DNA of 49,612 nt from NCBI GenBank assembly GCA_963588535.1, contig CAVAII010000035.1, positions 1 through 49,612 on the forward strand. Reading direction: 5' to 3'. Position numbers and translations under genes: made by a program. The DNA comes from Erysipelotrichaceae bacterium (GTDB lineage: Bacteria; Bacteroidota; Bacteroidia; Bacteroidales; P3). Shown here in pieces: positions 1 to 49,612 of the stretch (position 1 is the first letter of the stretch; each line of letters starts with the position of its first letter). Below the pieces are notes generated by a model that was not told the origin of the DNA, made no database searches, and was given only the letters and a program-made list of their open reading frames with translations.

Positions 1-562
1 GATTAGAACAGATAGTATCATATATTATGATTACATTATACTTTGATTGTCTATTATTAAATCTTTTGTATAAATAATTATATCCTTTCGAGGTTCCATC
101 TTCTGGAATGTAGGTATTGAATGCAGAACATGGAAGATACAATATTGTAGAATCCTTTAATATATTATCTTTTTTATCAATAGAATTCTCCGACAGATTC
201 GGCGGCGTGGTTGGGTTCATCTCAATAGTATCCAAAGCACTATTGCCGTAAAATACATAATTGCCAATAGTGTCCACAGAGGCAGGAATAGAAACATAAT
301 TAAGTGTAGAGCAGTTATAAAAAGCACTATCACCGATTGCAGTTACAGAATATATCGTGCCGTTATCCGTTACACTATTTGGGATAACCAATTTGCCACT
401 ATAATGATTAGGATTGTGAATAACCTTAACTTGTTGAGTACTTGCAGAGATTACTTCATAATAGATACCATCTACACTAAACTGCGTCTGTGCTTTGATA
501 CTATTGACAAACAGTAAACAAAGTAAAATAGATAATATTTTTATGGGAGTACTCGTTCTCAT
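1..562 (-). CDS. BspA-like leucine-rich-repeat surface protein, 3' end cut by the window edge
   Basis: Absent from the ORF track because it runs off the window. ATG at 562-560. Translation starts MRTSTPIKILSILLCLLFVNSIKAQ (signal peptide), then KLVIPNSVTDNGTIYSVTAIGDSAFYNCSTLNYVSIPASVDTIGNYVFYGNSAL, matching BspA-type LRR units (IPxSVTxIGxxAFxxCxxL). No in-frame stop down to position 1. Confidence 0.6.
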   Translation of the reverse strand, partial: MRTSTPIKILSILLCLLFVNSIKAQTQFSVDGIYYEVISASTQQVKVIHNPNHYSGKLVIPNSVTDNGTIYSVTAIGDSAFYNCSTLNYVSIPASVDTIGNYVFYGNSALDTIEMNPTTPPNLSENSIDKKDNILKDSTILYLPCSAFNTYIPEDGTSKGYNYLYKRFNNRQSKYNVIIIYDTICSN

Positions 563-717
563 AATTTGTTTATTTTTTGGTCGTTTTAATTTATTTTTTT
601 AGATAGTAAAAATATGCTCAAATTTCTTTTTTTCTTGTGTGTTACTAATAATGCGTTAAAAACAAAGATATAGGTTAGCAAAGGCGTACGTCTCTACTAA
701 CCTATATTCTAAAACTA

Positions 718-3369
718 TTAATTATCAAAAATTATTTCACCAGTTTGTTTGCTGAATGTGAATGGACCAAAATCTTTTAAGCCATTCTTATTCAAAATCA
801 TTGTGTAGGTCATACCACTCTTGATTATAACCTCAAACTTATCAGCCGTGTATTGTCCTATGGTGGCGTTCTTAAATACCAAAGTAGCATTCTCTAAGAT
901 CTCGCCCTTAGAGTTGAAAGCACGGTCTTTGTCTTTGAAATCGTCCTTAGTTATTCTACCTGTCTTTAAGAATTTCATTGCTTGATCCCAATCCAAAACA
1001 GCAGCGTCTTTGTAGTTATCGTCATAGATAGTAGGGACTGCTGCACCATTTAGGATAATGTATATCTGTGCTTTGTCGCCGTCTATCATAGTTACAGGAA
1101 TGTGATTAGTAGTATAAACGATAGGGATATCTACCTCTGGTTGTGGCTTATTACCGCTGACCATATCTACAACAGAGGAGTTAAGCGAAGCATCTGCAAT
1201 AGAGTCCTTAACACGCTGAGAAACAAAGTCTGTCCTTAGGATACGGAACTCTGTCCTTCTGTTAAGTTGATGAGCGGCTTCTTTCTCTTCTTTGGTCTTT
1301 AAGGAGTTTATATAAGTATCCGTTAGGGTTACACCCTTAGGGAATTGGTATGTTTTCTTGCCTATTGTTACGAAAGCCTCACGTTTTAGAGTTCTTGGTA
1401 CTCTGTCTCCATATCCTTTGGCAATCAAACGTTCTGGCTCTATACCACGAGCAACTAAGAAATCTACAACGCTCTGTGCTCTACGTTGGCTAAGGGTGTC
1501 GTTGGTCAAAGCAGGGAACGGACGAGAGTCTGTATGAGATCCTAACTCAATAACATACGTAGGATTATTAACCAAGATAACTAACAAATCCGAAAGGGAG
1601 TCTTGATATTGATCCAAAAGATCCCATTTAGACAATTCGTATCTAATCTCAGGCAAAACGATAGGCTCTTTGCTAACAGGAACTAAACGGAAGTTATGAA
1701 CAATATCCTTAGAAGTAGTCAAACCAACAGTACTTTCCTTACCTTCGGTATTCATATAGTCGATTTGAGAAACTTTTAGGGTATAATTGACATTGTATTT
1801 GATCTGTTTATTATCGAAAGCGTATTTACCATCGGCATCTGTACGCACCTCTAATTGAGTGTTATCATCGCCAATAAGTTTAACCTTTGCACCCATAATA
1901 GATTGCATACTCTTGTCGTCTTTAACCTCGCCACTAATAGTATATAATAGAGGAGCACGATAGAAAGAGTAGATATCATAACCACCTACGCCACCTTCAC
2001 GATTAGAAGAAAAATAACCACTCTCCTCGGAGGCAAGGTTCTCATCGCTATTGCAATTGAAGATTATACCGACCTCATCGGCAGGCGTATTGATAGGGTA
2101 GCCAAGATTAACAGGGTCAGAGTATTCACCATCTTGAATCTCAGTGTAGAATAGATCATAACCGCCCATACCTTTCAAACCATCGGAAGAATAATAAAGA
2201 CGATCACCACGAAGGGTAGGGAACTCCTCTTTGCCAGCAGTATTGACCTTAGATCCTAAGTTAGTAATATTGCTAAAAGGTTCATTAACACTTGTACGAG
2301 TTGCCTTCCAAATATCATAATCACCTTGACCACCAGGACGATTAGAAGAGAAATAAATAGTTAGTTCGTCGTCCGTTACAGCAGGGTGGAAGTAGTTGTA
2401 ATTAGTATCGCCCAAGTCTAACATAACCCAACTATCGCCAGCGTTTTCCTTGTCTTTGCTACCTTTCTTATTGTTTTTGGTGTCTTTCTTTGTGTTCTTA
2501 GTGCTCTTATTATTGGATTTAGTATTTTTCTTACTCGATTTACTGTCCTTACTATCTTTTGGCTCAATAGCAGAGGAATATATAGCACAATTAAGTGTTA
2601 GGTTCTTTTTGACATTACAACGAGAGAAATAATAACGAGTACTTGTGCCGTTAGTTATCTTAACCAACTCTCCTTCGTTGGCTTCGGTGTTGATACCAGC
2701 AACTGACAATTCGTTAGCCTCCCCGAAAAGACCGCTTTTGAGTTTGCTAGCCGTGTAGATATCAGAGAAATACTCACCCGTCCAAGCGTCTTTGTCCTTG
2801 CTTTCGTCATTCTTACGAGAGGAAGAGAAAGTAATATTGGTACAGCCCTTCTCATCCCAAGTAGGTTTCCAATCATTCCACTCGGTATTAAGGTTCTTTT
2901 CGTTACGAATATCGTATTTACCAGGATTTTCCATAGCCTTCTTAGCAAAAGCAATACTCTCCAAACGAGTCTGTGCAAGAGGGTCATTAGGAACAAGTTT
3001 AAGATACTCTTTATAGTTGTATTCTGCGTTATCCCAATCCATTAGGTAACGTTGGAAGTCTGCCATATAGAGATAAAGTTTGGGTTGAACTTGATAATAT
3101 TGTGCTTTTACCAAACGTTGATAAGTCTTTATAGCACGCTCTTTATCGTCCAGATATCTATAACACTCTGATTTCTGCCATAGGATACGATTCTTTTCCT
3201 GACGATTCTTTTTTACCTTAGAATAGGCTTTGTCATATAATTCTAATGCAGTTATATATTGCTGACTATTAAATGCTTCGTCCGCTTTTTTCGTTAAAGA
3301 GTTCGATTGTGCAAAGATATTGAAACTCATTGCTACAAGCACTGCGAATATAATTTTCTTGCTACACAT
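718..3369 (-). CDS. PorE-like T9SS-associated OmpA-family protein (TPR, TolB-like beta-propeller, CarboxypepD_reg-like and OmpA_C domains, plus an extra C-terminal region)
   Basis: 883-aa ORF with signal peptide MCSKKIIFAVLVAMSFNIFAQ. TPR-like N-terminus. Repeated YFSS.R.GG.G.YDI(W/Y) PD40-type blades. ISGEVKDD...AKVKLIGDD resembles a CarboxypepD_reg fold. OmpA_C motifs LGSHTDSRP..NDTLSQRRAQSVVDFLV..GI..RL..KGYGD and NRRTEFRIL. This domain order matches P. gingivalis PorE (PG1058). Confidence 0.7.
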   Translation of the reverse strand: MCSKKIIFAVLVAMSFNIFAQSNSLTKKADEAFNSQQYITALELYDKAYSKVKKNRQEKNRILWQKSECYRYLDDKERAIKTYQRLVKAQYYQVQPKLYLYMADFQRYLMDWDNAEYNYKEYLKLVPNDPLAQTRLESIAFAKKAMENPGKYDIRNEKNLNTEWNDWKPTWDEKGCTNITFSSSRKNDESKDKDAWTGEYFSDIYTASKLKSGLFGEANELSVAGINTEANEGELVKITNGTSTRYYFSRCNVKKNLTLNCAIYSSAIEPKDSKDSKSSKKNTKSNNKSTKNTKKDTKNNKKGSKDKENAGDSWVMLDLGDTNYNYFHPAVTDDELTIYFSSNRPGGQGDYDIWKATRTSVNEPFSNITNLGSKVNTAGKEEFPTLRGDRLYYSSDGLKGMGGYDLFYTEIQDGEYSDPVNLGYPINTPADEVGIIFNCNSDENLASEESGYFSSNREGGVGGYDIYSFYRAPLLYTISGEVKDDKSMQSIMGAKVKLIGDDNTQLEVRTDADGKYAFDNKQIKYNVNYTLKVSQIDYMNTEGKESTVGLTTSKDIVHNFRLVPVSKEPIVLPEIRYELSKWDLLDQYQDSLSDLLVILVNNPTYVIELGSHTDSRPFPALTNDTLSQRRAQSVVDFLVARGIEPERLIAKGYGDRVPRTLKREAFVTIGKKTYQFPKGVTLTDTYINSLKTKEEKEAAHQLNRRTEFRILRTDFVSQRVKDSIADASLNSSVVDMVSGNKPQPEVDIPIVYTTNHIPVTMIDGDKAQIYIILNGAAVPTIYDDNYKDAAVLDWDQAMKFLKTGRITKDDFKDKDRAFNSKGEILENATLVFKNATIGQYTADKFEVIIKSGMTYTMILNKNGLKDFGPFTFSKQTGEIIFDN

Positions 3370-3413
3370 ATTATTGTTTGTTTACCCAATTATTTGTCAA
3401 TAAAATCCGAGGG

Positions 3414-3421
3414 CAAAGTTA
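3414..3421 (-). promoter_or_regulatory. Bacteroidota -7 promoter box (TAACTTTG on the minus strand) for the PorE-like gene
   Basis: The + strand reads CAAAGTTA, which is TAnnTTTG on the minus strand, about 45 nt upstream of ATG 3369. Confidence 0.45.
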
Positions 3422-3500
3422 CGAATATTTTTTTGAATAGTAACTATTTTATTGCTATTATTTTTAATTAAGGTGTAATTTTTATGTTTTGTACGCCAAA

Positions 3501-4142
3501 TTATTTGGATAGCGGAAGATAAACTATACGTTTGGTAATAAAGAAGTCATCGAGGAAGAAATCGTGAATATTGTAGATTTTATAGTTGCGTTTAAGGGTG
3601 GATAACTCTTGTTCGATATCTTCGCCTTTAAGGTAAAGGATACCATTAGGCATAGAGTTAAAAGAATTAGGGAGAATCTTGTTCTTGGTTATCTTCATAA
3701 AATCTGCCATATTAGTAACGGCACGAGAGACAACAAAATCATATTTATTCTTATCCTCCTCGCAAGGCAGTTGTTCGGCAATAACGTTCTTAAGTCCAAG
3801 AGTGTCTTTGATAGCATTTACTACCTTGATTTTCTTTGCTATTCTATCGATAAGATGAAATTTAGCCTCGGGCATAATGATAGCCAAAGGAATACCAGGA
3901 AAACCTCCGCCCGTACCAACATCAAGTATGGATGTATTCTCTTTGAAACGGATTATTTTGGCAATAGACAACGAGTGCAGGATATGATGAGTAAAGAGGT
4001 TGTCAGTATCTTTGCGAGAGATAACATTTATCTTGCTATTCCAATCTCTATAAAGCGAAGGAAGTAGGGCTAACTGATCTAACATAGAGTTTGTTACAAA
4101 AGGGAACTGATCTTTTATGTAGTTTATTTCTTTCTCTTGCAT
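3501..4142 (-). CDS. rsmG: 16S rRNA (guanine527-N7)-methyltransferase RsmG
   Basis: SAM-binding motif DVGTGGGFPGIPLAI and a GidB-like length. I start at the internal ATG 4142 (MQEKEINYIKDQ...). The ORF-track start at 4193 adds 17 atypical residues. Confidence 0.85.
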   Translation of the reverse strand: MQEKEINYIKDQFPFVTNSMLDQLALLPSLYRDWNSKINVISRKDTDNLFTHHILHSLSIAKIIRFKENTSILDVGTGGGFPGIPLAIIMPEAKFHLIDRIAKKIKVVNAIKDTLGLKNVIAEQLPCEEDKNKYDFVVSRAVTNMADFMKITKNKILPNSFNSMPNGILYLKGEDIEQELSTLKRNYKIYNIHDFFLDDFFITKRIVYLPLSK

Positions 4143-4265
4143 AATGATATAATAGTATAGTGCCAAAAAAATTATTCTATTAGAACAATCCATAAACGAA
4201 TTAGGGATTAATTCAATAATTAACTAAAACTATGTGGAGAAATCTAAATGTTGGTAAGGTTAAAG

Positions 4266-4350
4266 CGGAGAGTGAGGGATTCGAACCCCCGGAGGTGTTA
4301 CCCTCAACGGTTTTCAAGACCGCCGCTATCGACCACTCAGCCAACTCTCC
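4266..4350 (-). tRNA. tRNA-Ser (anticodon UGA)
   Basis: Minus-strand cloverleaf: acceptor GGAGAGT/ACTCTCC, anticodon loop CTTGAAA, long variable arm, T-loop TTCGAAT. 85 nt; CCA is not encoded. Confidence 0.9.
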
Positions 4351-4393
4351 ACTTGCAAAAGTACGACAATTTTCCAAACTGGCAAAATTTTTG

Positions 4394-5266
4394 TTATTTT
4401 TTTTCTAAAAAAATGAATCTTTCCTTATTGAATATATCCTTTTCGATGCGTGCAATAAATTCTGTTTGAGAGAATAACGCCAAAGTTTGCGAAGACAAAG
4501 AATTATTGATCTCCAAATAGACTTTTCCGCCTTTTTTTAGGAATTTTTGAGCGAAAAAAGCGATTTTTTTATAAAAAACTAACGGATTTTCGTTATTTAC
4601 GAACAAAGCCAGGTGTGGTTCGTAGTTTAGGACGTTTTTCTGCATCTCTTTTTTCTCTTTGTTCATTACGTAAGGAGGGTTAGAGACAATAATATCAAAG
4701 GGTTGCATAGTCTCAAATGCTGAAAAGTCATCGTTAAGCAAATCGAACAACATAGTCTCAACGCCCAGTCCTAACTCTTTGTTATTCTTTTTTACTACCT
4801 CAAGAGCCGCAGGGGAGACGTCCAAAGCCATTACCTTACTATCTTTTAGAAACTTATTCAAGGCTAAACCAATACACCCGCTACCCGTGCATAAATCTAT
4901 TATGTTTAGGTTCTCTCTTTGCTTGTTTTCCTTAATTATCTTGCTTACAAGTTCTTCTGTCTCAGGGCGTGGGATTAATACGTCCGTAGTTAATGAGATA
5001 TTTAGGTCAAGGAATTGAGTGTGGTGGAGAATATATTGAATAGGGACTTGTTTTTTGAGTTTCTCTGTTGCAAGGACTATGCGTAAAAGCGAAGATTCGT
5101 TGATATAATCGTCCATAAAAGCAAGTAAGTGAGCGGAGTTCATATCTGCATACTCCTCAAAAAGAATATTCTTAAAGGCTGTTATCTCTTCTTTGGGATA
5201 GACGTTGCGTAACTCGGCGTCTATGTAAGATAACACATCTTTTATTTTATTTGACTTAGTTTTCAT
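4394..5266 (-). CDS. prmC: Peptide chain release factor N5-glutamine methyltransferase PrmC/HemK
   Basis: SAM motif [13 protein letters not shown] and catalytic IVSNPPYV (NPPY). 290 aa. Confidence 0.85.
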
Positions 5267-5274
5267 TATTTTTG

Positions 5275-5296
5275 TATATTTGCAGTTGCAAAGTTA
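5275..5296. promoter_or_regulatory. Divergent -7 boxes for ribD (+) and prmC (-)
   Basis: TATATTTG at 5275-5282 on the + strand, 23 nt before ribD ATG 5305. CAAAGTTA at 5289-5296 (TAACTTTG on the minus strand), 23 nt before prmC ATG 5266. Confidence 0.45.
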
Positions 5297-5304
5297 CGAA
5301 TAAT

Positions 5305-6366
5305 ATGCAGACGATTGACGAAAAATATATGGACCGTTGCTTTTTTTTAGCACAAAAAGGGGCGGGCAGTGTAGCACCAAATCCTATGGTAGGTGCTGTA
5401 ATAGTGCATAATAACGAGATTATAGGCGAGGGATATCATAAAAAATACGGCTTTGCTCACGCCGAAGTTAATGCCTTTGCATCGGTTAAGGACGAAAGCC
5501 TACTCGGTGACTCTACTATATATGTTAGTTTGGAGCCTTGTAGTCATTATGGTAAGACTCCGCCTTGTGCAGAGTTGTTGATAAAAAAGAATATCAAAAA
5601 ATGTGTTATCGCTAACGAAGACCCTAACCCAAAAGTCTCAGGTAGAGGAATACAGATGCTAAAAGATGCTGGTATAGAGGTAATTTGCGGAGTTAGTAAG
5701 GAAAAGGGTAGATTTATTAATCGCCGTTTCTTTTGTTATCAAGAGAAAAAGCGTCCTTATATAATATTGAAGATAGCACAGAGTTTTGATGGCTATATGG
5801 ATATCAACCTAAAAGGCGAGACTGATAGGCAGAATTGTTGGATAACCAACGATATGGCGAATGTATTGGTTCATAAGATGCGAAAAGAGGAAGGTGCTTT
5901 TATGGTCGGTGCTAATACGGTTAAGAACGATGATTGTCGCCTGAACACACGCCACTATTATGGGAGAAACCCTATTCGTTTGGTTTATGATAGGGATTTG
6001 AGTTTGGAAAAGAGCAAACACTTTTTTGACGATACGCAACGAACACTAATCTTTAATGATCTTAAGACAGAATTGATAGGACAGAACACACAATATATTA
6101 AGGTAGAGAAGGGAGAGAATTATATTAAGGAAATAGTAGATTATTTGTATAGTATAGGTGTGTCATCGTTGGTAGTAGAGGGCGGAAAAGATACATTAGA
6201 AAAGTTCTTAAAGAATGATTTATGGGACGAGGCGTTGGTTATTACTTCTAGTCAAAAGTTTTATAAGGGAATAAAAATACCTGTTATTGATACCCAATTA
6301 AAAGCAAGCACGAGTAGGATATCAGATAACAGGCTTGATTCTTATTATAATAATGATGCTTTCTAA
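5305..6366 (+). CDS. ribD: Bifunctional riboflavin biosynthesis protein RibD (pyrimidine deaminase and uracil reductase)
   Basis: CMP/dCMP deaminase zinc motifs HAEVNAF and EPCSHYGKTPPC, followed by a RibD_C reductase domain. I use ATG 5305 (MQTIDEKYMDRCF). Confidence 0.9.
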   Translation: MQTIDEKYMDRCFFLAQKGAGSVAPNPMVGAVIVHNNEIIGEGYHKKYGFAHAEVNAFASVKDESLLGDSTIYVSLEPCSHYGKTPPCAELLIKKNIKKCVIANEDPNPKVSGRGIQMLKDAGIEVICGVSKEKGRFINRRFFCYQEKKRPYIILKIAQSFDGYMDINLKGETDRQNCWITNDMANVLVHKMRKEEGAFMVGANTVKNDDCRLNTRHYYGRNPIRLVYDRDLSLEKSKHFFDDTQRTLIFNDLKTELIGQNTQYIKVEKGENYIKEIVDYLYSIGVSSLVVEGGKDTLEKFLKNDLWDEALVITSSQKFYKGIKIPVIDTQLKASTSRISDNRLDSYYNNDAF

Positions 6367-6445
6367 AAAACAGCACCTACTTAACGAGAAAGATAAAATA
6401 TTATTGTATAAAAACAGAAAATTCGATAAAAACAAAGAAATAGTT

Positions 6446-7639
6446 ATGCGAAGGGTACTATATTATATGGCGATTATTTGGTATAAAGTGGAGAATATTC
6501 TCCTAAAACTAATACCGAGTAAGGAGGAGAATACTATTGTATTATTAAGGACGGATAATATCGGCGATTTCCTTCTATGGACGGATAGTGCAAAGGAGTT
6601 TAGAAAACATTTCAAGGATAAAAAAATAGTACTTATTTGCAATACCTCGACTTGTACCATTGCCAAGATGCTACCTTATTGGGACGAGATAATAGGTGTA
6701 AGAGAACAGAAGATGCTGTTTAATCCTATATATAGACTGCGTTTGTTTATGAGTCTATCGAGGAGAAAGTTCCTGACAATCTACAATTGTGTCTATTCGC
6801 ATAATTATTTCGTTATGGATACAATAGTTAAGAACCTTAAAGCCAATGAGAAAATCGGCTATGATGGAGACTATACTAATATTAAGAATATCCTAAAAGG
6901 CTTCCGTTTCTCTGCTAACAAGATGGAGAGGATAAAAGAAAAACTCTCCCTTAAAACCAAGACTTATTATACTCAAATGGTTAAAGGCAGGGAAGGAATC
7001 CTAATGGAATTGTCTCGCAACGCAGATTTTATAAGGGGAACGATAAACAAAGACTTTCTTTCCTCTTTGCCGAGAATTGAGATAAAGACTACGGGCAAGG
7101 ACTTTGGACTAAAAGAGAATGAGTATATGGTCTTGTTTATAGGTTCAAGTAGTCTGCATAGAGCGTGGAATAGAGAGAAATACGCTCTTTTGATAGATAG
7201 CGTAAAAGAAAAAGTCGTAATCTGTGGCGGAAAGTCGGACGAGAGAGTACTTTCCGAGATCCTTCCACTCGTGCATAGAGAGGTGGTGGATTTGGTTGGC
7301 AAGACCTCTATGATGGATTTGTTCTCGGTTATCAAAAACGCTAAATATATAGTCACTAATGATACTTCTGCAGGGCATATCGCACCGATAGTAAGGACAA
7401 AGAGTGTTGTCTTGTTGCCTGGTAATTATCCTGGAAGATTTCACCCTTACAAAGTCGAAAACCTAACCGACAAGGACAAAGACTATCTTCCTAAGGCTAT
7501 ATATCATTCTATGGATTGCTTCAATTGTGCTAATTATTGCAAATACGTCCATGATCAACAAACCATCTGGCCATGTATAGACAAAATCCAAGTCGAAGAC
7601 GTATTAAAAGCGATAGAGGAGATAGAATTATCAAAATAA
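6446..7639 (+). CDS. Glycosyltransferase family 9 (heptosyltransferase-like)
   Basis: N-terminal IVLLRTDNIGDFLLW and C-terminal LVGKTSMMDLFSVIKNAKYIVTNDTSAGHIA match the GT9 pattern (..G.tsl.el..li..a.l.i.nDSG.mHlA). The start is uncertain: ATG 6446 is preferred, with 6353/6356 as alternatives. Confidence 0.7.
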   Translation: MRRVLYYMAIIWYKVENILLKLIPSKEENTIVLLRTDNIGDFLLWTDSAKEFRKHFKDKKIVLICNTSTCTIAKMLPYWDEIIGVREQKMLFNPIYRLRLFMSLSRRKFLTIYNCVYSHNYFVMDTIVKNLKANEKIGYDGDYTNIKNILKGFRFSANKMERIKEKLSLKTKTYYTQMVKGREGILMELSRNADFIRGTINKDFLSSLPRIEIKTTGKDFGLKENEYMVLFIGSSSLHRAWNREKYALLIDSVKEKVVICGGKSDERVLSEILPLVHREVVDLVGKTSMMDLFSVIKNAKYIVTNDTSAGHIAPIVRTKSVVLLPGNYPGRFHPYKVENLTDKDKDYLPKAIYHSMDCFNCANYCKYVHDQQTIWPCIDKIQVEDVLKAIEEIELSK

Positions 7640-7668
7640 TAGTTGTTGTGTTCTGTTCTCCATAAAGT

Positions 7669-7819
7669 CTGATTTTTTGTGTTAGAACCTTAGGGATTTG
7701 ATAAATGTTAATAAAGATTAGTTAAACAACTGTTCGGTAAGCGAATAAACGGAATGATGATGGACTGACTGACTGACAAACACTAGGGTCAGTCAGTCAG
7801 TCAGTCCGTCATTAAGGCA
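7669..7819. repeat. Intergenic repeat element, copy A, with a tetranucleotide-repeat hairpin (7762-7807)
   Basis: Homologous to the reverse complement of 33825-33955. Shared blocks: CTGA(A)TTTTTTGTGTT, TGTTAATAA, TAAGCGAATAAACG (14/14), CTAGGGTCAGTC and CGTCATTA. Stem GGACTGACTGACTGAC / GTCAGTCAGTCAGTC(AGTC)C; loop AAACACTAGG. Confidence 0.8.
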
Positions 7820-7900
7820 TTTTTTTGTGTGAGAAATTTAAGAAATCTATAAATGTTAATAGATATCCATTAAAGAATGGACAAGTAAGTGAATAATCAA
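7820..7900. repeat. Partial second (direct) unit of the same element
   Basis: TTTTTTTGTGTGAGAAATTTAAGAAATCTATAAATGTTAATAG...GTAAGTGAATAA aligns in direct orientation with 7674-7750 (TTTTTTGTGTTAGAACCTTAGGGATTTGATAAATGTTAATAA...GTAAGCGAATAA). Confidence 0.6.
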
Positions 7901-7911
7901 GAAAAGAATAG

Positions 7912-7983
7912 TATTCTCGGAGAGAATCGAACTCTCATCGTCAGAACCGGAATCTGAAATTCTATCCATTGAACTACGAGAAC
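7912..7983 (-). tRNA. tRNA-Arg (anticodon CCG)
   Basis: Minus-strand cloverleaf: acceptor GTTCTCG/CGAGAAT (G1:U72), anticodon stem TCAGA/TCTGA with loop TTCCGGT, T-arm GAGAG-TTCGATT-CTCTC. 72 nt. Confidence 0.9.
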
Positions 7984-8020
7984 TTGTTTCTATAATAAGA
8001 AATTCCTAAAATAGAATATT

Positions 8021-8971
8021 TTAACTCCAACCGTTGCGTTTGAATATAGTCCAAAACGTAGCAACGATAACTATCATTATTATGCAAATATACCAAAACG
8101 CATTAGGGTTGTTCTGAAACGGCAAATCCACATTCATACCATAGATACTACTAACCACGGTCATAGGGAGCATGACGGTCGAAATAATCGTAAGAGCCTT
8201 ATTAGTCTGATTGGCTTTGTTCGCCTGCAAAGAATCGAAAGTCTGAGCCAAACCATTAGTCAATTCTCCGTAGTCTTCCACCAAGTCGAACATTCTCTGA
8301 TATTGGTCCAAGATATTGCCCCAGTATTCCTCCATATCCTCTTGATAGCCTTTTATACTACCACTTTCAAACATGTGAAAGACTTTTAGTTGTGGCTTAA
8401 ACGAAGTATTCAGCGATACAAGGTTCTTGCGTGTAACCGTTAGGTGTTCTAAGACCATTTGAGCCTTTTTGGAAAAGATATCTGTGTTAAGGTTATCCAC
8501 GTCTGTACCGATCCTTAGAATCAAAGAATAAGTCTCAACCATTAGCCTATCCAAAAGATTGTATAACAATGCGTCAGAAGATCCGATAATATCCAAACTA
8601 TCGTCCTCAGGGTCGTTATCTCGTCTGGCTTTCTCGTCAATAAGTTGCTGACGATTGTTTTTCATCTCGTTGAACATATTCTTAACTACCCAATGTGAAG
8701 AACCTAAGGTAATTATATAGTCTTTGCCCCAGAATATCTTTACTTCTTTTAGCCTTATAAACTTGTTGGTCTTATCAAAATACGGAAAATGCAGAATAAT
8801 AAAGTAATATTCGTCATATTCGTCTATCTTAGGACGTTGATTAGAGGATTTACAGTCTTCTATATCCAAGGGGTGAAAATCAAATGTGTCCATAAGATAA
8901 GTATAGTCGGCATCTGTTGGATTAAATACATGATACCACTTAACATCGTCAAAATTTATTGTGTCAATCAT
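8021..8971 (-). CDS. corA: Magnesium/cobalt transporter CorA
   Basis: 316 aa. Two C-terminal TM helices carry the signature YGMNVDLPF (GMN motif). Confidence 0.85.
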   Translation of the reverse strand: MIDTINFDDVKWYHVFNPTDADYTYLMDTFDFHPLDIEDCKSSNQRPKIDEYDEYYFIILHFPYFDKTNKFIRLKEVKIFWGKDYIITLGSSHWVVKNMFNEMKNNRQQLIDEKARRDNDPEDDSLDIIGSSDALLYNLLDRLMVETYSLILRIGTDVDNLNTDIFSKKAQMVLEHLTVTRKNLVSLNTSFKPQLKVFHMFESGSIKGYQEDMEEYWGNILDQYQRMFDLVEDYGELTNGLAQTFDSLQANKANQTNKALTIISTVMLPMTVVSSIYGMNVDLPFQNNPNAFWYICIIMIVIVATFWTIFKRNGWS

Positions 8972-9006
8972 ACCTCAAAAAACCCCCTTTCTCACTTTTT
9001 GAGTTG

Positions 9007-9054
9007 CAAAATTACTGTTTTTTTGTCTCACTACAAAAAAAATTTGTATCTTTG
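9007..9054. promoter_or_regulatory. Divergent -7 boxes for corA (-) and pgk (+)
   Basis: CAAAATTA at 9007-9014 (TAATTTTG on the minus strand) lies upstream of corA ATG 8971. TATCTTTG at 9047-9054 lies upstream of pgk ATG 9108. Confidence 0.4.
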
Positions 9055-9107
9055 TACCATAAAACTGCATTTTTTTAGTAGAAAGAATAATAAATAACAT
9101 AACAAAA

Positions 9108-11075
9108 ATGAAGACAATACAGAACGTAAATTTCAAAGGAAAAAGAGTTTTGGTTAGAGTCGATTTCAATGTTCCACAAGACGAAAAAGGCAACATAACA
9201 GACGATACCAGAATACGAGAAGCCTTACCTACAATAGAAAAATTAATGGGTGATGGTGCAAAAGTTATCCTTATGTCACATTTGGGTAGACCAAAGAAAG
9301 GCGGATTTGAGGAGAAATATTCCCTTAAACCAATTGCCGAATACCTATCCAAACTAATCAAAAAACCTGTTGTATTTACCCAAGAATTATTAGGCGATAC
9401 TGTCTATGATATGGCAGATAGTCTAAAAGATGGCGAGGTAATGCTACTGGAAAATGTTCGTTTCTATCAGGGCGAAACCAAGGGAGACGAGTATTTTGCA
9501 AAGCAATTAGCCAAATTAGGTGATGCTTACGTTAATGACGCCTTTGGAGCAGCACATAGAAATCATTCCTCAACGGCAGTTATTGCCAAATTCTTCCCTA
9601 ATGACAAGTATTTCGGCTTGTTGATGCAACAAGAAGTAGAGACGCTTAACAAACTATTAGGCGAGGTAGAACACCCATTTACGGCTATTATCGGCGGAAG
9701 CAAGATATCTACCAAGATGGATATCCTATTATCTCTTTGCGACAAAGTAGATTACCTACTAATCGGCGGTGGTATGCGTTATACTTTTGCCAAAGGTAAT
9801 GGACACAAGATAGGCGAGAGTATATGCGAAGATGACAAATTAGAGGCAGCATCAAGAGTTGTTTATACGGCTAAGAGTAAGGGCGTAAACATCGACTTAA
9901 CGCACGATAACGTAATAGCAGACGATTTCTCTAACGATGCTAACATTAGATATATTCCTGATATGGAGGTGCCAGATGGTTGGCAGGCTATGGATATAGG
10001 CGAGAAGACTATCGCTATGTATGAGGCTATTATCCGTAAGTCTAAGACCATACTTTGGAATGGACCTATGGGAGTGTTTGAGTTTCCTAATTTTGCAAAA
10101 GGTACTCAAGCCATTGCCAAAGCCGTAGCAGACGCAACCGAGAATAATGGTGCTTTCTCTGTAATAGGTGGAGGCGATAGTGTAGCGGCTATCAAACAAT
10201 CGGGTTATGCAGACAAAATCTCTTATATCTCTACAGGTGGCGGTGCTATGTTGGAGTATATCGAGGGTAAGACATTGCCAGGTATTGCTGCCATAGAAGA
10301 GACCGAGACGGCTCAACCTAAGAGAGTTTTGGTTACGGGTGCTACATCGGGTATTGGTAAGGCTTGTGCAGAGAAGTTTGCAGAGAAAGGTTGCGATATT
10401 ATCATTACAGGCAGAAGAAAAGAGAGATTAGAGGCATTGAAAAACGATTTGGAGAAGAAATATAACGTTAATGTCCTTGCTTTGAACTTCGATGTTAGAG
10501 ACAATAAACAAGTAGAGGAGAACCTTAATAGTTTGCCAGCCAAATGGAAGAAAATAGACGTATTGGTTAATAACGCAGGTTTGGCAGCAGGCAAAGACCC
10601 TATACAGTCTGCTTCTTTGGACGATTGGGAGCAAATGATAGATACGGACGTTAAGGGTCTATTGTATGTATCACGCATTGTTTTGCCATGGATGTGCGAG
10701 AGAAAACGTGGTCATGTAATCAATCTATGCTCTATTGCAGGCAAAGAAGTGTATGCAGGAGGTAGCGTATATTGTGCTGTTAAACACGCCGTTGATGCTA
10801 TATCTAAGGGTATGCGTATAGACTGTTTGAAATACAATGTAAAGGTTACTAATGTTTGTCCAGGAGCAGTCGAGACAGAGTTCTCTATGGTACGTTTCAA
10901 GGGTGATATGGCTAAGAATTACGCTACATACGAAGGCTTTACTCCACTAACAGGTGAGGATATTGCAGATACTATTGTATATTGTGCTTTCTTACCGCCT
11001 CATGTATGTATCAATGACTTGGTTATTATGCCAACGGCTCAGGCAAATAGTGGTTTATTCTATAGACAATCTTAA
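9108..11075 (+). CDS. pgk: Phosphoglycerate kinase fused in frame to a YdfG-like short-chain dehydrogenase/reductase
   Basis: Residues 1-~398 are PGK (RVDFNVP, MSHLGRPKKGG, STGGGAMLEYIEGKTLPG). Residues ~405-655 are a classical SDR (VLVTGATSGIGKA, NNAG, catalytic YCAVK). A single 655-aa frame with no stop across the junction at 10290-10325. Confidence 0.85.
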   Translation: MKTIQNVNFKGKRVLVRVDFNVPQDEKGNITDDTRIREALPTIEKLMGDGAKVILMSHLGRPKKGGFEEKYSLKPIAEYLSKLIKKPVVFTQELLGDTVYDMADSLKDGEVMLLENVRFYQGETKGDEYFAKQLAKLGDAYVNDAFGAAHRNHSSTAVIAKFFPNDKYFGLLMQQEVETLNKLLGEVEHPFTAIIGGSKISTKMDILLSLCDKVDYLLIGGGMRYTFAKGNGHKIGESICEDDKLEAASRVVYTAKSKGVNIDLTHDNVIADDFSNDANIRYIPDMEVPDGWQAMDIGEKTIAMYEAIIRKSKTILWNGPMGVFEFPNFAKGTQAIAKAVADATENNGAFSVIGGGDSVAAIKQSGYADKISYISTGGGAMLEYIEGKTLPGIAAIEETETAQPKRVLVTGATSGIGKACAEKFAEKGCDIIITGRRKERLEALKNDLEKKYNVNVLALNFDVRDNKQVEENLNSLPAKWKKIDVLVNNAGLAAGKDPIQSASLDDWEQMIDTDVKGLLYVSRIVLPWMCERKRGHVINLCSIAGKEVYAGGSVYCAVKHAVDAISKGMRIDCLKYNVKVTNVCPGAVETEFSMVRFKGDMAKNYATYEGFTPLTGEDIADTIVYCAFLPPHVCINDLVIMPTAQANSGLFYRQS

Positions 11076-11130
11076 ATATTATTTGTATAAGGTTAGAAAA
11101 CAGATAAATAAGATAAAAAGATAAAACAGA

Positions 11131-12759
11131 ATGATAAGAAAAAAAGGGATTTGTTTGGTTATTATGCTTTGTGCAGTTATTAACCTAATGGCACAAATGA
11201 CCGAATACCAAACACGGACGCATAATCCTTTGTCTTGTACAAGTATAATGGTTGGTAAGGGAGCGTCTACGGACGGTTCGGTTATAACTTCTCATACTTG
11301 TGATTCATGGTATCGCACTTGGATGAATATCGTAGAGGCAAAGGATTACAAAGACAATGACAGCACTGTTATATACGATGGCAGAATGCACACTCAGACT
11401 CCTACTGATAAGACTGGCGTAACGGAAAAAGGCAAGATACCACAAGCAACACACACTTTTCGCTATTTGGACAGTGCTTACCCTTGTTTGAATGAGAAGC
11501 AATTGGGAATAGGTGAGACCACAATATCGGGTAGAGATACTTTGGTTAATCCTAATGGAATGTTCAAGATAGAGGAGTTGGAGAGAATAGTCTTGGAGCG
11601 TTGTTCGACTGCCAAAGAGGCGATATTGTTGATAGGTGATTTGGTTAAGAAATACGGCTATGGAGACGGAGGCGAGTGTTTGACTATCGCAGACAAAAAT
11701 GAAGTATGGATATTTGAGATACTTGGCGAAGGCAAAGACAAAATCGGCGGAGTCTGGGCAGCCGTTCGTATACCTGACGATGAGATAGCAGTATCGGCTA
11801 ATATATCTCGTATATCTAAGTTAGACAAGGATAAAACGAAGTGTTTGTACTCTGATAACGTGTTCGAGGTTGCTAAGAAATTAGGACTTTGGAATGGTAA
11901 GGATGAGTTTTCTTTTTGGAAAGTCTATTCGGGTGCTAACTATTTCGGCGAGAAAAAGAATTACAGCACAAGAGAGTACTTTATTATGAATGCTTTGGCA
12001 CCATCGTTGAATTTGAGTGATACGGTAGAGGAGTTGCCTTTGAGCATTAAGCCAGATAAGAAAGTTAGCGTAGAGGATATCTCTAATCTATTAGGATCGT
12101 ATTATGAAGGCACCAAATACAATTTAAGCGGACGTCATCTAATACCTAACCCTAAGAGAAAAGACAAAGACGGCAATTTGGTAGAGAGAGAGAAGGACAG
12201 CATAGTATCGCCGTTTTCTAATCCTTGGATGCGTCCGGATGAGATAAATATGTATTACGCTATGGGCGACACAGCGATGCAAAACATAAGGACGGTTAGT
12301 GTGCCTTGGTGTGCGTATTCTACTGTGATACAACTAAGAAGTTGGTTACCTGATGATATAGGAGGAGTTGCTTGGGTGGCATTGGACAATCCTGGTGAGT
12401 CTCCACGTTTTCCTATTTTCTGTGGTACGACCAAATTACCTAATATGTTAAGGATATGTGGTCAGCACACAGACAGAGAAGACGCTGCTTTATGGCATTA
12501 TCGTAAGGCAAATCGTTTGGCAACAGTACGTTGGGGTAATTATCGTAAGACTTTGGAACCTGCAAGAGAGTACTTCATTAAGAAAGGTATGAGAGAATTA
12601 TCCTACGTTGAGAAGACGTATCAAGACCTTTATAACAAAGACAAACAAGAGGCTGAAACAATGCTAAATGGTTATGTTGCAGACTTTTTCTTTGCTACAA
12701 TAGCCAAATGGGATGAGTTAGCAAGAGAGTTTTGGCGTAAGACTTGGACAGGATTCTGA
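11131..12759 (+). CDS. C69-family dipeptidase (secreted)
   Basis: Signal peptide, then the nucleophile region LSCTSIMVGKGASTDGSVITSHTCD typical of peptidase C69. 542 aa. Confidence 0.8.
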   Translation: MIRKKGICLVIMLCAVINLMAQMTEYQTRTHNPLSCTSIMVGKGASTDGSVITSHTCDSWYRTWMNIVEAKDYKDNDSTVIYDGRMHTQTPTDKTGVTEKGKIPQATHTFRYLDSAYPCLNEKQLGIGETTISGRDTLVNPNGMFKIEELERIVLERCSTAKEAILLIGDLVKKYGYGDGGECLTIADKNEVWIFEILGEGKDKIGGVWAAVRIPDDEIAVSANISRISKLDKDKTKCLYSDNVFEVAKKLGLWNGKDEFSFWKVYSGANYFGEKKNYSTREYFIMNALAPSLNLSDTVEELPLSIKPDKKVSVEDISNLLGSYYEGTKYNLSGRHLIPNPKRKDKDGNLVEREKDSIVSPFSNPWMRPDEINMYYAMGDTAMQNIRTVSVPWCAYSTVIQLRSWLPDDIGGVAWVALDNPGESPRFPIFCGTTKLPNMLRICGQHTDREDAALWHYRKANRLATVRWGNYRKTLEPAREYFIKKGMRELSYVEKTYQDLYNKDKQEAETMLNGYVADFFFATIAKWDELAREFWRKTWTGF

Positions 12760-12787
12760 TCTTAAAAGAAATGTTTATTTAATATTG

Positions 12788-12830
12788 ACTACCGACTTAG
12801 TGAAATGCTTTGGCGGTAGTTGTTTTTTTT
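12788..12830 (+). terminator. Rho-independent terminator after the dipeptidase gene
   Basis: Stem ACTACCG/CGGTAGT (12788-94 / 12814-20) followed by TGTTTTTTTT. Confidence 0.5.
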
Positions 12831-12841
12831 GGTTTGTTAAT

Positions 12842-12876
12842 AAAAAGACGACTTACGAAAGAAACCGTAAGCCGTC
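12842..12876 (-). terminator. Rho-independent terminator for the minus-strand envelope operon
   Basis: Minus strand: GACGGCTTACG...CGTAAGTCGTC (one mismatch) followed by TTTTT; lies just downstream of the stop at 12907. Confidence 0.5.
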
Positions 12877-12906
12877 GGATCATGAAAAGTTTAAAAATGT
12901 TTTTTA

Positions 12907-14370
12907 TTAGAAACTGATACCAATATAGAAGTATCCGTTGTTATCTTTGATTTTACCATCGATAGGATAGGAGTCCTTCATCATATTAGTAATACCATTC
13001 TTGGTATAATAACCCATAGTGAAATGAGCAATACGAATGGAGATATTCCATTGCCAACCTATCTCATAGCGATTGAAATCGTCCCAACTAACATCTTCGC
13101 CAGCCAAATTAGCCGACAACGTATAATCATAATAAGGACCAACACCCAAGAAGAACTCGAAGCCCTTGTAACCCGTAGTCCACATAATAGACAAAGGAAC
13201 GCTAAGGACATTGCTTTTGTACCAACCATCGTGACGATTAGCGAAGGCTCTCTCGTAGTTAGCGTCTAATTTCAAAGCCCAAGAGTTAGCAACCTGCCAT
13301 TTGTAGAATAGACCAGCACTATAAGACATAGCCGTTTTACCAGTCATACGTCCTTCGGTATAATAATGAAAACTATTGCCAATCATAAGGTTGATACCAA
13401 AATAACTGGTGTTCTTCTCTAGCATTGCATTGAAAGTATCGTTATAAGAAGACTTCTTTTCGGTAGTCGTATCAATAACTATCTTGGTATTAGAAAAAGT
13501 AGTGATAACATTCTCTAATTGAGCGGTAAGTTTTGCCATCATCGGATAGTTTAGATTATCGGCGTTGTCCTCATAAACTCCCATGTTCTCTTCGCTAAGT
13601 ATAGATATTGTAGGGAAGGAAAAATCATCAAGAGTACTAACATAGGTAGGGAAATCAGCATCTTTTAATAATATAGGTTGGAGTATCTTGCTACCGTCCT
13701 TTATCTTGTCGCTAATAGTATAATAGTATTGCATCTCGTCAGGGTCTGTCCCTAGATAGCCGATACCATCAACCAAGAAAGCCATATCGATAGTGCCTTT
13801 GGAGAAATTCTTAGCAAAGAAAGAGTTTTGTGTGTCCATATCAGTACCCTCACTAAAAAGAATAACAAGGTTCTTGTTTAGTTTGTCTTTGTTAGAGGCG
13901 AAATATTTGGCTAACTCTATTGTTAGAGCCGTGGAAGAAGCACCTACATCGGCAGAAGATTTGATTATCTCATAACCTTTGATAGTATCTACACCAAGTC
14001 CTGAGTAATAAGTAGAAAGCAATGTGTATTCATTAGTCGCCGTAGGAGAGGAGACAATAGTATAGAAATTAGTGTAGGTAATATCCGTAATCTCGCCAGA
14101 TGATTGAATGGGATCTCCGTTTTCGTTTGTCCTGGTCTGTAGTTGAGAGTCTTTAACATGGAAGTCATAGACCTGTAAGCCTGCGTCTTTTAACTGACTT
14201 TTGATATACGAGGCTGCGTCTTGTATTTGAGACGATCCTATACCACGACCACGCATATTGTCGGCAGAAAGTACTTGCACATGATGTTTAAGTGTACTTT
14301 CTAAGTTTTGTGCATTTGCCACGGCGATAAAAGCCCAAAGGCAAGCAAATAAGGTTAGTGTCTTTTTCAT
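12907..14370 (-). CDS. M28-peptidase-like domain fused to a C-terminal outer-membrane beta-barrel (porin-family) domain
   Basis: Start at ATG 14370 (MKKTLTLFACLWAFIAVANAQ, signal peptide). M28-like blocks SADVGASSTALTIELAKYF and NLVILFSEGTDMD. The last ~170 aa show alternating aromatic/hydrophobic beta-strand patterns and end in ...YFYIGISF (terminal Phe). Confidence 0.55.
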   Translation of the reverse strand: MKKTLTLFACLWAFIAVANAQNLESTLKHHVQVLSADNMRGRGIGSSQIQDAASYIKSQLKDAGLQVYDFHVKDSQLQTRTNENGDPIQSSGEITDITYTNFYTIVSSPTATNEYTLLSTYYSGLGVDTIKGYEIIKSSADVGASSTALTIELAKYFASNKDKLNKNLVILFSEGTDMDTQNSFFAKNFSKGTIDMAFLVDGIGYLGTDPDEMQYYYTISDKIKDGSKILQPILLKDADFPTYVSTLDDFSFPTISILSEENMGVYEDNADNLNYPMMAKLTAQLENVITTFSNTKIVIDTTTEKKSSYNDTFNAMLEKNTSYFGINLMIGNSFHYYTEGRMTGKTAMSYSAGLFYKWQVANSWALKLDANYERAFANRHDGWYKSNVLSVPLSIMWTTGYKGFEFFLGVGPYYDYTLSANLAGEDVSWDDFNRYEIGWQWNISIRIAHFTMGYYTKNGITNMMKDSYPIDGKIKDNNGYFYIGISF

Positions 14371-14374
14371 ATCG

Positions 14375-15733
14375 TTATTGTTTTGATTTATTTTCTTTGT
14401 TAGTGTCCTTACTCGTACGCATTTCTTCTGCCATTTGTATGCTAATAGGCTGAGTAACATCGTCTATAGAATATTCTATATCGGGTACAACGCCACGAAG
14501 TTTGTCTTTACCAACATTGCGAAGAAAACCAGTTGAGCAAGAAAAATTGAACTTACTCTTAGGAAACTCCAACCTAATAGGGTCGGTATAGACGGCTTTG
14601 ACTTGACATTCCTCACCGATTATAGTAGCATTAGCGTAAGTCTGTAATTGGCTGGCTAAGGTACTGGCAGCGGAGAAAGATCTACGAGACTGAATAACAT
14701 AGACTTCGCCACTAAAACTATTGTCCTTATATGGAACGTTTAGATATCTGCGAGTTTGATAATAATCACCATCTGAGACAGGAGCAGCAAAAGGACCACG
14801 CTGTTTGCGGCGAGGTTTGGACTGCTTAATAACCAAATCCCACGAAAGTTTCCTATCACCACCTTTGAGAAAATGTTTCATAACTTCCTCTTCGTAGGCA
14901 ATCAAACCACCGTTATTATAAGTAATGTCTATGTATAATCGTTTAATCTTGTTTAGTTTAAGAGTATCAAAGACTTTGTCCATAAGGGAAAGAAACCGAA
15001 GTTGATCTTTTAGTTCTTCGGGCATAAAAGTATTCAACTCAAAGACTGCAATCTTACTAACGGTATCCATTTCCAAATGATATACTCTATAACCTTTTAT
15101 TTCGTTTTTGTTATTCTTTGATTTCTTTAACGTAGGCAATGGCGGATAAACAAAAGTAGAAGTAATGTTACTATCCGACACAGCCTCTATAACTATATTA
15201 GTATCCAAAAGATGATAGAAAGAAAAGTTGTTGATTATATCCAAAAAAGTATATAAGTTACTTTCCTCTACAAGATTACGATTATTAAGAAACTCCTCCT
15301 TAATATCCTCGAAGGCTATATTGTTTATCTTTGTTATACGTTGCCTAAAGTTATTTTTATCCCTAAAAAACACGCTATCGTTTATCATAGTGCATTTAGG
15401 CAAAGAGTAAGCCACATCTCTTTGCTTTTTCATCTTATCAGAGATACCAATATGAGTGTGTAAGTCTACGTATTTATTTAGAGAAGAGACAAGTAAGAAG
15501 AAATCTTTTTTGCTCAATGGACTTGTTATTATCTTTTTAAGGCTATCTATCTTACCTTCCCATTCTTTCTCGGTTAGGACAATAAAAGGGTTTGGGTGTA
15601 CTTCTTTCAGGGTATTATAAAAATAATCAATATCTGTGTGCATATCCTTTACGCTTAGGACTTTGTCTTTGTCCTGCGAATATGCACATAGAGTGATTAA
15701 TAGTAGAATAATATACGAAAGAAGTTTTTGCAT
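14375..15733 (-). CDS. S41-family (tail-specific-protease-like) peptidase
   Basis: Signal peptide MQKLLSYIILLLITLCAYSQ. S41-like core YIDITYNNGG and QSRRSFSAASTLASQLQ (serine nucleophile region). There is a 4-nt gap to the downstream gene. Confidence 0.65.
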   Translation of the reverse strand: MQKLLSYIILLLITLCAYSQDKDKVLSVKDMHTDIDYFYNTLKEVHPNPFIVLTEKEWEGKIDSLKKIITSPLSKKDFFLLVSSLNKYVDLHTHIGISDKMKKQRDVAYSLPKCTMINDSVFFRDKNNFRQRITKINNIAFEDIKEEFLNNRNLVEESNLYTFLDIINNFSFYHLLDTNIVIEAVSDSNITSTFVYPPLPTLKKSKNNKNEIKGYRVYHLEMDTVSKIAVFELNTFMPEELKDQLRFLSLMDKVFDTLKLNKIKRLYIDITYNNGGLIAYEEEVMKHFLKGGDRKLSWDLVIKQSKPRRKQRGPFAAPVSDGDYYQTRRYLNVPYKDNSFSGEVYVIQSRRSFSAASTLASQLQTYANATIIGEECQVKAVYTDPIRLEFPKSKFNFSCSTGFLRNVGKDKLRGVVPDIEYSIDDVTQPISIQMAEEMRTSKDTNKENKSKQ

Positions 15734-15736
15734 ACA

Positions 15737-16255
15737 TTATAGATCTAAACTTGAATCGTCTGCGACATCAACATCGTCCAAAGAAGTAAAATTAGCATCG
15801 TCCATATCTTCCTTTGCTATACTTTCTTCAAGCGAGTCAAGAGAAGAATAATCGCCGTGTTTTAGATTAAAGGCCTTATTACCGCCGTTGTCTACATTCT
15901 CAAGCGAGGTTATGGTGCTATCCTTATCATCATCGTCAAGATCCTTATCGAAATCCTCGGTGGTTATCTTGTTATCAACCTTCAAATCCAACTTAACCAT
16001 ATAAACATTCTCATCTGTCTCCAAAGGAACAACGAACATAGGCGTACCATCAGGACGAGTAACTGTTTGAACATGATCCATTAGATCTTCGCTATAAGTC
16101 TCCTCGAACAATTCTTTGTCCTTCTCAGGTAGTTTATCATAACTAATGATTAGTCTTCTTTTTGCGTTATCCTTTGGTTTAGTGGTTGTTGTTGATTTTG
16201 CTGTTGTTTTCTTTGTTGTTTTTGTGCCAGTTTGTTTCTTGTTTGTAGTTGCCAT
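15737..16255 (-). CDS. Hypothetical protein with a basic T/K-rich N-terminus and a strongly acidic C-terminus
   Basis: Start at ATG 16255 (MATTNKKQTGTKTTKK...). The upstream part of the ORF-track frame (16256-16375) contains a terminator and an AT-rich promoter-like stretch. No family recognised. Confidence 0.5.
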   Translation of the reverse strand: MATTNKKQTGTKTTKKTTAKSTTTTKPKDNAKRRLIISYDKLPEKDKELFEETYSEDLMDHVQTVTRPDGTPMFVVPLETDENVYMVKLDLKVDNKITTEDFDKDLDDDDKDSTITSLENVDNGGNKAFNLKHGDYSSLDSLEESIAKEDMDDANFTSLDDVDVADDSSLDL

Positions 16256-16319
16256 TGTGTTATTGTTTAAATTTTTTGCAATATTATAAAAAGTAATTAA
16301 TATAGCACCTTTTTTTTGC

Positions 16320-16354
16320 AAAAAAAAATCAGCAAACATAATAATTCGCTGATT
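16320..16354 (-). terminator. Rho-independent terminator after the sigma/anti-sigma operon
   Basis: Minus strand: AATCAGC-(14 nt)-GCTGATT followed by a T-run (A-run 16320-16328 on the + strand). Confidence 0.6.
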
Positions 16355-16379
16355 TCCAAAAACAAATTTTGTCATTTTT

Positions 16380-17237
16380 TTATTTAATGATTTGAATCAT
16401 TCCTGTGAAATCTTTGTAATAGCCCTCATTTCTCACCCTTAATCGATAAAAATAAACGCCTTCGTCCAGATTTTGTCCACAAAACTCGTTATTATAATTA
16501 TCTTTTTGATAGACTGTCTTGCCGTTGCGAGTAAAGATAATTAGTTTGTTGTCTCTGTAAGACTCTATGCCTGAGATAACAAAACAATCATTTATGCCAT
16601 CGTTATTAGGCGTCATTACGTTAGGTATCTTTATTTTGATTTGATATTGACTATTCTCTCTTTTGTCTTCTCTGTTGGTGTTAGTCGGTTCAACTATTGT
16701 CATCTTATACGGCGTATTAGCAATAGAATCAGCAAGTAAGGTGGATAAATCCTCAAACTTATATTCTTTCTTACTCTCCGTAATATTCTCAACCCCTTCG
16801 TCCTCGATAGCAAAATCTATATTCGGCACAAGGGTCGGTTGTTTATTTGTTGAGGTAGGCAAAGACGTGGAGGAAAGCGAAGCAGTATCCATAGCAGCAG
16901 TAGAGGCTGAGGAAGGATTATTAGACTTCGTGGATAGAGTAGAGGAGGTGGTAGGAGTATCGGACGGCTTATTTACATTATTATATAATAGTACGCCCCC
17001 TGTTATAACGCCAGCACCGACAACGGTAGAGATAACAGCCTTAGATAGAGCGGATAATTTTTTTAGTTTGGTAAATAGGTTAGCCGAATGGGAGGTTGTA
17101 TGGTTGTTTATTGAGGTTGTATCATTATTAGCCGAGGTTGTATTATTTATTCTACTCTCCAACCTATCCCATAGACTATTGTCCACAGACATCTCACTAT
17201 TAGAGAAACTATCCTTAAATAAATCATCTATTTTCAT
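16380..17237 (-). CDS. Anti-sigma-factor-like single-pass membrane protein ending in a T9SS type-B C-terminal sorting domain
   Basis: Overlaps the sigma gene by 14 nt. The N-terminal ~60 aa have no signal peptide (..NSLWDRLESRI..). TM helix AVISTVVGAGVITGGVLLY, then an S/T-rich linker. C-terminus IPNVMTPNNDGINDCFVISG..LIIFTRNGKTVY..GVYFYRLRV matches the gliding-motility-associated C-terminal domain (type-B CTD). Confidence 0.6.
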   Translation of the reverse strand: MKIDDLFKDSFSNSEMSVDNSLWDRLESRINNTTSANNDTTSINNHTTSHSANLFTKLKKLSALSKAVISTVVGAGVITGGVLLYNNVNKPSDTPTTSSTLSTKSNNPSSASTAAMDTASLSSTSLPTSTNKQPTLVPNIDFAIEDEGVENITESKKEYKFEDLSTLLADSIANTPYKMTIVEPTNTNREDKRENSQYQIKIKIPNVMTPNNDGINDCFVISGIESYRDNKLIIFTRNGKTVYQKDNYNNEFCGQNLDEGVYFYRLRVRNEGYYKDFTGMIQIIK

Positions 17238-17793
17238 AACCTTGTCCCCTTTGTTTTTCTAAATTCAGCAAATAATCCCTCAACCTAACCTTAGTTTGAT
17301 ATAGCATACTTTTCAAACTATTGTAATTGATACCAAGTATTTGGCAAATCTCTTGATGAGAATAACCATCTATAACAGACATATTGAAAATAGTTCTCTG
17401 CGAGGTGGATAGGGCTTGCATAGCCGAGACTAAATCTTGTTTAGAGAATCTTTCTTGGTTGTCTATTTCTACTTCTGTGTAATTCTCAAACACTGTCTCG
17501 TCTTGTTTCAGAATTAATTTATTTTTGCCTTTAATAATCGCTATGCAAGTGTTGGCAACTATCCTATATATCCACCCTTCAACGTTATCCGTTCGTAATT
17601 GGTTAATCTTTTCAAATACCGTAATAAAACCATCAATTAGAGCATCTTCCGCATCTTGCTTATTGTCCAAATATCGACAGCAAAGAGAAAACATTCGAGC
17701 AGAAAACCTCTCGTACAGAACCCTTTTTGCTTCTACATCGCCTTGTTTGCACAATTCAACAATCTCATTAATGTCCTTTGTTGCTGATTTCAT
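17224..17793 (-). CDS. ECF-type RNA polymerase sigma-70 factor
   Basis: 189 aa with region 2 (..DAEDALIDGFITVFEKI..WIYRIVANTCI) and region 4 HTH (..GYSHQEICQILGINYNSLKSMLYQTKVRLRDYL). Confidence 0.85.
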   Translation of the reverse strand: MKSATKDINEIVELCKQGDVEAKRVLYERFSARMFSLCCRYLDNKQDAEDALIDGFITVFEKINQLRTDNVEGWIYRIVANTCIAIIKGKNKLILKQDETVFENYTEVEIDNQERFSKQDLVSAMQALSTSQRTIFNMSVIDGYSHQEICQILGINYNSLKSMLYQTKVRLRDYLLNLEKQRGQGYENR

Positions 17794-17857
17794 TACTATA
17801 ATGATACGCCAGAAGATAAAAAGTAAAGTAAAAAGAAAGATTTTTTCTAAATAAAAA

Positions 17858-18298
17858 TTATTTTTCTGTTTTTTCTTTATCCATAATATAGTGTAGAGCC
17901 AAACGATAACTATCTAATCCAAACCCTATTATCGTTCCTTTGCAGACATCGCTTAATAGACTTTCATGGCGAAATTCTTCTCTCTTATAGATATTAGATA
18001 TATGCACCTCGAAACAAGGCGTATCGATAGCCAAAACGGCATCACGAATAACTACCGAAGTATGAGTATAACCGCCTGCGTTAAGGATAATATAATCAGC
18101 CTTTGAGCGTTGCAGACAATTGACTATTTCGCCTTCAAGGTTAGATTGATAATAGTCTATCGTTAAGCCTTCGAAGTCATTTCGTAACTCCGTTAAATAC
18201 TCCTCAAAACTCTTTTGTCCATATATACTAACCTCACGTTTGCCTAATAGATTAAGGTTAGCACCATTGATAATAAGTACTTTCTTGTTATTCATCAT
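17858..18298 (-). CDS. aroQ: Type II 3-dehydroquinate dehydratase
   Basis: INGANLNLLGKRE..IYG, NAGGYTHTSVVIRDA and HISNIYKREEFRH are AroQ signatures. Confidence 0.9.
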   Translation of the reverse strand: MMNNKKVLIINGANLNLLGKREVSIYGQKSFEEYLTELRNDFEGLTIDYYQSNLEGEIVNCLQRSKADYIILNAGGYTHTSVVIRDAVLAIDTPCFEVHISNIYKREEFRHESLLSDVCKGTIIGFGLDSYRLALHYIMDKEKTEK

Positions 18299-18782
18299 CG
18301 AAATCCTCCCTAAACATTTCTACCTTTGTAACTCGTTTATCCTTATTCAAATAGAATATTTCTGGCACACGCCATAGATATTTGGTAATAATATCGTCTC
18401 TATCCTCGCTCCAAGCGTTAATCCACTGCTTTGGCATTTTCTTAACTGTTGCTTTCCACTCTTCCTTACTAATATCTGGCGGAATAGTTAGTACCAAACA
18501 AAGACCCTTTTTGATACTATTATTCAATTGCTTATCTTTCCTCAACTTCTTTATCTCATGTTTGCAATGCCCGCAATCAGGGTCGTAGAACAATATTATT
18601 AGACTATCTGCCCGTAGGTTATAGAGTGAAAATACGCTGTCGCTGCTTTCGACCACATACCTAAAATCCTTTACCATTAAGCCAAGATGGGGGTTGTTGT
18701 ATTTATCATATATATCTGCCTGAGCAAACAGAGAACCGCTTACTATGGTCACAGCAAAGATTAATCCCAGTACCCTTTTCAT
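18288..18782 (-). CDS. Thioredoxin-fold (TlpA-like) periplasmic protein
   Basis: Signal peptide and redox motif YDPDCGHCKHEIKKL (CxxC). 164 aa. Confidence 0.65.
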   Translation of the reverse strand: MKRVLGLIFAVTIVSGSLFAQADIYDKYNNPHLGLMVKDFRYVVESSDSVFSLYNLRADSLIILFYDPDCGHCKHEIKKLRKDKQLNNSIKKGLCLVLTIPPDISKEEWKATVKKMPKQWINAWSEDRDDIITKYLWRVPEIFYLNKDKRVTKVEMFREDFDDE

Positions 18783-18840
18783 TACTCTTTTCTTTTCTAA
18801 TCCTTTGATTATTACCTCTCTTATCTAATCTTTTACGCTC

Positions 18841-19620
18841 TTATTCAAATTCTACCTCAAAGTCGGTGCGTTGTACGTCCTTCTCATCAATCATTTTTTG
18901 AATCTTCTCGTCCATTTCTCTACGTTTGCGTTGTTCTACTGTTTCATGGCGACGCTGATACCATTTAGTCTTGCCAAATAATCTCTCCATCAAAGACTTT
19001 TTATGCTCTACCTTAGGTTTTTCCTCTACCTTAACATCGTTTTTCTTTACCTCCTCATTACTTGGTTTAATCTTGGTATCCGTTACGGCCAGGTTCTCTA
19101 ATAAATAATAAGAATCGCTCTTAACATTCTGCAAATCATACACCTCAATCACATTGATAAGCAATTCAGGATACTTAGGATTAGTAGCATAACCAGCCTT
19201 TTTCAGACCATTAGCCCAACCCTTGTAGTCATCTATATCCAAATCGAAAAGGAAAGCGTATCGTTTGCCTTTTTTCAAAAACAGACTATGATCCGTAAAA
19301 GACTCTTCGGCAGAATCATAGACACGAAAACAATCGTTCTTGTTGTCATCGTCCTTATATGTTCGTTTGCCTTGCCAAGTGGAGTGGCATTTGATACCAA
19401 AGTGATTATTGCTCTCTTTGGCAAGCGTACTGCGACCGCTACCAGACTCTATAATTCCCTGAGCCAAAGTAATCGAGGCAGGTATTCTATAACTATTCTC
19501 ATTCTCTATGGCTATATCCCTATATTGTAGGATATAATCCTCTGTTGCAGTGTTTTTACTCTGTGCCGAGAGGGTAATTGTAATAATAATACACGCACTT
19601 AAACAACAAAATCGCTTCAT
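18841..19620 (-). CDS. Glucosaminidase-domain (mannosyl-glycoprotein endo-beta-N-acetylglucosaminidase-like) protein
   Basis: Signal peptide. AQGIIESGSGRSTLAKESNNHFGIKC and GLKKAGYATNPKYPELLI match the FlgJ/LytD-type glucosaminidase domain. Confidence 0.7.
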   Translation of the reverse strand: MKRFCCLSACIIITITLSAQSKNTATEDYILQYRDIAIENENSYRIPASITLAQGIIESGSGRSTLAKESNNHFGIKCHSTWQGKRTYKDDDNKNDCFRVYDSAEESFTDHSLFLKKGKRYAFLFDLDIDDYKGWANGLKKAGYATNPKYPELLINVIEVYDLQNVKSDSYYLLENLAVTDTKIKPSNEEVKKNDVKVEEKPKVEHKKSLMERLFGKTKWYQRRHETVEQRKRREMDEKIQKMIDEKDVQRTDFEVEFE

Positions 19621-19747
19621 TTTCGTTATCTGTTATATTTTCTGACAATTGATTTTGCGAAATTAACATATTTATCTGTTGTTTGGTCTAAATTTTGTTA
19701 AGAAAATGCAAAAATAGAGTTATTAACCTTTAAAAATAATTTATATT

Positions 19748-21262
19748 ATGAGATCTAAGAATTTGATAATAACAACATTACTACTTAGTATAATAGTATT
19801 GTTTTCTTCCTCTGCAATGGCAGGACGTTATTCACGCTCCAAAGCACGCAACACCATAGAACAGACTTCGTATATCATCTCAGAAGCCTACGAGATAGCC
19901 TCCTATTATTCTTATTGGCAGTCCAGTAACCTTTCTCGTGCTATGTATTATAACGATTACGCACAGCATCTATATTATAGAAGGAATTATCGTTCGGCTA
20001 TCAACTATTCGTTGTTGGCTCGTGAGTACGCTTTGGATGTTATAGACGGCTGCGATGATTATTGGGAATACTTCTATTACACATTCTTCGGTTGGAGTTA
20101 TTCCTACGGCTATAACAATAATTTTGCTTATAGTTCTGGCTACAAAGACGGCTACTACGATGGTTATTACGCTGGCTATTGTGCTCGTCATTCACACGAC
20201 TATCGTAAAGACCCTCACCATAGTATGCACTCCTCTTGGTATGAGGACAATAAATATAGAGAAGTAGTTTCTTACGCAGATCAGAATCGTAATTCTTCCT
20301 CTGTTGCCTTAGGTCGTGGCGAGAGTTCTAAGTTAGGCAATACTTCTACAAACAACTCTAACACCTCGTTAAGCAGAAAGAACTACAAGAACCTTTCCAC
20401 CTCAAATTATTTCTCCGATGACGAAATAGACCTTTTGACTTCGTCTACAAGGACTACTTTGGAGAGAGAATACAAAGAGAATAACCCTTCGGTAACATTC
20501 TCTGATAACACATTATCTTCGAACACAGACTTATTGAAGAGAAACACCGAGAACACTACCAACTTCAAATCTCGTACTACTAATAAGGACAAAATAACCC
20601 GTACTACTACTGCCAAACCTTCTACTATCACTCGTTCAACTACTACCACAACTAACACCGCCACCACTACCGCCAACACCGCCACCACTACCGCCACTCC
20701 ATCTACTACCATTAGTAGAACCAACGCTACTACTCCTTCTACGACTACCAACACCTCTAACACAATAAACAGAAGCAGTACAACAACCTCTACGACTACC
20801 AATTCAACCTCTACGACTACCAACTCATCTAATACCCTTAATAGAGATAACAATACCATAAATAGAACCTCTACCACCACCAACACAACTAACTCATCTA
20901 ACACTCTTAACAGAGATAACAACACCATAAATAGAACCACTACTATTCCTCAAAAGACCGAGAACAAAACCTCTACCACTACTAACCGTAACACTACCAT
21001 TAACCGCAGCAATAGAACCACTACTACCACCCCTACAAGAACCTCTAACACTACTACCAGAACCAACTCCAATACCTCTCGTAGTACTAATTCTAACACC
21101 AGAACCAACTCCAATACCTCTCGTAGTACTAATTCTAACTCTTCTTCTCGTAGTAATTCTAATGTTTCTCGTTCTTCCTCTTCTTCCTCTCGTTCCTCAC
21201 AGAGTAGTACTTCTCGTTCGGCAAGTGAGAGACAATCTTCCAATCGTTCTATTTCGAGATAA
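19748..21262 (+). CDS. Secreted or membrane-anchored low-complexity protein (Tyr-rich domain plus a long S/T/N/R-rich repeat region)
   Basis: N-terminal hydrophobic segment LIITTLLLSIIVLFSSSAMA. Y-rich block GYKDGYYDGYYAGY. The C-terminal ~270 aa are almost entirely S/T/N/R with internal repeats. Coding status rests on ORF length and the upstream AT-rich region only. Confidence 0.5.
   Translation: MRSKNLIITTLLLSIIVLFSSSAMAGRYSRSKARNTIEQTSYIISEAYEIASYYSYWQSSNLSRAMYYNDYAQHLYYRRNYRSAINYSLLAREYALDVIDGCDDYWEYFYYTFFGWSYSYGYNNNFAYSSGYKDGYYDGYYAGYCARHSHDYRKDPHHSMHSSWYEDNKYREVVSYADQNRNSSSVALGRGESSKLGNTSTNNSNTSLSRKNYKNLSTSNYFSDDEIDLLTSSTRTTLEREYKENNPSVTFSDNTLSSNTDLLKRNTENTTNFKSRTTNKDKITRTTTAKPSTITRSTTTTTNTATTTANTATTTATPSTTISRTNATTPSTTTNTSNTINRSSTTTSTTTNSTSTTTNSSNTLNRDNNTINRTSTTTNTTNSSNTLNRDNNTINRTTTIPQKTENKTSTTTNRNTTINRSNRTTTTTPTRTSNTTTRTNSNTSRSTNSNTRTNSNTSRSTNSNSSSRSNSNVSRSSSSSSRSSQSSTSRSASERQSSNRSISR
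21056..21139 (+). repeat. Perfect 42-bp tandem duplication inside the S/T/N-rich gene
   Basis: ACCAGAACCAACTCCAATACCTCTCGTAGTACTAATTCTAAC occurs at 21056-21097 and again at 21098-21139 (encodes TRTNSNTSRSTNSN twice). Confidence 0.9.
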
Positions 21263-21465
21263 GACTTTTTTTCTAAATTTTTCATTGAATTATTTGAAAT
21301 AATTCTGTGGTAGCATTCGCAAGTGTGTAACAAGAAAAGGACTTCCCTAAAAGAAAGAGAAGTCCTCCAAATTAAAGTTTTAACCATAAAAAAGTCAAAA
21401 TGAAACATGATAACAAGTTTCCAAATTGGGTCTCTGATCCCCACTGTCTTAATTTTCCTTGTTGA

Positions 21466-21861
21466 TTACTGGTAATTAGACAAGTCTTTTAGTTCCAGAG
21501 TAACCCCTTTTAGGGTGTTCTTAAACGCTACAGACGGATAGAATCTACAAGTTACTCGCTTAATACTCTCAGCATTGACAGCATCGGCAGACAAACAAGC
21601 CTGAGCCTTTATCTTTGGTATGAACGCACCCAAAGTGCCGAACATAACCGCATTGCCGTTCATTACATGCTTTGATACATGCATCTCGAAGGCTTTCAAC
21701 GCTGCCAAAGTGTCTGGATATGATACCGAGGTTGCGTGCGAGATTTCTTGTGCTATCTCATCTAATGAGACGTTTGCACCACGAAAGATCTTAGCGTAAT
21801 ATCTGTCTTCTTGTACGCCTTTGATCCACATTTTTTTTGCTTTACTTTTTACGTAATACAT
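21466..21861 (-). CDS. HU-family (Bacteroidota histone-like) DNA-binding protein
   Basis: 131 aa. ..RYYAKIFRGANVSLDEIAQEISHATSVSYPDTLAALKAFEMHVSKHVMNGNAVMFGTLGAF.. fits the Bacteroidales HU-domain family. Confidence 0.7.
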   Translation of the reverse strand: MYYVKSKAKKMWIKGVQEDRYYAKIFRGANVSLDEIAQEISHATSVSYPDTLAALKAFEMHVSKHVMNGNAVMFGTLGAFIPKIKAQACLSADAVNAESIKRVTCRFYPSVAFKNTLKGVTLELKDLSNYQ

Positions 21862-21971
21862 TTTTGAATAAGTTTTTTAATTAATAATTAAGTTTATTTA
21901 TTACTCGGTCATTGGTAACTGCTTTTTTCTCAACAAAGAAAGAAGTCTTATTACCTCGACTTTTCATAATG

Positions 21972-21979
21972 CAAAGATA
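21972..21979 (-). promoter_or_regulatory. -7 box (TATCTTTG on the minus strand) for the HU-like gene
   Basis: The + strand reads CAAAGATA, which implies a ~100-nt leader before ATG 21861. Confidence 0.4.
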
Positions 21980-22061
21980 CAACTTTTCTACGACATAGAG
22001 CCTATTTTTTAGTCTTTTTTTCGAATATTTTTAATCTTTTTTTTAAGGTTGTATGATGCCT

Positions 22062-22109
22062 AAAAAAATTACTGCAACTTACTATTTATCAGATAGAAAG
22101 TCGCAGTAA
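22062..22109 (-). terminator. Rho-independent terminator after the 22172-23329 gene
   Basis: Minus strand: TTACTGCGAC-(21 nt)-GTTGCAGTAA (one G:U pair) followed by TTTTTTT. Confidence 0.55.
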
Positions 22110-22171
22110 ATGTATATGATATCGTTATAATCGTGTAGAAAATTATAGTCTCCTACTACACTTCTATGCCC

Positions 22172-23329
22172 TTACCACATATTGATAATCTCGGAAGTAT
22201 GTGGATTGAACAAAATATTAGAAGAATGCGAAGTAGTAAAGCCAATATTGCCGTATTGAAGTAGATTGACCATCTTGGTGGTAGAGATCACATCTGTGCC
22301 TTGCAAACTTAGTCTAACCATTTGCGGATTAAGATAATAAACTCCTACACCCTCGCTCTCAATCTTAGATTTTTGCTTGTCGGATAAATACTCTGTCGAA
22401 GCCATCTTGTTGTTGTCCTCACTGGTTAGGAAAGAGTGGATAGTAGCATTGATCCTGGTGCCTTCTTGTTTGCTGTTTAGGTCCATAAGTCCTTGCGTTG
22501 TAGAGAATTTGCAAACAGGCATAACCAAATCTTCCTCTAATATGATAGGCTTTTGCGGAGTGATAACAAAGACATATTCCTCCATCGTACTGCTCTCAAC
22601 ACCCGTAAACAAAGCCACATACGAAGAAATAATCTCGTCTATCTGCTTGTACATATAATCAACAGTCGTATTCATATAAGTACCCTCCGTAGTGCCCGTA
22701 AGTATCTCTAATTGTTTGTCTCTTAGTCTCTTTATCTCGGCAACTACCTTCTCGGCACTCATCTGCGGATACTTGGTAAGCAAACCTTCTTGTAACAAAA
22801 CTTTCTCATACGTTGGCCTTACCATTAGGCTATTATCATTGTTATTAGGCCCAAGAGGCATATCGGGGCGATGATTGCCTTCTTGTTTAGGACATTGTCT
22901 TGGCGTACGGTCAGGATTGTCAGTATTTTGTGCTTTTTGATTTTTTACCAAAATACTCCTTAACGTACCCATCGAAGTCTTATCCACATTAATATTCTTA
23001 TCTGCCGAAAGGATATAGCATTTGTCCAAATCTGCCGTTGTCTTCTCTATGATATCAACGCCAACTATCTGATAAGTAGTGCCATTCTTTAAGGCAGCGT
23101 TGTCTATTCCCAAAAGATATGCATTATCTGCATAAATACCCTTGGTGCGTGTCGTTTTCTTTACCTGAAACTTGATAACCAAATCTGTCTTAGGCAAATA
23201 ATAAACAGTACCCTCTGAGATTTTCTTACCACTTTCGTACGGATACGAACTATATGTCTGTGCCATCGAACCAAATGGTAGAATAAACATCAAACATAAT
23301 GCAATTATTTGTATCTTAGTTGCTTTCAT
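22172..23329 (-). CDS. Secreted hypothetical protein (DUF4831-like)
   Basis: Signal peptide MKATKIQIIALCLMFILPFGSMAQ. The N-terminal block GTVYYLPKTDLVIKFQVKK..GIYADNAYLLGI resembles the Bacteroidota DUF4831 family as I remember it. Confidence 0.45.
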   Translation of the reverse strand: MKATKIQIIALCLMFILPFGSMAQTYSSYPYESGKKISEGTVYYLPKTDLVIKFQVKKTTRTKGIYADNAYLLGIDNAALKNGTTYQIVGVDIIEKTTADLDKCYILSADKNINVDKTSMGTLRSILVKNQKAQNTDNPDRTPRQCPKQEGNHRPDMPLGPNNNDNSLMVRPTYEKVLLQEGLLTKYPQMSAEKVVAEIKRLRDKQLEILTGTTEGTYMNTTVDYMYKQIDEIISSYVALFTGVESSTMEEYVFVITPQKPIILEEDLVMPVCKFSTTQGLMDLNSKQEGTRINATIHSFLTSEDNNKMASTEYLSDKQKSKIESEGVGVYYLNPQMVRLSLQGTDVISTTKMVNLLQYGNIGFTTSHSSNILFNPHTSEIINMW

Positions 23330-23343
23330 CTGCTTAAATGTTT

Positions 23344-25068
23344 TTATTTGTTAATTTTTAATAATGTCTTTTTATTGTTCTTGTCGGTTAGGATTATGTA
23401 GTTCTTTTTCAACTTGTCGATAGCACTCAAAGTACTTGCTATACTACTTAAATCCATATAGTTATCGTCCAAAATAGTCTGCACAATAGCAAACGTCTTG
23501 TCTATCTGATACAATTTCTTATCCTTAACCACATACGCCACATCGTTACTGAAATACGTTGCCATATCATAATATTCGTTAGTTAGGCTCTCGAAAGTCT
23601 TGTTATCGAAATAAGACCAGCCTTTCTTAGCCTTAGCACAAATAACGCCGTCTTTGTCAGAGGAAATCAAAGTAAAATCGCCCTTAATCTCTCGACCATC
23701 AAAATACAAACGATATCTCTTGCCTTTTACTTTGTATTCCACATAATTAGCCATAGGGAAGATGTTATCCGTCTTCTCAAATTCCATCTTTTGACCATTC
23801 TCTTTCAAAAGTATAGAGTTCTTCTTGCCGTCATAGAATACAATACAACTCTTGCTCTTAGAACCACGTACCTTATCGTACTCGAAAGGAATTTTCTCTT
23901 CGCCGTTGATATCTATGCCACCCCATTTGTCTTTCTCTCTAACGATATAAGTGCCTTTGCATTCGGCAAAAATATCAAGGTATTTAGGCTCAACCAACCA
24001 ACCTCTCTTATTGGATCGAATACCATAGTTAAGCATACTATCGGCTATGTATATCAACTCGTTATTAGTATAAGAAACCAAATCCTTAACGTTGCCAGTA
24101 ACCATATCCAAGACATTGTTATCCAAACTAATAATATAGTTTATATTATCATTCTTAGCCAAAACAAAGGTATCGTTCTTAATCGGCAAAAGACTCAACG
24201 CATCGTAAGCAGCCGTAATACGAATATTGTAGTTTCTATCTATCAAACCTTTGCGTCCGTTATCGGTGTAGATAAAATAGTTATCCTCCTTACTCAACGG
24301 CTCAATATTCTGATACAAAGGCGAAAAGATCTGATTACCCTCGTTATCAAACAAGGCTTGTTTGCCCGAAGAGACAAAGGCTTTGATATAGAATTTGTCA
24401 TTCTTGCTAATAATAGTCATATCATCGTAAAGGGCATCGGACTTAACCTCTCCGTTCTTGTCTATTAAGCCAACATAATCACGACCATCTTTGTTTTTGA
24501 TATAAGCATACAACTCACCTGCTATAACTGTCTCTATTCTACGATATTTGTTAGGAGCAAGGATATTACCCATAGCGTCCATTAAGCCGTAAGCGGATTT
24601 GCTCTGATAGACTACCACATTATTAGACTTAGAAATAATCTGATACTCATCTGCATTGATCTGCTTGCCGTCCTTACCCAAAAGAATCAACTTGTCTTTG
24701 TCATAAACCAATGCACTACCTGCTTGAAAGACATTAAGTATAGACTCCTCGCTACGAACGTATGGAGTCTGCAAAGGATATATAGCCAAAGTTATGATAT
24801 TGCCCAAAGTATCGGCAAAACCTGCTTGATCATTCTTGATATATGTAATAATACCATCGCTAAGAACGTCAATAGAATCGTAATAATAGTCTAATATCAT
24901 TACATTATTTTTCATAACTCCCCATTTGCTACCTTTCTTAACCGAAAAGAAATCGTTGCCAAGAGAACGAATTGCATCCGATTGTTCGTACAACTTCTCG
25001 AACGTTGTCTGTGCCGTAAGATTTACTCCCAAAATCAGAGCAATTAACAAAAATGCTACTTTTTTCAT
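23344..25068 (-). CDS. WG-repeat (KWG-type) containing secreted protein
   Basis: Signal peptide, then many repeats of the form G(K/L)(W/I/M)G..D..G..(I/V).P.Y, for example SKWGVMKNN, AYGLMDAMGNILAP, VGLIDKNGEV and DKWGGIDINGEEKIPFEYD. Confidence 0.7.
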   Translation of the reverse strand: MKKVAFLLIALILGVNLTAQTTFEKLYEQSDAIRSLGNDFFSVKKGSKWGVMKNNVMILDYYYDSIDVLSDGIITYIKNDQAGFADTLGNIITLAIYPLQTPYVRSEESILNVFQAGSALVYDKDKLILLGKDGKQINADEYQIISKSNNVVVYQSKSAYGLMDAMGNILAPNKYRRIETVIAGELYAYIKNKDGRDYVGLIDKNGEVKSDALYDDMTIISKNDKFYIKAFVSSGKQALFDNEGNQIFSPLYQNIEPLSKEDNYFIYTDNGRKGLIDRNYNIRITAAYDALSLLPIKNDTFVLAKNDNINYIISLDNNVLDMVTGNVKDLVSYTNNELIYIADSMLNYGIRSNKRGWLVEPKYLDIFAECKGTYIVREKDKWGGIDINGEEKIPFEYDKVRGSKSKSCIVFYDGKKNSILLKENGQKMEFEKTDNIFPMANYVEYKVKGKRYRLYFDGREIKGDFTLISSDKDGVICAKAKKGWSYFDNKTFESLTNEYYDMATYFSNDVAYVVKDKKLYQIDKTFAIVQTILDDNYMDLSSIASTLSAIDKLKKNYIILTDKNNKKTLLKINK

Positions 25069-25107
25069 CGTTATTTATTATTTTGTTTTATCGTTATTAC
25101 TATCTCT

Positions 25108-26169
25108 CTATCTATTTGTTATCAATCGTGGCTCTTGCTGTGATAAGCAATGAAAACTACCCAATCCCCAAACAATATCCGTAGAATCTATCCCCACAAC
25201 CTGTCTATCTCGGAAGACCTCTTCAAACACTCTTATCGCCCTTTCATCATTGTCGCACCTGTACAAAGGCACTATTACTTTCTTGTTAGCAATATAGAAA
25301 TTAGCGTAAGAAGCAGGCAATTTCTGGTCTTCATAGATTACGTCTTGTGGCATAAGTATCTCTATTATATCCAATTGTTTGCCGTTTAGTAGCCTTGCCT
25401 TCTTTAATAAACGAAGATTTGTCTGTAAAATTTCATAATCCTCGCTATTTTTGTTATCGCTTACCATCGTAACAATAGTATTCTCGTCCACAAACCTCGT
25501 CAAATCGTCTATATGGCCGTCAGTATCATCGCCTTCCACACCTTCCTTTACCCATATAATATTATTTACTCCGTAGTAGTTATGCAAACGCTCCTCAATC
25601 TCACTTCTTGACAAACCTTTGTTACGATTCTCATTCAAAAGGCAACTCTCACTTGTAATCAAATCTCCCTTTCCATTAAACTCCACACTGCCGCCTTCCA
25701 TAATAATATCGCTAACATATTCTTTCATCGATAAATACTCGGCTATTCTATGAGGTATCATATTATCTTTCTCGTACGGATACTTACCTCCCCAAGCGTT
25801 GTATTTCCAATTAACTATCGCCTTCTCCCTCTCGTTAATCACAAACGCAGGACCATGATCCCTTATCCAAGCATCGTTAGTCTCAAACAGATGAAAGCAA
25901 ATATTCTCTGTATTCGCCCCAATCATAGACAGTTCCTTTGCTAACTGTTTTGCTTTCTGCTCATTCTCTACGTTTATATTTACTCTCTCGTCCTTCGACA
26001 ATTGCTTAACAAACTCATTATAATAAGGAAAGATCTTTTCTATCTTACCTGGCCAAGATGCCTCGTTATGTGGATAAGACAACCAAGTACTTTCGTGTTC
26101 TACCCATTCGGCAGGAAAATAAAAGCCTTCGTCTATCGGTTTTCTATCGTATATCTGTGTGTTCTGCAT
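25108..26169 (-). CDS. aguA: Agmatine deiminase
   Basis: 353 aa. N-terminal FPAEWEHESTW-like block FYFPAEWVEHESTWLSYPH, DAWIRDHGP, and C-terminal catalytic Cys in GSFHCLSQQEP. Confidence 0.9.
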   Translation of the reverse strand: MQNTQIYDRKPIDEGFYFPAEWVEHESTWLSYPHNEASWPGKIEKIFPYYNEFVKQLSKDERVNINVENEQKAKQLAKELSMIGANTENICFHLFETNDAWIRDHGPAFVINEREKAIVNWKYNAWGGKYPYEKDNMIPHRIAEYLSMKEYVSDIIMEGGSVEFNGKGDLITSESCLLNENRNKGLSRSEIEERLHNYYGVNNIIWVKEGVEGDDTDGHIDDLTRFVDENTIVTMVSDNKNSEDYEILQTNLRLLKKARLLNGKQLDIIEILMPQDVIYEDQKLPASYANFYIANKKVIVPLYRCDNDERAIRVFEEVFRDRQVVGIDSTDIVWGLGSFHCLSQQEPRLITNR

Positions 26170-26193
26170 TAGATACTAAGTACTTAAAGGTTA

Positions 26194-27069
26194 TTATTTG
26201 TTATCTGTGTTAGAGATATATTTCTTTGTGATATCCTTATAAGAGTCTATTCTACGATCTCTGAAAAATGGCCAATGTACTCTGTAAGAATCTGTCTTAG
26301 ACAAATCTATCTCTACAATAGGATTCTCCTCCTTATCATGAGAAGCCTCATACAAGATAGTTCCAAAAGGATTAGAGACAAAACTTCCGCCCCAAAACTT
26401 CATATCTCCCTCTTGTCCAACTCTATTAATAGACACAGTATGTACTCCGTTAGCAATAGCATGTCCTCGCTGAATAGTCTGCCAAGCCGAGTACTGCTCA
26501 CGGTTAGTCTCCTCGTCCTGAGACGTTGCCCAGCCAATAGCAGTAGGGTAGAAGATAACCTGAGCCCCTTGCATAGCCGTCAAACGAGAAGCCTCTGGAT
26601 ACCACTGATCCCAACAGATAAGCACTCCAAGTTTGGCAAACTTAGTCTCGAATACCTTATAACCCAAATCACCAGGAGTGAAATAGAATTTCTCATAATA
26701 ACCAGGATCGTCAGGTATGTGCATCTTGCGATATTTGCCCAAATACTCTCCATCGGCATCGATAACAACCGTAGTATTATAGTACAAGCCTGCCATCTGT
26801 TTCTCGAACAAAGAGGCTACTATTACAATGCCTAACTCCTTTGCCAAATCCCCTAAGACCTTTGTAGTCTCGCCTGGAATACTCTCTGCCAATAGGAAGT
26901 TGTCATAATCCTCTACATCGCAGAAATACAAAGACGCAAACAATTCTTGTGTACATACGATATTCGCCCCTCGCTTTGCCAGATCCCTTATATTCTTTAC
27001 TAACTTGTCTATATTCTGTGTCTTATCTTTCTGACAAGACATCTGTATCATACCGATATTGACTTTCAT
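26194..27069 (-). CDS. aguB: N-carbamoylputrescine amidase (nitrilase superfamily)
   Basis: CN-hydrolase triad context: TQELF (Glu), YRKMHIPD (Lys), LICWDQWYPE (Cys). Adjacent to aguA. Confidence 0.9.
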   Translation of the reverse strand: MKVNIGMIQMSCQKDKTQNIDKLVKNIRDLAKRGANIVCTQELFASLYFCDVEDYDNFLLAESIPGETTKVLGDLAKELGIVIVASLFEKQMAGLYYNTTVVIDADGEYLGKYRKMHIPDDPGYYEKFYFTPGDLGYKVFETKFAKLGVLICWDQWYPEASRLTAMQGAQVIFYPTAIGWATSQDEETNREQYSAWQTIQRGHAIANGVHTVSINRVGQEGDMKFWGGSFVSNPFGTILYEASHDKEENPIVEIDLSKTDSYRVHWPFFRDRRIDSYKDITKKYISNTDNK

Positions 27070-27085
27070 TTCCTTAGTTTCTTTC

Positions 27086-28027
27086 TTATTTGTTACTAAT
27101 CTCTTTGTTTTTGATCTCTTTTTTGCTCTTATCTTTCTTTTGATACGTTATCTGACTTAACAATACTCCGCCTATAACTACCAATATACCAATCGCTTTC
27201 TGCACCGACAACGCCTCCAAACCTATTCCCACACTGACTATCAACGTTACAACAGGTATAACATTAGTAAATATCGTAGCCCCTGCCACACTAATCACCT
27301 TAGCCGATGCCGAATACAACGCAAACGCTACTGCCGAACACAGCACCCCCAAGACTACCAAATTAAAAACAGCCTTCGAAGACCAAACCACAGTCGACAA
27401 GTCGTCCAACTCGAATATCAAAAAACAAGGTAGATAATATACAATAGAGATAATATTTTGCCAAGTTGTAATGGTTACAGGTCCATAACCTTTGGCTAAG
27501 ATCTTTTGCAGAATCAGTCCATAACCCGTTGCCGACAAAACAGCCAACAAAAGCAACAACAATCCTTGCCAACCTATCACAAAACCTGTGGAAGAAAAAC
27601 TCATGATAAATATTCCAATCGTAGAGATAATAGCCCCAAAGATAAGTTTTTTCCTAAGGTTCTCCTTATAAAAAATATGTAGTCCAAAGGCTGTCGCAAT
27701 AGGTATCAAAGCAATGATAGCAGCCGTCAAAGAAGGCGACACATATATAAGACCAAAATTCTCACCTATAAAATACAAGAACGGCTCGCATAATGCCAAA
27801 CAAGCAAACAAACCAAAATCTTTCCTACTGATATGTTCTATTTGATTAGTCGTCTTGAAAATCAGCAACAAAACAATAGAAGCAATAACCAAACGAGCCA
27901 TTATAATAGTAAAGACAGGAAAATGTAGTTGCAATAGTTGTGTAGTCCAAACAAAACTCATTCCCCACAAGACAACAGCAATAATAATCGCTATATAACC
28001 CAATATTTGTCGTTTTCTTTTCGTCAT
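27086..28027 (-). CDS. EamA/DMT-family transporter
   Basis: 313 aa, about 10 TM helices in two EamA-like halves, with a lysine-rich C-terminal tail. Confidence 0.75.
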   Translation of the reverse strand: MTKRKRQILGYIAIIIAVVLWGMSFVWTTQLLQLHFPVFTIIMARLVIASIVLLLIFKTTNQIEHISRKDFGLFACLALCEPFLYFIGENFGLIYVSPSLTAAIIALIPIATAFGLHIFYKENLRKKLIFGAIISTIGIFIMSFSSTGFVIGWQGLLLLLLAVLSATGYGLILQKILAKGYGPVTITTWQNIISIVYYLPCFLIFELDDLSTVVWSSKAVFNLVVLGVLCSAVAFALYSASAKVISVAGATIFTNVIPVVTLIVSVGIGLEALSVQKAIGILVVIGGVLLSQITYQKKDKSKKEIKNKEISNK

Positions 28028-28050
28028 CTCCTACTTCTAATTTCAACTTG

Positions 28051-28058
28051 CAAAGATA
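28051..28058 (-). promoter_or_regulatory. -7 box (TATCTTTG on the minus strand) for the EamA/aguB/aguA unit
   Basis: The + strand reads CAAAGATA, 24 nt upstream of ATG 28027. Confidence 0.45.
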
Positions 28059-28091
28059 CTATATTTATTTGTAATCATTAGCATCAAAGAC

Positions 28092-28129
28092 AAAAAAAAG
28101 TCAGGTACCGACATTTTGCGATACCTGAC
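28092..28129 (-). terminator. Rho-independent terminator after rpsA
   Basis: Minus strand: GTCAGGTA-(14 nt)-TACCTGAC followed by TTTTTTTT. Confidence 0.75.
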
Positions 28130-28157
28130 AACCATATATGGAAAAAATTATACACAC

Positions 28158-29921
28158 TTAGTTTTCTTTCTTCTCCATCTCTTCTTTCAAAGAAGCCAAA
28201 ACGTCCAAATCACCAAGAGTAGTCTTCTCTAAGTTTTGGTTGATTTGTCTCATAACATTACCCTCTTTTCTAGGTTTGTTATCGTCTTCTTGTCTCCACA
28301 TCTTAGTGTGTGAAAGTACAATTCTTTTTGCTTCTTTTTGGAACTCGATAACTTTGAACTGAAGTTTCTCGTCTACCTTTGGATTAGTCTTGTCCTCTTT
28401 CATCATCTGACCCTTAGGACAGAAACCTTCTATTCCGTAAGGTAAGTTAACTACAGCACCGCTCTTCTCATTAACGCTTGTTACAGTACCCTCTTGAACA
28501 GAACCTACTGTAAAGATAGTCTCGAATACATCCCAAGGATTCTCCTCTAATTGTTTGTGTCCCAAAGACAATCTTCTGTTCTCAGGATCTATGCTAAGTA
28601 CTACAACGTCTAACTTCTCACCAATCTTAGTGAACTCAGCAGGGTGTTTGATCTTCTTGCTCCAAGACAAGTCAGAGATATGTATCAAACCATCTACACC
28701 TTCCTCTAATTCTACAAAGATACCAAAGTTAGTAAAGTTACGAACAGTAGCAGTATGTTTGCTTCCTACTGGATATTTCTTGTCGATATCAATCCATGGG
28801 TCTGGCATTAATTGTTTCATACCCAAAGACATCTTTCTCTCTTCTCTATCCAAAGTCAAGATCTCTGCCTCTACCTCATCACCTACTTTCAAGAAGTCAT
28901 GTGCTGTACGTAAGTGTTGGCTCCAACTCATCTCCGTAACGTGTATCAAACCCTCTACACCAGGTATGATCTCTACAAATGCACCATAGTCTGCTATAAC
29001 TACTACTTTGCCTTTTACCTTATCACCAACCTTTAGGTTAGGATCTAATTGATCCCATGGGTGAGGAGTAAGTTGTTTCAAACCAAGAGCAATTCTCTTC
29101 TTTGTCTCGTCGAAGTCCAAAATAACTACTTTTAGTTTGTCGTCTAAGTGTACAATCTCCTCTGGTGAGTTGATTCTACCCCAAGACAAATCTGTGATAT
29201 GTATCAAACCATCTACACCACCTAAGTCAATGAATACTCCGTAAGAAGTAATGTTCTTAACAGTACCCTCTAATACTTGACCCTTCTCTAAGTGAGACAT
29301 AATCTCAGCCTTTTGTGCCTCTATCTCATCTTCTATCAAAGCCTTGTGCGATACTACTATGTTCTTGTACTCATTGTTGATCTTGATGATCTTGAACTCC
29401 ATAGTCTTGTCTACAAATACATCGTAATCCCTTATAGGCTTAACGTCTATTTGTGATCCTGGCAAAAAGGCCTCTATACCGAATACATCTACGATTAGAC
29501 CGCCCTTTGTTCTGGACTTAACGTAACCTTTAATAATCTCTCCACTCTCGAATGCTTCGTTAACTCTGCCCCAAGATTTAAGGATTCTTGCTTTCTTATG
29601 GCTAAGAACCAATTGACCATTAGAATCTTCCTCATTCTCAATGAATACCTCTACTTTGTCTCCTACCTTTAGGTCTGGATTATAACGGAACTCTGAAGCA
29701 GGTATTACACCGTCTGACTTGAAGTCGATATTAACTACAACTTCTCTGTCATTAAAGGCTACAACAGTACCTTCTGCTAATTGATCATCACCAATTTTGC
29801 CGAATGTTTGGTCGTAAGCGGCTTGAAGTTTCTCTCTGTCTTCTGGGGTGTAAGTTTGTTTGTCATCAACCGAAGCCCAATCAAAATCTTGTAAAGGTTG
29901 AACGTTTTTTAAATCTCTCAT
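28158..29921 (-). CDS. rpsA: 30S ribosomal protein S1
   Basis: 587 aa with six S1 repeats (for example GTVVAFNDREVVVNI, GYVKSRTKGGLIVDV, GTVKNITSYGVFIDLGGVDGLIHITDLSW). Confidence 0.95.
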   Translation of the reverse strand: MRDLKNVQPLQDFDWASVDDKQTYTPEDREKLQAAYDQTFGKIGDDQLAEGTVVAFNDREVVVNIDFKSDGVIPASEFRYNPDLKVGDKVEVFIENEEDSNGQLVLSHKKARILKSWGRVNEAFESGEIIKGYVKSRTKGGLIVDVFGIEAFLPGSQIDVKPIRDYDVFVDKTMEFKIIKINNEYKNIVVSHKALIEDEIEAQKAEIMSHLEKGQVLEGTVKNITSYGVFIDLGGVDGLIHITDLSWGRINSPEEIVHLDDKLKVVILDFDETKKRIALGLKQLTPHPWDQLDPNLKVGDKVKGKVVVIADYGAFVEIIPGVEGLIHVTEMSWSQHLRTAHDFLKVGDEVEAEILTLDREERKMSLGMKQLMPDPWIDIDKKYPVGSKHTATVRNFTNFGIFVELEEGVDGLIHISDLSWSKKIKHPAEFTKIGEKLDVVVLSIDPENRRLSLGHKQLEENPWDVFETIFTVGSVQEGTVTSVNEKSGAVVNLPYGIEGFCPKGQMMKEDKTNPKVDEKLQFKVIEFQKEAKRIVLSHTKMWRQEDDNKPRKEGNVMRQINQNLEKTTLGDLDVLASLKEEMEKKEN

Positions 29922-30033
29922 ACTGAGAATAATTTGTTTTTTTGTACAATTCCCTGCTGAATTGAATGGTTATACATTATTATTATATACTCGCTTAGCG
30001 ATAGCAGGCTCACCAATAGCAAGTATCAGACTG

Positions 30034-30041
30034 CAAAGATA
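30034..30041 (-). promoter_or_regulatory. -7 box (TATCTTTG on the minus strand) for rpsA
   Basis: The + strand reads CAAAGATA, giving a leader of about 105 nt. Confidence 0.45.
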
Positions 30042-30125
30042 CAAATATTCTGTAACATAGAGACTTTTTTTATAAGAAAAATTAATTTTTTTTCTCCTCA
30101 CCCCTCAAAAATCTATAAAAAGTAT

Positions 30126-30133
30126 TAATTTTG
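30126..30133 (+). promoter_or_regulatory. -7 box TAATTTTG for the type II R-M unit
   Basis: Exact TAnnTTTG, 21 nt upstream of ATG 30154. Confidence 0.5.
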
Positions 30134-30153
30134 CCTTCTCAAAACACATAACT

Positions 30154-30897
30154 ATGGCTACAAGTAAATATAACTTAGGGTTTATATCCGACGAGAATAT
30201 CTATAAGCACGTCAAAGATACTGTCCTACACTACAAATCTATGATTGATTTGGAAGAGTTTAACAGCAATATAATAGATCCTGTCAAACTTACTTTCGAT
30301 GCCAAAGTCTATGGCAAGACTTTCGAAGAGTTGATAGAATCCGAGTGTATCAGACAAGCAGACAAAGCCAACAATAACCAAATAGGATATTTTCACCAAA
30401 ACCTTTTCCTCTACGCAGGCAACGGTTGGTACGTTCCTAAGGAAGTATTCGACGTTGCTAACGACAACCTAAGAATATATGTAGAGATAAAAAACAAACA
30501 TAATACTATGAACTCCTCTTCCTCTAAATCAACCTACATAAAGATGCAAAACCAACTACTCAAAGACCCTCAATCTACTTGTATGTTAGTGGAGGTCATA
30601 GCCAAAACCTCTCAAAACATAGTTTGGAAAACTTCTATCGACAAAACCAAAGTCGAACACCCCAAAATACGCCGTGTATCGATAGACAAGTTCTACGAAA
30701 TAGTTTTCTCGGACAATAACGCCTTTGCCAAACTCTGCAACGCCCTTCCCCTAATCCTCGACGATGTAATCAAACAAGTACACACCAAAGCCATTAGTAG
30801 CAATGTTAGTCAAGAGTTAAAGAAACTTTCTACCAATACCTTCAAAAGTCTTTATCTACTGGCATTTGATAAATACGAGGGATTTAATAATTTCTAA
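30154..30897 (+). CDS. Type II restriction endonuclease, Eco47II/Sau96I-like family
   Basis: LGFISDENIYKHVKDTV.., IDPVKLTFD, IGYFHQNLF and FDVANDNLRIYVEIKNKHNTMNSSSSKSTYIKMQ match my recollection of the RE_Eco47II family, including the PD-(D/E)xK-like D...E-I-K. Lies directly upstream of a C5 methyltransferase. Confidence 0.6.
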   Translation: MATSKYNLGFISDENIYKHVKDTVLHYKSMIDLEEFNSNIIDPVKLTFDAKVYGKTFEELIESECIRQADKANNNQIGYFHQNLFLYAGNGWYVPKEVFDVANDNLRIYVEIKNKHNTMNSSSSKSTYIKMQNQLLKDPQSTCMLVEVIAKTSQNIVWKTSIDKTKVEHPKIRRVSIDKFYEIVFSDNNAFAKLCNALPLILDDVIKQVHTKAISSNVSQELKKLSTNTFKSLYLLAFDKYEGFNNF

Positions 30898-30901
30898 CCC
30901 T

Positions 30902-32134
30902 ATGGAACAGTTCTTTACCAAAACGAATCTGGCAGATATCCTAAGCGTATCTTTGCGTACTATCGAGACGTGGGTCACCAAAGGCACTCTATCCTTAGAC
31001 ACGGACGAAAGCGGTAGAGAAGGTTTCTATGCCCATAACATAGCCCAGATACCTTCGGTAGAATCTATGCTATATAGCAAATGGAATGAAGAATATAGCG
31101 TAACATCAAAGCGAGATTATACCTCCATAGAGTTGTTCGCAGGTGGTGGTGGTCTGGCATTAGGAATGGAAATGGCAGGCTTCAAACACGTCCTATTGAA
31201 CGAAATAGACTCGTCTGCTTGCGATACCCTACGAATGAATCGCCCCTCTTGGAACATCGTAGAAGGAGACATACACAAGATATCTTTCAAAGAATACAGG
31301 GACAAAGTAGATTTCCTATCGGGTGGTTTTCCTTGTCAAGCATTTAGTTATGCAGGCAACAAAGGCGGTTTCGAGGACGCCAGAGGTACTCTATTCTTCG
31401 AATTGGCAAGAGCCGTGAAAGAAGTAAAGCCCAAAGTCTTTATGTGCGAGAATGTCAAAGGTCTCTACACTCATGACAATGGCCGAACGTTCGAGGTAAT
31501 CAAAAACGTTATCTCTGAGCTCGGCTATACCTTGGTAGATCCACAAGTCCTAAAAGCCGTTCAGTACAAAGTACCTCAAAAAAGAGAACGTCTAATCCTT
31601 GTTGCCATTAGAAATGATTTAGCCCCAAAGGTTACCTTCCATTACCCTTCTCCTTTTTATAGAGTGGTTACCCTTAGAGACGCTTTCTACAAAGGTATCC
31701 TCTACGACACCGACGTACCTCCCTCAATAGGTCAGAAGTACCCTCAACGCAAAAAAGAAATAATGGACAAAGTGCCTATGGGTGGATATTGGAAAGACCT
31801 CCCAGACGACCTACAAAGAGAGTATATGAAAGGTAGTTATTATATGAGTGGCGGAAGAACAGGTATCGCCCGAAGACTCTCACTTAACGAGCCTTCACTT
31901 ACCTTGACTTGTGCCCCTGCTATGAAACAGACCGAACGTTGTCACCCTATCGAGACTCGCCCTCTAACCGTTAGAGAATACGCCCGCATACAGACCTTCC
32001 CTGATTCTTGGCAGTTCTGTGGCAATATGACAACGCAATACAAACAAATCGGAAACGCTGTGCCTGTTAATCTTGCCGCAGCCGTTGGTCGTTCGCTTAT
32101 CCGTCTGTTTAACGATATAGAAGACCTAAAATAA
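30902..32134 (+). CDS. dcm: DNA (cytosine-5)-methyltransferase with an N-terminal HTH domain
   Basis: C5-MTase motifs I (ELFAGGGGL), IV (GGFPCQAFS), VI (ENVKGL), VIII (PQKRERL) and X (GNAVPV). The N-terminal TNLADILSVSLRTIETWVTKGTL is a MerR/excisionase-type HTH. Start at ATG 30902. Confidence 0.9.
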   Translation: MEQFFTKTNLADILSVSLRTIETWVTKGTLSLDTDESGREGFYAHNIAQIPSVESMLYSKWNEEYSVTSKRDYTSIELFAGGGGLALGMEMAGFKHVLLNEIDSSACDTLRMNRPSWNIVEGDIHKISFKEYRDKVDFLSGGFPCQAFSYAGNKGGFEDARGTLFFELARAVKEVKPKVFMCENVKGLYTHDNGRTFEVIKNVISELGYTLVDPQVLKAVQYKVPQKRERLILVAIRNDLAPKVTFHYPSPFYRVVTLRDAFYKGILYDTDVPPSIGQKYPQRKKEIMDKVPMGGYWKDLPDDLQREYMKGSYYMSGGRTGIARRLSLNEPSLTLTCAPAMKQTERCHPIETRPLTVREYARIQTFPDSWQFCGNMTTQYKQIGNAVPVNLAAAVGRSLIRLFNDIEDLK

Positions 32135-32248
32135 GCCTTTTTTTACTCCCTTTTTTTCAACTCTCTGCCACTTCGTAGATTAGAAAAAAACCACAAATTT
32201 TTTCCAAAAAAAGAGAAAAAAAATTGTCTCCATCTGAAAGATTTTATC

Positions 32249-32256
32249 TACTTTTG
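32249..32256 (+). promoter_or_regulatory. -7 box TACTTTTG for the ATPase/Toprim unit
   Basis: Exact TAnnTTTG, about 245 nt upstream of ATG 32502. Confidence 0.4.
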
Positions 32257-32501
32257 CAATCGGAAAGGTTACCAAAAATAAACCCATCCACGAAAATTTA
32301 ATTTATTAACTAATAAACATTTACGCTTATGACAAAAGAGCAACGTACAGCAACGTTGTGTAGAGATAGCCTTCGCTTCTCTATTCGCAACACAGAGACA
32401 AAACAAACTTTCTTCTTCGCCGTTGGCGACTACACTATCTATGCACAAAAAAAACAAGAAAGAAACTTATTTATCAACACTAAAAAAAGATTTAGTAAAC
32501 A

Positions 32502-33824
32502 ATGGAAACACAAAACAAAAACACAAATGGGGGATTAGAAACCCAACAAAAGATGACAAACAGGGGATCAGAAACTCAACCAAATGAAACTATTAACGTC
32601 TCTTTCCCAACAACTATCACAGACGATTGGCAAAAGGCAGTCGAAGGCTATCACACAGCCACAAAAGAGAAAACCGAGAAGGAAAAAGTAGAAGACGTAC
32701 TTCAACAGATCCTTCAAGATGATTACACTGAGAACGTTGTCGACTACTCCAAAGATTTCTACGATAAGGAGATAGAACCGATAGCGTGGCTGACTGATAA
32801 CTGGTGGCCAGCAGGCGATCAGACGGACAACAAGACCCTAAACCTACTGGGTGCGAGTGGAGTAGGTAAGACAACGCTTTATAGTTATCTTATGCTATGC
32901 CTTTCGTGCAATGTCCCGATGTTCGGCAATAAGGACTTCTCGAACCATAACCCTGACAAGAGACCCATCGTTATGATCTGTCTTGAAGACGGTGCTAAAC
33001 GTATGCGAACACTCCTTAAAAGTCAATGGCAGAGTATGGTCAAAAGCGGTCTTATCGCCCCTGACAACGTCCCTGATATACGTTATATATATGAGGAACG
33101 TCTGTTGCAGAGGACTAAGGATGGGCTGTATTTCGAGTTCCTGCCGATGATCTTTCGTCTCTATGACAAACCTCCTGTAATGGTTGTCTGCGACTCGCTT
33201 TTGGAGTTGAACGCTATCTTTGGTACTGCCGGCAATGACAGTACCAGCGTCTCGCAGGCTCTACACCCTTTCCGTGCCTTGAACAAAGAATTCGGCTGTA
33301 ACACCCTTATGATCAATCACCCTCAGAAAAACTCCTCTATCTACCAAGACGAACAACAGCAGATCATAGGTGCTGCCGCCGGTATCACTAGTTCTAAGGC
33401 GATAATGAAACTACAAAAAGGTAAGACAGAAGGCCTTTTGGAGTTCTCATTCGTTAAGTCGACTTATATGCCCGAGAAGTTCCGTACAAAGAAATTCGTT
33501 ATCCGTCGTAACGATGACTCTACGTTTACTTTTATGGAAATGAGGGAGAAGAACTCCTCCGACCAAGACGAAGAGACCCAAATCAACTACCTCCAAACCC
33601 TTACCTACGCCAAAGACCTATACGATAATCAGAAAATAGGTACTTGGAAAGTAGTTGCAGAAAAACTCAATAGCGAGGGTAAAAAGAATCCGAGTGGAGA
33701 CAACTGGACGGGTAATTATCTTTGTAGAGAGGTAAGGAGAGTATCAGGAAATTCTACTCAATCTGACAAAAAATCTACTCATTCAAACTCAAAATCTAAC
33801 TCTCACTCGAAAACTAAGAAATGA
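32502..33824 (+). CDS. RecA-fold ATPase of the RepA/DnaB-like (AAA_25-type) helicase family
   Basis: Walker A LLGASGVGKTTL, VMICLEDG, Walker B PVMVVCDSLLEL and LMINHPQK (H..K motif), as in plasmid or phage RepA-type hexameric helicases. S/K-rich C-terminal tail. Confidence 0.65.
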   Translation: METQNKNTNGGLETQQKMTNRGSETQPNETINVSFPTTITDDWQKAVEGYHTATKEKTEKEKVEDVLQQILQDDYTENVVDYSKDFYDKEIEPIAWLTDNWWPAGDQTDNKTLNLLGASGVGKTTLYSYLMLCLSCNVPMFGNKDFSNHNPDKRPIVMICLEDGAKRMRTLLKSQWQSMVKSGLIAPDNVPDIRYIYEERLLQRTKDGLYFEFLPMIFRLYDKPPVMVVCDSLLELNAIFGTAGNDSTSVSQALHPFRALNKEFGCNTLMINHPQKNSSIYQDEQQQIIGAAAGITSSKAIMKLQKGKTEGLLEFSFVKSTYMPEKFRTKKFVIRRNDDSTFTFMEMREKNSSDQDEETQINYLQTLTYAKDLYDNQKIGTWKVVAEKLNSEGKKNPSGDNWTGNYLCREVRRVSGNSTQSDKKSTHSNSKSNSHSKTKK

Positions 33825-33955
33825 CCCTAATGACGTAGTGAGTGAGTGACTGACCCTAGGGTTTCTCAGTCACTCACTAACTAGTCTTTTCGTTTATTCG
33901 CTTATTGCTCAGTTATTTAATCAGTATTATTAACAAACACAAAAAATTCAGTATT
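33825..33955. repeat. Intergenic repeat element, copy B (inverted relative to copy A), with a hairpin at 33841-33878
   Basis: Fills the whole spacer between the ATPase stop and the next ATG. 13-bp perfect stem AGTGAGTGACTGA/TCAGTCACTCACT; loop CCCTAGGGTTTC. The flanks match copy A (see 7669-7819). Confidence 0.8.
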
Positions 33956-35413
33956 ATGACTCAAAAAAGTACATTCATAGACCCTGATATCTTACAAAAA
34001 GGAGAACAAAGACCGCACTTCCGTAAGATGATCGGCACAAAAGAAATCAAACACAACAGCCTCGGCAAAGGATTCACTTGCCCTTATTGCGGTGCTAAAA
34101 ACCATTTCAACCCATACGTCTATATGACCGACTTCCGTCAGAAACGAGAAGGAGAGGTTGTCGACGCTCAACTGTTCGGCCACTGCTTCAACGCCTCTTG
34201 CCCGGCAGGTCAATCCTCCAAAGGTATCTACCCCTCTTTCGAGAACGGCTACCGATACTCTATGGCAGGTTATCCTGACGCTAATAAACTTAACACTCAG
34301 CACACTAATCTTAATGCTTATCCCACTAATCTTAACAATTATTCCCCCTCCCAAAATTCTCATCCCTCTAATTCTCACTCATTTACCTCTAAGCCAAACT
34401 CCTTTGCCTCTAAGTCAAACTCCTTTATCTCTAAGCCAAATACTCACTTCGCTACTCAAAACTCCTTTTCCTCTACTCAAAACTCTCCCTTACCGTTACT
34501 GCCACAGCATTATGACCTTATAGATAGAGGGTGGATAGCCGCTCATAACTTTTTCTCTAACTTCCTCTATGGGTCGTTCTGCGGTTATGACTGCGAGATG
34601 ATGGACTACCTGCTCTCGCTCGGCTACTCTCGCCAAGAGATACTGCAAGCCTTCTGCGAGATGAAGGTCTCAGGCTCGTTCTACAAACAACTAACAATCG
34701 AGCCTCTGCCCTCGAACGATGATGACTCCTTCCCGCCGCCTAACCCCAACAACGCCCGTATCCTCCGTATCAAAGGCACCGTCTATTGGTACCTCGACGA
34801 GTGGGGTGGCATACGCACAGGCAAGATAATCTACTCGCTCCACGGCCATCGTATCAGCAAGAAAAACACCCCCGAGGTGCCTTCCGCCTTGCATTCCCTA
34901 TTCTCGCCCTCTTGGGTACACTACTATTATAAACAACTGCCCGATAACACCGAAAAAGACTTCCGTGCAGGTGTCTTTGGCCTGCCACGCCTTTGTAAGA
35001 TGATGCAAAAAGGGACTCTCTCCTCGCTTCCTATCTGCCTTTATGAGAGTGAGAAAACGGCTCTGATGATGACTCTCGAATGTCCTTCGGCTGTTCATCT
35101 TGCTGTGGGTGGCGAGCAGAACTTCAAGTACGATATCCTTATGGACCTATTCTCGCTCGGCGTCCGTTGTCTTGTCGCCTACCCGGACAAAGGCTACTAT
35201 GACTCATGGCAACGCAAAGCCCATGATATCACTTCTCAATTCTCTCATCTTTTCCCTCTTGCTTCCTCGACTGACCGCCTTTATATCCACGTCTCTGATA
35301 TACTCGAACAGCCTTCGTTTTCCTTCCTCCCCGACAACTCTGACCTCGGCGACCTAATCGACCACATCCGCCACTGTACATCCTCCACACCCGAAGTCTC
35401 GGCAGTAGGTTAA
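33956..35413 (+). CDS. Zinc-finger plus Toprim-like domain protein (primase-like)
   Basis: Start at ATG 33956 (MTQKSTFIDP). Cys/His cluster FTCPYCGAKNHF...GHCFNASCPAG, then a low-complexity S/N/P linker. The C-terminal ICLYESEKTALMM..HLAVGGEQNF..LVAYPDKGYYDSW..SDLGDLI resembles a Toprim fold (conserved Glu plus an acidic cluster). Confidence 0.55.
   Translation: MTQKSTFIDPDILQKGEQRPHFRKMIGTKEIKHNSLGKGFTCPYCGAKNHFNPYVYMTDFRQKREGEVVDAQLFGHCFNASCPAGQSSKGIYPSFENGYRYSMAGYPDANKLNTQHTNLNAYPTNLNNYSPSQNSHPSNSHSFTSKPNSFASKSNSFISKPNTHFATQNSFSSTQNSPLPLLPQHYDLIDRGWIAAHNFFSNFLYGSFCGYDCEMMDYLLSLGYSRQEILQAFCEMKVSGSFYKQLTIEPLPSNDDDSFPPPNPNNARILRIKGTVYWYLDEWGGIRTGKIIYSLHGHRISKKNTPEVPSALHSLFSPSWVHYYYKQLPDNTEKDFRAGVFGLPRLCKMMQKGTLSSLPICLYESEKTALMMTLECPSAVHLAVGGEQNFKYDILMDLFSLGVRCLVAYPDKGYYDSWQRKAHDITSQFSHLFPLASSTDRLYIHVSDILEQPSFSFLPDNSDLGDLIDHIRHCTSSTPEVSAVG
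34388..34450 (+). repeat. Imperfect 21-bp x3 tandem repeat (SKPNSFA-type) in the linker of the Toprim protein
   Basis: TCTAAGCCAAACTCCTTTGCC / TCTAAGTCAAACTCCTTTATC / TCTAAGCCAAATACTCACTTC. Confidence 0.8.
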
Positions 35414-35449
35414 TCGCCTAATCTAAGCAGACAAGAGGAGAAAAGAAAA

Positions 35450-35488
35450 AGCGGTCAGCCTTTAAATGGTACTGACCGCTTTTGTTTT
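35450..35488 (+). terminator. Rho-independent terminator after the ATPase/Toprim unit
   Basis: AGCGGTCAG-(13 nt)-CTGACCGCT followed by TTTGTTTT. Confidence 0.75.
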
Positions 35489-35561
35489 GGGTGTTATAGT
35501 ATTGGAGAGATTTTTGTCAAATTATTTTGATATAAAAGTGAGTGGAAATGAAAAATTTGAT

Positions 35562-35569
35562 TAATTTTG
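35562..35569 (+). promoter_or_regulatory. -7 box TAATTTTG for the type IIB R-M unit
   Basis: Exact TAnnTTTG, 17 nt upstream of ATG 35586. Confidence 0.5.
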
Positions 35570-35585
35570 CAAAAAATAATAAATT

Positions 35586-42903: not shown

Positions 42904-43647
42904 ATGATACCTTTCAAGATAATAGAGGTAGAGAAGACAGCCTCGACTCAGAGTCTTATTTTGGAGATGGATAGAGAGGGGGAGATGAGGGAATATACTG
43001 TTGTAGTGACGACAGATCAGACTTCGGGAAGAGGACAAGGCAAGAATGTGTGGGAGAGCGAGAGGGGGAAGAATCTATCGTTTTCTATGGTATTGGAGCC
43101 GATATGCACGGAGGCAAGCGAACAATTTTTGATTACACAATTTATTTCTTTGGCCATTGTGGATGCTTTAAAGGAGTATGCAGTGGAGGGGGTTAGGATT
43201 AAATGGCCTAATGATATATATGTAGGGGAGAAAAAGATCTGCGGTGTTTTGATACAGAATAATGTTATAGGCAATCAGATAAGCAAGACATATATAGGTA
43301 TTGGGATTAATGTTAATCAGAGGAAGTTCGTCTTGGCACCTAATCCTACTTCTATTGCTTTGGAAAAAGGGAGAGAATATGATTTAAGGGGGGTATTGGA
43401 GAAGGTACTAAAGAGAGTACTTGTTAGGTATGAGATGTTGAAGGAAGGTAAGAGAGAAGAGTTAAAAAGGGAGTATTTGGATTTGCTACTGTATAGGGGA
43501 GAGAAGAGGAAGTATGTGTATAGGGATAAGGAGATAGAGGCGAAGATAGAGAATGTTAATTGTTTTGGACACTTGATATTAGAGACAGAGAGAGGGGGGA
43601 AGATAGTTTGCGAATTGAAGGAGTTGAGGTTTGTAATAGGGAAATAA
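42904..43647 (+). CDS. birA: Biotin--[acetyl-CoA-carboxylase] ligase (class I, no HTH)
   Basis: TDQTSGRGQGKNVWESERG (GRGRxGRxW-type), KWPNDIYVGEKKICGVLIQ. 247 aa. Confidence 0.85.
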   Translation: MIPFKIIEVEKTASTQSLILEMDREGEMREYTVVVTTDQTSGRGQGKNVWESERGKNLSFSMVLEPICTEASEQFLITQFISLAIVDALKEYAVEGVRIKWPNDIYVGEKKICGVLIQNNVIGNQISKTYIGIGINVNQRKFVLAPNPTSIALEKGREYDLRGVLEKVLKRVLVRYEMLKEGKREELKREYLDLLLYRGEKRKYVYRDKEIEAKIENVNCFGHLILETERGGKIVCELKELRFVIGK

Positions 43648-43825
43648 TCTTGTTGGAGGAGGATTTAAGGGAGAGAAATAAAGGAAAGATCCTAAGCAGA
43701 GAGTATGATAAAGGGGAGATTTTGGGGAGAGTGTTGTAGATTAGGTATCAAGTAGATAAGAGGAGGGGGAGAGAAATATTTTGGAAAAAAGTAGTTTTTT
43801 TTATTGCTATATAGAAAAAATATAA

Positions 43826-43833
43826 TAACTTTG
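43826..43833 (+). promoter_or_regulatory. -7 box TAACTTTG for the hydrogenase operon
   Basis: Exact TAnnTTTG, about 78 nt upstream of ATG 43911. Confidence 0.4.
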
Positions 43834-43910
43834 TACTCAGAATTGAGTATTTTCGATTAAGAGAAGAATATTTAATAAAAGTAATAATAAAATAATAATA
43901 CAAACTTTAT

Positions 43911-44252
43911 ATGGCACAAATCAAAACATTAAATGATTTGCGAGCATTACGGAAGGTGGCTAGTGAGAGAATGGATACTCGTATAAAGGGCAACAAAGCA
44001 GGTTTGCCACAGATAAGAGTAGCCATGGCTACAGCAGGTATTGCCGCAGGAGCGAAGGAGATCTTTGATTATCTAATCGAACAATCCGACAATAGAGGAT
44101 TAGAGGTAGTAGTACTTCAGACAGGAGTTATTGCAGAGGGTAATAACACGCCAGTAGTAGTAGAATTGGCTTTAGCAGACGGACAGACTAAGGTATTTGA
44201 GAGTGTAGACAAGAAGATGGCGGATCAGATATTAGATAGTCTAAAAGGTTAA
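43911..44252 (+). CDS. Thioredoxin-like [2Fe-2S] ferredoxin-fold protein lacking all four cluster cysteines
   Basis: 113 aa. IRVAMATAGIAAGAKEI...VVLQTGVIAEGNNTPVVVEL aligns with the HydB N-terminus in this window (ILVCGGTGCTASLSDKI...VVLTGCFGFCEKGPIVKIM), but every Cys position is replaced. The protein contains no Cys. Confidence 0.6.
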   Translation: MAQIKTLNDLRALRKVASERMDTRIKGNKAGLPQIRVAMATAGIAAGAKEIFDYLIEQSDNRGLEVVVLQTGVIAEGNNTPVVVELALADGQTKVFESVDKKMADQILDSLKG

Positions 44253-44305
44253 TTCTTAATATTTAATCATCACAAAGTTTTAACGAAAAATTAAGGAGAA
44301 AGTAT

Positions 44306-46099
44306 ATGACCAAATACAAGATGCATATTCTTGTCTGTGGGGGTACGGGATGTACAGCCTCATTGAGTGATAAGATAGCAAAAAACTTAAAGGACAATCT
44401 CGCAGATAAGGGATTGGAAAACGATGTTCAAGTGGTTCTTACCGGATGTTTTGGTTTTTGCGAGAAAGGACCTATTGTTAAGATAATGCCAGACAATACT
44501 TTCTATACGGAGGTAAAGCCTGAGGACGCAAAAGAGATAATCGAGGAACATATCATAAAGGGTAGAAAGGTAACACGTTTGCTTTATACCGAGCCAGAGA
44601 GTGGCAAACATATCTCGGACTCTAAGCACATGGGATTCTATAAGAAACAATTGCGTATTGCTTTGCGTAACTGTGGTTTTATAGATCCAGAGAATATAGA
44701 AGAATATATTGCTAACGAGGGTTATGAGGCTTTGGCAAAATGTTTGACAGAGTACACTCCTGCCGATGTAATAGACATAGTTAAGAAATCTGGTCTAAGA
44801 GGTAGAGGTGGAGCAGGATTCCCTACGGGAGTTAAGTGGGAGATTGCTTCTAAGAATCATGCAGATCAGAAATATATTGTCTGCAACGCCGATGAGGGAG
44901 ATCCAGGAGCATTTATGGATCGTTCTATATTGGAAGGCGACCCTAACAGTATAATCGAGGCTATGGCAATAGGTGGTTACGCAATAGGTGCTACTAAGGG
45001 TCTCGTTTATATTAGAGCAGAATATCCTTTGGCTATACATCGTTTGCAAGTGGCTATCAAGCAGGCAAGAGAGTATGGTTTATTAGGTAAGAATATATTT
45101 GGAACGGACTTTGATTTTGATATTGAGTTACGTTACGGAGCAGGTGCTTTTGTATGTGGAGAGGAGACAGCCTTGATACATTCTATGGAGGGTAACAGAG
45201 GTGAGCCTACCTTCAAACCACCATTCCCAGCACAAAGCGGTTATCTACAAAAGCCTACTAATGTTAATAATGTAGAGACATTTGCTAATGTACCTGTTAT
45301 TATTTTGAAGGGTGCTGATTGGTTCTCTTCTATAGGTACGGAGAAATCTAAGGGTACTAAGGTATTTGCGTTGGCAGGACAGATCAACAACGTTGGTTTG
45401 ATAGAGGTGCCAATGGGTACTACGCTTAGAGAGATCATCTACGAGATAGGTGGAGGTATTAAGAATAACAAGAAATTCAAGGCCGTTCAGACAGGAGGAC
45501 CTTCGGGAGGTTGTTTAACGGAGAAACATTTGGATGTTCCTATTGACTATGATTCATTGATGGCTGCAGGATCTATGATGGGTTCGGGTGGTATGGTAGT
45601 AATGGACGAGACGAACTGTATGGTGTCTATTGCTAAGTTCTATTTGGATTTCATAGTAGAGGAGTCTTGCGGTAAGTGTACGCCTTGTCGTATAGGTAAC
45701 AAGAGATTGTATGAGATATTGGATAAGATCACTAAGGGCAAAGGCACAATGGAGGATTTGGATAATCTAAGAAACTTGTCTAAGGTTATTAAGGATACGG
45801 CTCTTTGTGGTTTGGGACAGACTTCGCCTAACCCTGTATTATCTACTATGGATAACTTCTGGGACGAGTACGTTGAGCATGTACAAGAGCATAAATGTCG
45901 TGCAGGCGTATGTAAGGCATTGATGAGATACGAGATCAATCCTAATGTATGTGTTGGTTGTACGGCATGTGCAAGAAATTGTCCTGTTAATGCTATTAAG
46001 GGAGAGAGAAAATCTCCTCATCAAATCAATCAAGAGGTTTGTATTAAGTGTGGAACATGTATAGAAAAGTGTAAATTTGATGCAATCAGTATTAAATAA
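44306..46099 (+). CDS. hydB: NuoF-like flavoprotein subunit HydB of a NAD(H)/ferredoxin-dependent [FeFe]-hydrogenase
   Basis: N-terminal [2Fe-2S] domain (VCGGTGC..TGCFGFC), GRGGAGFPTGVKW, ESCGKCTPCR, and a C-terminal 2x[4Fe-4S] (CVGCTACARNCP, CIKCGTCIEKC). Confidence 0.9.
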   Translation: MTKYKMHILVCGGTGCTASLSDKIAKNLKDNLADKGLENDVQVVLTGCFGFCEKGPIVKIMPDNTFYTEVKPEDAKEIIEEHIIKGRKVTRLLYTEPESGKHISDSKHMGFYKKQLRIALRNCGFIDPENIEEYIANEGYEALAKCLTEYTPADVIDIVKKSGLRGRGGAGFPTGVKWEIASKNHADQKYIVCNADEGDPGAFMDRSILEGDPNSIIEAMAIGGYAIGATKGLVYIRAEYPLAIHRLQVAIKQAREYGLLGKNIFGTDFDFDIELRYGAGAFVCGEETALIHSMEGNRGEPTFKPPFPAQSGYLQKPTNVNNVETFANVPVIILKGADWFSSIGTEKSKGTKVFALAGQINNVGLIEVPMGTTLREIIYEIGGGIKNNKKFKAVQTGGPSGGCLTEKHLDVPIDYDSLMAAGSMMGSGGMVVMDETNCMVSIAKFYLDFIVEESCGKCTPCRIGNKRLYEILDKITKGKGTMEDLDNLRNLSKVIKDTALCGLGQTSPNPVLSTMDNFWDEYVEHVQEHKCRAGVCKALMRYEINPNVCVGCTACARNCPVNAIKGERKSPHQINQEVCIKCGTCIEKCKFDAISIK

Positions 46100-46119
46100 T
46101 TAAGGGAGGAACAGAGAAA

Positions 46120-47898
46120 ATGGAACAGATGATAAATTTAACAATAGATAACAAACAACTCCAAGTTCCTCAAGGGACAAGTTTATTGAAAGCCGCTGCC
46201 TCGATAGGAATTAAGATACCAACATTATGTTATTATGAACTTAAAGGACAGAACATAGAGAACCGTCCAGGTGCTTGTCGTGTCTGTGTAGTAGAGGTTG
46301 AGGGTAGGAGAAATTTGGCTCCTGCTTGTGCAACTGATGCTTTGGAGGGAATGGTAGTACATACTCATTCTTTAAGAGTAGTTAATGCCAGAAGGACAGT
46401 AGTAGAACTTATGCTATCCGATCACCCAGCATCTTGTTTGACTTGTGCTAAGAGTGGCAAATGCGAGTTGCAGACTTTGGCTCAAGAACTTGGTATTAGA
46501 GATATACCTTTCCAAGGGGAGCAATCTACTTATCGCAAGGATATGTCGCCTGCTATCATAAGAGACGTTAATAAATGTATAATGTGTCGTAGATGTGAGA
46601 CAGTATGTAATAAGTTGCAGACTGTTGGAGCATTATCTGCTGTTAATAGAGGATTTATGGCAGTGGTTGCTACGGCGTTTGAGCAAGACTTATCTAAGAG
46701 TCCTTGCGTAATGTGTGGACAATGTGTTCAGGCATGTCCTGTAGGAGCCTTAGCAGAGGTAGACAATACACGTCAGGTTATTAACGCTATCTGCGATCCT
46801 AAGAAGACTGTTGTAGTACAGACTGCACCTGCTGTTCGTGTAGCAATAGGCGAGGAGTTTGGTTTGGAACCTGGTACAAGAGTAACAGGCAAGATGGCTG
46901 CTGCTTTGCGTAGAATAGGATTTGATTATGTATTTGATACTGATTTTGCTGCTGACCTTACCATTATGGAAGAGGGTACAGAGATGTTAGGACGTATCGA
47001 TAGATATATGAAGGGAGATAAGAGTGTTAAGTTACCTATTATGACTTCTTGTTGTCCTGGTTGGGTTAACTTCTTCGAGACTTATTACCCTGATATGTTA
47101 GACGTTCCTTCTACGGCTAAATCTCCAATGCAGATGTTTGGTGCTATTGCTAAGAGTTATTGGGTAGAGAAACTTGGCATTAAGAGAGAGGATATGGTAG
47201 TAGTAAGTATAATGCCATGCGTAGCAAAGAAATTTGAGTGCGGAAGAGATGAGTTTAAGGTAGATGGTAATCCAGACGTTGATTATTCCTTAACGACAAG
47301 AGAGTTGGCAGAGTTGATCAAACAATTCAACATCGATTTCAATTCTTTGCCAGATGAGGACTTTGACAAACCATTAGGCGAGAGTACAGGTGCTGCTGTT
47401 ATCTTTGGTTCTACAGGTGGAGTAATCGAGGCTGCTACACGTACGGCTTACGAGTTATTTACTAAGAAGACTTTGGATAAAGTAGATTTCACAGAGTTAC
47501 GTGGAATGGAAGGCGTTAGAGAGGCAACAGTTGATTTCGCAGGTACGCCTATTCATATCGGTATAGCACATGGTTTGGGCAATGCTCGCAAACTATTGGA
47601 TAAAGTAAGAGAGGGTAAGGAGTTCTTCCATGCAATAGAGGTTATGGCTTGTCCAGGCGGTTGCGTAGGAGGAGCAGGTCAGCCTTATCATCATGGTGAT
47701 TTCACTAAGGTTGAGAAACGTTTGAAGGCAATATATGAGGAAGATAAGGAGAAACCTTTGCGTAAGTCTCATGAGAATCCTTATATTCAACAATTGTACA
47801 AAGAATATTTAGGAGAGCCTTGTTCGGAGAAATCTCATCATTTATTGCATACTCATTACTTTGATAAATCGAGTAAGGTTGAGTTTGTTAAAGAGTAA
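46120..47898 (+). CDS. hydA: [FeFe]-hydrogenase catalytic subunit HydA (group A3-type)
   Basis: N-terminal [2Fe-2S], HPASCLTCAKSGKC, CIMCRRCETVC and CVMCGQCVQACP. H-cluster motifs TSCCPGW, MPCVAKKFE and EVMACPGGCVGGAGQP. Confidence 0.9.
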   Translation: MEQMINLTIDNKQLQVPQGTSLLKAAASIGIKIPTLCYYELKGQNIENRPGACRVCVVEVEGRRNLAPACATDALEGMVVHTHSLRVVNARRTVVELMLSDHPASCLTCAKSGKCELQTLAQELGIRDIPFQGEQSTYRKDMSPAIIRDVNKCIMCRRCETVCNKLQTVGALSAVNRGFMAVVATAFEQDLSKSPCVMCGQCVQACPVGALAEVDNTRQVINAICDPKKTVVVQTAPAVRVAIGEEFGLEPGTRVTGKMAAALRRIGFDYVFDTDFAADLTIMEEGTEMLGRIDRYMKGDKSVKLPIMTSCCPGWVNFFETYYPDMLDVPSTAKSPMQMFGAIAKSYWVEKLGIKREDMVVVSIMPCVAKKFECGRDEFKVDGNPDVDYSLTTRELAELIKQFNIDFNSLPDEDFDKPLGESTGAAVIFGSTGGVIEAATRTAYELFTKKTLDKVDFTELRGMEGVREATVDFAGTPIHIGIAHGLGNARKLLDKVREGKEFFHAIEVMACPGGCVGGAGQPYHHGDFTKVEKRLKAIYEEDKEKPLRKSHENPYIQQLYKEYLGEPCSEKSHHLLHTHYFDKSSKVEFVKE

Positions 47899-47924
47899 GT
47901 TAAACTTTTTAAAACATTAAAAAG

Positions 47925-48404
47925 ATGGCAAGAGTAAAATTAGACGATCGTAAGATTGAAAAGATAAAACAAATCTGTGCAGATCACGGAAACAAAGCCG
48001 GCGAGGCAATAAATATTTTACACGAAGTACAGAATACCTTTGGTTACTTACCTGCTGAGGTTCAAGAGTTGATAGCCGAGCAGATACATGTATCGGTTGC
48101 ACATATCTATGGTATAGTTACCTTCTATTCGTTCTTTACTATGATACCTAAGGGCGAACACCCTATTAGCGTATGCTTGGGAACGGCATGTTATGTACGT
48201 GGTAGTGAGAAAGTATTAGACGAGTTCAAACGTCAATTGGGTATTGGTATTGGCGAGACAACTCCTGATGGTAAGTTCTCATTGAATTGCTTACGTTGTG
48301 TAGGTGCTTGTGGTTTGGCTCCTGTTGCATTGGTTGGCGACAAAGTTTATGGCAGAATCACAACAGAGAAAGTTAAGGACATTATCGCTGAATATCAAGA
48401 CTAA
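47925..48404 (+). CDS. hydC: NuoE-like [2Fe-2S] subunit HydC
   Basis: 159 aa. CLGTACYVRGS and CLRCVGACGLAP provide the four-Cys NuoE pattern. Confidence 0.9.
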   Translation: MARVKLDDRKIEKIKQICADHGNKAGEAINILHEVQNTFGYLPAEVQELIAEQIHVSVAHIYGIVTFYSFFTMIPKGEHPISVCLGTACYVRGSEKVLDEFKRQLGIGIGETTPDGKFSLNCLRCVGACGLAPVALVGDKVYGRITTEKVKDIIAEYQD

Positions 48405-48511
48405 GAAAGAGAGTTAGGTATCTTTTAAGGTGATTAAGAAGATGGAATAGGAGTTTCTGTAGACTTGATTGCTGAAAAGATAGTTTGATATTCTAAGCAA
48501 GATAATAAGTA

Positions 48512-48556
48512 GAGGGACACATTCTTTTTGGAGTGTGTCCCTCGTTTTTATTTTTT
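48512..48556 (+). terminator. Rho-independent terminator after the hydrogenase operon
   Basis: GAGGGACACATTC-(6 nt)-GAGTGTGTCCCTC followed by GTTTTTATTTTTT. Confidence 0.8.
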
Positions 48557-48579
48557 GTTATTAGGTACTTATTAGTCGG

Positions 48580-49612
48580 TTATTTCTCCCTTGGGATTAT
48601 CTTTCTATGGGGCGATTTCTTAGTCTTGCTAATCAATAACAAACCTAAGAAAGTTAATAAGCCGTTAAGGACTAATAACTCGAAGTCAAAGGAATAATTG
48701 AACCACTGCTTAGAGTTGTTGTTTAGAACGAAGCATATAATCGGCGAAAGGACGCAAACCACTGGGACGAATTTGTCTTTTACTATTCTCTTGGTGCTAA
48801 GACCAAAGAAGAATAAGCCCAGTAATGGTCCGTAGGTTATGCTCGCTATTTGGTAGAGGATATCTATCAAGTGTTCGTTCTGATTATGATAGTAGAATAT
48901 TATTATACAAGTGAATAACAATGCAAAACCTAAATGAACTATATGGCGAATATTTGTCTTTTGTTTCTCTGTTTTGTCTGTTCGCTCCTGAAAAGAAAGG
49001 AAGTCGATGCAGAAGGTAGTAGTTAGGGAAGTTAAGGCACCGTCAGCACTTGGGAATAGAGCAGATATCAAACCGATAATAAAGACGATAGATGCCACAG
49101 GAGGCAAATAATTGATAGCAATCTCAGGGAATAACTGGTCGCCAGTCTGTGCAATACCATTCTTAGCCTTGTAGATATACAATGCACTACCTAATAGTAA
49201 GAAAAGAAAATTGACAACAAACAAGATAATCGAGAAAGTCATCATATTCTTTTGAGCACTCTTGATATTCTTGCAACTAAGGTTTTTTTGCATCATCTCT
49301 TGATCCAAACCCGTCATAGCAATGCAGATAAAAGCACCGCCGAGTATCTGTTTCCACCAACAATTTCTACTTGTAGAGTCTGTTTCGATGAAAGTAAAGT
49401 AATCGGAGTGAGTAATCTCAGTTATCATACCCGAGAATGAGAAACCTAACTCTTTGCTTACCATAATAAAGCACATAACTAAGGCAAGTAACATAAAAGT
49501 AGTCTGCAAAGTGTCCGTCCAAACTATCGTCTTTACTCCACCACGAATGGTAAACAATAGAATCAGCGTTAGAAACAGAACAACAGTCAGTTCGAAAGGT
49601 AATCCCCAAGAC
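48580..49612 (-). CDS. Sodium:solute symporter (SSS) family transporter, 5' end outside the window
   Basis: The frame stays open upstream of the ORF-track TTG (49557) to the window edge (..SWGLPFELTVVLFLTLILLFTIRGGVKTIVWTDTLQT..). Multiple TM helices and the GG.K...WTD..Q signature. Confidence 0.75.
   Translation of the reverse strand, partial: SWGLPFELTVVLFLTLILLFTIRGGVKTIVWTDTLQTTFMLLALVMCFIMVSKELGFSFSGMITEITHSDYFTFIETDSTSRNCWWKQILGGAFICIAMTGLDQEMMQKNLSCKNIKSAQKNMMTFSIILFVVNFLFLLLGSALYIYKAKNGIAQTGDQLFPEIAINYLPPVASIVFIIGLISALFPSADGALTSLTTTFCIDFLSFQERTDKTEKQKTNIRHIVHLGFALLFTCIIIFYYHNQNEHLIDILYQIASITYGPLLGLFFFGLSTKRIVKDKFVPVVCVLSPIICFVLNNNSKQWFNYSFDFELLVLNGLLTFLGLLLISKTKKSPHRKIIPREK

Follow-up and report, generated by a model that had tools for sequence, protein, structure and literature searches.

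The 49,612-nucleotide stretch of DNA analysed here (the window) belongs to a Bacteroidales species and carries, between rpsA and gldD, two genes flanked on both sides by restriction-modification (R-M) genes. The features of this locus are as follows.

30077 to 32131, plus strand: left variable slot, holding an Eco47II endonuclease and a C5 methylase here (Pfam)
32222 to 32256, plus strand: promoter-like region containing a Bacteroidetes -7 box, TACTTTTG, at 32249-32256 (pattern match, putative function)
32329 to 32538, plus strand: small putative ORF of 69 aa, overlapping the start of the ATPase gene
32502 to 33824, plus strand: predicted RepA/SF4-like RecA-fold ATPase, Pfam AAA_25, 440 aa (Pfam profile and invariant motifs)
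33825 to 33905, plus strand: hairpin element between the ATPase and primase genes (inverted repeats I5/I7)
33956 to 35413, plus strand: predicted DnaG/T7-gp4-type primase, Pfam DUF6371, 485 aa (Pfam, invariant residues, AF2/Foldseek)
34285 to 34500, plus strand: 21-nt (7-codon) tandem repeats, in frame, encoding the primase linker (TRF; repeat family D1)
35450 to 35488, plus strand: intrinsic terminator closing the unit, hairpin GCGGTCAG...CTGACCGC followed by TTTTGTTTT
35487 to 39485, plus strand: right variable slot (boundaries from blastn and strain alignments)
35586 to 37631, plus strand: type IIG enzyme in the right slot (PADLOC REase_MTase_IIG, 7e-230)
37691 to 38821, plus strand: specificity subunit in the right slot (PADLOC Specificity_II)
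38998 to 39381, minus strand: small membrane ORF in the right slot

An earlier reading of this DNA from sequence only had described a self-contained unit made of a -7 box at 32249, two genes and a terminator at 35450-35488. Strain comparison by blastn and alignment independently delimits the same two-gene unit as a conserved block at 32132-35486, with the AAA_25 and DUF6371 genes both present as ORFs in the window. The box TACTTTTG matches the Bacteroidetes -7 consensus TAnnTTTG and is kept between strains, and the promoter block TCTCCATCT..AGATTTTATCTACTTTTGCAATCGGAA is kept in L001 and L002. The terminator hairpin folds at -20.7 kcal/mol (z = -3.5), and inter-strain homology stops right past it, both in the alignment of the window with L001 and at the blastn boundary (35486). 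The 69-aa putative ORF is also called in L001, L002, L092, and L094, with its first 47 codons conserved and its first 141 nt 86-98% identical between strains. The 60 nt upstream of it occur in two allelic forms that are 58% identical to each other, and an A8/A7 length polymorphism at 32447-32454 makes its C-terminus differ between strains; it has no family match. The pair has a G+C content of 0.41-0.50 and the R-M genes downstream of it one of 0.29-0.34, but the claim that the pair is richer in G+C than both sides is only half true, because the upstream C5 methylase also lies at 0.42-0.45. The unit is atypical for the host in both G+C content and GC skew, as might also be expected if it had been acquired fairly recently.

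The first gene is predicted to encode a RecA-fold, SF4-like ATPase. Its AAA_25 match (E = 1.1e-17; 64.7 bits against a Pfam cut-off of 27) spans aa 82-278, and the motifs noticed earlier, namely GASGVGKTT, ICLEDG, VMVVCDS, and INHPQK, are all found in this gene. An alignment that includes element-borne homologues shows no variation at K123 (Walker A), D231 (Walker B) or H273/K276. Outside the core, the protein has an N-terminal tail with repeats, a helical (wHTH-like) domain at the C-terminus and a low-complexity tail that is basic. The ATPase profile matches the Twinkle helicase at 8e-4 and RadA at 5e-3; the AF2 monomer model, with a pLDDT of 49, is too poor to confirm a ring helicase.

The second gene is assigned, by family and predicted fold, to the DnaG/T7-gp4-type primases. 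Its start is placed at ATG 33956 and not at TTG 33905 because the homologues P0001-P0003 begin with MTQKST. The DUF6371 match (E = 6e-14; 52.5 bits against a cut-off of 27.7) covers aa 290-429 of the TTG-start ORF, and the previously listed motifs CPYC...HCFNASC, YESEKTAL, AYPDKG, and DLGDLI are present as described. A four-cysteine zinc ribbon (aa 42-82) is followed by a disordered S/N/P-rich linker (aa 100-183) and an RNA-polymerase/Toprim region (aa 186-470). Across 41 sequences, the zinc cysteines C42, C45, C77, and C82, the Toprim/metal-binding residues E364, E366, D411, D463, and D466, and also G289, K290, K367, T368, and A369 are invariant. The Pfam family Zn_ribbon_16 is not matched by this protein, which gives only a weak match to the Herpes_UL52 zinc finger. 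The repeats encoding the linker vary in copy number by strain, and linker lengths differ among P0001-P0003. In a Foldseek search of the PDB with the AF2 model (mean pLDDT 73), the best matches are 1nui (the T7 primase fragment) and DnaG RNA-polymerase domains, and the best 14 are all primases or primase-helicases (e.g., 1nui, 5vaz, 4e2k, 4edg, 1eqn, 2au3, and 5w34), with probabilities up to 1.0, TM scores (target) of at most 0.49 and marginal E-values of 3.5e-3 and weaker. The model also matches a viral DUF6371 protein and viral TOPRIM primases, down to 9e-7.

Between the two genes lies a hairpin with the flank CCCTAATGACG, an 18-bp stem, the loop CCCTAGGGT and then CGTTTATTCGC, with a folding energy of -31 kcal/mol (z = -4.5). 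L001 and L002 have other stem sequences, with pairing maintained. A second copy occupies minus-strand positions 7741-7816, in an unrelated stretch between genes close to tRNA-Arg; an origin would fit this less well than a REP-like or terminator element. In L003, a contig from a second lineage, a 440-bp insert flanked by 45-nt inverted repeats occupies the same intergenic position.

Comparison of strains separates a constant pair from variable surroundings. The pair is found at the same rpsA-gldD locus in every contig extending beyond rpsA (at least six metagenome samples), and no empty rpsA-gldD site was seen among the strains surveyed. The Eco47II cassette is missing from L002, L094, and L098 (blastn indel and strain survey), where only CTTTTTTT microhomology marks the left-slot junction. 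Three different R-M systems lie downstream of the pair across strains, the right slot holding a MmeI-like enzyme with SNF2/PLD in L001 and a type I system in L092 and L094. Because the pair occurs with or without Eco47II and with three downstream systems, the R-M cassettes move independently of it, and the proposal that the unit belongs to an element that delivered the R-M systems is not supported. Cassette exchange probably uses the pair, rpsA and gldD as homology arms. In L003, the orthologous pair is 47-48% identical and lies in a chromosomal context different from that in the window, with housekeeping genes downstream; this contig covers the downstream side only.

The absence of a visible integrase, relaxase or attachment repeats, pointed out earlier, was confirmed. 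Among the window ORFs that were scanned, Pfam identified no integrase or relaxase, and neither an ad hoc HMM built from 50 element integrases nor MobC and relaxase seeds gave a match in the window; ORFs at about 15.7-18.8 kb were covered by the ad hoc integrase HMM and not by Pfam. The primase gene is followed directly by the terminator and the R-M cassette, with no adjoining Mob gene. A repeat search and inspection of the strain junctions revealed no flanking direct or att-like repeats at the island edges, and no tRNA adjoins the island, the nearest being 22 kb away. All examples are metagenome contigs, and an integrase or oriT may lie further off in the genome.

Both genes are intact, without internal stops, in all strains. 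Purifying selection acts on the catalytic cores at a level seen in housekeeping genes, with dN/dS values of 0.057 (ATPase core), 0.096 (primase zinc ribbon) and 0.12 (primase core), compared with 0.02-0.10 for the flanking housekeeping genes. The primase linker reaches 0.43, and the ATPase C-terminal domain, the tails and the linkers are fast-evolving with variable repeat number. The core dS of 0.09-0.10 is similar to that of the flanking genes, as expected under vertical descent. Given purifying selection and differing R-M cassettes, the pair is therefore neither decaying nor a vehicle of R-M genes, and the earlier suggestion of a stranded, decayed element does not fit intact genes in every strain and core dN/dS values of 0.06-0.12. 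Some benefit to the host is implied, because a harmless selfish module would not obviously stay under housekeeping-level constraint.

At least 519 DUF6371 relatives are present in GTDB species genomes. A tyrosine integrase is found at 35 of the 53 DUF6371 loci with enough upstream flank, and the usual order at integrase-bearing loci is integrase, HTH_17, AAA_25 or DUF3987, and DUF6371. The Tn4555-like circle CP103138 carries an AAA ATPase, DUF6371, Mob, cfxA and an integrase, and the plasmid pFunn3_1 carries an integrase, an HTH gene, DUF3987, DUF6371 and MobV. The Tn4555 gene block has been described (PMC13183296), as has MTnBf8, an NBU-type element with orf7/orf8 (PMC13597742), and the primase belongs to the mobilizable-transposon backbone (PMC4755523). 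The view that a split helicase and primase is the replication module of mobilizable elements is thus well founded in the families, the fold and the relatives in Tn4555/NBU-type elements. The window pair is not unique: 13 further AAA_25-DUF6371 pairs in other Bacteroidota lie without an integrase among housekeeping genes, and in 4 of these 13 HU-HIG follows directly. Some of these loci are syntenic across species (L049/L066 and L034/L061), and several, including L057, L069, L074, and L078, have the pair surrounded by housekeeping, R-M and toxin-antitoxin genes and lack both integrase and relaxase; the neighbours include type I R-M (L011 and L078), a type II methylase (L057), and SocA/Panacea with AAA_14 (L069). 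No description of this integrase-less class was found in the literature searched. Rough trees place such pairs among the closest neighbours of the window clade, although ATPase identity is still only 22-24%.

The window pair shares some features with several known systems and differs from them in others. It shares with Tn4555 and MTnBf8 orf7/orf8 the two Pfam families, their order and strand, and with Tn4555/NBU pairs generally the Walker A/B, zinc-ribbon and Toprim residues. However, identity is 21-24% for the ATPase and 25-35% for the primase (Toprim part only), and the window proteins exceed theirs in length by 110-150 aa, carry tails at both ends and a long linker of repeats, and show neither the Zn_ribbon_16 match nor the C-terminal extension found in typical members. 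Furthermore, the window locus is without integrase, excisionase, Mob or resistance cargo and its chromosomal position is fixed. The element-borne relatives are distant (25-35% identity), and the pair forms a rare, deep clade. T7 gp4 and Twinkle follow the same logic of a zinc-ribbon DnaG-type primase with an SF4 RecA-fold helicase, 1nui being the best structural match of the primase and Twinkle the PDB entry that the ATPase profile matches best by sequence; in the window, unlike in these proteins, helicase and primase are separate polypeptides in that order, identity is about 12%, and no DNA polymerase or other replisome gene lies near the pair. IncQ RSF1010 resembles the window in combining a RepA-type (AAA_25-like) ATPase, a dedicated primase and a stable hairpin by the genes. 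The IncQ RepA helicase/RepB' primase system uses hairpins as ssi sites, and RepB' is not a Toprim/DnaG-type primase. In contrast to RSF1010, the window has no RepC-like initiator or iterons (repeat search), and its hairpin recurs elsewhere in the genome.

Taken together, the unit at 32132-35486 is best explained, with a probability of roughly 60%, as an orphan, domesticated helicase-primase module of element origin. It would comprise a promoter, a small leader ORF, a RepA/SF4-type ATPase, a hairpin, a zinc-ribbon DnaG-type primase and a terminator, and would descend from a Tn4555/NBU-type replication/mobilization module with the order integrase, HTH_17, AAA_25, DUF6371, Mob. In this Bacteroidales species, the integrase, Mob and att sites may have been lost from the unit or never been present in it; the unit would be inherited with the chromosome between rpsA and gldD, with selection keeping both enzymes active and the R-M cassettes being separate passengers swapped between strains. 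The data show synteny, cassette turnover and selection, as well as the family, fold and conserved catalytic residues of the proteins. As for enzymatic activity, substrate and biological role, we infer that the ATPase would use its basic tail and the helical domain at its C-terminus to bind DNA, form a ring and unwind DNA with ATP. The primase zinc ribbon would read a template site, and short RNA primers would be made at a Toprim/RNA-polymerase centre proposed to consist of E364, E366, D411, D463, D466, and K290. The most likely substrate would be DNA of mobile elements, either co-resident or incoming, in single-stranded or excised circular form, on which the pair would act in trans.

Another reading, which we consider unlikely, is that the pair is a new two-gene system against phages or mobile elements, which might, for instance, aberrantly prime or unwind the replication intermediates of foreign DNA, or work through abortive infection. 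Like the OLD family, GajA and PARIS AriA/AriB, it combines an ATPase with a Toprim-containing partner in a defence-island location, being in the middle of the R-M island in every strain. Its location and its fast-evolving tails, linkers and ATPase C-terminal domain with variable repeat number lend circumstantial weight to the earlier idea of an uncharacterised defence pair, as do the R-M, SocA/Panacea and AAA_14 genes adjoining other integrase-less pairs and the HU-HIG gene that is often next to them. A role of HU-HIG in conflicts with invasive DNA was proposed by Burroughs et al. (PMC5499826). However, defence-island location is weak evidence, because such islands also gather element remnants, and neither protein matched any family of PADLOC-DB 2.0 (which includes OLD, Gabija and PARIS) at E <= 0.01, or any NCBIfam defence model. 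OLD, Gabija and PARIS carry bare Toprim nucleases, not full primases. The window Toprim sits inside a complete primase with a zinc ribbon and RNA-polymerase subdomain, and the ATPase is predicted to be RecA/SF4-like and not ABC/OLD-type. In addition, relatives occupy the replication-module position in mobile elements, and housekeeping genes lie downstream of the 47% relative in L003. A role in defence is possible but unsupported.

A related and equally doubtful reading combines capture with conflict: a helicase-primase taken over from mobilizable transposons and domesticated as a new conflict system, within a wider undescribed integrase-less AAA_25-DUF6371(-HU-HIG) class in Bacteroidota. It could take the form of primase-based defence against phages or invading elements, or of an organiser keeping a chromosomal slot open for R-M exchange.

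Slightly less plausible still is an island that remains mobile, with the unit as its replication core and the R-M cassettes as cargo open to exchange. Host recombination, or a recombinase whose gene lies elsewhere, would then move either the whole rpsA-gldD insert or just the pair, and the intergenic hairpin could be a single-strand initiation site or origin. The different chromosomal context in L003, the 440-bp insert with its inverted repeats and the strong hairpin, whose pairing is kept across strains and which recalls the IncQ ssi sites, are in line with mobility. However, the same site is filled in all strains, with no empty site seen and no flanking direct repeats, core dS is like that of the flanking genes, and the second hairpin copy near tRNA-Arg makes a REP-like or terminator element likelier than an origin. 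Finally, a neutral remnant of a decayed mobilizable transposon, with deletion pending, is highly improbable: the foreign-looking G+C and skew, the lack of an integrase or Mob gene among window ORFs (Pfam) and the commonness in Bacteroidales of degraded mobilizable-transposon copies without integrase or att sites (PMC4755523) count for it, but the selection data largely refute it, and an orthologous pair is kept in a second lineage, with promoter and terminator conserved.

Mobile-element replication modules are normally lost once the element dies; here, catalytic cores without integration or transfer genes are constrained about as strongly as flanking housekeeping genes, the module is located exactly between two R-M exchange slots, and similar integrase-less pairs recur across Bacteroidota. 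If the pair does serve its host, the locus would be a clear case of primase-helicase exaptation, with defence, helping or blocking co-resident elements, and repair priming as candidate functions, and a role would be assigned to DUF6371, which appears to have been studied so far only as an unnamed gene of Tn4555/NBU-type transposons. Even without a host function, the locus is a tidy natural R-M hotspot with defined boundaries. The window itself also has an HU-HIG gene, at 21466-21861, which lies 10.6 kb from the pair and does not adjoin it.

The two genes in the conserved block at 32132-35486 constitute a module of the mobilizable-transposon helicase-primase kind that is here orphaned, fixed and strongly constrained. 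The sequence-only reading had described a two-gene unit with a -7 box at 32249, a terminator at 35450-35488 and a series of protein motifs, all of which were confirmed in the sequence. Both genes lie on the same strand, and ATG 33956 was preferred to a longer TTG start at 33905 for gene 2 because its homologues P0001-P0003 begin MTQKST.

Features of the two-gene unit and the borders of its island
28158-29921, minus strand: rpsA, left border of the island
32249-32256, upstream of gene 1: Bacteroidetes-type -7 box TACTTTTG, inside the block conserved between strains
32329-32538: leader ORF (69 aa), which precedes and overlaps gene 1
32502-33824, plus strand: gene 1, ATPase, ORF of 440 aa
33825-33905, between gene 1 and gene 2: strong intergenic hairpin (-31 kcal/mol)
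33956-35413, plus strand: gene 2, primase, ORF from ATG, 485 aa
35450-35488, downstream of gene 2: terminator, GC-rich hairpin with T-run (fold -20.7 kcal/mol)
39686-40282, minus strand: gldD, right border of the island

From left to right, the island holds an Eco47II endonuclease, a C5 methylase, the pair, a type IIG enzyme with specificity subunit, and a small membrane ORF; the remaining window ORFs scanned with Pfam are housekeeping genes. That the host belongs to Bacteroidota is evident from GldD, from a T9SS CHU_C domain and from promoters of the TAnnTTTG type. As had been noticed from the sequence, the window contains no integrase or relaxase (Pfam scan of ORFs, plus an integrase HMM for the former), and a repeat search of the window gave no convincing att-like or iteron repeats. 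No tRNA adjoins the island, and Rfam finds no RNA family in it.

Gene 1 matches Pfam AAA_25 (E = 1e-17), and its Walker A K123, Walker B D231 and H273..K276 sensor are common to mobile-element ATPases in an alignment. Its C-terminal domain is helical, and it ends in a basic tail. A profile of gene 1 searched against solved structures matched Twinkle helicase (8e-4) and also RadA; an AF2 model from a 6-sequence alignment (pLDDT 49) was too poor for a fold search. Gene 2 matches Pfam DUF6371 (E = 6e-14), and the four zinc cysteines, G289-K290, E364/E366-K-T-A, D411 and D463/D466 are invariant in a 41-member family alignment. Its AF2 model has a mean pLDDT of 73, with good residues at 21-94 and 210-477 and a disordered linker at 100-183. 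In PDB, this model is best matched by the T7 gp4 primase fragment and by DnaG RNA-polymerase domains from five bacteria; each of the top 14 hits is a primase or primase-helicase, with E-values of only about 1e-2 to 1e-3. Among viral models, gene 2 matched a DUF6371 protein and TOPRIM primases, with E down to 9e-7. Direct PDB sequence searches with either single protein and a PDB search with the DUF6371 profile gave nothing useful, and PADLOC, NCBIfam and PHROGs supplied no functional name for either protein. Together, these family, residue and structure matches identify the pair as a split T7-gp4/Twinkle-like helicase-primase.

DUF6371 is widespread in Bacteroidota: GTDB species genomes gave at least 519 matches. 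At least 35 of the 53 loci with enough flank have a tyrosine integrase 2-5 kb upstream of DUF6371, a lower bound obtained with an ad hoc integrase HMM widened to include the L033 family. The usual order is integrase, HTH_17, a third gene (AAA_25, DUF3987 or other) and DUF6371, and MobC/relaxase often comes next. In Bacteroides fragilis, a 10-kb circle with cfxA has the order AAA ATPase, DUF6371, Mob, cfxA, integrase, and its content agrees with the Tn4555 gene block as listed in PMC13183296; plasmid pFunn3_1 reads integrase, HTH, DUF3987, DUF6371, MobV. The NBU-like MTnBf8 carries DUF3853, a P-loop NTPase, a Toprim primase and mobN1 (PMC13597742), and the mobilizable-transposon backbone of Prevotella is held to include a primase-family protein (PMC4755523). 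The descent of the module from mobilizable elements is well supported, and the kinship with their replication modules proposed in the sequence-only reading stands. We favor, at a probability of roughly 0.6, domestication: the lineage would have retained an element-derived helicase-primase for some benefit. The ATPase is predicted to unwind DNA in an ATP-driven manner and the primase to make RNA primers under guidance of its zinc ribbon; the substrate would be element DNA, whether co-resident or incoming.

A new defence pair is an unlikely alternative to domestication. The case for it consists of the location, the fast evolution of peripheral regions (dN/dS of 0.2-0.5 for tails, linker and ATPase C-terminal domain) and the genes found beside similar loci. 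However, neither protein is matched by the PADLOC or NCBIfam defence models, and the primase architecture is unlike that of the OLD, Gabija and PARIS Toprim nucleases. 

Similar pairs occur elsewhere: 13 other AAA_25-DUF6371 loci lie without integrase amid housekeeping genes, and synteny extends across species in L049/L066 and L034/L061. A Pfam census of 118 neighbour genes of integrase-less loci returned HU-HIG (5), AAA_14 (3), SocA/Panacea (3) and type I R-M (2 loci), with no integrase or relaxase families among the 25 most frequent. HU-HIG is confined to integrase-less loci, being found in none of the integrase-bearing ones, and in four loci from other Bacteroidota it lies directly 3' of the primase gene (L057, 10996-11409; L069, 8953-9432; L074, 11007-11552; L078, 10913-11335). 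HU-HIG genes have been described as almost entirely without conserved gene linkage (Burroughs et al., PMC5499826), and therefore this association, seen in raw counts, may be new. In rough neighbour-joining trees of either protein, the HU-associated pairs group together; the window clade joins nearby on a long branch, so that its placement is only suggestive. The window has an HU-HIG gene of its own at 21466-21861 (minus strand), 10.6 kb upstream of the pair and beside a glucosaminidase gene.

The pair occupies the same place beside rpsA in contigs of at least six samples, and no contig extending past rpsA lacks it. The cassettes around it vary, and blastn delimits a conserved block at 32132-35486 between variable slots at 30077-32131 and 35487-39485.

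Contents of the slots on the rpsA side (left) and gldD side (right) in the window and other contigs of the species
Window: left, Eco47II R-M; right, type IIG enzyme and specificity subunit
L001: left, Eco47II R-M; right, MmeI-like enzyme and SNF2/PLD protein
L092, L093: left, Eco47II R-M; right, type I system
L094-L096: left, empty; right, type I system
L002, L098: left, empty; right, contig ends before slot

The Eco47II cassette, which includes the C5 methylase, is present or absent by strain, and the slot junctions show only CTTTTTTT microhomology. The best reading is that two R-M exchange slots are framed by conserved arms, namely rpsA, the pair and gldD. Because the cassettes appear and vanish independently of the pair, the module was not the vehicle of the R-M systems, contrary to one of the possibilities raised from the sequence. 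That the pair forms the core of a still-mobile island is improbable. The type I alternative of the right slot includes a DUF1016 gene and, in opposite orientations, two hsdS genes or gene fragments. In the window, the specificity-subunit gene (37691-38821) contains a perfect 24-nt tandem duplication (38120-38167) that encodes ISELEQER twice in the central spacer; such a spacer repeat can alter the spacing of recognition half-sites.

Selection acts strongly on the cores, with dN/dS of 0.057 in the ATPase core, 0.096 in the primase zinc ribbon and 0.12 in the primase catalytic core, against 0.02-0.10 in flanking housekeeping genes. Core synonymous divergence resembles that of the flanks, as expected from vertical descent. 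With both genes intact in all strains and this degree of core constraint, the proposed decay of the element is not borne out, and a neutral remnant is highly improbable. At aa 351-415, the C-terminal domain of the ATPase has a very high dS (0.43), which suggests that alleles have been exchanged by recombination. The N- and C-terminal tails of the ATPase and the linker of the primase are encoded by in-frame tandem repeats of 33 nt and 21 nt (32505-32579, 33749-33798, 34285-34500), whose copy number or length varies by strain.

The pair belongs to a deep, rare clade. No other AAA_25 partner exceeds 24% identity to its ATPase, and its primase reaches at most 35% identity to relatives, over the Toprim part only. 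An exhaustive HMMER search with the ATPase in 1.84 billion representative proteins returned two clusters at E <= 1e-30; the clade is thus rare, and close relatives are too few for a broad context survey. No members of the primase clade were found in GTDB representatives, JGI metagenome contigs or IMG/VR, the GTDB species-representative scan yielding only distant relatives (<=35% identical). A 47-48%-identical pair from another lineage (L003) adjoins glycosyltransferase, Mur-ligase and AnmK genes. Between its two genes lies a MITE-like insert of ~440 bp (1505-1960), bounded by 45-nt inverted repeats (GCGGAGCGGAGAGGACTGTCTTAGTATAATCCGATACGCTCCG and complement) and carrying small ORFs.

Several smaller features were observed. 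REP-like hairpins occur in the window at 33825-33905 (plus), between gene 1 and gene 2, and at 7741-7816 (minus), near tRNA-Arg, as well as in L001 (11335-11420) and L002 (11322-11400). Their flanks (CCCTAATGACG ... CGTTTATTCGC) and loop (CCCTAGGGT) are conserved; the 18-23-bp stem, of GACT/GACA/GAGT-type tetranucleotides, varies by copy and strain, its arms always complementary. An origin was considered for the hairpin between the two genes, but since its second copy lies in an unrelated intergenic region, a REP-like or terminator element is the better reading. In the leader ORF, the 47 N-terminal codons are conserved, and an A8/A7 length polymorphism between strains at 32447-32454 gives a C-terminus of the 69-aa or 85-aa form; fusion to the ATPase through this tract was rejected, as neither allele gives the ATPase frame. 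The 60 nt upstream of this ORF exist in two allelic forms that are only 58% identical. At the right edge of the right slot, a 141-bp block (39486-39626), 97% conserved between strains and without an Rfam match, contains a -7 box (TAATTTTG at 39514) and, after ~50 nt, a strong terminator hairpin (39572-39616); its candidate roles are those of a small RNA gene or of a terminator that serves gldD and acts in both directions. A putative 504-aa ORF at 19748-21262 (plus), with no Pfam match and in a stretch of extreme negative GC skew (-0.35 to -0.48), is overlapped by opposite-strand ORFs of 164-177 aa and figures among the called genes of related contigs. Finally, in a single 655-aa ORF at 9108-11075 (plus), a full phosphoglycerate kinase (aa 4-388) is followed by a fused short-chain dehydrogenase/reductase domain (aa 405-625), an arrangement at least 90% conserved in 14 cluster members.
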